A DNA stretch of 64,000 bases from Histomonas meleagridis 2922-C6/04-290x (taxonomy: Eukaryota; Protista; Parabasalia), in the NCBI GenBank assembly GCA_020184695.1, contig JAANOX010000080.1, positions 1 through 64,000 on the forward strand. Direction: 5' to 3'. Under the pieces are notes generated by a model that saw only the letters and a program-made list of their open reading frames with translations, ran no database searches and was not told where the DNA came from. Positions 1 to 64,000 of the stretch are shown here, in pieces; the first letter of the stretch is position 1, and every line of letters begins with the position of its first letter. Both the position numbers and the translations under genes were made by a program.

Positions 1-72
1 AAAAAAACATCTTTGAAAATTAAAAGGTACTTTTTACATTCAAAACCTCAGTTAATAACAACTTTAAGCTCC

Positions 73-134
73 AAACACTAAAATCTACATAGGATTAACA
101 ACAAAACACTAAAATCCACATAGGATTAACAACA
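73..134. repeat. 31-bp direct tandem duplication
   Basis: aaacactaaaatc(t/c)acataggattaacaaca at 73-103 and 104-134, one mismatch. Confidence 0.9.
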
Positions 135-260
135 ACTCAGCCGGATTAATGCCTCACACATTTTAAATATAAATGTCATCATGAATTTAAATATATTTTA
201 TTACTTTCAATCAAAACCAACCGATTTATGAGAATTCAATCGATTTTAGCCGTTCATCCT

Positions 261-647
261 TTAGTTTATGTAGCGCGAGTGGGAGCGAGTGCGTAGCACG
301 AAGCTCACATAGCGCTGTGTGTGTGTGTGTGAAGGAACATCCTTACGGCGACGATCATAACGGATGGCACCTATTGAGATGATTGGGAGAACAATAACCC
401 AATTCTCAACCAACTGAGGATTCTCCTTAATAAAGCCCTTAAGTAGGCCAACATTACTGAAATATATGGATTTAACTTGTCCTTCGGAGTCTGGCATAAG
501 ACATGGAGCAGGGGGAGTAAATACTGGAGGAGGTATTGGATACGGTTTTTCATCGTCTTCCGAATGTAAGGATTCAGGATAAACATTATTAAAATCAAAA
601 TCATTGTCACTGAAGTTAAAATTATCAAAGGATTCTTCATATTCCAT
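261..647 (-). CDS. Hypothetical 128-aa protein divergent from Rep, possibly part of the viral element
   Basis: ATG-started ORF with an acidic, Pro-rich N-terminus, head-to-head with Rep; no recognisable domain. Confidence 0.4.
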   Translation of the reverse strand: MEYEESFDNFNFSDNDFDFNNVYPESLHSEDDEKPYPIPPPVFTPPAPCLMPDSEGQVKSIYFSNVGLLKGFIKENPQLVENWVIVLPIISIGAIRYDRRRKDVPSHTHTQRYVSFVLRTRSHSRYIN

Positions 648-862
648 TTGTTGAAAAATAAAAATGATATTCCCACATTAGTGTCAAGTAGGAACTTGCT
701 TATTCCTTATTTATTATAAAATTTATTATTTACTAATATCAATTGAATACTTTATTTAGAAAAGTGATGGCATAAATAAAATCTAAAAAGAATGCCAAAT
801 TTAATTGAAAAAATGCCAAAATCTGAGAAATAAATGCCAAAAAATTAATTTCACTTTATATA

Positions 863-1816
863 ATGGGAGCAAAGAGATGTATTAAAAAGAATAATGTTAG
901 AATTAATGTCGATGGTGATAGGAGTATAAGTCAGATTAATCCGAGAGCTTGCAGATGGGTTGGAACCCTTAATAATCCTCCAGAAGATTGGCAAATCGTG
1001 TTGAAAAACGTATCAGAAGAACTCAATATCAAATACCTTATCGCAGAAAAGGAGTTTGCCCCTTCTACAGGCACTCCTCATATACAATTTTATTTTAGAT
1101 TATCTTCAAAACTTCATAAAAATACAATAACTAGTAAATTACATGGCTGTTTCATTGATATTGCTAGAGGATCTGAGGTTTCAAACTACAAATATTGTAC
1201 CAAAACTGGTGTCGAAATATTAGAAATAGGTAGTCCAATTGGAGCGATTGAGAATGAACGAAATAAGATTGAAAAAACAAGAGAGATGCTAAATGATGTT
1301 ATAACAATGCCTTGGATTGAGTTCGAAGCAAAATGGCCTTACCAGGCATTTCACCATTACAATAAGCTCAATGAGTACAAACTGAGACACGAGAAAACAG
1401 AAAACGTATGGAATGGAAATCTAAAGAGTAAAAATAAATGGATATATGGGCCGCCAGGAACAGGAAAGAGCCGGTGGGCGAGACAGCAAGCTACGAATTT
1501 AAATAAAGTGTACAAGAAAAATCTCAATAAGTGGTGGGATGGGTTCCACAATGATGAAGCAGAGGTTGTGGTCTTAGATGAAATGAACCCAAATAAAAGT
1601 GTCTTAGTCGATCAGTTGAAGGACTGGGGAGATCGTTACCCTTTCCAGGGGGAAGTAAAAGGATCAGCAATGACATTAGATCCTGGCCGTTGGTTTCTAA
1701 TAGTTACAAGTAATTTCTCTATTGAACAGTGTTTTCCGAACAGCGAGGATCAGGAGGCCATTAAACGCCGATTTGATGAAGTAGAGATAAAAAAAGTGCT
1801 GAGGACATACGTCTAA
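863..1816 (+). CDS. rep: CRESS-DNA-virus-type replication initiator (HUH endonuclease plus SF3 helicase), endogenous viral element
   Basis: Motif I WVGTLNN, motif II PHIQFY, motif III NYKYCTK, Walker A GPPGTGKS, WWDGF, Walker B VVVLDE, motif C IVTSN, Arg finger AIKRRF; 317 aa, no stops. Confidence 0.93.
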   Translation: MGAKRCIKKNNVRINVDGDRSISQINPRACRWVGTLNNPPEDWQIVLKNVSEELNIKYLIAEKEFAPSTGTPHIQFYFRLSSKLHKNTITSKLHGCFIDIARGSEVSNYKYCTKTGVEILEIGSPIGAIENERNKIEKTREMLNDVITMPWIEFEAKWPYQAFHHYNKLNEYKLRHEKTENVWNGNLKSKNKWIYGPPGTGKSRWARQQATNLNKVYKKNLNKWWDGFHNDEAEVVVLDEMNPNKSVLVDQLKDWGDRYPFQGEVKGSAMTLDPGRWFLIVTSNFSIEQCFPNSEDQEAIKRRFDEVEIKKVLRTYV

Positions 1817-2181
1817 TGGGTCAATTAGACAAAGGAATTCTGAAATAAAAGAATTCAATTTTGACAATTTTTAACCTTAAATTATTTTTAAGGTACCACA
1901 AAATTGAATGGCATATTGACTAACTTTGTTAGTGGTCCAAAAAAAAAAAGTACGGTTTACGATCAAAATGAATTCAAAAGTGAAAATAAAGTATTCAATT
2001 CCGAACGATAGACCAATTTTAATGGTCCAAAAAATATTTTTTTTCTCGGTAATATAATCTTGACTGAGGTACCACTAACGTCCTCCGCAAGATAGGGACC
2101 GAGAAAAAAATTTTTATTTTTAAACGTCCTCAGATAACGGTCGTAATTGAATTAAGAAAAAGCGCCTAACCCCCACCCCTA

Positions 2182-3318
2182 TTGCACTTTATTCACTTAC
2201 CTCATCGAGATTATTATAGACACAAGGAAATATGTGACCTAGTTTTCGATCTCTTTCCAAATAAAACAAGAGGAACAATAACAGATTTAAGCAAACAATT
2301 CAATATTCCAGAATCTACCATTCGTGGGTGGTACCACAAGTGGGAACTTAACAAAGCATGGCGACCTTACGACAGCTCAGTTCACGGGATTCATCATCGT
2401 ATATTTACCGATGCTGAAGAAAAATCAATTGCTGATTACATCCGATTTAATTTTATAACGCTAGGGTTTTTGTTTCAAAACAAAGACTTCGTTAACCTCG
2501 CATCTCAAGGATTTCTTGAAAAGCATATGGATGATGATGAAATCCTTGATGTGAAGTTCAGTCCTAAGTTTGTAACTGATTTTAAAAAGCGCAATAAACT
2601 GAGTAGTAGGCGAGCTCGGTACAGGAGAAGACCAAAGGTCAAAGATATGGAAATCGATAAATGGATCAATGAAGTCAAAGAATTAATTGAAAGCAAACCA
2701 GCAAATAGGATCATAAATGCTGATGAAACTTCCTGGAAAATCTTGCCCTCTTCGATAACTACATGGGCAGATTCTGGATCAGATGCAATTGACATCAAAG
2801 TTTCAGATTCAGAGAAAAAAATGATTACTGTAATGGCCTCGATCACATTCGCTGGCACCAAGCTCCCATTATTCATGACCGAATTAGTTGAACGAACACA
2901 ACTTGGTGATATTTCATATCACATGTCAGCCCATAGCGAATCAGGATGGATGGAACAAGATAATTTCGAAAGTTACTTAATATGGCTTAGACAACAATAT
3001 AGTGATGATGACACGTTGTATCTAATCATTGACCAATTTCCAGTTCACAAGACAACTATGTCCATGCAATTGGCAAATGCATTGAACATAAAAATGTTCT
3101 TTATTCCTGCTGGATCAACAGATAAATACCAACCACTCGATTATCGCGTTTTTGGGTGTTTGAAGAACGTTGCCAAAGATAGTATTCATCGATTTATTCA
3201 TGAAAATCCGGGCAAAAAAATCGGGATGAAATATGCGGTTCAAGTACTTATATGGGCATGGGAACACCTTAATTCTGATGTTTTGAACGAAGCATGGTCA
3301 ATCTATCAATCAATTTGA
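2182..3318 (+). mobile_element. pogo/Fot1-like DDE_1 transposase (DD35D), N-terminus probably damaged
   Basis: N-terminal HTH-like region; NADETS, LIIDQFPVH and QPLD with 35 residues between D2 and D3; only a TTG start with an in-frame TAA at 2167-2169; no convincing TIRs found. Confidence 0.82.
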
Positions 3319-3740
3319 AATAAATAAACAATTTTGATCAAATTTTTACTAGAATAATTAAAAAACAGTATACCGAGAACAACTGCATTGTTGTTATTGA
3401 ATTTTTGGCTTTTTTTAGATTTTCATATCTGATATCAGATAATTTCAAATTTTAAAAAATTCTTTCTAACTTTGCCCATAAGATCCATTAGTACTTTTAA
3501 TGTGATATACATGCAAATTAGGCGTCGTGAAATCGTGAAATTCGAAATATACGTGAAAATCTTAAATTCCTATCGTTCCAACGATAGAATTCGCGAATTG
3601 TAGGAAACAGGGTATTTTGCACGACGGTTTAAAAACCGTGATTTATTATTCAAATATTTCCCGGTTATTAACTTTTTGTATGGAAATTTCCATTGATTTT
3701 GAAATAACCGAAAAAATTGAATATTAAAATCTTATCGTAC

Positions 3741-4354
3741 ATGCCAAAAAAACGGAAGACACACAACCCGAATTAAGAGCTGGAATTGCCTTAGTTGGTG
3801 ACAGTGGGGTAGGAAAAACATCCCTTGTCGAAAGGTTCAAGTATTCAACCTACAAGGAAGAACGTCATTCAACAATAGGAGTATCTTTTCAAACTTTTCC
3901 ATATCATTACAATGGGCGCAAAGTTACCTTCAATGTTTTTGACACAGCAGGGCAAGAGATGTACAGAGGTATTTTGCCTATTTATTTTAAACAAGTTCAA
4001 TCATTCATTTGTGTTTATAGTATAAACTCTATAATCACTTTTGAAAATATTGGGTTTTGGCTTGACGAAATAAATAAGTATTCAAGCAGTTCAAATCCCA
4101 TTATTTATATTGTTGGAAACAAAAATGATTTAATTTATCAATGTCAAGAGACAGTTTCTTCATCAGAAGCACATGAATATGTGTCATCTTTAAATCTTGA
4201 CGCTAAGTTATTCATTGCTTCTGCGAAAACTGGTGAAGGAGTAGAGGAAATATTTAATTCCATTTTCCTAGACATATGTAAAAAAGAACGTTTTGAATGT
4301 GAGAAAACAATTGAACGAAAGGAACAAACAAAGGAGGGTAAATGTTGTAGCTAA
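3741..4354 (+). CDS. Rab-family small GTPase with a 1-nt frameshift in an A7 tract just after the ATG
   Basis: GDSGVGKT, DTAGQE, NKND, SAK and C-terminal CCS in one frame; the ATG at 3741 joins that frame if the A7 tract is A8. Confidence 0.85.
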
Positions 4355-4593
4355 CTTTTGAACAAGATCTTTAAATTTAAAAATTGATGATAAATCTTCA
4401 ATATTCAATCAAACCTATACGATTAATTGTTAGTATTTATGAATGTTTTGCTTAACCCGTCACGTTCGATTTTAATAAAAAATAAAAAGAAAATTTTTGT
4501 TCACTTCCCTTGTGCTAAAACCGTTAAATTTCAATGGTGGGCAAAAAATCATTGAATGCAACCACTATAAATTGAATCAGATCATTTTAAAAA

Positions 4594-5202
4594 ATGCAAA
4601 AAGAAGAACTTCAGCATGAACTAAGAGCTAAAGTTGCTCTAATCGGTGATAGTGGAGTGGGAAAAACATGCCTTGTTACTAGTTATAGGTATTCGATTTT
4701 CAATGAAAATCACTTCCCAACAATTGGTGCAAATTTTGACACATTCAAATATCTTTCTTCCAGCGGACGCAAAGCCGTCATTAATGTTTTTGATACGGCA
4801 GGGCAGGAAGCTTATAGATCTGTTTTACCACTTTACTATAGGGGCTCCCAAGCATTTATATGTGTTTATGATATAATGGCACAAGAAACTTTTAACAATC
4901 TTAACATGTGGCTAAATGAAATTCGAGAGAATTCTTCTGATGCAAATCCACTTATTTATATTGTTGGTAACAAAGTGGACATACAAAATTGCAAATCTCC
5001 TGTTTCGAGGGAAAGTGCAAATGCATATGCAAATTCTTTAAACTTTAAAATATTTTTTACCTCAGCAAAAACAGGTGAAGGTGTTGAAGATTTGTTTCAT
5101 TCCGTTTTTGAACAAATTTGTAATTCCGATAAAAATGAAGAAAAGAAACTATTTGAAGAAAAACAAAATAACTCACCAACACATAAAAGCGACTGTTGTT
5201 GA
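4594..5202 (+). CDS. Rab-family small GTPase, tandem paralogue of 3741-4354
   Basis: GDSGVGKT, DTAGQE, NKVD, SAK, C-terminal CC. Confidence 0.95.
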   Translation: MQKEELQHELRAKVALIGDSGVGKTCLVTSYRYSIFNENHFPTIGANFDTFKYLSSSGRKAVINVFDTAGQEAYRSVLPLYYRGSQAFICVYDIMAQETFNNLNMWLNEIRENSSDANPLIYIVGNKVDIQNCKSPVSRESANAYANSLNFKIFFTSAKTGEGVEDLFHSVFEQICNSDKNEEKKLFEEKQNNSPTHKSDCC

Positions 5203-5413
5203 TTGATAAAAACATATGTAAATTGCAAATAAAATTAATATAATGTTTTTGGTTTTAATATCAACTCTTTTTGTTTATATCCAAATGTTTTAATTAGTGT
5301 AAGATATGAAAACTCACTGTTTTATTAAGCACATCCCAATTTAATTTTCTTCTATTAACATATTAAACGTTCGTTTGGGTGGTTGTACGTTTTGACTATC
5401 TTTGTTTGGCTTT

Positions 5414-5418
5414 CCTTT
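5414..5418 (+). promoter_or_regulatory. M5-like (CCTTT) core promoter motif
   Basis: TTTCCTTTTTC directly before the RPS5 ATG; M5 is known from Trichomonas ribosomal protein genes. Confidence 0.55.
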
Positions 5419-5421
5419 TTC

Positions 5422-6003
5422 ATGCAAGACGTAAAGCTCTTCGGAAAATGGTCTTATTCCGATATTGATTTTGAACAACTCGACAAAGCCCTTGTTGATT
5501 ACATCTCAGTCCACGAAAAGCAACAAGTTATCCTTCCACATACTGCAGGACGTTATCAACATCAACAATTTCACAAGGTAAATTGCCCACTTGTTGAGCG
5601 TTTCGTTTGCTATCTCATGTGTCACGGTCGTAATGCAGGTAAGAAACTTATGGCAATCCGCATCGTTCGCCAAGCATTTGATCTTATCAATTTAGTAACA
5701 GGTGAAAACCCACTTGTCGTCTTTGTTAAGGCTGTTCAATATTGTGGCGCTCGCGAAGATTCAACACGTATCGGTGTTGGAGGTACAGTTCGTCGTCAAG
5801 CATGCGATGTTTCTCCACTTCGTCGTATCAATCAATCACTTGCTCTCATAACAGAGGGTGCTCGTAAGTCAGCTTTCCGCTCATCTAAAACAATCGCTGA
5901 GTGCCTTGCTGATGAACTCATTGCAGCTTCAGGAAACACAAACGATAGCTATGCTGTCCGTAAGAAGGATGAACTTGAGCGCATTGCCAAGTCTAATCGT
6001 TAA
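5422..6003 (+). CDS. RPS5: 40S ribosomal protein S5 (uS7)
   Basis: [45 protein letters not shown]; first ATG at 5422. Confidence 0.97.
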
Positions 6004-6158
6004 AAAATTCATCTAATTAATATTAACATTTTTCTTCTTTTTAATCACTTTTTAAATGATTTATAAACCTTCCAATTTTTGGGAGTGTGTTTCTGTTAAA
6101 TGTGATCGTTTAAAATTAGGGGGACTTGAAATATCGGTATCACTTCAAGACATCTATA

Positions 6159-9100
6159 ATGAATTCTACGATAAACTTTATAGAAGGTGAAAAGAGGGAT
6201 AACAATGAATCTATCGCATATGTTAATTTACTTGTTTCTCTTGAACGAATTATATTTAATTTAACAGAAAGAAATCTTGATTCATCAATCGATAAAATAA
6301 TGAAATTATTCGATATAAATCATCCCTATTCATATAATTTTATAATAGGAAGTTTGGTTTACTTTGCATATTTTTCAACACCAAATAAATCATATGATTT
6401 ATACCTCAAATTTTTGGAATCTATACAATTAAGAGAAGAAGAAATGAACAAAAATATTTTCAAAATATTAAAGATTTTTATTAATTATATATCAGATATT
6501 GAATCACAAGAAGCATATTTTCTAATTGAACAAATGAAAGTAAGAAATTTAATTGATAACGATAATATTCATGATAATATGATTAAAAAACTTTTCATAT
6601 GTCCAAATAAACAATCAATACATAACATTTCTTTATGTTTTGCCCATTACATGTCAAATAAAGAGATTAGTGAATCAATAAAAGCCAATCAATTTTCCAA
6701 ATTCTTTTCAAACAACGAAGATATGCTCAAAAAGAATGATTGGGAACTTCATAAGAAATTAATTGAAGAAGGAATCAATCCAAATAAAATGACAAAAATA
6801 ATTCGAAATGATGAATTAGAAAAGCTTCAAGAAATATCATCACAAGATGATTTTGATTTTAATCAGAAAATTGAACCATCACTTTATGAAAGATGTTCAT
6901 TTATTAATGTAAAAAATGTTTCATTAATTGATTATGCAGCATTCTTTGGATCTATTAAATGTTTTAAATATTTACTTATGAATGGAGCAAAAATAGAAAA
7001 CACAGGTAAATATGCAGTTGCTGGTGGAAACTTAGAAATAATTCATTTATGTGAACAGAATCATTCAACATTTGAAGAAGCATGTAAAATTGCAATTGAA
7101 TTTCATCGAAATGATATCTTTAAATATATATATGAAAATAAAACAGAAAAAACTGAAGAAAAAATTGATGTTTTAGAATATTTATGTATTACCTATGGAA
7201 ATTATGAAATTCTTTTCTTTTTGGAAGAACAAATGAGGATCAGTGAATCTATTATTACTGAAACAGCAAAATTAGGAAATTTATATCTTATTAAATATTT
7301 CTTTCATAAATATCAAATCCCAAATAATATTTTAGTTTTTGCTGTAGAATCAGGAAATATAGAACTTGTTAAATATATTCTTGAACAAAAAGGAATTGAT
7401 GTTAATGCTATGGGAAATCATTTTTTATATTTAATATTTATATTAATAATTTTGGGTTTTAAAATTTTATTTGGTATTTATTCTTACTTATTAGAATAGC
7501 ACTTATTCTTGCATCTGAAAAAGGTAATATGGAACTTGTGAAGTTACTTCTTGAACAAAAAGGCATTGATATTAATAAAAGAGGAATTTTTTTGTTTCAT
7601 ATCATATTTGCTTCAATTATTTTTTAATATTTCTTTATATTATTTGGAAATTATTTAATTTAATTAACTCAGCACTTATTTGTTCAACTTTAAATAATGA
7701 TATAGAAATAGTTAAATTACTTCTTGAACAAAAGGATATTGATGTTAATGTTAAAAATGTTTGTATATTTCGTTTAATGTTTGTTTAAATCATTTTATAT
7801 ATTAAAATAATATTTGGAAATATTTTCAAATATTTGAAACAGCACTTATGATTGCGTCATCAAATGGATTTATAAATATAGTTAAATTACTTATTGAACA
7901 AAAAGGAATTGATATAAATGCTAAAAATGTTGAATTTTTTTGTTTATTATTTATTTTAATAATTTTATATTTTAAAATAAATTTTGAAATTTATTCCATA
8001 TGTTGAGATCAGCACTTACAAAGGCATTCCAATATTCACATTTAAATATTATTAAATTACTTCTTGAACAAAAAGGAATTGATGTTAATGCTAAAGATAT
8101 TTATTTGTTTTACTTGAAGTTCATTTGAATAATTTAAAATTACAAAATAATATTTGGAAATTACTTAAATTACTTTTGACAATGTTTATATGGGCATCTT
8201 CAAAAGGATTTATAGATATAGTTAAATTACTACTTGAACAAAAAGAAATAGATATTAATGATAAAACTATTTATGTGTTTTATTTAATATTTATTTTAAC
8301 AGTTTTTTATTTCAAAATAATATTTGGAAATTATTTTATTTATTTGTAACTGCACTTCATATAGCAATTAGAAATAATAATACAGAAATAGTTAAATTAC
8401 TTCTTGAACAAAAAGGAATTGATATCAATGCTAAAAACATATATTTTTTTCATTTTATGTTGACTTTCATAATTTCATATTTCAATATAATGTTTGGAAA
8501 TTATTTAAATTATTTGATACAGCACTTATTTTAGCATCTTATGAAGGTCATACAGAAATAGTTAAATTACTTCTTGAACAAGAAGGAATTGATATTAATG
8601 TTAAAGGAAATATTTATTTATAAAATTTTATATTTCACAATAATATTTGGAAATTATGTAAATTATTTAATACAGCACTTATGTTTGCATCTGAAAATGG
8701 TCATATAGAAATAGTTCAATTACTTCTTGAACAAGAAGGAATTGATATTAATGCTAAATATATTTATTTGTTTTATTTATAATTTATTTTAATAATTTTA
8801 TATTTCAAAATAATATTTAAAAATTATTTAAATTATTTAATACAGCACTTATTTTAGCATCTGAAAAAGGTCATACAGAAATAGTTAAATTACTTCTTGA
8901 ACAAGAAGGAATTGATATTAATGCTAAAGATAATTATTTGTTTTATTTAAAATTTATTTTAATAATTTTATATTTCAAGATAATATTTGGAAATTATTTT
9001 AAATGTTTTATACAGCACTTATGATTGCATCTAGAAATGGTCATATAGAAATTGTTAAATTACTTCTTAAACAAAAAGGAATTGATATTAGTTCTAAAGA

Positions 9101-9271
9101 TATTTGTTTATTATAACTAAAATTTATTTGAATAACTTCATATTTTTTCATTGTATCTGGTAATTATTTAAATTATTTAGTACAGCCCTTATGAATGCAC
9201 TTAATTATAGTCATCCTGAAATTGTTGAAATATTACGCCAATATGAAAATTCTAATAACATATGTAAATAA
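6159..9271 (+). CDS. DUF3447-type ankyrin repeat protein; C-terminal repeat loops punctuated by 43 spacers of 17 nt (predicted 793 aa after removal)
   Basis: IDYAAFFGSIKCFKYLL and GGNLEIIHLCEQ region, then stop-free ankyrin cores (TALILASEKGHTEIVKLLLEQEGIDINAK type) joined by 11 linkers; 3113 - 43x17 = 2382 nt = 794 codons. Confidence 0.8.
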
Positions 9272-9947
9272 TATAAGTTAAACTATTAAATCCAAGAATT
9301 ATCGAGAAACAACGGATTTCATAAAAAGATGATTTTTATTATTTTTTTTCTTTGGCTCCTATACAAAATTTTTATCCAAACAATAAACACATTACAAGAA
9401 AAGTAAATGACAAATTATATCAAAGAAAAAAATGGAAATTTAGAGATATTATGGTAAAAATGCATTTTTTTACAGAAAGCAAAAGAAAGATATTTCATAT
9501 TTTAAACAAGCACAATATGTTTATCTTGAGTAGTACATTGAATTTTTGAATTATTTATAATGTTTCATATATATTTAAACCGCTGGCAAATGAATAGAAT
9601 TAGACAAAATTAGATTAAGATATAATGATTTTTTAAAATTTTCTTTTCCTTTTGAATTTTGTCACTTTCCATTTAATTGTGCGCGATGTAATACTTTTTC
9701 AAAGCAAAACGATCATTTGTAAATGATCCCCTTGATAACCACATGCAAAGGAAATGTTATCATCATTTACATTCATGTAGTTGCTATATATATATTGGGA
9801 TTTCTTATTGGGAATATTGATCACCCGCTTCCGAATCTACCAATTTTCGCTTGTACAATATGCTATCGAATTTTTTTTAAAAAGTATTGTGTCTGAACGA
9901 CCGTTTAATCTTGTGGATTTTAACGTTTTCTTTAGGATAATTTCGAG

Positions 9948-12900
9948 ATGCAACCTTCCACACTTCATTCTCAGCTTGAATCTTGGGCACATTCAAACAA
10001 CGATTTGTTTGCTCGCCATGGTCTTACTGAGTCCAAAATCTCTGTTTCTAAAGGGCCAGCTCTTTGGAAATCATCTGGAATTAATTATCCAAGTAATTTT
10101 GATCATCCCGGGATTACCTTTTTTGAAGCACCATCTGTTGTCGTGAACAGAAATTATTCATATCCAAATCCATCAAATTTATCAGATTGTTCACCTCAAT
10201 ATAATTTATTCACATATGATTCTAGTAAACTACCTGAAGATGCTCCAGAAGATTTAGATGAAATTGTTAAAAGGTCACCTCCTTTAGTTTCAGTTTTTAC
10301 AAAAAATCAATTTCCTCCACCACTTCAAGATCAAAGAACAGATGTAGGAATTTTAAAACCAGGACAAATTCTATATTATACTCTTACCTTTGACACACTT
10401 TCTTCAACATCACCAATTATTGAACCCATTGTTATTAATGTTTTTTTATGGGATCTTGACAAGCATAAAAAACTTTCGGCTATTTGGCGTTTTCTTCCTA
10501 GCGCTGATAATTGTGAAAAAAGCTTAATGGAATTAATTCAACCGACAATTATTAATGGCCCTACATCTATGTCAATACCACATACACAATCGCACAAACG
10601 CATTGCTATAATTGTATCTCTTGATAGGCTTTTATTAAAATCAGCCGGTTCATCACTTACTAAATATTATGAGAAAAGTGGGAGCTCAGCAAGAAACGCT
10701 GCGTTAAATGATCTTCATCAATGTAATCAAAAATGGACATTAATCACATTTGCATGGGCATGGAGACCATATACTGTTTTGCCAACTTGTGATTCAACTC
10801 CATTCAAATTCACCAACTTTTTCAGCACACAAACGGTCTCCGACTTTTTCTTAACAACCGCCCTTTCAAATTCAGTTCATTCAAAAGATAAACCGATACC
10901 GTTTGAAGTTCAGTTTAAAATCAGCAAAGAGAATCCACAAATCCCTAAACTTCAACATCGATTTAGCTTTCCAGTATCTCCATTATTAACTTTTGTAAAT
11001 GAATTAGTTATCCAACCAATTCAAGCAAGATTCAAATTTCCACGACATATTCATGGGCGAAATATTGTAGCAGAAATTCAAATTGTTAGTGATGGGAAAC
11101 CTATAAAATGCTTTGAAGGAAGTGACATATTTATTACTCATTGTCAATATCATGAAGAAACGCCATATTTTAGTGAGGACATTATTGCACAATTACCATT
11201 AACTTTAACGACAAACACAAAATTATTCATAAAGTTTTATCATGCGTCAGTTAAACCTAAAGCCAAAACTAACAAAATTTCGTGTGGCACATCGATATAT
11301 AATTTATTTAAAGAAGATGGCTCATTTATTAATAATGGAATTCATAATTCAGGAATTTCATATTTAAATGATAATGAAATTGTTACTGCGTTAGAGAACA
11401 ATTTTTTCTCATTTAATATTATCTTAAATAGTAATATTTATTCAAGTGATTTACAAATCACGAACATATTTAAGAACAAATTAACGCAATTAAAGCCAAC
11501 GGAATATAATTTGTTAATACCACATTTATATTCAGTACTTGATAAAATGATCACTAATATTAACAATAATGATAATAATGGATTTAATGGATTAATCCAA
11601 ATATTATCAGTGTTTCAACGTGATCGAAATCATCAAGAATCACAATACTTAATATTTTATTTAAAGTTTTGCGCATTACGACATGAAGAAGAGAAAACTT
11701 TTCATCAACGATTTATACCAATGTGGAAAAACTATTTAAAGAATAATGAATTCTCACAGAAACGTCCCGACTTTATTAATTGTTGGTTTCTATTAGAGTT
11801 AATCACGAAATCGATATTAATCTCAAAAGAAAGTGTTGACTCGAAAACATTATTATCTATTTCATCACAATTATCAAGTTATTTACCATTATTTAGAGAT
11901 AGTCGACAAACTATTGGGACCACATTAAACAAATATTTGTTCTATTTTTATAAGGACTTATTTGATGTTTTAGATCATGAATTAATATGTAAAATGATAC
12001 AAAATCATTTAGCGAATTTAAACCTAAAAAATAATTCGAATTTGTTCGATCGAGAATGTTTTCGAGATATATTTCAAACATTTATTTCTCCAAAAATATT
12101 TTTATATTTAATAGCACCAATTAATTATATAAAGAATTCATCATTATTTATAAACATATTTTTACCACATATCGAATCAGCTATGAATATATATGAACAT
12201 ACAAATGAATTATTTCGAAATATATTTAATTTATTATTACAATTTAATTATAATGAACATGTAATTATTGCTCCTTTATTAATACCATTATTAGAATTAA
12301 TTGGAAAAAATGAAATAATTTTTAGAAAATGTCCTTCGAAATCTTATTTAATATATATATTTGTAGTAGCACATTATATATTTTATTATTCGAAAAGTAA
12401 ACTTAAAAAGAAAAAATTAATAAAATCTGCATTAATATTATTAAAATATTCTACAAAATTAACTCAAAAAGAATTAAAAGAAATACAATTAACAACAAAT
12501 AAAATGTCATCAACAGAAAATATAACAAAAGCAATGTTAAATAATTTAAATGGTGATCAAACATTTGTTTTACATGCAGAACATCAAACTCGAACAAGAA
12601 GATTCGCTTCATTAAAAATGGCAAATCGGAATAATTTATTTAGTACTAATAATTTAATCGAAGAGAATAAAACAGATTATATAAAAATATTCGATTCATT
12701 ATCATTTATTATTCAAGCATTAATATTAAAGTTATCAAATGTTTCATTAAACTCAAAAACTTTTAACAAAATATTAATAGTTTTCTCAGATATTAATATT
12801 CCTCCATTACTAATAAAACAATTCCAAAAAACTTTAGTAAATTTTGCCGAAAATTTAACGCAAATTGTATTTAATGATGAAAACTCGAATTTAAAACATA

Positions 12901-14480
12901 TAATTAATAAATTAATTAAATTCTCATCAAAATCAAATTTCGAAGTTATTAATAAATTTTCACAAATCGAAAAAGTCAAATTTGGGACAAACAATCGAAT
13001 TAATTCATTAATTTCTCGTTCATTATATAAAATTAACTCAATAACAAAAAACATTTTAAACAATTCTAAAACTTCAATATATCATAAATTAATAAAAAAG
13101 TTATATAAAATCGAAAATCAATTAAATGTATTAAACAAAGAAACAAATTTCGATATATATTCCAATTTGTTATATGAAAAAGCTGAACTTTTAAAGGATT
13201 CTCCTGATGCACGTCTCGAAATATTATTAGAACTAACTAAATATCAAATAGAGAATCAATATTATCATGAAGCAATCATTGCACAAATTACATCGATTGC
13301 GTTAATATGTGAATATTTAACAAAGTTAAAACGAATTCCAGACTTTTTTAACATGAAAAATCCGGCGAAAAAGTTTTGTATTATAAATTCATCAATTTCA
13401 TCGGAAATTTGTCCGAAAGAAATAGTGAATGATATCCCTAAGTTAAAAGGGTTTTGTACTTCCAAATATTTTAATGAATATGGAATTATATATTTGTTTA
13501 ATGAAGCCATAAATAATTGTAAAAGTTCGAATTTGTTCGAATTATCTTCAATGATACAAAACATTTTAAATATAATCGTGAAGAAAAGACATTTATGGTT
13601 ATTATTAAAGGATAATTATGTTAATGGTTCATTATCTTATCAAATTATCTCGGATTTAAATGTTTCCAATGATAGGAATTTCGGTAATTATTATCGAATA
13701 CAATTTTTCGATGGAATTAAACGAAAGAATTTCATTTATCGTGAAATAAATTTAATGAATTTATGGGAAATATCAAAAAAAATTAAAAATAGTTTTATGG
13801 AATATTTCGAAAATGAAAAAGATGTCATTGTATTAAATGATGGTGAAGAATTGGACTTAAATAAAACAGAAAAGGATAAATTTTACGTTCATATTAAATC
13901 AATACAACAATATTTTACGTCAAAAGACATCAAAAAACGGATGACGGTTTTCGATCAAAATAACAATATTTCAATGTTTTACTTTGATGTGCCGTTTTCA
14001 AAGGGGTCTCAAAATTCAATAGAAAGTTTCTATATGAAACGTACAATTTTCATATCACCTCACCCAATGCCTTATATAATTAAACGGGTAGAAATACCAG
14101 AAGAAAATATAGTGAAAGAAATGTTTACCCCTATCGAGTATTGGACTCAAAACATTAAGAAACAAGTGGATTCAATAGAAGAAGATATAATTAGAAATGA
14201 CCCAATCGGTTTGCAACCAAAACTTCAAGGTTCTTTGGTAGTCCAAGTAAACGAAGGACCAAAAAAGATTGCAGAGGTGTTCTTAAGTGAAGGAGAAGAT
14301 AACAAAGAGAAACAAAAGTTACGAAAAGTCTTTAGAAAATTTTTGGAAACAAACGCAAAGGCTGTGAAGCTACACGCGCAGTTTGTGGCAACGCATCCAG
14401 TATACGCTGTGCTGCAAGAAGAAGTGGAATCGGGCTTGAATACTTTAACATCAACGCTGCAGCCGTATTTAAATGAATGA
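9948..14480 (+). CDS. DOCK-family (dedicator of cytokinesis) GEF
   Basis: C2/DHR1-like region (HCQYHEETPYFSEDI...FYH) and DHR2 C-terminus LQPKLQGSLVVQVNEGPKKIAEVFL; 1510 aa. Confidence 0.85.
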   Translation: MQPSTLHSQLESWAHSNNDLFARHGLTESKISVSKGPALWKSSGINYPSNFDHPGITFFEAPSVVVNRNYSYPNPSNLSDCSPQYNLFTYDSSKLPEDAPEDLDEIVKRSPPLVSVFTKNQFPPPLQDQRTDVGILKPGQILYYTLTFDTLSSTSPIIEPIVINVFLWDLDKHKKLSAIWRFLPSADNCEKSLMELIQPTIINGPTSMSIPHTQSHKRIAIIVSLDRLLLKSAGSSLTKYYEKSGSSARNAALNDLHQCNQKWTLITFAWAWRPYTVLPTCDSTPFKFTNFFSTQTVSDFFLTTALSNSVHSKDKPIPFEVQFKISKENPQIPKLQHRFSFPVSPLLTFVNELVIQPIQARFKFPRHIHGRNIVAEIQIVSDGKPIKCFEGSDIFITHCQYHEETPYFSEDIIAQLPLTLTTNTKLFIKFYHASVKPKAKTNKISCGTSIYNLFKEDGSFINNGIHNSGISYLNDNEIVTALENNFFSFNIILNSNIYSSDLQITNIFKNKLTQLKPTEYNLLIPHLYSVLDKMITNINNNDNNGFNGLIQILSVFQRDRNHQESQYLIFYLKFCALRHEEEKTFHQRFIPMWKNYLKNNEFSQKRPDFINCWFLLELITKSILISKESVDSKTLLSISSQLSSYLPLFRDSRQTIGTTLNKYLFYFYKDLFDVLDHELICKMIQNHLANLNLKNNSNLFDRECFRDIFQTFISPKIFLYLIAPINYIKNSSLFINIFLPHIESAMNIYEHTNELFRNIFNLLLQFNYNEHVIIAPLLIPLLELIGKNEIIFRKCPSKSYLIYIFVVAHYIFYYSKSKLKKKKLIKSALILLKYSTKLTQKELKEIQLTTNKMSSTENITKAMLNNLNGDQTFVLHAEHQTRTRRFASLKMANRNNLFSTNNLIEENKTDYIKIFDSLSFIIQALILKLSNVSLNSKTFNKILIVFSDINIPPLLIKQFQKTLVNFAENLTQIVFNDENSNLKHIINKLIKFSSKSNFEVINKFSQIEKVKFGTNNRINSLISRSLYKINSITKNILNNSKTSIYHKLIKKLYKIENQLNVLNKETNFDIYSNLLYEKAELLKDSPDARLEILLELTKYQIENQYYHEAIIAQITSIALICEYLTKLKRIPDFFNMKNPAKKFCIINSSISSEICPKEIVNDIPKLKGFCTSKYFNEYGIIYLFNEAINNCKSSNLFELSSMIQNILNIIVKKRHLWLLLKDNYVNGSLSYQIISDLNVSNDRNFGNYYRIQFFDGIKRKNFIYREINLMNLWEISKKIKNSFMEYFENEKDVIVLNDGEELDLNKTEKDKFYVHIKSIQQYFTSKDIKKRMTVFDQNNNISMFYFDVPFSKGSQNSIESFYMKRTIFISPHPMPYIIKRVEIPEENIVKEMFTPIEYWTQNIKKQVDSIEEDIIRNDPIGLQPKLQGSLVVQVNEGPKKIAEVFLSEGEDNKEKQKLRKVFRKFLETNAKAVKLHAQFVATHPVYAVLQEEVESGLNTLTSTLQPYLNE

Positions 14481-14812
14481 ATTGTATTTGTAAATAGAAA
14501 TTATAAATTTTGTTTTTAATATTTCTTTCAATTCATTGTATTTTGTAAATATTATATTGATTTGAATGTTCTAAAAATTATTAAATTTTTGGAGGAAACG
14601 AAGCTCTTTAATAAATCAACACACAAAATAGCTCAAAAAATTATTTTTTTTTTTATACAAAAATTGGATTTCTTCATCATTTAGTGAGTTAACGGTGGTC
14701 TTGAAATTGAATTGAAAATGATCGACATAACAACAAATTTTGCCTATTTGTCACTTTTCATAACCGTCGATGATTGAATTAAAAATTGAGTGGCTATTAT
14801 ATCATATTTTAA

Positions 14813-17044
14813 ATGCCACGCCCAAGGATTCAGAAGAGGAAATTGGCTGATGACCCATGGAACATCGTATCCAAAGGTATCCAAGATACGCTTAGTCGAA
14901 AGCAATCTGGTTTGAGTATGAGTTATCTTCATATGGCAGTTCATTCCCTCATTTCAAACGGTGATTTCCGCAAACTTGAAGATGGCCTATCAGATCTTAT
15001 CACTGCACACTTCAAAACTTATAAGGATGAACTTTCCCAACTTGCAGGAAATCCACTTATCGTCCGTTTCAGTAACATTTTCAGTGATTTTGAGAACTAC
15101 TGCCTTATTCTCCCGAAGTTCTGTATGCTTTTGGATCGTCATTATGAATCAACTATTCCACAACGTACATTAACTCTTATCCGTGAGAAGTTCCTCCAAG
15201 GTGTCCTCAGTGATAAGAACCTTATCAAGATGACGATTGATGGCATTATCAAAGACATTACGACACTTCGAAGGAAGGAAGAAATTGATTTATCATATGC
15301 CAAGAATCTTGTCAAAATGTTCTACAACTTCAAGAACGAAGCCAACATCAAAATCTTTGAGAGTTTCTTTGATAAATTTGTCGAAGAAACCAAAAAATTT
15401 TATGATGATTTCTATGTCAACAAGTTTGGCAGTAATTCCTTCTCCAATTATCTCAAAATCATTGAAGATCAAATCAACCATGAACAAAATCTTCTTCAAG
15501 AATTCTTAAATGCCGAAGATGCCCAAAAGATATTATTCATCTGTTTCAATGTCTTAGTTATCTCACGTGAATCCAACTTCCTTGAAGGCAGAGAACCACT
15601 TATTGCCAGTGCATTAGTTGAACAAGATTGCCGTCCTCTTAAGTGGCTTGTTGAAACATATCAACGCTTCTCAATTGACATTGAAAACCTTTACAACTCA
15701 TGCGCCACATTCATTCAGAACGAAATGCTTAAGCTTATACCAAACTTCGAACCACCAGCTGCAGGTTCTAAAGCTAAGAAGCAAGATATCCCAACGTCAA
15801 TCTCGCAGCTTATGGAAGTTACCATGAAACATGTTGTACCATATAACACAGTCTTCACCACCATTGCTAATGCACCAGTTGTCAAGAAAGCAGCAGCCAC
15901 ACTTAAAGAAGCCATTACCAAAGCATGGAACAATGACAAATTTGATATTAAGCAAAACTTCAATGTATATATTGACTCTATTATTCGTAGTGAATATAAG
16001 AGTATTCCAATTGAGAAGTTTGCAAATCTTGTTGCATACTTCTGTGATATTACAACAGAGAAGAAACCATTTGAAGTTATTTATGAAGCAATGTTCATGC
16101 GTCGTTTGATTAAGATCAAGAAGAAGCTTCCAGATTTAGAATTACCAGTCATTAGTGCAATCCGTAATAAGGTATCACATAAATTCTTAGAAAGATATGA
16201 CCAATATATTAAACAACTTAATGATTCATTCACATTCGAAGAAGACTTTAAGACATATAAATCACAAAACAAACAAATGACATCCGAATTACAAATCTCA
16301 CCATTAGTCTTTAATGGTCAAAGCTTCCCATTACCGAAAGATGAAGAAAAGAATATGCCGACAACTATCTCGGAAGCGAATCGTGAGTTTGTACAATATT
16401 ATAAGACTAAGCATCCAACACATAACTTATTATTACTTTCCACTGCTACGACAGTTGAATTTAAGTTACAAATTCCTAAAAACGCTAAGTCAGCAATCCC
16501 AAGAACTTATCAAATCGTTTGCGATGTACCAACAAGTTATATATTATCTACAACAGCAGAGAAGAAAGATGGCATGAAGTTCTCTGAAATGTGCGATTTA
16601 TTAGGTAATAGAAACATGGCAGGTAAAATAGTATTGAACTTAAGCTCTGCAACAAATAAAATATTGGATAGATATGAATCAGCAGACCCAAAGAAGTTGG
16701 ATGACAATGATAAGTTTAGATTAAATAGAAACTTCTTCTCACAAAACCAAAGAATTAACATCAAGCCTGCGTTGTCCGAAAGTAAACTCGATAAGAAGGA
16801 AACACACACAACTATCATGTACGAAACAACTGACGCTATTAAGGCTTCCATTTGTAGAATATTGAAGAGAGAAATAACTATGAACTTAAGCGACTTGGAG
16901 AACACAGTCATCTTGGACTTGAGAGAATTCTTCATAACAACGCCGGAAAAGGTAAGGCTGATGGCGCAGGAATTGGAGACAACAAACGGTTACGTAGAGC
17001 AGTACACTGAGGGTGGCGTCAAGAAGATCAAGTACATTAGGTAA
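14813..17044 (+). CDS. Cullin family protein
   Basis: Cullin N-terminal repeat (SMSYLHMAVHSL), FMRRLI motif and a C-terminal neddylation-site-like segment IKASICRILK. Confidence 0.85.
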   Translation: MPRPRIQKRKLADDPWNIVSKGIQDTLSRKQSGLSMSYLHMAVHSLISNGDFRKLEDGLSDLITAHFKTYKDELSQLAGNPLIVRFSNIFSDFENYCLILPKFCMLLDRHYESTIPQRTLTLIREKFLQGVLSDKNLIKMTIDGIIKDITTLRRKEEIDLSYAKNLVKMFYNFKNEANIKIFESFFDKFVEETKKFYDDFYVNKFGSNSFSNYLKIIEDQINHEQNLLQEFLNAEDAQKILFICFNVLVISRESNFLEGREPLIASALVEQDCRPLKWLVETYQRFSIDIENLYNSCATFIQNEMLKLIPNFEPPAAGSKAKKQDIPTSISQLMEVTMKHVVPYNTVFTTIANAPVVKKAAATLKEAITKAWNNDKFDIKQNFNVYIDSIIRSEYKSIPIEKFANLVAYFCDITTEKKPFEVIYEAMFMRRLIKIKKKLPDLELPVISAIRNKVSHKFLERYDQYIKQLNDSFTFEEDFKTYKSQNKQMTSELQISPLVFNGQSFPLPKDEEKNMPTTISEANREFVQYYKTKHPTHNLLLLSTATTVEFKLQIPKNAKSAIPRTYQIVCDVPTSYILSTTAEKKDGMKFSEMCDLLGNRNMAGKIVLNLSSATNKILDRYESADPKKLDDNDKFRLNRNFFSQNQRINIKPALSESKLDKKETHTTIMYETTDAIKASICRILKREITMNLSDLENTVILDLREFFITTPEKVRLMAQELETTNGYVEQYTEGGVKKIKYIR

Positions 17045-17076
17045 GTAAACCACTTAAATAGCATTACTTTACATAT

Positions 17077-17847
17077 TTTGACTTAAGCAGAGAATGTTCA
17101 AACTGTTGAACTATTTGACTTAAGCAGAGAATGTTCAAACTGTTGAACTATTTGACTTAAGCAGAGAATGTTCGAACTGTTGAACTATTTGACTTAAGCA
17201 GAGAATGTTCAAACTGTTGAACTATTTTGACTTAAGCAGAGAATGTTCGAACTGTTGAACTATTTGACTTAAGCAGAGAATGTTCAAACTGTTGAACTAT
17301 TTGACTTAAGCAGAGAATGTTCAAACTGTTGAACTATTTGACTTAAGCAGAGAATGTTCAAACTGTTGAATTATTTGACTTAAGCAGAGAATGTTCGAAC
17401 TGTTGAACTATTTGACTTAAGCAGAGAATGTTCAAACTGTTGAACTATTTGACTTAAGCAGAGAATGTTCGAACTGTTGAACTATTTGACTTAAGCAGAG
17501 AATGTTCAAACTGTTGAACTATTTGACTTAAGCAGAGAATGTTCAAACTGTTGAACTATTTGACTTAAGCAGAGAATGTTCAAACTGTTGAACTATTTGA
17601 CTTAAGCAGAGAATGTTCAAACTGTTGAACTATTTGACTTAAGCAGAGAATGTTCAAACTGTTGAATTATTTGACTTAAGCAGAGAATGTTCGAACTGTT
17701 GAACTATTTGACTTAAGCAGAGAATGTTCAAACTGTTGAACTATTTGACTTAAGCAGAGAATGTTCAAACTGTTGAACTATTTGACTTAAGCAGAGAATG
17801 TTCGAACTGTTGAACTATTTGACTTAAGCAGAGAATGTTCGAACTGT
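17077..17847. repeat. Tandem array of a 37-bp unit (20 full copies plus one 30-bp partial)
   Basis: tttgacttaagcagagaatgttc(a/g)aactgttgaa(c/t)ta head-to-tail, no unique spacers. Confidence 0.97.
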
Positions 17848-18091
17848 AAATCTTTTGCTGAATATTTCACAATTTGATCATTTTGTGATAAGTCATTTAT
17901 ATAAAAAATACGCAAATATATTGTGCAAAAAAGTTTATTGATGTTATTGATGTGTGCTTTACCTTATAGTTGCGGAATGAGAGTTCCATCACTATTTGGT
18001 TGGATGAAGGTGATGTGTGTTATGTGAGTAAAGTAATCAAAAATGTGCAATTTGTGAAGTGACAATAAAGAAATTCAATTGACGTCTGCCA

Positions 18092-18099
18092 AAAGTGAC
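18092..18099 (+). promoter_or_regulatory. M2-like motif AAAGTGAC
   Basis: Exact match 6 nt upstream of the ATG at 18106; motif described in T. vaginalis promoters. Confidence 0.5.
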
Positions 18100-18105
18100 A
18101 ATTGA

Positions 18106-19101
18106 ATGTTGGAAATTGATTTCCCAATTCATGCAATGTGTAAAGGATTCGAGGACAATACATTCCTCGTATGCGGTGGTGGAGGAATAAGTTTTAAAAG
18201 TGGAATTCCAAATGGTATTAATATTATTGAAATCGGAGAAAACGGAAATTTAAATGTAAAAGAAAAAATTAGATTAGAAAACGTTGTAACAGGAGCAGCA
18301 ATGTATGAAGGTGATGAAAAAAAGATAATAGCATTAGCTGTTGGTCCAAAAATTAAAATATATTCAAAGTCATTTGAAAAGGAAGAAGCTTCATATGATA
18401 CCAAAATGGAAAAGAACCTATTCAGAACGCTTTGTTTTTCTCCAGATGGAAAACTTGTTCTTGCTGTTGATGCAGATGGGAAATTAAGTTTACTATCAAT
18501 GCCAGATTTGAAAGAAATAGATACGGACTCATCCAAAGAATATTCAAGAGCTACGTTTTATAAAACACAGGATTCATTATATATTGCAGTAGCTGCAAAT
18601 TCTCGAATTTATTTACTCGAGCCTAAAAAAGGATTATCTGTTGTTTCTGAATCACAAGAAATTGATCAAAGCCCAAGGTCCATTGTCTCCTGTGAAAATA
18701 GATTGATTTATTTTGCACTTAATCAAAAAAATCGTCAATCAACAGTTTTCGAATTTGAGTATTCTGAAGGCCTCAAACTTATTCGCTCATTTCAACCAAT
18801 CAGTGGAATCATTAATTCTATTGGAATTGATGATAAAACTTTAGCAATAGCGACAAGTAAAGGAGATATCTTAACATTGAATCTTCCAACATTAAAACGG
18901 AAGAAGCTCTCTAAAGGTGTTCATGGTGAACCTGTTACATCATGTCTTGTTTTTCCTGATTATATAATTACATCAAGAATTGATCAGAAAATTATAGCCA
19001 CCAAAAACACTAATGAGCCTATTTCCCTTGTATTCATCATGGCAGTTCTTGTATTAATTTTGTCCGTTCTTGTTTTCCTCGGGAAAAAGAACAGTCAATA
19101 A
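18106..19101 (+). CDS. SEC12: Sec12/PREB-like WD40 GEF for Sar1 with C-terminal TM helix
   Basis: K-loop-like GGGGISFKSGIPNG near the N-terminus, beta-propeller repeats, C-terminal hydrophobic anchor. Confidence 0.75.
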   Translation: MLEIDFPIHAMCKGFEDNTFLVCGGGGISFKSGIPNGINIIEIGENGNLNVKEKIRLENVVTGAAMYEGDEKKIIALAVGPKIKIYSKSFEKEEASYDTKMEKNLFRTLCFSPDGKLVLAVDADGKLSLLSMPDLKEIDTDSSKEYSRATFYKTQDSLYIAVAANSRIYLLEPKKGLSVVSESQEIDQSPRSIVSCENRLIYFALNQKNRQSTVFEFEYSEGLKLIRSFQPISGIINSIGIDDKTLAIATSKGDILTLNLPTLKRKKLSKGVHGEPVTSCLVFPDYIITSRIDQKIIATKNTNEPISLVFIMAVLVLILSVLVFLGKKNSQ

Positions 19102-19224
19102 AACCTATGCAAATTTCAATTTTTCATTGTAAAATTTGACGGTTTTTCTCAGAAAAAAAGGCGCCAAAATTGAGTATCTATCGTCTCATGGTCGATTAAC
19201 GTTCTTCAAATTTCAAAGAAAATA

Positions 19225-19231
19225 AACGGTT
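19225..19231 (+). promoter_or_regulatory. M3-like Myb-binding motif AACGGTT
   Basis: About 25 nt upstream of the Myb ATG; the same motif occurs at 37587-37593 before PABP. Confidence 0.4.
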
Positions 19232-19256
19232 CTTTAAGGGGAAACTTTATTTTTTA

Positions 19257-20003
19257 ATGAATAGTGATCAAGAGCTTCAACAACAAATAGAAGCCCCAAA
19301 AGTTATTGAAGTTCATCAAGAAGAGCCTCATCAAGCACTTGCACCAACAAGAACAAGAAATAAAATGAGGGCAAAATCAACTAAATGGACTCAAGAAGAA
19401 GACGACTTACTACAAATACTTGTGAATCAATCTGAAGATTGGGGACAAATAGCTACACATTTTCCGAATAAAACAAGTAAGCAGGTATTAGCTCATTGGA
19501 AAAAAGTTGCTAATCCTTCAATTGTGCGTGGTTCTTGGACATTAGAAGAAGATAAAACAATTATGGCTTGGGTTGCAGCTAATGGTCCTACAAAATGGTC
19601 TGTTCTTGCTGACCAACTTCCAGGTCGTATTGCAAAACAATGTCGTGAAAGATGGTGTAATCATTTAGACCCGTCAATTAAGAAAGGGCCTCTGACGCAA
19701 GAAGAAGATGAAATTATAATTAAATCAGTACAACAATTTGGTAAAAAATGGGCAGAAATTGCAAAGCTTCTTCCAGGTAGAACAGACAATTGTATCAAGA
19801 ACAGGTGGAACTCGACTCTAAAGAAGAAAACTTCTGAGTATGTGCATAATTTTGATCAGCCTGTTGTTGAACAAAATCAAGATATGGTTCAAATAGATAC
19901 TACAAACATAACGAGTATGCCTGTCGAACAAGCTGCTTCACCAACAAATACAAACCCGGAAGAACAAGTCCAACAAAACGAGACTCAGGTCCAATCGAAT
20001 TAA
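19257..20003 (+). CDS. Myb transcription factor with three repeats
   Basis: [45 protein letters not shown]. Confidence 0.95.
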
Positions 20004-20059
20004 AAATTATTTCACTTAACACTTTTTGCGGTTAAAGTAAAACAGTCAATTTTTTTGGG

Positions 20060-22315
20060 ATGGAAGACGAAAGGTTTAAGTCTCTTTCCAGAATGTTGAG
20101 ATATGAACTTAAATCTACAATGAAAATTGAAGACGTCATTCCAAAGCTTCCATCATATATTATAGGAATTGAAAAAACAGGCGATATATACTTGGACTTT
20201 TCTTATTATTGTGCAATTGTTATTATTGATAATACTCCAAAAGTACAAGAAGGAATGATTACCGCTATAGGTGTTATTAGGCGTCTATTAGAAATAGTAA
20301 TTTCTTGGGGAATATATCCACATTTACCAAAATCGTTACATATTCCTTTTTTAGATGATCCACATTGGTTAATGACTCCAGCTCCACCACGGATGCTTCG
20401 ACCTAAACCCGAAATGCTTCAAGCTCTTGAAATTTTCATTACTTCCCCCGGTGTCCAACTTATTCATCCTTTATTTCTTCATCATTGTATCTGTATTTTT
20501 TATTACCTTGAACCCGCACGCCTTAATTTAATTATTCAAGATCAGCCAACCGAAAATGTCATTTCTTGTTTAATTGCACTTTTCCAAACAGGCTTAGAAT
20601 TTGGTCCTTTATTAATATCTGTTATCCAAGAACGTACTGATTCATTTGAAGCCATTGAGCGCACTAAATTTCCGATAAAACTTTGTGCTCGTGCAATTTC
20701 AGTACCACCAAAAAATGTTTCGAATGATGAATACTTTGATAAATTATTTCCACGATTAATCACAGCAATAAATTCTGGCAAAGGCTCCGATTTATCCAAA
20801 GAAATCATTAGCGAAATCATCAATCATAACATTAATGAATTCTTCAAACATTTCGATATGCATTTGTTGTTAGAATGGCCTACATATAAATCAATTTCGC
20901 CGATTATCTTTCAACTTGATAATATTATTTATGATGATGATATTCCCAAAGTATTAATTACTCCGATTCCACAACGATTATTATTTATAGCATCGAATGA
21001 AAATGTCAATGAAACAATTCGCGAGAAAATAATTTCGTTATTAAAGAAATATTTTAAAGATGAAAAGTCATCAATCGAATTAATTAAAAGTATTATCGAA
21101 GTAGAAACACTTTCTCCATTAGGTATTGATCATATTAATTTATTAACAAATGAAAATGGAATATTTGTTGTCGAGAATGATAATGATGACGATTTCGATG
21201 CACTCGAAAATATGCGAAATTTAATTGTCGATAAAATTATTGTGAACGAGAATCAAATTAAGGATTTCATTGATTGGTTCCCACCTACAATGAGTTCGAT
21301 TGATTTTGTTTCCAAAATTTTAATGAAATATAAGGAAATTGATAACGATTTAGCTTCTTCATTACTTTTGTTCTTGAGTAAATTTGAGGGGAAAAATGAG
21401 TTTTTAAGTGCGTGTGAAATAGCAAAAATTATAATTTCGTTGTGTCCAAATCTGAAAGAAATTAATGAAAATATATATAATGCGTTTAAAAATGAAATAC
21501 CTGAAATTGAATTGTTTAAAATTATTGAGAAAAATTCAAAAAAAATTGATAATGAAAATGAACTTAATTTAGATAAAATTGAACTTTTACATGAATTAAA
21601 TTCGCCGATAGAACCGTTACGTGCACACGCGTTGTATACGTTACGCAAAAGTGTGATGACAAAAGGGAATCCGTTAAGAGAAAATGAAAATATTATAAAA
21701 TCATTTTTACCGACAATTAAAAAGCAATTACAAAACAAAGATAGCTTTATATATATGAGCGCAATTAAATGTTTGGAATCTTTGGCTGATGTATTTCCAC
21801 ATTTAATTATCGAAGATTTAACAGAACAATTTCCCCAAAAAGATGAAATTTTATCAATCAAAATATCACAAGTTTTAATGTTATGTGTTAGACGTACTGG
21901 TCCTGGTTTAATATATTCTGCTAATGGGAATTTGTGCGGATATTTTATTAAGGCTTTTTTGAGGGGTGTAAATCATAAGTCTGAAATTGTTGTGGCGTCT
22001 TCTTTGTCGAATTTGGCTTCTTTTGTGGAGGCGCTTGAGTTCGGTTGTGCAAATTGGTTCACAGATATTGTGAATATTTTGAATCTCCAATGGCAAATTC
22101 ATAAGCCATTGGAGATTAGAAGGGCCGCTTCGTTTTTGGCTTATAAAATTGTACTAACTTTTGGGAATAGCTTTGAAGAATTCGCAAGAAAAGATTTGGA
22201 AGTATTGATCGAATGTGTGGAAAGAATGAGAACGGGTGAGCTGGATCAGGTGGCATACCAAAATGCCGAAGATTGCTATCAAACGTTATGGGAAATTTGC
22301 CCAATGTTGATGTGA
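20060..22315 (+). CDS. TANGO6/Rtp1-like HEAT-repeat protein
   Basis: LNSPIEPLRAHAL, DSFIYMSAIKCL and SSLSNLA match Rtp1 C-terminal motifs. Confidence 0.65.
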   Translation: MEDERFKSLSRMLRYELKSTMKIEDVIPKLPSYIIGIEKTGDIYLDFSYYCAIVIIDNTPKVQEGMITAIGVIRRLLEIVISWGIYPHLPKSLHIPFLDDPHWLMTPAPPRMLRPKPEMLQALEIFITSPGVQLIHPLFLHHCICIFYYLEPARLNLIIQDQPTENVISCLIALFQTGLEFGPLLISVIQERTDSFEAIERTKFPIKLCARAISVPPKNVSNDEYFDKLFPRLITAINSGKGSDLSKEIISEIINHNINEFFKHFDMHLLLEWPTYKSISPIIFQLDNIIYDDDIPKVLITPIPQRLLFIASNENVNETIREKIISLLKKYFKDEKSSIELIKSIIEVETLSPLGIDHINLLTNENGIFVVENDNDDDFDALENMRNLIVDKIIVNENQIKDFIDWFPPTMSSIDFVSKILMKYKEIDNDLASSLLLFLSKFEGKNEFLSACEIAKIIISLCPNLKEINENIYNAFKNEIPEIELFKIIEKNSKKIDNENELNLDKIELLHELNSPIEPLRAHALYTLRKSVMTKGNPLRENENIIKSFLPTIKKQLQNKDSFIYMSAIKCLESLADVFPHLIIEDLTEQFPQKDEILSIKISQVLMLCVRRTGPGLIYSANGNLCGYFIKAFLRGVNHKSEIVVASSLSNLASFVEALEFGCANWFTDIVNILNLQWQIHKPLEIRRAASFLAYKIVLTFGNSFEEFARKDLEVLIECVERMRTGELDQVAYQNAEDCYQTLWEICPMLM

Positions 22316-22681
22316 TATGTTAATTATAGAAATAAATTTATAAAATTTGTTTTTGTTTTTTACATTACAAAAATTATTTCACTATTGTTGCCTCCAGATT
22401 TTAATGAAATATGTCGTATAATTAAAAAAATAAATAATAAAATTATAAATGTAAATGTTAACTAGAATGTTTTAAATTGCTTTGTTAAGCATTTGCAATA
22501 TAGTAAATTAAACAATAAAATTATAAAATTTGTGTATAAATAATATTATAAATATTGTAAATAAATTTTTTAAGAAAAAAAAAAAATATAAAATTTGTTT
22601 AATTTTTATATCTCTTTCGAAATTTTAGGCGTATTGTTTAAATTAAAAATAAAAATATAATTTTATTAACAGACGATTCTC

Positions 22682-23392
22682 TTATTCAAGGAACCTTATT
22701 CCTTTTTGGTTTAAGCATTCTTTCATATAATTTTTGATTTCTGCTATTGATTCATCAGATAAAAGCCTCTGATTAAGAGTTATGTTCCCACTTTTTACGA
22801 GGAGGCCTGGCTGTACCCTCTTTATGATGGATATTATTTCATTTTTCTCATCTTCTGTTTGAATTGCTTCAAATGCAAGTTGGAAAGATTGAACCTCATG
22901 GCCAGTTAACTGAAGCTGGTGATAATTTGGTGTTTCGCCCTTAGAGTAATTTGGCATTTGATTTGCTACACGATTTGGCGCATCATGAACTAAATCTGCA
23001 AGTTTAGATCTAAGATTTGTTAATCTATTTGTCCAAAGTGAGACTGAGCATTTCATTGCAAACCGACGCTCTCTATTGAATATTCTGCGCATCTCTTGAG
23101 CAACACATCCAGCAATTGAATTTGGTGAATAATATTGTTCGACGTTATAAAAAACGATTTCAACATCAGACTCCCATTCATATAGGCTTTTGTACTGGTG
23201 GCTTTTTAATTTATCATAAACAATATTTAACCCTATTTGGTCAGTGATAGTGATTCCAGAATCAGGTTCAGGAATTACTGGCTCTAAAAAAAAATTTGCA
23301 ATAGGATGTTCCATAATCCTATTCATTGCGGAAATTGCTTCCGATAAAAGCTCCTTTGTTAGCATGTGCTTGCAACTTGAGTTGCAGAGCAA
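22682..23392 (-). CDS. Bromodomain-containing protein
   Basis: HPIANFFLEPV, IGLNIVYDKL, WESDVEIVFYNVEQYY; start uncertain. Confidence 0.8.
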   Translation of the reverse strand: MLCNSSCKHMLTKELLSEAISAMNRIMEHPIANFFLEPVIPEPDSGITITDQIGLNIVYDKLKSHQYKSLYEWESDVEIVFYNVEQYYSPNSIAGCVAQEMRRIFNRERRFAMKCSVSLWTNRLTNLRSKLADLVHDAPNRVANQMPNYSKGETPNYHQLQLTGHEVQSFQLAFEAIQTEDEKNEIISIIKRVQPGLLVKSGNITLNQRLLSDESIAEIKNYMKECLNQKGIRFLE

Positions 23393-23727
23393 ACGGTTTT
23401 ATTTGTTTACTGATTCAATATTTTTCAATTTGTTCCAGAATTTTGAAAAAAATTTGTTTTTGATTGAGCAGATCACTTAACTTTTTCGATGAACTATTTG
23501 TAATCATCCCTTTCTACGAGATATGAATGTAAATTATCTTTTGCAAAAAAAACACATGATGGGATTATCAATGGATTTCATTCTCAAATTTAAAAATGTT
23601 GCCACTTTTATTGTACAAATTTTTTAAATATATTTATATTTGAATCTAGAAATGTTGTTTTTGTTCTTAAACATTGGAAAATGAATATCAGTTTTGAATG
23701 AAATTGGGTATATTACATTTTTTAGCG

Positions 23728-23791
23728 ATGTTTAATGTTATCGAAATCTTTCTTCTCACATGTTTAATGTTATCGAAATCTTTCTTCTCAC
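23728..23791. repeat. 32-bp tandem duplication that creates a premature TGA in the ankyrin pseudogene
   Basis: atgtttaatgttatcgaaatctttcttctcac x2; one copy would read ...TLNIAKKCNIPNFIQN*. Confidence 0.85.
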
Positions 23792-25153
23792 ATCGTGACC
23801 AAGTAATTTGATGGTTTTTTCATGATAGTTACTTTTTGCTCGTGAAAGTGCTGTTTCAAATATTTTTAATAATTTCCAAATGTTATTTTGAAATTCTAAA
23901 TTAATAAAATAAATAAATATCTTTAGCATTAAAATCAATTCCTTCTTGCTCAAGAAGTAATTTAACTATTTCTGTATGACCATTTAAAGATGCATACATT
24001 AGTGCTGTCCAAAATAATTTAAATAATTTCCAAATATTATTTTGAAATATGAAATTATTAAAATAAATATTAAATAAAACAAATAAATATCTTTAGCATT
24101 AATATTAATTCCTTCTTGTTCAAGAAGTAATTTAACTATTTCTGTACGACCATTTGAAGATGCTAATATAAGTGCTGTATCAAATATTTATAAAATATTT
24201 TAAATAAGTGAAATAAATTGTAAATTATTTAATTAAATATAAATCATAAATTATTGAAATAAAATTCAAAATATTAAAATAATCATCAAATATAAAAAAT
24301 AAATTGTAAAATACATAAATAAATACCTAATAACTAAAACAAATATTAAATTTTTAATATTGATCCAAAATTATTAAAGTAAATATCAAATTATTAAAGC
24401 TAATATAAAACTTTTATAACAAATATAAAGCTATTAAAATAAATATTAAATTATTAAAACAAATCTGAAATTATTAAAACAATTCTCAATATATTAAAAT
24501 AAACATGGATTGCATTCACGTCAACCCCATTTTCTAATAGTAATTTCACTATTTCTACAGAATTATTCTGAATAGCCATATGAAGTGCTGTTCCAAAATG
24601 ATAAAAAATATTTCAGATATATAAAATAAATATCATATCAATAAAATAAATATCAGGTTATTAAAATAAATACCAAATGATTAAAATAAATGCAAAATTA
24701 TTAAAATAAACATAAAATTATTAAAATGAACATCAAATTATTAAAATAAACGTAAAATTTTTAAAATGAACATAAAATTATTAAAATAAATTTTTTTATT
24801 AAAGTCAATTCCTTTTTCTAAAAGGAATTTTACGATTTCTGTATTGTTGCTTTTAGCAGCCAAAAAAATAGTTTTGCCAAATAGTTAAAAGGTATGTGAA
24901 ATTAAAATAAATATTAAATTATTATATTAAATATATTTTGTATCAAACTTAAATTCTTTTCGATTTAATAAAAATTTCATAAGATATAAATTTTCAAATT
25001 TTATTGTATCATTAAAAATATTAACATCAATTTTCATTCCTTCTTTTAGTAAATAAGAAAAAATTTCATAATTACTGTATTCAATACATTCCTTACCAAG
25101 TTTATCCATATTTTCTACTTTAAAGATTTTGTTTTCATAAAGATATTTAAATA

Positions 25154-26451
25154 TAAAGTGTCCAACCCCAAGTGTAGCATCTCATTATACAAATAAAATT
25201 TAAATGAACTAAAATAATGATTCGAATGTTTACTTGATATACTCTCCTTTGGTATGTATTACTTGTTCCAATCTCCTTTCCCATTCTTCAAAAACTAGTT
25301 TTAACATATCGGTTGGTATTTGTTGTAAAATATCAGTTATACATTTTTTTACCTCCTTTCTTGATTCGTATGATTGATCTTCCATTTTATTTTTGATATA
25401 GCCAAATAGGAAGAAGTCTGATGGTGCTATATCTGGTGAATAAGGAGGATGATGTGCTCTTTTAAGACCTTTAATATTCATTATATTAGTTGTGTGCTTC
25501 GATATGTGAGGACGTGCATTATCGGCATGGACGGTTAATCTTCTTCCTTCATTATCTAAATATCCCCCATTTAATTTTGAAAGTTCCTTAATAATATTAT
25601 TTGCATAATACTTCGAATTAAATGTTTCGCCTTTTGGAAGAAAGTTAATAACCTTTATTTTGCTTGGATTTCAAAAAGTTGTCAGCATAATTTTTTTATG
25701 AGTTATAAAACCTTATTTGGACGTGTTTGAAACTGACTTCCGATCGGTATCCATTGTTGAGAAGGATAATATGAATATTCAAACCAAGATTCGTCTCCTG
25801 TAACGAAATATATATAATTGTTATGTTTGGCTGAATTCAGTATCTTAATAAGTGCCTTTGAGATTGTTACCCTTTGAATTTTTTGTTTTTCTGAGAGACT
25901 GTGGGGAACTTACTTTAAATGCATGCTTACATAAAAAAGCATATTTGTCAAATGATAATATACCGTACTTTTTGGAATCCCCGTAGTGTTAGCTATATAA
26001 CGAACAGATGCAAATGGCTCTTCATCAAGTACATACAAAATTTTTTCATTAATGATTTTTGTGTTCATCGAAATTTGCATTTGGAGTTTCCTTGTTAACG
26101 GTTTTTGATGTTTTGCAATTTCTAATATATTTTGTAATTGTTGAATATGAAATACATTGATCTTGAAGAGTCAATTTCATTTCTGTATACATTGATTCTT
26201 TATTTTTCCCTTGTAAGAAAATCGCAATTGATTTCTGATCGAGTTCCATTTCGAATCTTTTGATAATTTTAAACGTATATTTTTTCCAATTTTCTATCAA
26301 AAAAGTTCAGATATCTCATTATATCTAATTTTTTATGAAACTTCATATTTATAAAAAATAAAATGTTATATTCATATATTATTTATATATATTTATTAAT
26401 AATTAAATATGCTCACATATGGAGATGCTACACTTAGGGTTGGACACCCTA
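25154..26451 (-). mobile_element. Mariner DNA transposon (1298 bp, 30-bp TIRs, TA target duplication)
   Basis: Left TIR taaagtgtccaaccccaagtgtagcatctc and right TIR (reverse complement) tagggtgtccaaccctaagtgtagcatctc, 3 mismatches; TA at 25152-53 and 26452-53. Confidence 0.93.
25230..26249 (-). pseudogene. Mariner transposase (DD34D), frameshifted
   Basis: TGDESW, HADNARPH, PPYSPDIAPSDF with 34 residues between D2 and D3; reading frame split. Confidence 0.9.
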
Positions 26452-27940
26452 TATATCATTTCTATGAAAATCAATTGCTGTTTCATATGCATCTTTAAAT
26501 GATGAATGATTTTGTTCGCATAAATGAATAATTTCTTCATTTCCAGTTTCTTTTGTTTGAATTGATTTTAAATATTTTATGTATATATCGCTTAAATTAT
26601 TTGGTATACAATACGCGAAGTAAATTAAACAACTTATGATTATATTAAATGAATGTGGAAAGTTTGAATCAAATAATTCAATTGTTTGATGAATTGATAC
26701 CAATGATAATTTTTTCAAGAATATTACAAATTTTATATGAATCTTCAGAACATCCTATATCTGTGTTATTAGAGCTCATTGTTTCCTTGGTATTAAAATC
26801 ATTGTTTTGTGTTTCTTCAATCATCAATAATGAAGCTTGCAAGCAAAGAATGATTCATCGTAAAATTTATCATTCAATTTTTAATGGAGTAATGTGTCAT
26901 TATTTGATTTCTAATTAACAAAAAATGATCGGTAAGTGCCCAAACAAACACAGATATCTTGGACAAAAATCGGGGTCCAATAATAAAACATTGTTCTTTT
27001 GACTTTAATAAGTACATTAATATTATATATAAAATTAAAGCAAATTTGAGAAAATATTTAAAATATCTCGAAATAAATTTGATACTCATCTTGGAAAACA
27101 TCATATACATAACTACAACACAATGGCTAACCTAATGGCCTCGCTTAGTATTGGTATATAAATATAGCAATATTTAATTTCTTTGATTTTTTCCCATTAT
27201 TACATTCACTTATGAAACATGATGTAAGGCATTTCATTTAGTCGCTCAACTGCTCGAAAAATTTCAAGAAATAGATCTCAAAATTATTATCATATTATTC
27301 TTCGTTTAATTAATGATTTATCATTAATGATAAAATCGTTTTGTGAATTTTATCATATTCATAAATTCTATATAATGAATTATATTATTTAATTAATTCA
27401 ACTTTAGCAAAATAATAATAAATCATTAAGTGGTTTCTAAGCTGTATATTTAGTATTATATTGGAATTTCAAAAAGAGCATTATGTCCAAGAAATCCTAA
27501 AGAATACTTCATGTTGATTAAACAAATAATGTCCATACCATTGAGGCTATAAATAAAGAAGATTAAATCAATGATACAATGCGATGAATTTCTTAAGAAA
27601 ACTTCATATGATGCGTTAAAAGTCATTGGAATCAGCATCTTCAACAGGAATGTAAGTAAAAAGTAATAATACGTACGTCATTTAAGAATTTTTACAAAAT
27701 TAATTTATATAACTAAAAAGTATGTGACTTGTATGAGCATTTTTTTTACCCAATTGATAATATCAATCCTACAAATTATAGGAGATGTCTTAATAAAAAT
27801 TACAAGTATCTTTTTTTGGTTTTTTGCTCTTCTTTTTTATGTTTACTTGTTTCTTTTTCGTATCAATTTCCTTATTTCCATTGCGTAATTTGATGAAATT
27901 TACAAAAAAATTGTTGAATTATTTTAAAATTTCACTTTGT

Positions 27941-29113
27941 TTACTTCTTCTTTGATCCCGAGCCAGCACCATGCAAAAATAGAATGATATCACCATCCTT
28001 AACAACGTAATTCTTACCTTCTGTTCTCATTTTTCCATGGGCTTTGACATTTGCTTCACTTCCAGCTTCAACTAAGTCGGTGTAGTTGTACACCTGCGCG
28101 CGAATGAACTTGTCCATGAAATCAGTATGAATTACACCTCCTGCAACAGGTGCTGTAGCTCCATCACGGACAGTCCAGCCACGAACTTCATCAGGGCCGC
28201 ACGTGAAGAACCGAATGAGTCCAAGTTCGTTATAACCAGTTTGGATGATTCGATCCATTGCCGACTTGGTACCTTTCTGCTTGCAATACTCTGCAGCTGC
28301 GTCAGGCTCCATGTCCATAAGTTCGCGTTCAAAGGTCGCAGAAAATGGAATGATTTTTTCGCCGGAATAGTCTTTGATCCATTGGGCAATCTTTGGAAGC
28401 CAACGGTTCTTACGTGTAATGTAAGACTTCTCATCAAGGTTGAGAAGGTAAATTGTTGGCTTTGATGTAAGGATGTTAAGTGATTCGATATATTCGATTT
28501 CAACTTGATTCCATTCACCGGCACGAACTGGTCGTGGATCGTTCTTAAGGAAATCAAGGACTTTGGTACAGAGTTCAAATTCGTCTTTGTATTTGCGTGG
28601 TTCACATTTCATCTTTTTCTCAAGATCTTCATGGGTACGTGTCATCCATTCAATGTCTTTAAGCTTGAGTTCATCAGAAATGATTTGAAGATCACGAACT
28701 GGATCAACCTTGCCTTCAACATGAACAATGTCATCATCTTCAAATACACGAACTACATGATAAATACCATTGACTGCTCGTACATTAGAAAGAAATTCAT
28801 TTCCAAGACCTTCGCCCTTTGATGCGCCACGAACAAGACCAGCAATATCATAAACATTTAATGTTGCAGGAATTTCTGACTTTGGATGAAAATGTTTACA
28901 TAGCCACGTGAAACGTTCATCTGGAACTTCGACTCTTGCGAGCTTTGGTTCAATAGTGCAGAATGGATAGTTTGCAGTTCCTGCTAAATCTCGCTTTGAA
29001 AGAAGATTAAAAAGAAGTGACTTGCCGACGTTTGGCATACCAACAATACCCATTTGGAGTGTTTTGGTGAATTTGAGCATGGCTTTACGCGTTGGTTGCT
29101 TGTTTTGTGCCAT
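27941..29113 (-). CDS. OLA1: Obg-like ATPase 1 (YchF)
   Basis: GIVGMPNVGKS, NYPFCTIEP, DIAGLVRGAS, FFTCGPDEVR, TGS domain. Confidence 0.96.
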   Translation of the reverse strand: MAQNKQPTRKAMLKFTKTLQMGIVGMPNVGKSLLFNLLSKRDLAGTANYPFCTIEPKLARVEVPDERFTWLCKHFHPKSEIPATLNVYDIAGLVRGASKGEGLGNEFLSNVRAVNGIYHVVRVFEDDDIVHVEGKVDPVRDLQIISDELKLKDIEWMTRTHEDLEKKMKCEPRKYKDEFELCTKVLDFLKNDPRPVRAGEWNQVEIEYIESLNILTSKPTIYLLNLDEKSYITRKNRWLPKIAQWIKDYSGEKIIPFSATFERELMDMEPDAAAEYCKQKGTKSAMDRIIQTGYNELGLIRFFTCGPDEVRGWTVRDGATAPVAGGVIHTDFMDKFIRAQVYNYTDLVEAGSEANVKAHGKMRTEGKNYVVKDGDIILFLHGAGSGSKKK

Positions 29114-29402
29114 TTCACAAAGTGGCCCAGGGCACTTTTTGAGGGTGCCCTGTTTCTAAGCCTTAAGTATTCAATAAATTGAATGAAAAACGATCAATAT
29201 CTCGCCATCTGCAAAACGCATTTTCGCAACACAAAAACTATTTAGTTTGCATTCTTAATATGATTATGTATAGATATATAAAATAACTTACTATCTATTT
29301 ATAAATTTTTCATTGTGTTTATAATTTTACTGAGAAAATTAACTAATATTTAAATAATAATTTTGTTTTACTCTTCTGTTTGTTGTTACATATATATAAA
29401 TA

Positions 29403-30740
29403 TTATTCCTTGAAATTAGAGATATGTTCAAATCTTAAATTACTTATTTCTTCTGCAAATTTATCATTTGAAGAAAAAACTTCTACTGGAAAATCAGGTG
29501 GATCAAAAACATACTGATTTGCTGCTCTTTCTGCTGCTTGAATGAATAATTTTGAATCGTTAATTTCTGCAATAACCAAATTTTGTGTATTAATTGGTCG
29601 AATTTTTAAATTTCGAATTGAATTATATCTATCTTTTAATTGAGTTGAATCTGGACATGATTGTATACCTGCATGATAAACCTTTAAAGCATTTTGTGGC
29701 TCATTAAGCATTTCATAAATAATTCCTAAATTAATCCATGCTTCTTGTAAATCTGCTTTAAAGCATAAAGCTCTTTGAAATGCAACAACTGCATCATCTT
29801 TTTGATCATTTTTTAAATAAAGTATTCCTAAAACACACCAAAACATTGGAGAATCACTCCAATATAATATACATTTGCAATATTTTTGATATGCAATAAC
29901 CATATCATTTTTTTTCATTGCAATTTTTGCATAAACTAATAATAAAATTGGATCATTAGGATAAGTATCTTGAATTATTTGTATGGCAAAATCATAATAT
30001 TTGTTATCATTGCTGAGTGACAAAAACCATGAAAATTGTTGTATAAGAATTAAATTCATTGGATACTTTGCATAAAGTTCTTTATAAAGTGAAAATGCTT
30101 TTTCATTTTGTCCTGATAATTGGTATGTATAAGCAATTTGAAATCTAATATCATCTTTTGATAAACTAAGAGGAAGATCATTTAATAAGTTTTCAAAACA
30201 TGTGATTGATTGTTCAAAATCATTACATCTTCTTAATGATATTGCATATCTTAAGTAAAGATCTTTTGAATGAATTTCTGCTTTAAGTGCTCTTTCTAAA
30301 AATTCTTTTGAAATCACAAATTTAAAATGAAGATAAACGCATCCGATTCCATACAAAAAATATGGATCATCTTCATGTTTGTTAAGCTTTAAAGCATGTA
30401 CATAAGAAGAATAAGCATTTGGCATGTCATTTAATGTTAAATAACAATGTCCTAATATAATCCAATTTTTATTATTTTCTGGTTCTTTTTGAATATATTT
30501 TATTGTTGTTTGTATCATTTGTATAATTGCTTCTATTGCTGATTTAATATCTCTATCTTCATTTAACTTGTTATGCAAAGGATTATATGAAATTAGACGC
30601 CGAAGAGGAATTCCATGATCATTAATATTAATTTCTTTAGTTAATTCCATTAAGGATACCCATAGATTTTCAACTTCTTTGTTTACCTCATTTAAGGAAT
30701 TTATAATAGACAAATTAATTGCATTTGGTGATGATACCAT
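29403..30740 (-). CDS. TPR-repeat protein, Cyc8/Ssn6-like
   Basis: Several TPRs (WIILGHCYL, YGIGCVY, FQIAYTY, WCVLGILY, AWINLGIIYE). Confidence 0.8.
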   Translation of the reverse strand: MVSSPNAINLSIINSLNEVNKEVENLWVSLMELTKEININDHGIPLRRLISYNPLHNKLNEDRDIKSAIEAIIQMIQTTIKYIQKEPENNKNWIILGHCYLTLNDMPNAYSSYVHALKLNKHEDDPYFLYGIGCVYLHFKFVISKEFLERALKAEIHSKDLYLRYAISLRRCNDFEQSITCFENLLNDLPLSLSKDDIRFQIAYTYQLSGQNEKAFSLYKELYAKYPMNLILIQQFSWFLSLSNDNKYYDFAIQIIQDTYPNDPILLLVYAKIAMKKNDMVIAYQKYCKCILYWSDSPMFWCVLGILYLKNDQKDDAVVAFQRALCFKADLQEAWINLGIIYEMLNEPQNALKVYHAGIQSCPDSTQLKDRYNSIRNLKIRPINTQNLVIAEINDSKLFIQAAERAANQYVFDPPDFPVEVFSSNDKFAEEISNLRFEHISNFKE

Positions 30741-31399
30741 TGTATTTTTTGCGATATAGAGCGATCGGAAATTAATTCAATGAAAGATAACTTAATCAAT
30801 CATTTATCTATCGTATTTTTTATAACTTTTATTATTGAGAGATTGTACCCCTTTAAAGGAATGTTAACATTTCATTCATTTTAAGTATAAGACAATATAA
30901 ATTTTTATATTTGAAATAAATATCAGAAACATATACAATACTATAATATTTAGTATAAAAAATTATATTCATAAAATATATCGAATGAAATATAGTAGAG
31001 TTCAAAAGTTTCATTTCTGATTATAAAACTTTAAGTAAAATAGAAATTTTCAACAAAAAACATTTAACCTCCTCTTTGATAGTAAGAATTTTTGTTTAGG
31101 AATTATTTTAATATTATATTTACAAAGAAATAATTTTTAAAATGAAATAAAACAATAATTATAGTATTTTTAATTAAAATGATATATATCATATGTGCTC
31201 TATATGAATGCAAAAAAAAGAATGAATTATTTCATTTGTTTTATCAAAACCAAAAATACAATGTTTATCAGAAATGAAACTTGAGATTTCATTTTTCGTC
31301 AATTGACTGTTAACAGTTAATTTTAAAATATATCAGAAACAAAATTTTTCTTATTCGGTATAAAACAATATATACTAAGATTTATTTATTAAATACAAT

Positions 31400-32263
31400 T
31401 TAAGGAGTACTTATTAAAGGATCAGTATTGACCATATCAATACCTCTTGTGTCAAGGCAAAAATCAGAAAACACAACAAATGAGAGTATTATCATTTGTC
31501 CAAATATTTCCTTTGCCACCCATGGGTAAAAATATTCGATTGAACATTCACGTAAGCCGGTATAAAGTAAGAAATAAAGCCGAGTAGCAACTCTAATTAG
31601 AAGAGCTATGATCAAAAAAATACATAATGAAATAATTAAATCTTGTGATGAATGTAAACATTGACATGAAAATATACAATGAATTTCGAGTTTAACCTTA
31701 AGAATAATTAACATCGCAATGTATAAAAACAATATAACAATATCACGAATCGTCGCAACTATGTTTTCTGCTATACTCCATTTTTCACTGTTCGGATATT
31801 GTGCTTTAAAACACACAAAAATTATAAAAAATATTATTAAACTAAATATAAATGTAATGATAACTTTTTGAACAATTTTTGATATTTTTTCATACTCACC
31901 ACCAATAAAAGAGCCGAAAAGATTACACCATGAACAAAAGATAAGTAGGTAAGAACAACTAATAATGTAACCTGGAAATAAAATAATAAAAAGTTTCCAG
32001 GAATTAAGAGCGCATGATGTTTGATATGCATAACTTTCAATTGTTGACAGAATGGCTTTTAATAGCAATGTAAATGTAAATGCGAATTTGGGTATTAAAT
32101 CAATTAGTGTCATTCGTTGTTGACTTAAAATTAATCGAATATTTTGATAAAGCGAAAGCAGAAAAATAATAAAATAACCAGCTGATAAAGCGACATGAAA
32201 CCCGAAATATAATCCCCTTGGATCACTTTCCAGACATATAATTTTTGTTGGGTCGTCTTCCAT
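31400..32263 (-). CDS. Multi-pass membrane protein (about 7 TM)
   Basis: Regularly spaced hydrophobic helices; family not identified. Confidence 0.7.
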   Translation of the reverse strand: MEDDPTKIICLESDPRGLYFGFHVALSAGYFIIFLLSLYQNIRLILSQQRMTLIDLIPKFAFTFTLLLKAILSTIESYAYQTSCALNSWKLFIILFPGYIISCSYLLIFCSWCNLFGSFIGGEYEKISKIVQKVIITFIFSLIIFFIIFVCFKAQYPNSEKWSIAENIVATIRDIVILFLYIAMLIILKVKLEIHCIFSCQCLHSSQDLIISLCIFLIIALLIRVATRLYFLLYTGLRECSIEYFYPWVAKEIFGQMIILSFVVFSDFCLDTRGIDMVNTDPLISTP

Positions 32264-32493
32264 TTGGAAACGATGAACCTAAACGGTTAAATGACTTTTT
32301 AAAACAAAACAACACGTTGAAATCTATAGTTTACTTTTTACAATATTTAATTTGTGCAAATCAATCACTCAAACTCCAATGCTTTATTCTAGATATACTA
32401 TGTTATACCTTTTTTAAAAAGATTTAAATACCCACAATGCAAGCATAAACTTTTATCTTTTAAATTTGTTTACTTTCATTATCTTTTTACAAT

Positions 32494-33614
32494 CTAACTT
32501 GTATCATCATAAAATGAATACATCGGATTTTCTACTCCAATTTGTTGGGTAGTAAACACTTTCTTTACTTCACTTCCTGGTATGAACTTTAATCCGCAGT
32601 GACAAAAGCTCTCATAATGTCCAAATAACTTTCTTATAATATTCATTTTCTTTGCTTTAAATATTTTTGCTCTTCCGAAATATATATTTGGATGATCAGA
32701 AGTTGTGAACACTTTTGCTGATTTATCAAAAGCATTTGCAGAAACAGCTACAATTTTTCCACCATAAAATACTTTTAAATTTTGTACTCCACTAAAAGCC
32801 TCTTCAAAGATTTCATTAATATCCTTTCCAAGGTGTACTGTTTCCAAACTATTACAACCCACAAATGCCTTAGAGTATATTGTTTTAATCTCTGGCAAAC
32901 ACAATTGAGTAATTCCAATACATTCATGAAATGCATATTGATAAATTATTTGATCAAATGGAAGAGTAGTGTATGTTCCATATCTTCCTGGCGGAAAGCG
33001 ATAAATTCCATTAGTTATTAAATTACGTAGAATCCCATCATTATTTAGATTAAAGAATTCAGATCCAGATGCATAAATATCATGAAGAAAAAAACATCCA
33101 TCAAATACATGGAAGTCTAAATATGTGAGTTGATCACCTAAAAAAATTTCTTTGATCTTGGTGTTAGAAAGTGCATGATCTAAAATAGATTTCACATTAT
33201 TAATATTTTCAATTTCTTCTAGTCGAGAACAAGAATCAAATGCATATTGACGTATTTCTACTATTTTATCACTACCAATAAACTTCCGAAGATTCACACA
33301 AAAACGAAAGGCTTCTTTTCCAATGACTTGAACATTTGATACTGACATATCAAATTCTCTGATTCTTTTCCATTGGTAAAAGATTTTTCACCAAGTGTAT
33401 AAACATTACTTGTTAAAACGACTTTTGTATAAACCTTTTGTTGAAACAAATTCTGTTTAATTATTTTACTTTTTACTGTTAAAACAGGTTTTGGTGGTTT
33501 TGGAGGTGGTTCTTCTTTCTTTAATTCGACTACTTCATATTCTTCACATTCTGTTCCAATATTATGTACATTTTTAACTAATACAATAGCAAAGAATAGA
33601 ATATGTAGAAACAT
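32494..33614 (-). CDS. BspA-like (TpLRR) leucine-rich-repeat protein with signal peptide; 1-nt frameshift near 33365
   Basis: IGKEAFRFC, IRQYAFDSCSRL, IYSKAFVGCNSL; the two ORFs join if ggaaaagaatc gains one A; ATG at 33614. Confidence 0.8.
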
Positions 33615-34158
33615 AGAAAATGATTTCGAAATAAAATTGTCACAACAAAAACTTTTGTTCAAATTTATTAAATTGAATGTAATGGACCACTCTCAATTTT
33701 TATGTAATGATCCTATAAAAATATATTTGAATTTTATATTAAAATTAATTATTGTTATTTATCATCATAAAAGTCTCCATTTTGAACTTGTCATAGATAT
33801 TGTGTTTAAGAATAATTCGGTAAATTAAAATCTTACTGAATGATTTAGTTTTCAAAATATATAAAGAACAAATCAAAAGGATTGCTTGACATCCTAATAA
33901 AATAACTTTATATTCAGATTAATTTGATTTCATTTTTACAGTATTATGAAATATTCTTACGTACGAGTAATAGCTTATATTAAAAGGATTTGATTTGGTA
34001 GAAGTTTTGTTTCAGCATACATGTATTATTTGTTTATGAAAATTGAAGGACGAGAGAAGAAAAAGCTTCATTTAAAAAAAATGATTCATGTGAATACTGA
34101 TTTTGAATCAATAATGATCGTATGACATTGAAACCCAGAAAACGTTCATCGAGGGTGA

Positions 34159-37100
34159 ATGGAATATCCTTCTTCCCCAAGAAGAAATTTTTCTAAGATA
34201 AACTTTCAAATTGCCCAAAACATAATTTCCCAGTCGCATTCAGATATAAAAACTTTTTTAATATCTTTTCTTGATGATCAAAATTTTGTTCAACTTTACT
34301 GTATCCTTAATTGTCTTTTACAAAAGGATATTACACTTAAGACAATTTCTACTTTAGGATGGTTTGTAAACAATGGTTTGGTTCCAACACCATTAATATA
34401 TGTATTAATTCATGAATTGATACGTATGTTAAATACTAAAGAAGGAATTCAAATCAACATATTATTTGGGAAATCTATTTTACCTAATCTTAAGAAATAT
34501 ATATTTTATTGTAAAGAACTCTTAAAAGTACCAAATTTACGAATCATGGATTCCTCATTTTATATTGAATTAAATCAAATTTTTTTAATTAGCGCAGAAA
34601 CAAGGTTTTTATTAACCAAATCGTTTTACGTTGAACCAGAATTTTCGAAAACATATTATCAAGAGGTCAAAGAAACTCCAAAAAACACTATTTGTTTCTC
34701 ACAAAAAACTGTTCCATTACGAGAGAATTTCAGTCAATCAATGAAATATGCTGAATCTCTTCCTCCTGATCAACAATTAATTTATTATGTTAACATCATC
34801 AACTACTTTGAACCGCCATACTATCAAATCTTATCCAAGTCCATGCTTAATTCAGCATGTGAATATCTTAAGTATCTATTTCATTGTTGCAAATCAATTG
34901 AGTGGGATAATTTTTCAATGCACGCCAAACTAGAAAGGCTTGGTCGGTGGATCCATAAGTTATCTATTGAGAATGGTCGTCCACCTCCTCTTTACATCTT
35001 GAACATCCCGCATCTTTTGATTGAGGCATCTCAGACTGGACTTTTGAGTTATTTTTTATCGTTTTTAATGAGTTTTCTATCGTCGTTTACACAACGGTTA
35101 TTCCTACCGCCCTGTGCATATACAACATCAATTTTACAAATTTTATCAGCTATTTCAAATTCACCACGAATTCGGACTGATGTTTTAAGTCAAATTCAAA
35201 AAATCTCTAACATATGGGAAATTGATATTAACATTTTATATCATCGCGATATCCAAATCCCATTTAATTCATTTGATTGTTATAGTTGTTTTGTAATGGA
35301 AGATGGGAAAATTACATTAAAGTCATCCAAAGATATAAAGAATGAAAAAGAAATTCTTCGAAATGAATCCGATTATATCAATTATTTTTATCATCATACA
35401 AATATAAACATTAAAAACATTAAACTTCTTCAATTAATTCAAGACATTAAACGGATCGAAAAATATTATTTTGTAATGCCAAAAGTTAACATAGTGATTA
35501 ATAATGAAGATGATATTGAACACACAAACAAATTCATTGAAACTGTATTTGATTTATCATGTTCAACTTCGCCGAAAGTATTCTCTAAATTATTTGGAGA
35601 AATTATAAATTTTTTCCCCAATTTTAATCCCATTAAAGGATTTCGCCATTATTATCCTAATGAACACATCTTAAAGTCATGTTTAAAAAGCAAAAGTTTC
35701 GACTTAAAAGAATTAAATTCGTTATTTTCCGAATTATTAACAAATCCAAACATAACCAAATATACACGAAACATAAAAACAGACTTTTTACCATTATTAA
35801 TCAATAAAGAAACTGAAAACATATTTTATTCAGTGATAAACATCACAAATTATCCATATTATAAAATCCAACAAAACAATTCATTACCGAAAATTAATAC
35901 ATTACATTATCCTTTGTTACGTTCATTTTTATTATGTGCTAAATCCAAAAATGATTTAGATCTACAATCGATTTTTATAAATAAAATGACATCAGCGAAT
36001 AGTTCACATTTCGTATCATTGTTTGTATTTGTATTATTATCATCAGTTGAACGAAATTCGCCAAAACTTCCAACGAAAATTGATTACACTGCAATAGATG
36101 TGTTATGTACTATCATTAATAAATGTTCGAATAAGATTGACAACAAAATATTAATAACAAATTGTTTCGACGCAATTAAAATGATTTCGAGTTCTGCTAT
36201 TTCATCATTTCCGTTGTCATTCTTTCGATTAATTAATGGATTGTTTAATAAACTTCATTTTCATTCCGAAAACGAATTAATTGAATTGTTAAATTTCATT
36301 GACCCTTTTAAATATCCAAAGTTTTCCAATTGTTGGTTACAATTATGTATGAACAAAAGAATTATACCAAATTTCATTAAAATTAATGAATTGTTACCTC
36401 AAAGTTTCACTTTACGATTCATTATAACTTGTATTAAGTTATGTGAATGTAATATCGAAATATTTTATTACCCAATTACTCGTATATTTTTAACACTTGT
36501 TTCGAATGCACCGATTTTTTTTATTTCATATTTGCCTTTAATTTTACAATGTTTACCTCCAAAATTTGTACAATTTCGAAATATTTTTTTAAATTTAAAC
36601 GGTCAAAAACCGCCGCTTGGAATTAACATCAAAAATTTCAGGAAAGAAAATAATGGATTTAAAGATGTTGAAAATGTTTATAATAATTTAGTTGAATCTA
36701 TAATAAAAAATAAAGAAAATGATAAATATTATATACCTGATTATATTTGGAAATATATACTTTTTGTTATTATTAAAACGACTAAAAAACGAAATCAAAA
36801 TATTCCAATTTCAAATATATCAAATGTTAAAATTTTAACAGATATTATTATGAAAGAAAATAATGAATTAAATGAATTGTTGTTTAATGTGATCATCGAT
36901 AATTTACATTATCAAACAAAATTTGTAACAAATTTATTGTTACATCTGTTCGAGAAAGTTTCGAATAACATTAAAGAATTGATTCTAACTATCTTAATTA
37001 GAAGAATGTTATGCGTTACAAGGCCACCTAAGCCTGTTTATGATGTATTTGGTGAGATAATGGAAAAATTTAATGCGGAAATTTGGATTATTATGAACGA

Positions 37101-37173
37101 AAATAATCAAAAAGAAATTTTCGAAAATGTTTTAAAAATTATAAAGCTTCCCAGCCTTAATAAAGCGCACTAA
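34159..37173 (+). CDS. Divergent CCR4-Not subunit Not1-like protein
   Basis: LERLGRWIHKL, FVQFRNIFL and LIRRMLCVTRPPKP resemble Not1 motifs. Confidence 0.55.
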   Translation: MEYPSSPRRNFSKINFQIAQNIISQSHSDIKTFLISFLDDQNFVQLYCILNCLLQKDITLKTISTLGWFVNNGLVPTPLIYVLIHELIRMLNTKEGIQINILFGKSILPNLKKYIFYCKELLKVPNLRIMDSSFYIELNQIFLISAETRFLLTKSFYVEPEFSKTYYQEVKETPKNTICFSQKTVPLRENFSQSMKYAESLPPDQQLIYYVNIINYFEPPYYQILSKSMLNSACEYLKYLFHCCKSIEWDNFSMHAKLERLGRWIHKLSIENGRPPPLYILNIPHLLIEASQTGLLSYFLSFLMSFLSSFTQRLFLPPCAYTTSILQILSAISNSPRIRTDVLSQIQKISNIWEIDINILYHRDIQIPFNSFDCYSCFVMEDGKITLKSSKDIKNEKEILRNESDYINYFYHHTNINIKNIKLLQLIQDIKRIEKYYFVMPKVNIVINNEDDIEHTNKFIETVFDLSCSTSPKVFSKLFGEIINFFPNFNPIKGFRHYYPNEHILKSCLKSKSFDLKELNSLFSELLTNPNITKYTRNIKTDFLPLLINKETENIFYSVINITNYPYYKIQQNNSLPKINTLHYPLLRSFLLCAKSKNDLDLQSIFINKMTSANSSHFVSLFVFVLLSSVERNSPKLPTKIDYTAIDVLCTIINKCSNKIDNKILITNCFDAIKMISSSAISSFPLSFFRLINGLFNKLHFHSENELIELLNFIDPFKYPKFSNCWLQLCMNKRIIPNFIKINELLPQSFTLRFIITCIKLCECNIEIFYYPITRIFLTLVSNAPIFFISYLPLILQCLPPKFVQFRNIFLNLNGQKPPLGINIKNFRKENNGFKDVENVYNNLVESIIKNKENDKYYIPDYIWKYILFVIIKTTKKRNQNIPISNISNVKILTDIIMKENNELNELLFNVIIDNLHYQTKFVTNLLLHLFEKVSNNIKELILTILIRRMLCVTRPPKPVYDVFGEIMEKFNAEIWIIMNENNQKEIFENVLKIIKLPSLNKAH

Positions 37174-37616
37174 AATTGTTGAAATAAACATAGATTAAAA
37201 TGAATTTTTGATTTGATTTTGAGATAAAAGTTTACCTGATGGCTCCACTTAGTCTTAGTGTTCGATCATGGCAAAAGTTTATTCAATAAAGTTTATTATG
37301 TATATTATTCATCAAAAATGATTATTGTCCTTTATAGATTTTGTAAAAAAAAAAACAGTTTTTGCCAAAAAAGATACCCCCTACAATGTTAGCATCAAAT
37401 TTGTTAAATTATTTAATCAAAACAAATTTCAAATTGTTTAAAAAAAGGGATTTTATTGTTGTTGTCCAAATTGATCGTTTTCTAAGTACTTAACGTGCGA
37501 ATTCACTTGGATCAACCATATCGACCAAGGGTTTTAGTGAAAATTGAGGAAAATTTTGAACGAAAGGAAAAAGAGAATTCAAAGAAAACGGTTAATCATG
37601 GCCTTCCTTATTTTTT

Positions 37617-39107
37617 ATGGCTGCTCCAACAAACTATTGTACAATCTATGCTGGAGATCTCCCTATGAACTATGAAGATCATAAGACATCTGTTACAGAA
37701 GATTTCCTTGTGAATCTTTTCGCAGAAGCCGGAAAAATTATTCAAAATGGAGTTGCCATTAAGCACCGTGAAGACCGTAATGGTCGTCCATATGCTTTTG
37801 CTTTCATCACCTTTGAAACACGTGAAATGGCTGAGAAGGCCGTTGCTGAGTTTAACTATACCAAGTTAGATGGCCAACCAATTCGTCTTTCTATTGCAGA
37901 TGCAGAAGCTTACAGGATCAGAAAGAGTGGTCTCGGTAATCTTTTCATCAAGAATCTTGATCCATCAATTGAAGTTTCACAATTACATGAAGCATTTGCT
38001 AACTTTGGTGATATTATTTCCTGCAAGATTCCAACCGACATAAACGCACAAGGGCAATTAGTTTCACGTGGTTATGGCTATGTTCAATTCCGATATGAAA
38101 AGGATGCACAACAAGCCATTACTGATCTTAAAGATGCTACTATCAATGGTCGTAATGTCCAAATTGAACCATATCGCCGTCGTCAAAAGGTCAATCCCGA
38201 AGAAACATTTACAAATGTCTACATCAAAGATCTTCCAAGCTCCATCCAAACCAATGAAGACCTTAAGAAGCTTTTCTCCGAATATGGCGAAGTCCAAAAC
38301 CCATGGCTTGTATTCAACAAAGGCAAGCCAGCCCCATATGGCTTTTGCAACATGATGACACACGAAGCTGCAGTTGAAGCTGTCAAAGGTCTTAATGGCA
38401 AAGTCATTGATGGCAGCAAAGTCTATGCAGGCCGTGCGATGAAGAAGGGCGAACGTCTTCAACACTTACGCGAGTTATCTGAGAAGTTCAGGCAAGCCAA
38501 TTATGAGAAGTATAGGGGTCGTAACCTTTATATCCGTGGCTTTGGCAAAGACGTCACTGAAGATAAGCTTAGGGATTACTTCAAACAATTTGGTGAAATA
38601 GAATCATTGACAATTATGAAAGACGATAATGGCGCATCACGTGAATTTGGCTTTGTTACTTATAAAACAGTTCAAGAAGCTGATAACTGCATCAAGGAAT
38701 CATTAATCAACTCAACATTAGACGGCAAGCAATTATACGTTGGTAAGGCACAGTCACGAGAAGAGCGTGTTAAGGCCGTACAACGCCAAAGAAGCACAAC
38801 AGCGTACCAGCACCAACACTTGTTAAGCGCAATGCCAGGCAACACAACACAATACCAAATGGCACCAGCACAGTTATCACCAATGGCCCCGTCGCAAAAC
38901 ATGATGTATCCGATGTTCCAGCAAATGATGACACCCCAAATCACAAGCGATCCAAAGCAAAGACTTAGAACTGAAGTACTTGAACTTTTGGGTAACAACG
39001 CAAACTCACAAGCAATTCTACAGAAAATACGTGAGCTTTCTGACGAACAAATTAATAACTTGTTAAATGACCAAAAATTATTGAGAGAGTGGGTTGAAAA
39101 GAAATAA
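37617..39107 (+). CDS. PABP: Polyadenylate-binding protein (4 RRM plus C-terminal MLLE-like domain)
   Basis: YAFAFITF, GNLFIKNLD, RGYGYVQF, NVYIKDL, RNLYIRGF, REFGFVTY. Confidence 0.92.
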   Translation: MAAPTNYCTIYAGDLPMNYEDHKTSVTEDFLVNLFAEAGKIIQNGVAIKHREDRNGRPYAFAFITFETREMAEKAVAEFNYTKLDGQPIRLSIADAEAYRIRKSGLGNLFIKNLDPSIEVSQLHEAFANFGDIISCKIPTDINAQGQLVSRGYGYVQFRYEKDAQQAITDLKDATINGRNVQIEPYRRRQKVNPEETFTNVYIKDLPSSIQTNEDLKKLFSEYGEVQNPWLVFNKGKPAPYGFCNMMTHEAAVEAVKGLNGKVIDGSKVYAGRAMKKGERLQHLRELSEKFRQANYEKYRGRNLYIRGFGKDVTEDKLRDYFKQFGEIESLTIMKDDNGASREFGFVTYKTVQEADNCIKESLINSTLDGKQLYVGKAQSREERVKAVQRQRSTTAYQHQHLLSAMPGNTTQYQMAPAQLSPMAPSQNMMYPMFQQMMTPQITSDPKQRLRTEVLELLGNNANSQAILQKIRELSDEQINNLLNDQKLLREWVEKK

Positions 39108-39455
39108 ATAGAGGATTCAAAAAACAAAAAAAAACAAAAGTAAAAGCAACAATTCTGCTTAAACGTTCTTTTTAAGTTTTGTGAAATGTTATATCGTTTG
39201 GGGTGCTTCGATTGATAAACTCTTCAATTTTCACAGAAAGTGTTCCACAGCGTTATGTGGGCGCAGATGTTATGCTCGAATGGTTATTCCAGTTGTGATG
39301 GAATGAATAGTAATTATGTGTAGCTTTCTTTTAAGATAATTGATTTTGTAAGATAATTATTCATATTAATTATTTATATATGAAACAAATGAGATTTTGT
39401 TGTTGGTTTTTATTATTCTAATTACAAGTATAAGGTCAGATGATTTCCTTATAAC

Positions 39456-40325
39456 TCATTTTATATTAGCAACAAAAACAGAAAGTGAAATCCCAAATAG
39501 TGCAATCTGAGTAACGCTCGAGAAATTATCAACTTCTAATACATTTTTGGATATCTTTCGAATGGAAATCGTTTCGGATGCATCTTCACTTACAAAAATC
39601 ATGTTTTTCTGACTAGGAATTGTAAATTTATGTTTGAAATCAAGCTCCCAGCGTTCGAGTTTATCTTGTTGAGGTCTTTTTGATTCAAGTTTAAGTAATG
39701 TTGTGCCATCTTCATTAAGGATATTAACATTACATTTTGGTGGTAAACCTAGAATTGATGAATCACTTACAAATCTGATGGATAAAATGGTACGGTCATT
39801 TGTATTTGGCTCCGTAAGAGTGAAATAAGAAGATTTTGGAACAAGATAGAAATCAAAATCTTTACTAAGGTGAGGATTTGAGCCTTTTTTAATTGGAATA
39901 GGATTACTAGGATGCCTTGATTTGGTTTTCGCACTGAATATAATGTCATCTTTATAGTAAAAATAGAAGAAATATGATTTACCACGTATTGAATTTTTGA
40001 TTTTGCGATGAATTGAAAATAATTGAGGTGAATAGGAAACATCCTTTGTTGGCAGAATGATGATAGCGTCCTTTTCTTCGTTTTCGTGATAATCATTTGA
40101 TTCAACAAAACTATCTGATGAGCTTTCAATGCTTCGCGGTTTTGAATTTGTTTTTTCTTTTTTAGTTGGTAAGATAGGAATCTTATTTTTAATTTCTGAA
40201 GAATCTGAATAATCATGAGATTTTTCTGAGACTGTTTGAAGTAGCTTTGGAATAGCGCTGATTGGAGAAGAACTAATGTCAGAGGTATAACTGGAATACG
40301 ATGAGAAAGAAATTCGTTTTTTCAT
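39456..40325 (-). CDS. Tubby-like C-terminal domain protein
   Basis: LESKRP...WELDFKHKFTIPSQKNMIF resembles the tubby C-terminal motif. Confidence 0.55.
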   Translation of the reverse strand: MKKRISFSSYSSYTSDISSSPISAIPKLLQTVSEKSHDYSDSSEIKNKIPILPTKKEKTNSKPRSIESSSDSFVESNDYHENEEKDAIIILPTKDVSYSPQLFSIHRKIKNSIRGKSYFFYFYYKDDIIFSAKTKSRHPSNPIPIKKGSNPHLSKDFDFYLVPKSSYFTLTEPNTNDRTILSIRFVSDSSILGLPPKCNVNILNEDGTTLLKLESKRPQQDKLERWELDFKHKFTIPSQKNMIFVSEDASETISIRKISKNVLEVDNFSSVTQIALFGISLSVFVANIK

Positions 40326-40479
40326 TGCTTAATACCTCTATTCCAAGAAAAAAAATGTTTTTGTGTTTTCATTCAGTAATTGAGATATAAATCATTTAGA
40401 AAACAAATACCAAAATAATCTAAAGAAAGAAAATTGGGATATTCTGTGAGTTTAGTTTATTAATTGTATGACTTCTTCT

Positions 40480-41829
40480 TTATATTTCTTCTTCTTTAGT
40501 TTCTTCCTTTTCTTTTTCCTCTTCTTTTATTTCTTCTTCTTTCATTTCTTCTTTTAATTCTTCTTCTTTAGTTTCCTCTTTTTCCTCTTCTTTAGTTTCA
40601 TCTTTATTTTCTTCTTTCACTTCTTCTTTCATTTCTTCTTTTATTTCTTCTTCTTTCACTTCTTCTTTTAATTCTTCTTCTTTAATTTCCTCTTTTTCTT
40701 CTTCTTTAGTTTCTTCTTTTTCCTCTTCTTTAATTTCTTCTTCTTTAGTTTCTTCTTCTTTCGTTTCTTCTTTAATTTCTTCTTCTTTGGTTTCTTCTTT
40801 TTCCTCTTCTTTTAATTCTTCTTTTTCCTCTTCTTTAGTTTCTTCTTTCATTTCTTCTTCTTTAGTTTCCTCTTTTTCTTCTTCTTTTTCAGTTTCTTCT
40901 TTAGTTTCTTCATTTTCTTCTTTCACTTCTTCTTTTTCAGTTTCTTCTTTATTTTCTTCCTTTTCTTTTTCCTCTTCTTTTATTTCTTCTTTCATTTCTT
41001 CTTTTAATTCTTCTTCTTTAGTTTCCTCTTTTTCTTCTTTCATTTCTTCTTCTTTAGTTTCCTCTTTTTCTTCTTCTTTTTCAGTTTCTTCTTTATTTTC
41101 TTCCTTTTCTTTTTCTTCTTCTTTATTTTCTTCTTTCATTTCTTCTTTTTCCTCTTCTTTCATTTCTTTTTTAATTTCTTCTTTCACTTCTTCTTTTTCA
41201 GTTTCTTCTTTATTTTCTTCCTTTTCTTTTTCCTCTTCTTTTATTTCTTCTTTCATTTCTTCTTTTAATTCTTCTTCTTTAGTTTCCTCTTTTTCTTCTT
41301 TCATTTCTTCTTTTATTTCTTCTTTTATTTCTTCTTTTATTTCTTCTTTAACTTCTTCTTTAGTTTCTTCCTTTTCTTTTTCCTCTTCTTTTATTTTTTC
41401 TTCTTTAACTTCTTCAACTTTTTCTTCTTTATTTTGTTCTTTCACTTCTTCTTTTATTATCTCATTTTCCTTTTCGCTGATTTTTTGATCTTCAAATTGA
41501 TAGAGTCCAAAATTCACAGCAAAAACTGAACTACATGTTTGTAATTTTTCGATTAGTCTTGAAAATGTTTGGTTTGTGTTAGGTTTTTTGGATCTATTTA
41601 ATTCATTTTTCGCTATCATAAACCCAAACTTTTTTGAAAATTTTGATTGTACACTTTTTGCTTTAACAAGGGTGCATGAAATAACTTTCTTCAAATTGTT
41701 GGAAATTGATTTTAAGATTTTTTGCATTTGTTGGATAAATTTTTTATAAAAAGTTTCATCGCTAGGTGAAGCTTGGCCATTATTTGATTCAAGATTTCCA
41801 AATACACAAGTTAGATAAAGAATCAGCAT
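40480..41829 (-). CDS. Signal-peptide protein with a long Glu/Lys-rich low-complexity tail
   Basis: MLILYLTCVFG start; KEE(E/T/I/M) repeats over about 330 codons; the last codons may be frameshifted (alternative end KEEVIQLIN*). Confidence 0.7.
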   Translation of the reverse strand: MLILYLTCVFGNLESNNGQASPSDETFYKKFIQQMQKILKSISNNLKKVISCTLVKAKSVQSKFSKKFGFMIAKNELNRSKKPNTNQTFSRLIEKLQTCSSVFAVNFGLYQFEDQKISEKENEIIKEEVKEQNKEEKVEEVKEEKIKEEEKEKEETKEEVKEEIKEEIKEEIKEEMKEEKEETKEEELKEEMKEEIKEEEKEKEENKEETEKEEVKEEIKKEMKEEEKEEMKEENKEEEKEKEENKEETEKEEEKEETKEEEMKEEKEETKEEELKEEMKEEIKEEEKEKEENKEETEKEEVKEENEETKEETEKEEEKEETKEEEMKEETKEEEKEELKEEEKEETKEEEIKEETKEEETKEEEIKEEEKEETKEEEKEEIKEEELKEEVKEEEIKEEMKEEVKEENKDETKEEEKEETKEEELKEEMKEEEIKEEEKEKEETKEEEI

Positions 41830-42172
41830 ACCTGTATTATTTATTATTTAGCCAGAATTCGAATTTGAAATATTTACAAAAAGTGTTATGTTTCATGAAT
41901 TTGGCAAAAATTCTGAAAGCAAATTTACCTAGAATTGTTGAATAATTTACCCCCATTTAAATTATTATTTAAAATTTCCTAAGTGCTTCTTTAAATATGT
42001 TATTTTTATCTCTTTGTAATGGGGTGAATAATATTTTTGTTTTCACTTATAAAATTTAATAGAAGTTCTTTTTTCTCAAATTTCATGCTAAGCACGTTTG
42101 CAGTTAAAAAAAGTGGAAATATGAATTGTTTACTGAATATTTTCCTGATAAATCAATGACTATATTAAATTT

Positions 42173-44331
42173 TTAATGTTTTTTCAGTAATTTGAATATT
42201 TCTTTGTGCCCATAAATATATGCGATATCAAGAGCTGTTTCAAATATTTTGAATAATTTCCAAATATTATTTTGAAATATCATGTCAACAAAACAAATAC
42301 TAAAGAAAATAAGCAAATATCTACAACATCAATCTTTATATCTTTTCGTTTAAGAAGTAATTTAGCAACATCTAAATGACCTTTTTCAATTGCAATCATC
42401 AGAGCAGTTTTAAATCATTGTAAAAAATTCGAAATAATCTTTAGATAAATAAAATTTTTAAAACATATATAAAGTAAACTAAATAAATAGTTTTGGTATT
42501 AACATTAATATTTTTTTGCTCAAGAAGTAATTTAACGACATCCAAATCTCCAATCATAGAAGCCAAAATAAGGAATGTGTAAAATATTTTAAATAATTTC
42601 CAAATATTATTTTGAAATATCAAAATAACCATAAAAATATTTAATAAGATAAACAAATATCTTTCATATTAATATCAATTTCTTCTCGTTCAAGAAGTAA
42701 TTGAACAATATCAATATGGTTACAAGCAAGCATAAGCGCTGTAGAAAATAATTTTAATAAAATCCAAATAGTAATTTTAAATATCAAATATTACTAATAA
42801 ATATAAAATATAACGAATTGATATCTCTTGCATTGATATTAATTTCTTTTTGTTTAAGAAGTGATTTAACTATTTCTGTATAACCAAAAATTGAAGCTAA
42901 CATAAGTGGCGTAGCAAATTATTTAAAAAAATTCCTAATACTATTTTAAAATATCGAAATATCAAAATAAATTTCATATAATTAAAAGAAACAACAAAAT
43001 AAATAAACAAAATGTTCTATCATTGATGTTAATACCTTTATGTTTAATTAGTAATTTAGCTATTTCGATAGAACCTATTTCAGATGAAAGTGCAAGTGCA
43101 GAATAAAATATATTAAACAATTTCCAAATATTATTTTGAAATCCATAATTATTAAAATAAATATTAAATATAAAAAATAAATATTTTTAGCATTTACATC
43201 GATTCCTTTTTGGTCTAAAATATATTTAACAAGTTCAATATTTTTTGATTCTGCTGCATAAGGCAATATATTTTTAGGAATTTTTTCGGTTTTAAGAAAA
43301 TATTTTGTAAGGAAAATATTACCAACTCTTGGTGCTTCATTCACAATTTCTTGATTAAGTTTCATTCCTTTTTCTTTTAGAAATGTAAAAATTTCATAAT
43401 TATGATACACAATACATAATTGAGTTAAGAATACTATCTTTGGATTCGATTCGAGTTGATTTTCATATATATATTTAAAGACATCATTTCGATGATATAT
43501 AATTGCATTACTATATGATCTTTGAAATACTGAATGATTTTGTTCACATAAATGAATAATTTCTTCATTTCCGCCTGCTACAGCATATTTCCCAGTATCA
43601 GATACTTTAGCACCATTTAATAACAAATATTTAAAACATTTAATTGCTCCAAAAAATGCTGCATAATCTATTAGTGATGCATTTGTTTCATTAATAAATG
43701 AACATCTTTCATATGGTGATGGCTGAATTTTTTGTTTAAAATTAAATTTTGACTGTGATGATATTTCTTGAAGTTTTTCTAGATTATCATCTCGAATTAT
43801 TTTTGCAATTTCATTTGGATTTACTCCTTCTTTTATTAATTTCTTATGAATTTCCCATAAATTATCAGCATTTGACTCTCCAATATCATTTAGAAAAAAC
43901 CTACAATATGGATCATCAAATCCATGAATATTATTTTTTTCTAAGAATGGATTTTTTATATTTTCAATTTTTGCATCAATTAAGTTGTTTTCAATCATTT
44001 GAATAAGAAGATAATATGATTCTTGTGTGTTTTTCTTTTGAAGAAAATCTTGGAATTCATTAAGTATGTTTGCTTGAATTTGTTTATTTTCTTCAAATGC
44101 TTTTACTTTTTGAAGAAAATTCAAATACATATCAGAGTCTTTTGGATTTGCCATAAATAATGAATATACAATTTGATAAATAAGCATGTTAAAAGATAAA
44201 GGATAATCCCCATCAAAGTTGCTAAAAATCGATTTTATTGATTGATCAATGTTTTCTTTATTCAACCCAAAAATTGTATTTTTAATTGATAAGAGGAATT
44301 CCCATTCATCCTGTAAGTTTTGCTTTGCCAT
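42173..44331 (-). CDS. DUF3447-type ankyrin protein; loops punctuated by 25 spacers of 17 nt (predicted 577 aa)
   Basis: Paralogue of 6159-9271; six linkers (83, 103, 83, 83, 83, 83 nt); 2159 - 25x17 = 1734 nt = 578 codons. Confidence 0.8.
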
Positions 44332-44632
44332 TTTTGCGGAGTTGTGAGATTAAACAACAAAAATTTTATACACAAAAAGTTTAACTTTTTAATGCAAAGT
44401 GGCGCCGGTTGTGATGTGACATTTTAATCTATAAACGTTCAAATGTCATAGGTTGCAATATTTCTAGATTTTAAAGTATTTAAAATTCGTGAAATTAAAA
44501 AAAAATACAAATATTATAAGAAATTATATTTAGATTTAGTTAGAACTAAGTGTTGTAATCTGTTTGTTTTAAGCTTAAAATATTTCAAGAGGATTTTAAA
44601 AAATAATTTTTAGAAACAAAGATTTTATGTGA

Positions 44633-45046
44633 TTAACGAGAGCAAAAGCACATCAGTAAGAGAGTTGTTCCCAACAATGATCCAAGGAAAATTAGAAAGT
44701 TTAATTGCCTTGATGACACTAATGCAGCAACTCTTTCTGAAATGAACTCGAAAATTGGGACCTTTTCTTTCAAGAATTTAAAGTGTTTTGCAATGGTTTT
44801 GATTACTATTTCAATTGATAGTGATTCACCTGGTGGAATTGCAGAGAAAATGGAAATTGATAATATTAATACGTACCCCGCAACCAAGATAAATAAGACA
44901 AACCTCATAATATTCCAAAAGGATGAGAAAATTTCCGTAATGTTATTTACCAAAGAATCAATTGGTTCGTGTTTCGTATTGCTTTTTTGGAGTGTTTGTT
45001 TCTGTATCGCCTGCTTCTCCTTGTGATATATTTGGATTTCATTCAT
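44633..45046 (-). CDS. Small hypothetical membrane protein
   Basis: 137-aa ORF with two hydrophobic segments. Confidence 0.55.
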   Translation of the reverse strand: MNEIQIYHKEKQAIQKQTLQKSNTKHEPIDSLVNNITEIFSSFWNIMRFVLFILVAGYVLILSISIFSAIPPGESLSIEIVIKTIAKHFKFLKEKVPIFEFISERVAALVSSRQLNFLIFLGSLLGTTLLLMCFCSR

Positions 45047-45159
45047 TGTTCATGAATATGCGTATTTCTTGGAAATAAAATTTATGTTCGGTATTCGACT
45101 TTTTCTATGAATATTTATCGTTTATTTATAAAAATTTTCCAATTTTAAAGCATTGATCA

Positions 45160-45672
45160 ATGAGAAAACCATTTTCTGGAAAATCATCATTAGTAATCAC
45201 ATACACCGAAGGAATTTTGCCTAAGAAATATGTTCCACCTTTTGCAGATGTCACTTCTAAACAAGAATGTATCCTTAAATTAAATATTTGGGATATGTAT
45301 GATGCATACGGATCACACCATAATTTCCTTGCAATGTCATTTCAAATGCAGATGTTTTTATAATTTGTTTTGCTCATTAGTATACTCTTTCTCATTTTGC
45401 GGTATATCATAAAGATGGGTTCCGTTGATAAAAGTACATTTTCCCAAAGCTCTGATAATTTTAATAGGTTTAAAAACTGATAAAATGGATGCATCAATAT
45501 GAAGTTGAGGAAAAAAAGATTTATTACATATGGAGAAGATGAAATCGGTGCTGTTGCTTACATGGAATGTTCTGCAGCAACTGGTTACAATATGGATAAA
45601 GTTTTTCAAGTTGCAACTGCAATAGCCATCGAAAATAAAGTTAAAAAGGAATGTGCAAAATGTTTTCATTAA
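45160..45672 (+). pseudogene. Rho/Rac-like GTPase pseudogene
   Basis: FSGKSSLVITY, LNIWD, NADVFIICF, ILIGLKTD and YMECSAATG fall in different frames with stops. Confidence 0.75.
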
Positions 45673-45743
45673 AACGTAATAAAAATTCTTTCATTAAGGA
45701 TAATAATAAAAAAATTTAATATATGTAAAGATTAACATAACAT

Positions 45744-46256
45744 TTATAAATTGTCTTCATCAGCAGAAAGCTTAATTGCTGATAAAAACTCTGATTGTGT
45801 TATCTTTCCAACATCTTTACTGTGTATACTCAGATGCTCACGTGAGCCTTTGACACTAAGAATGATTTCCTTGAGTTCATCTTCAGTTAATCCATTTTCA
45901 AGTTCCGCCGAAACTTCTGTTAAATCTTCGAGTGAAAGATACCCGTCCATGTCTATATCTAAGTTGTTAAATGATTGTATGATCATTTCTTTAGGTTGAG
46001 GTTCAGAAATCTTTTTCATGAGAATTTGTGTAAATTCATTGAAATCAATTCTTTCGTTCTGGTTATTACATACAGATGAAATTAGAGTGTGAAGTTCTTC
46101 TTGTGTTGGATTAAAACCAAGAACTCGAAGAACGACACGAAATTCTGAAGCTTCGATTGTTCCACTTCCATCTTTATCGAAAAGGTTAAATGCTTGTCGT
46201 AGGTCATGTTTCTCATTATCTGTTAACGAAAATATTTGTTTTTGCTGAGGTTTCAT
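45744..46256 (-). CDS. Centrin/calmodulin-like EF-hand protein
   Basis: AFNLFDKDGSGTIE, DFNEF, DIDMDGYLS; first ATG at 46256. Confidence 0.88.
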   Translation of the reverse strand: MKPQQKQIFSLTDNEKHDLRQAFNLFDKDGSGTIEASEFRVVLRVLGFNPTQEELHTLISSVCNNQNERIDFNEFTQILMKKISEPQPKEMIIQSFNNLDIDMDGYLSLEDLTEVSAELENGLTEDELKEIILSVKGSREHLSIHSKDVGKITQSEFLSAIKLSADEDNL

Positions 46257-46533
46257 ATATAACGTATTTGAACGATATAAAAGTGTCACCAAATCAACAA
46301 ATAAAAATTATTCGAGATTATGAAGCTATTCTAAGATTTAAATAGCTTTTTTGATATAATAAATTAATTTTTTATCTATTTTGTTTTATATATAACAAAT
46401 TTCATATATTTATATTATTCGATTCTAATCAATAATTTCAACAAATTTTTGGAATTTATTTCACATTCGAAGTAATTTCCAAACTATTCACAGAATATAA
46501 ATAATTTTTCACATTAAATTTTTTCAGTTTCTT

Positions 46534-47910
46534 TTATTGTCTCAGCAACATCAATTGCGTTGTTCTCAATGCTTCTCTTCGAATAGCCTCTGAAGAACTT
46601 TGCAACAACTTCATCACAGCCAACTTAGCGCCCATCTCTTCCAACTTTTGTCTTCCGACTGGACTTCTTGCGGCGAATTCTCCCAAATCGTAACAAGCGA
46701 CGACGACTGTTTCTTCGTCATTTGACTCCAACAAATCTCTTAATGCTGCGATTACGCTGTACTGGTTCTCTCCGAATCGTTCGATGTTTGCTTTCCAGAA
46801 CAATTCCGACTTATGTGAGAATGAGAAATGTAATTTCCCAGACCCGACTTCTCGTGTGTACTTCTCCCAGAGTGATAACTTACGTAAGTTTTGGCTCAAC
46901 TTTTCGGCTGTTGTGCTGATCAATGTGATCATTTCTTGATCAACATAATGTTTCGTTTGGAATTGGCGCAATAAACGCAAAATGTCATTGTCATATGCAC
47001 TTTCAACAAAGACTGTACTTGGCGTAAGTTGTGCAATGATATTAACTAAGAGACGGACAATTTCTTCACGCTCTGGTTGGATCGTAGATAATAAGCGCGA
47101 AAGTTCTTTGACAAATTTGTTCTCAGATAATTGGCCGGCGCCATTTGCTGAATATGTAAGGGCCCAAAAACAAAACAAAATATGATACAAGGAGTCAGTA
47201 TGAGCTAACTTGGCAGCGGAACCAAGTAAATCTAATAATAATTCAATGCCTTTGGAATCAATAAAATCATCACGAAAACGATCAAATCGTAGAAAACGTT
47301 TTAGACCTTCAAAGGCAAGCGACGCAGGTTGGAGGCCATCACCAAGAAGACTAATAACTGTTCGGAGAAATATTGATTTATGCTCTTCACTACATTTGAC
47401 TTTAGGTTCGGATAATAGAGTACCAAGAAGAAGAAGAACAGTTCGTATCATAAAGGGATGAGCATCATGCGATGAAGAATGAGAAATGAGAATATTAGAT
47501 AATGACTTAATAAGTGAGTCAACTTGTGTAAGCAGTGATTTAACAGTGAGGTTAAAATCAGCATCAAGTAGGCAGTCAATGAAAGCACAAAGAAGTGATA
47601 TTGTGTTGGGAAGATTTCGAGTTTCTAGAAGTTTGGCAAATGTAGCCACATGTTTTGTACCTTTGAAGCAAAAGGCCTCAAGTTGCTCTTCAATGGGTTG
47701 TTTGAAAAGATCTACAAATGAACTGACATCGGTCTCTTGATCAGTATCAAGCATCAGAGAATGAGGTGGCGTCTGACGTAGGATGTTTTCGCGCTGTTCG
47801 ATACGTACAAAAAATGGGTGTTTCGAGCTTCCTTTAAGGATCATTTGTTCGAGCTGAAATAATTCAATGATCAACGGGGCACCCCAAACATGATAAAATT
47901 TGTTCGTCAC
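46534..47910 (-). CDS. V-type ATPase subunit H
   Basis: SHKSELFWKANIERF, VACYDLGEF, IRREALRTTQ; true start probably downstream of the GTG. Confidence 0.88.
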   Translation of the reverse strand: MTNKFYHVWGAPLIIELFQLEQMILKGSSKHPFFVRIEQRENILRQTPPHSLMLDTDQETDVSSFVDLFKQPIEEQLEAFCFKGTKHVATFAKLLETRNLPNTISLLCAFIDCLLDADFNLTVKSLLTQVDSLIKSLSNILISHSSSHDAHPFMIRTVLLLLGTLLSEPKVKCSEEHKSIFLRTVISLLGDGLQPASLAFEGLKRFLRFDRFRDDFIDSKGIELLLDLLGSAAKLAHTDSLYHILFCFWALTYSANGAGQLSENKFVKELSRLLSTIQPEREEIVRLLVNIIAQLTPSTVFVESAYDNDILRLLRQFQTKHYVDQEMITLISTTAEKLSQNLRKLSLWEKYTREVGSGKLHFSFSHKSELFWKANIERFGENQYSVIAALRDLLESNDEETVVVACYDLGEFAARSPVGRQKLEEMGAKLAVMKLLQSSSEAIRREALRTTQLMLLRQ

Positions 47911-48105
47911 GATGACGAATTATCGCAATTTAAGCATTTTTACGTATAATATCACTCCTCATTATTTTTGTATTTGTCATATCTGAACATTTTATTTATT
48001 TTCTTAAAATTTGAAAATTTTGAACAATGAAATTAATTTTGAATTGCGTAATTTGATTCTTTAATATATGTACGGAAAAAAAAAAGTTATTATAATTATT
48101 ATTAT

Positions 48106-49785
48106 TTAATTCATTCCCATCATTGCCGCCTGCTGCGCTTGTGCCATTGCAGTATTTTCCTCTAATTTCTGTGTGACCGATTTCTTATTTACTGGGTTAC
48201 CGTTTTCATCTCTTTTAATTAAGCCTGAGACAATATCATCGACTCTTAACAATGATATTGCGCATTCGAAAGCGGTTTTGTAAACCTGTGATTTCACCGC
48301 TAACGTATCCCACACGTTAATTTTCCTCATGTCCTCAATTTCGCCGGTTAATCCGTTTATGCCCATATAATATTTGTTAGGGTCTTCTGAATGTATTGAC
48401 CTCAATTTTGTGAGCACTTTCATCGGTGAAGCGCCACAATTTTGTATTAATGTTCGTGGAATAACTTCAAACGCTACAGCTGCGGCTATGTATGCCATTT
48501 GTTCTACTGAGTCCAATTGTCCGCACTTCTTTCTTAATGCTGCAGATACAGATACTTCAGTCGCACCGCCGCCAGGTAATAGCGATGGCTCCTTAAGCAA
48601 ATTCTTCGCAACTTTTAACGCGTCGTCCATAATACTGAACATTTCCAAGAGTACATCTTTCGTTGGACCGCGCAATAACATTGTGCATGCCTTTGGATTC
48701 TCGCATTGATCAAAGACTGACCACCATTCGTCGCCGAACTTACGACATTCGTATAATCCGCATTTTGTACCTAAATCAGATTCAACTGCTTCATGTGGAT
48801 CTGAGACAATTGTCGCGCCACAACATAATGCGATTCGATCCAAATGTACTTTTTGGAATCTTCTTAATGCTGTGATTCCGGCCTCACTTAAGTAATGTAA
48901 TGCCAAATCGCTGACGCCTTTTTCAGCTAACACTAAGTCACAGCCTGTTGCAATGACTGCGTCACAAAGGTCTTTGACTTGTGCTTCTTCTTCTGCTAAT
49001 ACATTTGCGTAATCATTTTCGCCACTGATTTCTATGTTTGTTATACTTTCGCCTTTACGATATTCTAATCCACAATCGAGAATTAAAATCTTTGGATGTT
49101 CAATACGACGACGCATATTTGAATGTAAGACATCTTTGTTAATCATTGTACCCTTCATTACATATGAATCTTCGATTTCTCCGCCCGGAATACGTTCAAT
49201 TCGAAGGTTACGTTTAAGGTCAACGGTTCCGTCGTCGGTTTTGATCGTTCTGACAGCATCGAGCGCTAATTTCGCAATTAAATCGGACCATCTTGATAAG
49301 AACTTGGTGCCAATTGCGGATTTTATGATGCCAAGCATTTCCGCATCGCTTGTGTTGTCGATTGGTTTCTTGATTGTTTTAAGATGTTCAAGTGCATCAT
49401 CAAGTGCTTTACGAAGTCCTGAAATAAGAATATGCGGATGGACACCATCTTTAATGTGTTTTTCAAGAACAGAAAGAAGTTCTCCTGCAAGAACTACAAC
49501 AGATGTGGTACCATCTCCAACTTCTTCATCTTGTCCACGTGCAAGTTCAATAATGGATTTAGCTGCTGGATGACTAACATCTATTTCACGGAGAATAGAA
49601 TTTCCATCATTTGTTATAACAAGAGTACCCATTGAATCTAGAATCATTTTAAGCATTGCTTGAGGACCAAGACATGTACGAATAACATCAGCAGTGACTT
49701 TAGCGGCAGCAATGCAAGAAAGCTGTGCTTTACGACCAGTATCTCGCTTTGTTGTCTGGTTAAGAACAATGATTGGTGATTGCAT
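48106..49785 (-). CDS. CCT3: T-complex protein 1 subunit gamma
   Basis: IRTCLGPQAMLKM, TNDGNSILREI, GDGTTSVV, VERIPGGEIED-like segment; ATG at 49785. Confidence 0.93.
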   Translation of the reverse strand: MQSPIIVLNQTTKRDTGRKAQLSCIAAAKVTADVIRTCLGPQAMLKMILDSMGTLVITNDGNSILREIDVSHPAAKSIIELARGQDEEVGDGTTSVVVLAGELLSVLEKHIKDGVHPHILISGLRKALDDALEHLKTIKKPIDNTSDAEMLGIIKSAIGTKFLSRWSDLIAKLALDAVRTIKTDDGTVDLKRNLRIERIPGGEIEDSYVMKGTMINKDVLHSNMRRRIEHPKILILDCGLEYRKGESITNIEISGENDYANVLAEEEAQVKDLCDAVIATGCDLVLAEKGVSDLALHYLSEAGITALRRFQKVHLDRIALCCGATIVSDPHEAVESDLGTKCGLYECRKFGDEWWSVFDQCENPKACTMLLRGPTKDVLLEMFSIMDDALKVAKNLLKEPSLLPGGGATEVSVSAALRKKCGQLDSVEQMAYIAAAVAFEVIPRTLIQNCGASPMKVLTKLRSIHSEDPNKYYMGINGLTGEIEDMRKINVWDTLAVKSQVYKTAFECAISLLRVDDIVSGLIKRDENGNPVNKKSVTQKLEENTAMAQAQQAAMMGMN

Positions 49786-50186
49786 TGAAAGTGTTCGAAC
49801 AAACTCCCTCAAATTTATGCCACTTTTTTAATAAAGAAAAACAATTTGAGATTCGCTAAAAATTATCTTTATTTTTCATGTTTAGATAAATTTGAACTCA
49901 TTCCATATAGAAAACAAAAAAAGTAAAAAGAATGTGATTTAAAATCAAATTTTATATAAATTCAATTTAAAATTTTAAAAACGATTAAAACTTTATTAAA
50001 AAAGAATTGCTATTTATCAATAGGTATTGAGTTTTGGAACTAATCCATTTTTTTTTTAAAAATAAGCTCCATGGTTTATGTATTATATATAATCAAAAAT
50101 GTTAAACCAAATTTAAAAAATCGAAAATAAATTTATTGATCGTTTCATAGATTCAAAAAAAAAAACACTTATTTATTGGAAAATTA

Positions 50187-50567
50187 TTAATCATAAGGTT
50201 CAGCATATTCATATACATCTGGAAGAACAATACCATAAAGTTTTTTTGATTGAGGTGGCTTCTTTGGATTAATTTTTAAAGGTTTCATCGAAGGAACATC
50301 GTTGAGCATTGATGGGAGTCTTGGTGCATTTGGATCTTTTTGTCTGTTTTCTTCCTTTTGGTGTCTGTGTGATGTAGATCTATTAGGGGCATCTGTAAAT
50401 TTTGATTTTGGTTGTTCTTTGGCCTTATTTCTATAAAATTCATTTTTTTCTGCGTGATTCCTAAACGAAGTTGGTTCGAGGGCAGAGGCTGCCTCTGATC
50501 TGTTAAGTGTTTTGACGGCAGAAACAGGCTCAGATGAACCAATTCCTGCAAAAAAAGGGTCGTTCAT
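50187..50567 (-). CDS. Hypothetical 126-aa protein
   Basis: ATG-started ORF, no recognisable domain. Confidence 0.5.
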   Translation of the reverse strand: MNDPFFAGIGSSEPVSAVKTLNRSEAASALEPTSFRNHAEKNEFYRNKAKEQPKSKFTDAPNRSTSHRHQKEENRQKDPNAPRLPSMLNDVPSMKPLKINPKKPPQSKKLYGIVLPDVYEYAEPYD

Positions 50568-50987
50568 TGTTAGTGAAACATCAGGGCAGTCTGTTTGGTC
50601 GTTGACACTTTTTCAAACAATGTGTTTGGCTTTCCGATTTGGAAAACACCAGAATCAGCGCATTAACAAAATGGTTCAACCAGAACTGGGCTACTAAGAT
50701 TGGATCCCAGGAGTAAAGGACCGCACATTCTCATGAATATCTTTTTTCAAATTGATAACATTTATTTCGGAAGAAATCCTTTACTGAGTACTCATACTTT
50801 TGTTTTATAACTTTACAGTTGTAGGATGCTCATCATAAGAGATTTTTGATATCAATTTCGTGTTTTAGTTTCAGAAAACATTAAATACGTTTTTCTTTAT
50901 TTTTATTAAAAGTACGAAGAAATTGAGATTTATTATGGGGTGAAGTTACTAATTATTAGAATTAATGAATCTTAATTCAAAATTAAT

Positions 50988-52919
50988 TTATTCATCCGCA
51001 AAATCATCATCAAATGGATCATCTTCGGCTTCATTGTAAAGTGGGTTTTGGTAGTTAACTGTAGAATCCTTTTCGATTGTTGTATCCACAGCATCTCCAA
51101 TACCAGAAAGGACAGCCTTTGCACCGAAGTTCTTGAAAATGGCAACAGCTGCTGCAACGATTGCAGCAACACCAACAATTGCACCAGCAATAGCGTAATA
51201 CTTAACGTTGCTATCTTCGGAATCATCAACGGTTCCCTGTTGGTCTACTGGGATACCATTAATGAATGAAGGAGAAGGTGATTGTGAAGCTGAAATTGAT
51301 CGTGTTGGTGATACAGATGATGAAATAGAACGTGATGCTGAAATAGAACGTGATGCTGAAATAGAACGTGATGGTGATGCAGAAGGTGATGGAGATTGTG
51401 ATGGTGTTGCTGCTGGGATTGTGAGCTTGACGCTTTTAACTGGGCTGATATTACCGAAGCCATCATATGCAATTGCATATAAGTGTTGACCATCTTTGAA
51501 ATCGTCACGAGTTAATTGAATTGTTGAAGATTCTGAGATTAAGCCATTGTTAGCTAAGTCACTTTCTGTAAGGCTAGCGCCTTCATCTGCAATTAAGTAT
51601 TTGTAATACTTAACACCAGTTGTAACAGTTGCCTCTGCAACATTTGATTCTAACAAAATTTCATCTGTATCTCTGTCAACAGCTTTAAGTTGGAAACGAT
51701 ATTTTGAACCAGAATCAATTGCTTCAATAGCAACAGTAAGTGTATCTTCATAGAAATTGATTGTTTGGATCTTTGGTGCAGCATAATCTTGTGATGAATG
51801 ATCTTCGGAAAATGTTTCATAAGTTCTTTGCTTCAAATAATAAATGGTATTTGCAATGACTTGGATTTCACTTACTGTGGATTCACAGTTACTATGACCT
51901 GTTTGGATCATTGCTGTGTTATCTTTGGTTGTTAAATAGAAGTTATGTTTAAGGCCAAACTTATCTATTTCCTCGCCACTTTTATCGAAGGACATCCAAA
52001 CATCTCCTGTAGCTGCATGATATGTTGTGTGTGAAGCTGGAATTGTTAAGGTTGTTCCAATTTTACCAATTTCATAAGGATAATTTGTTAAAAGTCCTTC
52101 TTTTCGAATTTGAATTGTGCTAGAGTCCTTCTTTTTATAAGTAGGTTTTCCGTGAATGCCATTTAATGTAATTTCATCATCAATGTTCATTGAATAAATT
52201 CCAAATAATTTTCGAATAGCAACTAAACCAGTAGCACGACCACCTCTGATGAAATCAAAAGAGATAGAATCATGTCCTGTCAAAACACCATATCCTGCAT
52301 TAATGTAAGGTTTAATATAATCTTCAGCTGTTGTTGTTTTGATTGAATATCCTGAATTTGCATCCCATGTTCCAAAGAAGATAACATCATAATCATAAAT
52401 AAACTTAGGATTATTAACAATTTTATCTTCAAAATCATTGATTGACATTGGAGTAACAAAAATAAGTTGTTGCTTTGTGTTTTGATCGATACCAGCTGCA
52501 TCAAATTTTTCTACTTTATTTAGTTTATTATCAATTATGGTTCCTCCTTCCATCCAAATCTTTAAAGCAGCTGACTTTGAAATTGTGATTTTAGTTCCAT
52601 TTGTGAATATAAAGTCAACTAAATAAGTGTTATATTTTCCAGTATTTTTAGAATCTTGTCCTTTATTGCCATCAATTTGACTTGGATATACATTAAGTAC
52701 ATTGACTTTGGTACCAGATATATAAGTGCTAATTTGCTTCCAGTTACCCCATTCATCATTTTCATAACTTTTTTGATAAAGTTTGTAATAAATATTTCCA
52801 GTAACATTATTCCAAGAAAGATAAGTACCACCTTTACCATTTGCTAAATCTGCTCTTGGTTCAGCAGAAAGAGTAAGTTCTTGTTCACTTCTAATGAACG
52901 TAAGAAGGAAAACAAACAT
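50988..52919 (-). CDS. Type I surface protein: signal peptide, bacterial-like globular domain, Ser-rich stalk, TM, acidic tail
   Basis: MFVFLLTFIRS; ASRSIS repeats; TM YYAIAGAIVGVAAIVAAAVAIF; cytoplasmic NPLY motif. Confidence 0.8.
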   Translation of the reverse strand: MFVFLLTFIRSEQELTLSAEPRADLANGKGGTYLSWNNVTGNIYYKLYQKSYENDEWGNWKQISTYISGTKVNVLNVYPSQIDGNKGQDSKNTGKYNTYLVDFIFTNGTKITISKSAALKIWMEGGTIIDNKLNKVEKFDAAGIDQNTKQQLIFVTPMSINDFEDKIVNNPKFIYDYDVIFFGTWDANSGYSIKTTTAEDYIKPYINAGYGVLTGHDSISFDFIRGGRATGLVAIRKLFGIYSMNIDDEITLNGIHGKPTYKKKDSSTIQIRKEGLLTNYPYEIGKIGTTLTIPASHTTYHAATGDVWMSFDKSGEEIDKFGLKHNFYLTTKDNTAMIQTGHSNCESTVSEIQVIANTIYYLKQRTYETFSEDHSSQDYAAPKIQTINFYEDTLTVAIEAIDSGSKYRFQLKAVDRDTDEILLESNVAEATVTTGVKYYKYLIADEGASLTESDLANNGLISESSTIQLTRDDFKDGQHLYAIAYDGFGNISPVKSVKLTIPAATPSQSPSPSASPSRSISASRSISASRSISSSVSPTRSISASQSPSPSFINGIPVDQQGTVDDSEDSNVKYYAIAGAIVGVAAIVAAAVAIFKNFGAKAVLSGIGDAVDTTIEKDSTVNYQNPLYNEAEDDPFDDDFADE

Positions 52920-53892
52920 TAAAATGTCAATTTCAATACTTCGGTTTTTGATAACTTTGCAACCATTTTCTCAATATGGAAATAACTTCGGCACAATGGG
53001 ATAACACATGCTATAATTGAAAATATATTATCACTGATAAATAGTTAAGATAAATTTATGTTTACATAATGTTTGATAATGTATCTATTAAGAAATTTAT
53101 GTTTATATTCCCTTCATCATCGTAGATAGCCCACTCAAGCTTTCAAAAGCCTCGTAATCATTGCGCCATACAAAAACGAAAAATTGAATACAGTTTTGAA
53201 TACGTTATTTGGTTATAACAAAACATGTTTTCTCTATCATTATTTCAATGGTGTTTTATGGTTATGTTTGGTCGAAAGCTTTCGACCTGTAAATTTGCCG
53301 CCTGAAATTGAATGCGATTCGAACGATAATTTCTTGTTATAACAACCTTATTTAAATTTCATAATGGTATATACAACACATTCAAAAACTTCATAGAAAA
53401 AACATGGAATCTAATGATATCCAATATAACTATTAATAGTATTACTCTAATCGAATAGTTATTGTGTTTTTTCATTAAAATATCGACGCCATTAAATATA
53501 TTATATCCGCGTTTTCAAATTGTAAATCGCTTTATAATTGTGTACAATTCGAAAACTTTGTTGAATTCATATATATACCGATTAATAGTAAACATAATAT
53601 ATCACACAAGAGGTCACATTATCTAAATTTGGTATATAAATTTTCAATTATTCATCAAAATATACATAAAGAATTGGTGGTTAATACAATGATGACGAAA
53701 TATTTATTGAAATATATGTATTAAATGGATTACCTTAAAAACTCACATAATTTTAACGAAAAAAAGAATTTTGTTGTAAAGTTGCACGACAATCCATCTT
53801 TCATATACTAAATTGCCCTTCTACAGATAAAATTGGTGATCACAATACTATATAAAAATTAAGTTTTGACAATTTTACAGTATATTGTTTAA

Positions 53893-55213
53893 TTATAAAT
53901 AATTCCTAAAGTATGCTGATATCTCTTTGTTTTCTTGTGCAAGCTGATATGGTGTTTTTCCTATTTTAAATTTGAATAAACAATGTTGAAAGGTTAAAAT
54001 TAACTTTAATGTTTGGGTCAGCTCCTTTACTTAAAAGAAATTTTACTATTTCTCTGTTTCCTGCTTTCACTGCATTGTGAAGTGGAGTATTACATCGAAA
54101 AATCAAATATTTTATTAAGTAAAAGTACATTATAAAAAGTATTGATAATTTATCTTCAAAATTTATATCAGAACCATATTCAATTAGTATCTCAATAACA
54201 TCAGTTTTTCTATTTTTTACTGCATAAAATAATGGTGTTTGAAATTCGATGATGAAATTCCAAATGAAGAAAAAATAAATAATCATCGAAAATAAAAAAG
54301 AAACTTCAATATTAGGATCAATTCCTGATTCAAGAAGTTTAATGACTATATCAATAACACCCTTTTCAGATGCCGTAAATAACAAATTTGATAAATTAGA
54401 TTCACAAACATTATTTTCGATAAGGAAATTCAAAATTTCAAATCGATCATAATCTAATGCAACATCAAATGCATTTTTATTAAATTTAATTAAACACCAT
54501 AAAGCAAACCAATTAAATTATATTTGTTAATGCTAATTTTGAACCTTTTTCAATTAGAAATTGGACTGTTTTCATATGATTTTCTTTAATTGCATAGTGA
54601 AGAGGTGTCGATAATAAATTAAAAATAAATTCCATCATTTGATTGAACATCAATTTCCATTTTGTTTTTTATAAGAAAATATATAATTTGTATATGTCCA
54701 TACATTGCAGCAAGATGCATTGGTGTTAATCCACTTTGAGTATAAATATTTCCTGCTTTATCATCAAGAGATTTAATACATGAACCCCATAACAATTTTA
54801 AAACAGTATATGATCCATATTGTGCTGCATAATGTATTGGTGTAAAAATAATTTAGAAGTAACACCAATAGAATCCCGTACATTAAAATTAACTCCCCTA
54901 TTTTCAAGAAGTGTATAAAATAATTGTGAATTAGAAGCAGCAATAAAATGTATTAAAAATCGAATATATATAAAAAAATATTTTTCTTATCAACAATATT
55001 AAGATTTGATCCATTAATCATCAAGTGTTTGAAACATTTTTCTGATTTATAATATGCTGCGAATGATATTAATGGTGGATCTGATTTTACAATTTCAGGA
55101 AAATTATCTTCTAAATTAGTTACTCTTGAATCATATGAAAGTCCCGAAGCTATTATTTCTTCCAACTCTTCAAGAGAATCTTCCATTAATATTGTTTCTA
55201 TTTTTTTCTTCAT
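53893..55213 (-). CDS. Ankyrin repeat protein of a different family; loops carry twelve 17-nt spacers and one 19-nt spacer (predicted 365 aa)
   Basis: TPIHYAA, TPLHYAI, TPLFYAV, TPLHNAV cores; 1321 - 204 - 19 = 1098 nt = 366 codons. Confidence 0.75.
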
Positions 55214-55275
55214 GGAATTTAATATTAAATTTTTTTAAAGGTTATTTTAAGCGACCGTTTATCAATAGCACACAT

Positions 55276-57516
55276 ATGACACAATCCTTTGAAGATTTCG
55301 TAAGCATATTAAGATTAGCAGAAAGTAAGCAAAAAGAAAAATCAATAATCTCAAAAGAGCAAGCTCAAATTCGGAATTACCTTCGAAACGTAAAAGATTA
55401 TTCATACATGCCAACAGTTGTTTCAAAATTAATTTATCTTGATATGGTTGGCTGTAATGTTTCATATGGACAAATGGATATCATAAACTTAATGGCAAAT
55501 GAAAGATTTAGTTATAAAAGGGTTGGTTATATTGCTGCTTCAGCACTTCTTGATCAAACGAATGAAGTCACTGTACTAGTCACGCAAAACCTTCTTAAAG
55601 ATATAGAATCAACAGATTTAAATGTTCAATGTTTAGCTCTAACATTTATTGCAAATTTAGGATCTCCAGAAGTTTGTCGTTCAGTTGCACCCAATGTTTC
55701 CCGTCTACTCAAGTCCACAGACATGCGAATTCTTAAAAGGGCAGGGATGGCAACAGTCAGCATAATTCGTCAAAATCCAGATATAGCTAATTCCTACAAG
55801 AACTCTGTTCAAGGTCTTTTAAATAGTAACAATCATGGTGCTGTTACTGCTGGAATAAATCTTGTAATCACAATGCTTCAAATTGAACCAAGACTTCGTA
55901 AATCTTGGGCAAGCTATACATCTTCTTTTGGGAAGATCCTTAAGTCATTAGTCAATAGCGGTCCTGTTATGGAGTTCGCGAAAAGCGGTTTTAACGATCC
56001 GATGATGCAAGTGAAGACGTTAAAGGTCATATCACTTATTGGGGCCAAAAACAACTCTGAGCTCGAGAACATTCTTCAGACCATTATATCCTCATGCTCA
56101 ACACGTAAGAACACAGGTAGATCAATATTATTCCAAACTGTTGAAACGATTTTTGCAATATCAAAAAAACCATCTCTTAGAGGTATAGCTTTAAATCAAG
56201 TTGGACGTCTTCTTAGTAGCAAAAAGCCTAATGTGGTATATTCGGCTCTTTCATTAATGGCTCGTATTCTTGGATCAAAACACGTACTTATTAAGAAAGG
56301 AAATGCTGACTCTATGGCAATCCAGAGGTACAAAGATGAAATAACGAAGTGTCTTAACCATAAAGATGCATCTATTCGTCGAAGAGCTTTAGATGTAATT
56401 TCATCATTAATTAACAAAGACAATGCCGACAAACTCATTCCTGAAATACTAATTTACATCAAGTTCCCAGATGCAGATTTTCGCCGTGAACTTGTTACGA
56501 AGATATATTATTCAATCCAAGAATTTGCCACAGATCCCAAATGGATCTTTGAAACGGTTCATCAAATTCTTGTTGAAAATGGGAATTATTGTTCATCTGA
56601 GATAATATCATCATTTTGTGAATTCATCATGAAATCACCCGAAATCTATACATTTGCGATCCATCACTTTTCATCCTCCTTAATGAACTATTGCGACAAT
56701 CAATCCTTATTGCAAGTGAGCTCTTTTGTCATCGGCGAGTTTTCAATGGAAGATGACGGTTCCTTTGAATCGCTCTCACAAATTTTGAATATGCCACAGA
56801 CAACTTTCGAAACCAAAATGTACATCATCATTGCAATTGCTAAGATGTCTACACGATTTAACAAGAAAGAATATGCTTATAATCTTTTTTCGGAACTTGT
56901 TAAGTCCAACAATTTAGAAATCCAACAACGGTCTGGTGAAATGATGAAACTTTTGACGCATACAGATGTGTGCGAAGAAATGCTTGCGCCCATAGCAGAT
57001 GCCACGAATGTTGAGATGCAAGCGACAACTGAAAACTCAAATAACAAAACACAAGTCGATGATATCCTTATGTCGATTATCAATGATTCGACACCACAAC
57101 AACAGCAACAAAGTAATAACAGCATTAATTTAATCGATGACCTGATTGGCGATTTACAGCCAAAGAAAAACGAGCCAACAATTGTCGCGAAGACTTCGGA
57201 CTTTGTCATTTGTGGACAGTCGAAAGTGAATCCGCAAAACCAAAATCAGATCGCAATACAACTCGTTGTGTACGCAGTGAACAACGCGCAACTTGACAAC
57301 TTCAGAACTGACTTCCAAGTGCCGAACGGATGGAGAATCAATGCGCAGCCAGCGAGCGCAGACACGGTGACGCGGTCCGAGCCCGTGACGCAAGTTGTGT
57401 ACCTGATGAACGAGAGCGGAGGCAAGTTCGAAATGAGGGTGAGGTGCAGATATAGAAGAGAGACGAATGAGGTGGAGGAGGTGCTGAGCGTAAGTGAATT
57501 ACCGAACTTGCAATGA
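55276..57516 (+). CDS. Adaptor complex large subunit, gamma-adaptin-like
   Basis: KRVGYIAASALLD, NDPMMQVKTL, IRRRALD, EIQQRSGEM and an ear domain; ATG at 55276. Confidence 0.85.
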   Translation: MTQSFEDFVSILRLAESKQKEKSIISKEQAQIRNYLRNVKDYSYMPTVVSKLIYLDMVGCNVSYGQMDIINLMANERFSYKRVGYIAASALLDQTNEVTVLVTQNLLKDIESTDLNVQCLALTFIANLGSPEVCRSVAPNVSRLLKSTDMRILKRAGMATVSIIRQNPDIANSYKNSVQGLLNSNNHGAVTAGINLVITMLQIEPRLRKSWASYTSSFGKILKSLVNSGPVMEFAKSGFNDPMMQVKTLKVISLIGAKNNSELENILQTIISSCSTRKNTGRSILFQTVETIFAISKKPSLRGIALNQVGRLLSSKKPNVVYSALSLMARILGSKHVLIKKGNADSMAIQRYKDEITKCLNHKDASIRRRALDVISSLINKDNADKLIPEILIYIKFPDADFRRELVTKIYYSIQEFATDPKWIFETVHQILVENGNYCSSEIISSFCEFIMKSPEIYTFAIHHFSSSLMNYCDNQSLLQVSSFVIGEFSMEDDGSFESLSQILNMPQTTFETKMYIIIAIAKMSTRFNKKEYAYNLFSELVKSNNLEIQQRSGEMMKLLTHTDVCEEMLAPIADATNVEMQATTENSNNKTQVDDILMSIINDSTPQQQQQSNNSINLIDDLIGDLQPKKNEPTIVAKTSDFVICGQSKVNPQNQNQIAIQLVVYAVNNAQLDNFRTDFQVPNGWRINAQPASADTVTRSEPVTQVVYLMNESGGKFEMRVRCRYRRETNEVEEVLSVSELPNLQ

Positions 57517-58637
57517 TTTGTTAAATGGCTGAAATTAATAAATAATAAAATTTTAATAAAATGTGTAATGTGATTTGTAATGTGAATGTTTTTGTGTTAG
57601 TGCAGAGCTAAGATGTAAGTGATGTATCATTGATTTGTTAGGTTTGGATAGTACAAATATTATCTAAATTAAATACAAGTTACTAAAAAGAATGATGTTG
57701 AATAATTACAAAAAAATAGTAGGAAATATCAATTATTATACTGTGATTCATTAATATTTAAAAATAATAATAAGTTTTTTTGATTCCGACTGAAATTTGC
57801 AACATAATGATTCATAACATATCAAATAATAGAAAAATAAAATCAAATAAACTTTAGTTACAGTGCAAACAAGACAAAATTCTACATTAAAATCACTAAC
57901 TTTATTTATGAAACTAATATTAATAATAACGTCGGATCTAAATGAATTATTCCAATTGATTTAAACTTATTCTCAGTTATTATATCATGTGATAGTCATG
58001 AAGAATATTCCATAAAGTCCGAGTTTAAATAATAAATCACCGAAGAAAACAATGTTTTGGGAAAAAATTAGATTCATTAATCAAATTAGGGATCATGCCA
58101 GAGCAACAAATTCGTGAAAATGGATTTTAACCATAAAATAAATACAAATTATACACTGTAGTAATAGCATAAATAAAAAAAATTAATTCCAACCAATCTC
58201 TTAATTTAAATTACCTATTTTAAAATAGGTGCTAAATTACGAGCGAATTCTGGTTTCAAATTAGAAAAAAAAATTAATTTGATATTTATATATGCAAGAT
58301 TCAAGACAAGACATTTTACCATCAAAGCCTCACACACCAGAAAAATAAGTTCAATAAAAATATGTTATTACCTGTTTACGGTATTATAATATTTTTTATC
58401 CCTCCAAAAAATATTGTTTTAAATTCTTTTACAAACTTCAGATCAAATTTCCATATGAGTCATAACCTTTTTCAGCACAGCTGATAACATTGAACTTACT
58501 TCATATTTTTGCATAAAAATTTAATAGCTTCAAAATAATTTATACAAATTTTATTCTAATAAAAACACATCACATTATTAAATTCGTTTCATTCATTCTG
58601 CTAACACAAAAAGTGCCATTGGGGTGCCCCTAATACA

Positions 58638-61600
58638 ATGGGTGATTCTTCTCTCAACATTGAACTTTACGGGCAAATTGGAATCGGCCGGAAGGATCAG
58701 CCGTATCAGCCCACTGTCACCTACAAGGGCCGGATCAAGCAGACGATAGAATTTGTTGCAGCCAAAAGCATCGACATCAAGCGGAAGGACGAAGTCTTCA
58801 ACTACGCCGAGATCGTGAAGCCTCTCGAGCACCCGAACGTTGTGAAGTTCCACCACTGGTACCAGACAGGGCACCACTTCTGGATCATTCAGGAGCTATG
58901 TCCGGGCGGGACATTGCTTGAGCTCCTTGATCAAGACAAGCGACTTCCGGAGTCCATAATCCGTATATTTGGTAGTGACATATTATCAGCTTTACTTTAC
59001 TTACATAAACACGGCATAATATATCGTGACTTACAACCACGGAATATTATGTTAGACGAATGTGGGTCTCTTAAACTCAATGACTTCACACATGCGGAAC
59101 GACTTGAGCGACCATTTGATCTTGAGAACATTGACCAAGAATTGACCGAATACATGGCGCCAGAACTATTCAATGAGCAAGGAGTCGCATCGTTTTCATC
59201 TGACCATTGGGCGCTCGGCTGTCTGTTATATCGGATGGCGTCGGGGACAACTCCGTTCCTGTCGACTTCGCAAGAGGAAATGCTTCTGAAAATCCACGAT
59301 TTCCAACCGCCGCATTTGAGTGGATATTCGGCCGAGTTCAATGACCTCATTCAACGGCTTCTTCAAAAGGACTGTTTCCAACGGATCAACTGGGAGCAGA
59401 TCATAGCGCACTCGTTCTGGAAGGACGTTATCCGTAACCGATCGAACTTTGATCCGACATTTAATAATTTTAATTTATCGCAGTTACCAATCGAGCCTCG
59501 GATCTCGAACAACAAAGTGTACAAGCCACTTGAGCGGAAAGCGAGCACGATCACCATCAATGTACCCAAAATTCCGAATGAGAATCAAACGCAAATATCG
59601 GGTAATAACTCGATTGAGAATTATATCCTTTCGTCGACATTACTAAGTCCGCAGCCATTAATCTTTAATCCGAATATTGAAGAGATATCATTACCACCAT
59701 TTGATCAATTTTTGAATGAGTTTCCGATCACTTCAATCCAATTAATATCGAAAGATATAAAAGAGAAACAAAACGCAATAAGTCAAATCTTAAGTACATT
59801 AAAGTCATCGAATATTCGACCGAAGAAGAAATTTCCATTTATATCATTTCTAATTAACCAAGCGAAGAATCCAGAGATATCGACGACATTAGCAACGTGT
59901 ACATTTTTTAAAGATTTGTTATTGATCGCACAAGATACTAAACATCCATCGTTAGTATCCGGATATTTATTATTATATTCGATGATTGTACATAACACGA
60001 AAACTATTTCAGCATCGAATTTAACAGAAGAAGCACTTTCACCTTTATCAATATTAATACATAAAAAAGAGAAAATTTCACGGAAAGTAATAATATGTAT
60101 TGGGGAAATCTCATTTTATATTGCGACATCGAATGATAAAACTTTAAAGTTCCCATTGTTCATAACAAATATTTTGTTTAATTCATTAAAAAGTAATGAT
60201 GAACCTTCACGTCATTATTCTATTAGAGCGATTACCAATTTATTAACAACGAAACGAAGTTTGGAATTATTTGATTTAAAGAATTTGGAAACAAATATCA
60301 TCAATTTTAATGTCGGTAATTCCCCATTAATGTTAGATACTTATGCGACTTGTTTATTTATGATATATAAGAATAATAATAATAAAACAAATTATGAAAA
60401 TAAAATACAATCATTAATCAAACAATTATTAGCTATTAATAGTTCAACTGCTCGAATTTTAGGTTTAATGTTAGCAACACTTGTAAATATGTTAAAGTTA
60501 TTTAAGAATGAAATCCAATCAATAATTAATACATCTGTAGGTGAATTAAGGAATAAATGTATATTAAGTTTATGTATTATTTATCAAGATGACTTAGAAA
60601 ACTTTGTAAATATTTCTCAAAAGTTTTATTCGACATTTGATAAAATAGAAAAAGAATCAATCGAAGTAACAAAAATTATATCAAAATGGAGTGCATTAAT
60701 ATCAAATAAAATTATTAATACACAATATAATTCTTATAAATTATATGAAATTATTTTGGACGCAATTTCTATTAAAAGTTGTTTAATCGAAATTTGGTCA
60801 AAGAAATTCGAAATGAAATTTAAAGAAATATTACATAATATACATTATGAATATTCTGATTGTGATAAGTTATTACAAATCATTGAAATCGTTTTATATA
60901 ATAATATTTGTGATTATTCTATAATCGTTGACTTAGATAAAGCTTTTGATTCACCTAAAGCAGATTTTCGATTTTTATCATTAAAAATTATTTCTAATAT
61001 TATTACGACATTAATAGAAATTCCAGATAATATAATTGATTTCATATCTAAAACTATAATTCCACGTTTAAATAACTTATTAAATGATGAAGAAATGATT
61101 GTTGATTTAACTATAAAAATATTATTAATTATAACAAATAATAATAAATCTAATTTCATCATAAATAAAATTTCAAACCCAATATATTTGCCATTAATAT
61201 TTAAAAGAATCTCCGAAAATAATTCATCCGCAATTTTATTAGTATCAAATATAATACAAAATGGGAATATAATGATCGATAACTTAATTAACGCTGGAAT
61301 TATAAACGTGTTAATGACTTCAATTAAGAAAAATTCAACAGCGTTAATAACAATTAGTTTGTTATATATGATATTCTTACCAATCGCTAAACAAATGACT
61401 GAGAATTCAGTACAAATTGAACCAATAATTAAGAAAATTTTACCTTTGGCTAAATTATCAATAAATTGCGTTGAATTAATACAAAAAAGTCCTAACGCAA
61501 ATACATGTTTAGCTTTGATTATACATATATTTACGCCTTTAAATAATAACGAGGAAATTCCTTACATAGAATGCTTCGATTTAATAGCAAAGAAATTGGA

Positions 61601-61820
61601 AAAGGTATACAATGATGATAAAAAAGGTGAAAAGTTCGTAATTGTGTTGAAAATGATCGAATGGGCCGCAAAAAGTTCCGGAGCCAGTGAAAAAGTGAAA
61701 AATGAATTGAAAAACTGTAAACGTTTGATTAATGTGTTAAGGAAAGCAAAAGATAATGGAATAAATGGACTGAAGGAAGTGTCCAACTTAATACTACAGC
61801 TCATAGATAACTGTAAATAA
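58638..61820 (+). CDS. ULK4: ULK4/RUNKEL-like kinase or pseudokinase with C-terminal HEAT repeats
   Basis: YKGRIKQTIEFVAAKS, HPNVVKFHHWYQTGHHFWIIQELCPGGTL, degenerate HRD/DFG (YRDLQPRN, NDF). Confidence 0.82.
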   Translation: MGDSSLNIELYGQIGIGRKDQPYQPTVTYKGRIKQTIEFVAAKSIDIKRKDEVFNYAEIVKPLEHPNVVKFHHWYQTGHHFWIIQELCPGGTLLELLDQDKRLPESIIRIFGSDILSALLYLHKHGIIYRDLQPRNIMLDECGSLKLNDFTHAERLERPFDLENIDQELTEYMAPELFNEQGVASFSSDHWALGCLLYRMASGTTPFLSTSQEEMLLKIHDFQPPHLSGYSAEFNDLIQRLLQKDCFQRINWEQIIAHSFWKDVIRNRSNFDPTFNNFNLSQLPIEPRISNNKVYKPLERKASTITINVPKIPNENQTQISGNNSIENYILSSTLLSPQPLIFNPNIEEISLPPFDQFLNEFPITSIQLISKDIKEKQNAISQILSTLKSSNIRPKKKFPFISFLINQAKNPEISTTLATCTFFKDLLLIAQDTKHPSLVSGYLLLYSMIVHNTKTISASNLTEEALSPLSILIHKKEKISRKVIICIGEISFYIATSNDKTLKFPLFITNILFNSLKSNDEPSRHYSIRAITNLLTTKRSLELFDLKNLETNIINFNVGNSPLMLDTYATCLFMIYKNNNNKTNYENKIQSLIKQLLAINSSTARILGLMLATLVNMLKLFKNEIQSIINTSVGELRNKCILSLCIIYQDDLENFVNISQKFYSTFDKIEKESIEVTKIISKWSALISNKIINTQYNSYKLYEIILDAISIKSCLIEIWSKKFEMKFKEILHNIHYEYSDCDKLLQIIEIVLYNNICDYSIIVDLDKAFDSPKADFRFLSLKIISNIITTLIEIPDNIIDFISKTIIPRLNNLLNDEEMIVDLTIKILLIITNNNKSNFIINKISNPIYLPLIFKRISENNSSAILLVSNIIQNGNIMIDNLINAGIINVLMTSIKKNSTALITISLLYMIFLPIAKQMTENSVQIEPIIKKILPLAKLSINCVELIQKSPNANTCLALIIHIFTPLNNNEEIPYIECFDLIAKKLEKVYNDDKKGEKFVIVLKMIEWAAKSSGASEKVKNELKNCKRLINVLRKAKDNGINGLKEVSNLILQLIDNCK

Positions 61821-61839
61821 ATGTAATGTAAACGCGTTT

Positions 61840-63999
61840 CTATTTCAGTTTGCGTGGTGTGTCGGGTAATGAGGGTATCACTGGTATTGCGATTTTGTTT
61901 CTGTTTGTAGTGCAAAGAGCAAATCCTCCGCCGACGAATCGAGAGTCAGTTCCTTTGAATGTTATAACTCTTTGATTTGATCTTTGTCCTATAGAAGTTT
62001 GAGCTCTAATTTTCACAATTTTCTTCATAGTTCTTTGTACGTCTGATTTCTCTTCTCGAGCTTTATTTCTTGCGGACATTACTTGTATCTTTTGTTCTAA
62101 TAATTTTGGTTGTTGACTTGATGCTTTATTTTGCATTTCTTCCAAAAGTTTGTTTTTATGTTTTAATAACTTCATTAAGTAATTCTTTTCTTGTGAATAT
62201 GAACCCATATAAGCGTTTTGTAAATGTTTTTGTTGTCGATCATTTTTCTTTTGGATTTCATTTTTTATATATTTTAATTTATCATATTTCACAATTAATA
62301 ACATTAATTTGTTTTTGATTGACATGTCCATTCTAATTAATTGCGCATGTTCAGGATTTGAACCTTCGATAATTCTCCAGCGATGTATATTACGTGGAGC
62401 TTCCATTTCATCTTCAAGAGATCGAATGATTCCTTGAGTTTTTAATATTTCTTTTTGTATTCGTACAATTTCATTTTTTAACATTTGGATATAAGGTTTA
62501 TTATCGAATAATTTCTTTTGTTGTTCAATTTCATTATAAAATATATTTTCTTTTTCTTTGATTTCAGTAATAATTTTATTATAATGATAAGAATTACGTT
62601 CGATAATTGATTTATAATTTAGAATTTTTTCATTTAATAATTGTAATTCTTTATCTTTGGTATCAAATGATTTATTAATTGTTCGATTACTATCTATGAT
62701 TGAATTTAAAATGTTTTGTTGCATAGTAATATCAAATTTACTTTCGGATAATAAATAAATTGCTTTTTGTATATGATTTTTAATTTCTGCAACTTTTTGT
62801 TCATTTTCTTCTAATTGTATTTTGATTTTTTCGATGTCTTCTTGAAGTTTTTCATTATTTTTAATTAATGTCTTTTGTTGACAATGTATTTCTATACATT
62901 GTTGATCTTTAATTCGAATTTCTTCTTTAAGACTATCAAGTTTTGTAACTAATGCTTTGTTATCAAGTTCAATTACATTATTTTCTTTAATAATACTTTG
63001 GTTTTGTCGACATAATATATCTCTTTCATTTTGTATCTTATCATTTAATGTTAATTGATTTGATACATTTTCTTTTAAATTATTTAACTTTAAATTTAAT
63101 TCAATGTTATTACGTTCATTAATTGATGTGTCATTAATTATTTGTAAATATAAATTTTTGTTTGTTATTGTTTGATTTCGATATTTTTCCATTTCTTCAT
63201 TATATTGTGTATATCTTTGTTTTGATTTTTGTATTACTTCTTTCATTGTTTCAATTTCTTTAGTGATAATATTCGATTGTTGTTTAGTAGAATCAACTTC
63301 ATAAGACTTTTGTTGTACTTTAACAGATAAGTCAAGAATTTGATGATTATTTTTATCGAGATTTATATGCGCCATATTTAATTTAAGTTTCGAGTTAATG
63401 TTTTTCGATGATTGTAAAATAATTTCTTGAGTTTTTTCTTTTAATATTTTATTTAATTCATTTTTTTGATTGATTATTTCTTCATGTGATTGTTTTATAT
63501 TATTTAATTCCATTTTATTGTTTTCGATTTCTTTGTCAAGTCTTTTGGATGTTCTTGTGATTTCTTTTAGTTCTTGTTCTCTTTGTTGAATAATTTCATT
63601 CATTTCATTGATTTTGTTTTTTGTTAATTCACTAATTTCAAATTTGTCTTCGAGAATTTTAGTTAACATTTCTTTGGATTGATTCGAATTATTTAAATCT
63701 TCTTTCGCTGATTTAATGTTCCGTTGTTCTTCATAATATTGACTATTAATTTCGGAGTTTGATATCATTTTCTTATTAATTTGTTGATTATTATTTGTGA
63801 TTTCATTATGAGTTTTTGTTGTGATTTCTCGAATATTAACAAAATCATTTGAAGTCGATTTAATTTGATTTTGAATTTCAAACATTAAATTTTGTTTATC
63901 TTTAAATTCATCTTCAAGTTCAACAATTGACTGTTGAAGTTTATTATTTTGTTCTTTTTGTTTTTGTGTATTTGTTAAAATTTCTTCTGTCCTAGATAA
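61840..63999 (-). CDS. CFAP58-like coiled-coil protein, 5' end outside the window
   Basis: Long coiled coil; NIHRWRIIEGSNPE and GGGF near the C-terminus; frame stays open to the window edge. Confidence 0.65.
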   Translation of the reverse strand, partial: LSRTEEILTNTQKQKEQNNKLQQSIVELEDEFKDKQNLMFEIQNQIKSTSNDFVNIREITTKTHNEITNNNQQINKKMISNSEINSQYYEEQRNIKSAKEDLNNSNQSKEMLTKILEDKFEISELTKNKINEMNEIIQQREQELKEITRTSKRLDKEIENNKMELNNIKQSHEEIINQKNELNKILKEKTQEIILQSSKNINSKLKLNMAHINLDKNNHQILDLSVKVQQKSYEVDSTKQQSNIITKEIETMKEVIQKSKQRYTQYNEEMEKYRNQTITNKNLYLQIINDTSINERNNIELNLKLNNLKENVSNQLTLNDKIQNERDILCRQNQSIIKENNVIELDNKALVTKLDSLKEEIRIKDQQCIEIHCQQKTLIKNNEKLQEDIEKIKIQLEENEQKVAEIKNHIQKAIYLLSESKFDITMQQNILNSIIDSNRTINKSFDTKDKELQLLNEKILNYKSIIERNSYHYNKIITEIKEKENIFYNEIEQQKKLFDNKPYIQMLKNEIVRIQKEILKTQGIIRSLEDEMEAPRNIHRWRIIEGSNPEHAQLIRMDMSIKNKLMLLIVKYDKLKYIKNEIQKKNDRQQKHLQNAYMGSYSQEKNYLMKLLKHKNKLLEEMQNKASSQQPKLLEQKIQVMSARNKAREEKSDVQRTMKKIVKIRAQTSIGQRSNQRVITFKGTDSRFVGGGFALCTTNRNKIAIPVIPSLPDTPRKLK

Positions 64000-64000
64000 C

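Follow-up and report, generated by a model that had tools for sequence, protein, structure and literature searches.

Parabasalid type B introns are T-rich, measure 23–25 nt and have a branch site fused to the 3′ splice site (PMC12316389). Those of Trichomonas vaginalis and T. stableri (23–28 nt) are likewise ultra-short and T-rich, hold little beyond their end motifs and have a branch-site A whose short spacing from the 3′ end is fixed (PMC12316389). The smallest spliceosomal introns known are those of Stentor coeruleus (15–16 nt) and of the Bigelowiella natans nucleomorph (18–21 nt) (cited in PMC12316389).

We analyzed a window of 64,000 nt from the genome of Histomonas meleagridis, a poultry parasite. 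In this window, a gene for an ankyrin-repeat protein is interrupted by inserts (spacers) of 17 nt. The inserts share with type B introns a parabasalid host and the features just listed, from extreme shortness to the placement of an A. Type B introns are nevertheless GT-AG introns of at least 23 nt with a (T/A)CTAA branch site, found once (rarely twice) per gene and in any phase, whereas the inserts start with RT, end with T, lack AG and CTAAC, always lie in phase 0 and stand in tandem, up to 16 in one array, with exons of 3 nt. The Stentor and Bigelowiella introns share a very narrow length distribution with the inserts and make RNA excision at such a size physically possible. Unlike the inserts, they are GT-AG introns scattered genome-wide between normal exons; they do not occur in tandem or separate single codons.

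More distant systems share single features with the inserts. Microexons of 3 nt in animals and plants, together with recursive splicing, indicate that single-codon exons can be spliced and adjacent intronic segments removed sequentially, but the known examples are isolated, sit between long canonical introns, need exon-definition factors and form no 20-nt periodic array. Euglenids and the tunicate Fritillaria borealis have non-GT-AG introns that are removed from nuclear pre-mRNA and abundant in one lineage. The non-conventional introns of euglenids depend on base-paired ends, and an end-pairing fold was not found in the four linkers folded here; those of Fritillaria have AG-AC or AG-AT ends and an ordinary length. 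Magnusiomyces mitochondrial byps and the insert of T4 gene 60 are short, lie between ORF codons and carry no intron signals, but they are kept in the mRNA and skipped by the ribosome, whereas the inserts here are missing from RNA. Paramecium internal eliminated sequences (IES) are short, AT-rich inserts in coding sequence that are precisely excised, but they are removed from DNA, bounded by TA and at least 26 bp long; here the DNA keeps the inserts and the RNA loses them. We found no described intron type that matches and no published description of such inserts.

Anatomy of the interrupted gene

Removing 43 spacers of exactly 17 nt in silico leaves a single ORF that begins with the ATG at 6159 and ends with the stop codon at 9269–9271 (Table 1). 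We assigned proteins to the family by DUF3447/Ank Pfam domains and 33–34-aa repeats with a D-x-x-G-x-T loop. The product meets the criteria for an ankyrin-repeat protein of the parabasalid DUF3447 subfamily: the N-terminal exon has Pfam matches to DUF3447 (E = 1.6e-11) and to Ank families, and the repeats of the decoded protein are 34 aa long, 9 of the 11 loops having G at position 4. Its homologues in a database search are DUF3447 proteins of H. meleagridis and Tritrichomonas.

Table 1. Features of the interrupted gene, in window coordinates
Feature	Position	Strand	Length	Loop	Spacers and remarks
Whole gene	6159–9271	+			DUF3447/ankyrin protein; 793 aa after in-silico removal of 43 × 17 nt
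Uninterrupted first exon	6159–7415	+			N-terminal domain, first ankyrin repeat and first loop codon GGA; from Pfam and homologues
Ankyrin cores (11)	7496–9268	+	87 nt (29 codons) each		Starts 7496, 7669, 7839, 8009, 8179, 8349, 8519, 8672, 8842, 9012, 9182; from translations and HMM anchoring
Linker 0	7413–7495	+	83 nt	GNWGR	7416–7432, 7436–7452, 7456–7472, 7476–7492
Linker 1	7583–7668	+	86 nt	GHFNGN	7586–7602, 7606–7622, 7629–7645, 7649–7665
Linker 2	7756–7838	+	83 nt	NNYGE	7759–7775, 7779–7795, 7799–7815, 7819–7835
Linker 3	7926–8008	+	83 nt	NIYER	7929–7945, 7949–7965, 7969–7985, 7989–8005
Linker 4	8096–8178	+	83 nt	DEKGL	8099–8115, 8119–8135, 8139–8155, 8159–8175
Linker 5	8266–8348	+	83 nt	TNFGV	8269–8285, 8289–8305, 8309–8325, 8329–8345
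Linker 6	8436–8518	+	83 nt	NYHGD	8439–8455, 8459–8475, 8479–8495, 8499–8515
Linker 7	8606–8671	+	66 nt (83 − 17)	GNYGN	8612–8628, 8632–8648, 8652–8668 (three); GGA adjoins AAT
Linker 8	8759–8841	+	83 nt	YIYKN	8762–8778, 8782–8798, 8802–8818, 8822–8838
Linker 9	8929–9011	+	83 nt	DKYGY	8932–8948, 8952–8968, 8972–8988, 8992–9008
Linker 10	9099–9181	+	83 nt	DKHGS	9102–9118, 9122–9138, 9142–9158, 9162–9178

The array has a tandem period of 170 nt and 11 linkers. Nine linkers, each of 83 nt, follow the pattern 3+17+3+17+3+17+3+17+3. The 86-nt linker has one codon more, and the 66-nt linker one spacer fewer; the frame is kept in the latter because exactly one 17-nt unit was lost rather than a 20-nt module. 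This parse had been proposed in a first-pass annotation made from the sequence alone, and we reproduced it exactly, along with the 56 retained triplets free of stops and the penultimate Gly in 9 of 11 loops. The 11 loop sequences listed there are identical to those we obtain after removing the 43 spacers, and they are of the canonical D-x-x-G-x-T type. Translations also bear out that all 11 ankyrin cores lack stops and indels.

No spacer of this gene has AG at its 3′ end. The Trichomonas-type motif ACTAACACACAG, allowing up to two mismatches, has three matches in the whole window, which is chance level, and none in the gene. Both results agree with the earlier claim that the spacers lack a terminal AG and the parabasalid branch motif. 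A model with one canonical intron per linker, GT-AG or AT-AC, was rejected: neither GT nor AG is conserved, and linker 7 offers no GT that could serve. Four linkers analyzed with their flanks gave no shared RNA fold (z-scores +0.84, −0.72, +0.18 and −2.06), and the criterion for tRNA/archaeal or IRE1-type introns, a bulge-helix-bulge or twin stem-loop at the cuts, is not met.

Recurrence, register and spacer profile

The same pattern is observed in two other genes of the window, in two further H. meleagridis genes and in divergent metagenomic relatives. Register statistics were computed on 36 clean linkers from the five H. meleagridis genes and several metagenomic relatives, with 205 retained triplets. 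In the predicted register none of the 205 triplets is a stop and GC content is 31.5%. The other 19 registers contain about 8% stops on average, and those lying wholly inside spacers have 4–14% GC. By triplet stops and GC over these 36 linkers, the pattern is beyond chance. Retained triplets code mainly for D, G, N and Y, and also for E/K; of the 30 linkers of 83 nt, 24 have D or N at the first loop position and 23 have G at the fourth.

An unbroken ORF by itself leaves the register free within about 3 nt, and when alternative splicing models were compared by blastp with uninterrupted relatives, registers within ±1 could not be told apart. The register is fixed by the base composition together with the ankyrin consensus and with two boundaries of RNA contigs described below. 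Linker lengths across the set are 83 (30 linkers), 103, 143, 183, 283, 200, 66 (two linkers, 83 − 17) and 86 (83 + 3). Expanded loops lie at 24179–24791 of the window. Lengths of 20n+3 would also be expected from minisatellite expansion, and the tolerance of ORF continuity for register shifts of up to 3 nt suits a model in which each linker is one unconventional intron with a 20-nt minisatellite interior, its ‘codons’ being an artifact of register. We consider this model most improbable. It leaves no loop or the wrong loop, with the Gly codon 60 nt into the linker. Variation sits mainly in the triplets; these are rich in G/A, include no stop and conform to D-x-x-G-x. The length exceptions are −17 and +3 and not ±20, and the RNA boundaries fall at an internal spacer edge (7473) and right after the first loop codon (7585).

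Spacers are T-rich, with the consensus RTTTATTTWAATWATTT. R occupies position 1 in 96% (A in 56–70%, G in 26–40%), and T occupies position 2 in about 90% and position 17 in 90–93%. Both ends are conserved (RTTTAT...ATTT), A is conserved only at positions 5, 10–11 and 14, and C does not exceed 7% at positions 5–8 in most spacers. The profile is identical between H. meleagridis and the metagenomic relatives. With G in so few first positions and T in most last ones, the U2-type end criterion (GT, rarely GC, with AG) is not met; neither is the U2-type branch-site criterion (the parabasalid ACTAAC fused to the 3′ site). U12-type (AT-AC / GT-AG) minor introns similarly begin with A or G followed by T, but they are long and rare and are defined by RTATCCTT and the branch site TCCTTAAC, both missing here. 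The first-pass annotation had inferred a length-measuring mechanism. The near-constant 17 nt fits this idea, but spacers of 18 nt, probable spacers of 21 nt in the window (23857–23923, minus strand) and the conservation of both ends speak against length alone.

Diversity is as low in the spacers as in the cores (pi 0.25), and retained triplets are twice as variable (0.49). Diversity at codon positions 1, 2 and 3 of the cores (0.25/0.18/0.23) gives no clear signal of purifying selection, so the dN/dS comparison suggested in the first-pass annotation is uninformative within this array. When the non-ankyrin genes of the window were scanned with the profile for lone 17-nt inserts, no convincing case emerged; the best match, at 10003–10019, has a weak score.

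Linkers in RNA and DNA

The RNA runs are public data labelled ‘RNA?’, and their library type was guessed. Support takes the form of contig boundaries, contig-length arithmetic and depth ratios, within a very large paralogous family. The gene is transcribed: RNA contigs cover 6147–6758 and 7114–7377, and the unique N-terminal part has a depth of 16–36, versus zero in the flanking intergenic bin (6021–6141). The inserts are present in genomic DNA reads. DNA contigs run through linkers 0–2 at a single-copy depth of about 520–540, one of them (7706–7905) spanning linker 2.

In RNA the inserts are strongly depleted. RNA/DNA depth is 0.85 at 8868 (core 9) and 0.60 at 9053 in cores, compared with 0.002 at 8780, 0.015 at 8819 and 0–0.003 at 8119–8122 in linker interiors. 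At 8119–8127 in linker 4, depth is 0–105 in RNA versus 4,907–26,979 in DNA. Linker interiors are about 50–1000-fold depleted relative to cores. The repeat part takes a k-mer share of 0.26–0.29 in four RNA runs, versus 0.34 expected if only cores were present; the share in DNA is 0.87 for 6100–9300. At 8933, the DNA family continues into the spacer with T in 98% of depth, whereas the RNA has A in 90%, continuing as loop codons. All 15 best-supported joints (loops such as GAG AAT GAT GGA AAT) are found only in RNA, with no contigs in the DNA run, and core-to-core joins in RNA contigs pass through loops of 15–18 nt.

These data bear on two candidates from the first-pass annotation. The first is serial bypassing, in which the spacers would stay in the mRNA and ribosomes would hop 17 nt after each loop codon, like Magnusiomyces byps. 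Fixed-length inserts between intact codons would suit a take-off and landing scheme, and spacer 7476–7492 is present in an RNA contig. With this one exception, the criterion that the insert be kept in mature mRNA is not met (RNA/DNA 0–0.015 versus 0.6–0.85). The depletion of linker interiors, the joining of cores through short loops and a k-mer share that fits cores only leave bypassing with very little credence. The second is removal of the spacers from DNA in a transcribed copy of the genome, in the manner of ciliate IES, which the inserts resemble in being short, AT-rich and precisely bounded within coding sequence. That process would require DNA of the transcribing nucleus without the insert, and joined DNA molecules, and this criterion is not met: the linkers stand at single-copy depth in DNA, and the DNA run contains none of the 15 joined forms with the best support. 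We know of no nuclear dimorphism in parabasalids, and we regard DNA elimination as very unlikely here.

RNA boundaries are also observed at insert edges. A gene-specific RNA contig of 181 nt (depth about 30) matches 7473–7585 exactly. It starts at 7472|7473, between spacer 3 and GGT, and its match to the DNA ends at 7585|7586, between GGA and spacer 1. The length divides as 113 + 15 + 53, the last 68 letters fitting 15 loop letters and 53 of core 2. The contig end computed in this way, 7721, is also the end of a DNA unitig, and the length fits the loss of 4 × 17 nt. Two models of linker removal were rejected on RNA evidence. One has a 51-nt and a 17-nt intron and keeps the first 9 linker bases and GGANNN; the RNA match ends at 7585, after the first loop codon, and loose RNA ends depart from the DNA after GAT(A) and not after 9 nt. 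In the other, the final 23 bases of the linker are read in the core frame (WKLFKLFN); this brings TAA into 2 of 11 linkers, and family RNA depth there is 1.5% of that of the core.

The same contig retains spacer 7476–7492 (atttattcttacttatt) at full gene depth, and the retained spacer would give a stop at 7497–7499. The first-pass annotation had taken the gene to be functional and expressed through an unrecognized mechanism. Expression and RNA-level removal are supported, but function of this copy is not shown, since the retained spacer would break the frame.

Another explanation is that the interrupted arrays are dead or silent, that the linker-free RNA contigs come from a few uninterrupted paralogues, and that nothing is excised. 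The family is huge and paralogue contigs dominate the data, about 2% of DNA depth at 8933 is A (the base seen in RNA), and one loop is uninterrupted in relative L009. This spacer-free 15-nt loop adjoins an 83-nt linker and also serves the excision model as a natural control. Against this, the gene's own N-terminal part is transcribed, and the equal-depth contig has RNA-only boundaries at 7473 and 7585, the DNA unitig 7382–7573 passing 7473 unbranched. None of about 45 loops examined in the five H. meleagridis genes is uninterrupted. Loops that follow the ankyrin consensus, with no stops among 205 triplets, are not expected to persist in dead DNA, and spacer motif and length are kept between divergent lineages. 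We consider silent arrays very unlikely. Searches of the protein database with 7463–7585 and with the N-terminus of gene 3 returned no spliced cDNA; every match of the homologue search is an ORF derived from DNA and ending within the first linker.

A proposed excision model and its consequences

We think it likely that the gene is transcribed with its 17-nt inserts and that each insert is cut individually from the RNA and the codons joined. Removal at the RNA level by micro-intron splicing or deletion editing, both candidates of the first-pass annotation, is supported by the depletion of linkers and by RNA boundaries at the predicted edges. Excision one insert at a time is inferred; the letters of the mature junctions at this locus are unread. 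In this model each linker would be a string of separate intervening sequences and not one spacer, with one insert between every two neighboring codons of the five that make up the ankyrin beta-hairpin loop (D|x|x|G|x). We infer that the cuts are defined by short signals at both insert ends together with the nearly fixed length. Excision would have to be sequential because the exons are only 3 nt long, and its predicted product is the DUF3447/ankyrin protein with canonical loops.

The machine is probably a divergent spliceosome, although there are no data on lariats or snRNA dependence. Such a spliceosome may pick the 3′ cut by its distance from a branch A (putatively the conserved A at positions 10–11 and 14), a geometry that would extend the fused branch site and 3′ site of Trichomonas type B introns. 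Difficulties for a spliceosome are that A is the first base of 70% of spacers and T the last of more than 90%, that no AG is needed and that there is no CTAAC-type branch motif. Tandem 3-nt exons are unprecedented, which also counts against it.

Excision one by one could instead be non-spliceosomal, through an endonuclease and ligase or a guide-RNA-directed deletion that measures about 17 nt from a short 5′ signal. Consistent with this are the missing GT-AG or AT-AC termini and CTAAC-like branch motif, a length that is almost constant across lineages, and 3-nt exons, which are hard to square with spliceosome footprints. We also found no covariation of the first spacer base with the last base or with flanking codon bases. 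On the other hand, the four linkers have no bulge-helix-bulge or other stable fold, many spacers begin with GTATGT, GTATAT or GTTTAT, resembling the parabasalid 5′ splice site, the phase-0, T-rich inserts recall Trichomonas type B introns, and no candidate enzyme or guide was found. We judge this route rather unlikely.

Under the preferred model, the 20-nt module of insert plus codon may grow or shrink by slippage, each change adding or removing one loop residue in frame; module slippage would account for the linkers of 103, 143, 183, 200 and 283 nt. A broader reading, which we hold only tentatively, is that the inserts are a new class of intervening sequence removed by a ruler-like non-spliceosomal machine, and that the 20-nt module diversifies, in frame, the length and sequence of target-binding loops throughout a huge ankyrin family. 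Slippage between near-identical inserts would then add, delete and shuffle single codons without ever breaking the frame. Expandable modules of this kind suggest a new route for repeat proteins to vary their binding loops.

If confirmed, these would be the first tandem intervening sequences with single-codon exons between them, and the shortest non-GT-AG inserts removed from nuclear transcripts. They would probe the limits of spliceosome recognition or uncover another excision machine.

Such genes, here and in related gut parabasalids, are liable to be overlooked by gene finders and RNA-seq aligners. The published H. meleagridis annotation cuts them short at the first linker (P0009 ends ‘...GIDINAQNI’), so that an important pathogen of poultry has a large ankyrin family that is mis-annotated. 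The decoded genes predict loop-spanning peptides, for example NNYGETALMIASSNGFINIVK.

Organization of the interrupted ankyrin genes

The window is AT-rich, gene-dense protist chromosome on which a DOCK protein, a cullin, CNOT1, a kinase and an adaptin are encoded by long genes without interruptions. ORF 6126–7499 encodes a DUF3447/ankyrin N-terminal domain; among named proteins, those most closely related to it come from Histomonas meleagridis, with Tritrichomonas proteins next. Both in the annotated H. meleagridis proteins and in many ORFs from metagenomes, the reading frame stops a few residues inside the first linker, the DNA between ankyrin cores. One such annotated protein, P0009 (L008, a second H. 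meleagridis region), ends in its first linker, indicating that public annotation truncates this interrupted family. In the H. meleagridis genome paper, introns are described as scarce and single-codon spacing goes unmentioned (PMC8529796).

The array has a tandem period of 170 nt. As the first-pass annotation had counted, nine of its linkers are 83 nt long; one is 86 nt and one 66 nt. Removing 43 spacers of 17 nt in silico yields a single 793-aa ORF from 6159 to 9271. All 11 loops then read identically to the earlier decoding, which also stands in finding no stop among the 56 retained triplets (the single loop codons left between spacers) and a penultimate glycine in 9 of 11 loops.

Members of the interrupted ankyrin family
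Feature	Location	Strand	Remarks
Main gene, 11 ankyrin cores of 87 nt	starts 7496, 7669, 7839, 8009, 8179, 8349, 8519, 8672, 8842, 9012, 9182	+	
Second family member	42170–44331	-	N-terminal ORF 43075–44331, then six ankyrin cores
Third family member	23854–24872	-	expanded loops
Two further H. meleagridis genes	L008:1493–2618 and 7513–8105 (GCA_020186115.1)		linkers of 283, 183, 143, 103, 66 and 83 nt all follow the rule

The second member is open through five linkers once 21 spacers are removed; its sixth linker (about 42232–42314) reads GAT/AGT/GAT/GGA/GAA by eye, followed by a stop after ...KLLKKH. In the third, a 200-nt linker consists of ten 17+3 modules (codons TAT TAC GAT TAT TGC GGT GAT GAT GAA GGA), one of about 326–329 nt holds some 16 modules, and a 67-nt linker (23857–23923) fits only with a 21-nt first spacer.

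Recurrence and evolution of the inserts

We anchored cores by HMM in the three genes of the window, the two of L008 and metagenome contigs L005, L009, L010, L012 and L013. Thirty of the 41 linkers are 83 nt long. Those of 103 (two), 143, 183, 283 and 200 nt (one each) fit 20n+3 or 20n; the rest are 66 nt (two; 83-17), 86 nt (83+3), 84 nt (one 18-nt spacer) and 329 nt. In the predicted register of 36 clean linkers, none of 205 triplets is a stop, GC content is 31.5%, and the codons specify chiefly D, G, N, Y, E and K. In the remaining 19 registers, stops make up about 8% of triplets on average, and GC content is 4–14% in those that lie wholly within spacers. Loops of 83-nt linkers have D or N at position 1 in 24 of 30 cases and G at position 4 in 23 of 30, in agreement with the ankyrin consensus D-x-x-G-x-T.

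The most divergent relative, L005 (39% identity in the N-terminal domain), has different spacer sequences, and its loops decode as NNDGD, NEDGE, NKDGN and SNDGT. Its 84-nt linker (L005:3313–3396) can satisfy the codon rule only if one spacer is 18 nt long (gttgatttttaaaggcat), so spacer length is not absolutely fixed. In L009, a 15-nt loop without spacers (1851–1865; AAT GTC ATG TTT GAG) lies between two cores, and the next linker is a normal 83 nt. This loop looks like an exact loss of all four inserts and serves as a natural instance of the excised state. More distant relatives on multi-gene DNA contigs (P0026, P0029, P0052) have uninterrupted arrays, which implies that the inserts are lineage-restricted.

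The spacer profile, R-T-T-T-A-T-T-T-W-A-A-T-W-A-T-T-T, is closely alike in H. meleagridis and its metagenomic relatives. A or G occupies position 1 in 96% of spacers; T occupies position 2 in about 90% and position 17 in 90–93%. Some spacers start with GTATGT, GTATAT or GTTTAT. In the main gene, spacers and cores are equally conserved (pi 0.25), and diversity in the retained triplets is double that (0.49). The first spacer base showed no covariation with either the last base or the flanking codon bases, no RNA fold common to the linkers was found, and spacers contained no Trichomonas-type branch motif. Full-text literature searches found no published description of such inserts; among recorded parabasalid introns, the shortest is a GT-AG intron of 23 nt.

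Expanded linkers are mainly copies of the second spacer type plus one variable codon. Each 20-nt module would add one residue after excision, so slippage would never break the frame; the 66-nt linkers, 17 nt shorter than the usual 83, and the 86-nt linker, 3 nt longer, obey the same arithmetic. In designed ankyrin binders, the surface positions that are randomised are the counterparts of retained positions 2, 3 and 5, which makes a role in diversifying the loops conceivable, though inferred from sequence alone.

Probable removal of the inserts from RNA

Sampled words of 6100–9300 were present at fractions of 0.87 and 0.74 in DNA runs versus 0.33–0.45 in RNA runs (library type guessed). When only the repeat part was counted, the fraction in four RNA runs was 0.26–0.29, with 0.34 expected if only cores were present. 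We compared contigs of three RNA runs and one DNA run with 5900–9500. DNA contigs (7382–7573, 7548–7721, 7706–7905; depth about 530) span the linkers unbroken. RNA depth is zero in the intergenic bin 6021–6141, and N-terminal exon contigs reach 16–36. Family-wide, the RNA/DNA depth ratio (run X4 over DNA run X1) is 0.85 at 8868 and 0.60 at 9053 in cores, and in linkers 0.002 at 8780, 0.015 at 8819 and 0–0.003 at 8119–8122. At 8933, 98% of DNA depth continues into the spacer with T, versus 90% of RNA depth continuing as loop codons with A. The 15 best-supported joints all occur only in RNA, with no contig in X1; the 6–20 letters separating the cores in them form ordinary loop sequences, such as GAG AAT GAT GGA AAT.

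A gene-specific 181-nt RNA contig occurs in two runs at depth 28–33, close to that of the N-terminal contigs. It matches 7473–7585 exactly, followed by 68 letters unlike the neighbouring DNA. It starts at the first base past predicted spacer 3 of linker 0, where the DNA unitig has no branch, and its last matching base is the final base of linker 1's first loop codon. Were linker 1 to supply no more than its five remaining codons (15 nt), the contig would end at 7721, also the exact end of DNA unitig 7548–7721. We take these boundaries and this length as evidence that linker 1 RNA has lost 68 nt (4 × 17).

This RNA contradicts a pseudogene array expressed only from rare uninterrupted paralogues. 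Two further findings contradict it as well: none of the roughly 45 loops examined in H. meleagridis is uninterrupted, and both the codon-like triplets and the spacer motifs are conserved across lineages. The first-pass annotation had proposed micro-intron splicing, ribosomal bypassing, deletion editing or DNA elimination. Removal at the RNA level is favoured; the RNA and DNA data are at odds with bypassing of retained spacers and with DNA elimination. We consider it probable that each insert is excised individually from RNA.

Spacer 4 of linker 0 (7476–7492) is kept in the 181-nt contig, which would give a stop at 7497–7499. Alone among the main-gene spacers, it ends in TATT instead of ATTT, and it scores low against the spacer profile. 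Across the family, retention of the last spacer is about 10 times that of interior positions (0.015 versus 0.002). Together, these observations suggest that inserts are removed independently, with unequal efficiency.

In favour of a divergent spliceosome are the RT/GTATGT-like 5' ends; the T-rich, uniformly phase 0 spacers; and the precedent of 23–25-nt parabasalid introns with branch site fused to the 3' site (PMC12316389), alongside the spacers' conserved A's at -8/-7 and -4. Against it, spacers lack AG, 70% have A at +1, and exons would be 3 nt. Removal by a non-spliceosomal cutter-ligase or guided deletion is possible, but we think it rather unlikely.

Other features of the window

A weak, low-scoring spacer-like 17-mer (atttgtttgctcgccat) lies at 10003–10019 (+). 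Its in-silico removal would join a 74-codon upstream frame to a 1510-aa DOCK-like ORF; the match may be chance. Between the cullin gene and the ORF that follows it, 17076–17850 is occupied by a tandem satellite of units of about 43 nt (gacttaagcagagaatgttcaaactgttgaactattt...), which bears no relation to the ankyrin spacers. The 449-aa ORF at 40480–41829 (-) has no Pfam match, contains repeated TCTTTAGTTTCCTCTTTTTCTTC-like units and falls in a region of extreme strand skew (40001–42000; GC skew -0.32, AT skew -0.46); it probably encodes a charged low-complexity repeat protein. A 317-aa ORF at 863–1816 (+), matching Viral_Rep (E = 8.7e-9) and RNA_helicase (E = 5.4e-8) in Pfam, is a CRESS-DNA-virus-type Rep inside the protist chromosome.
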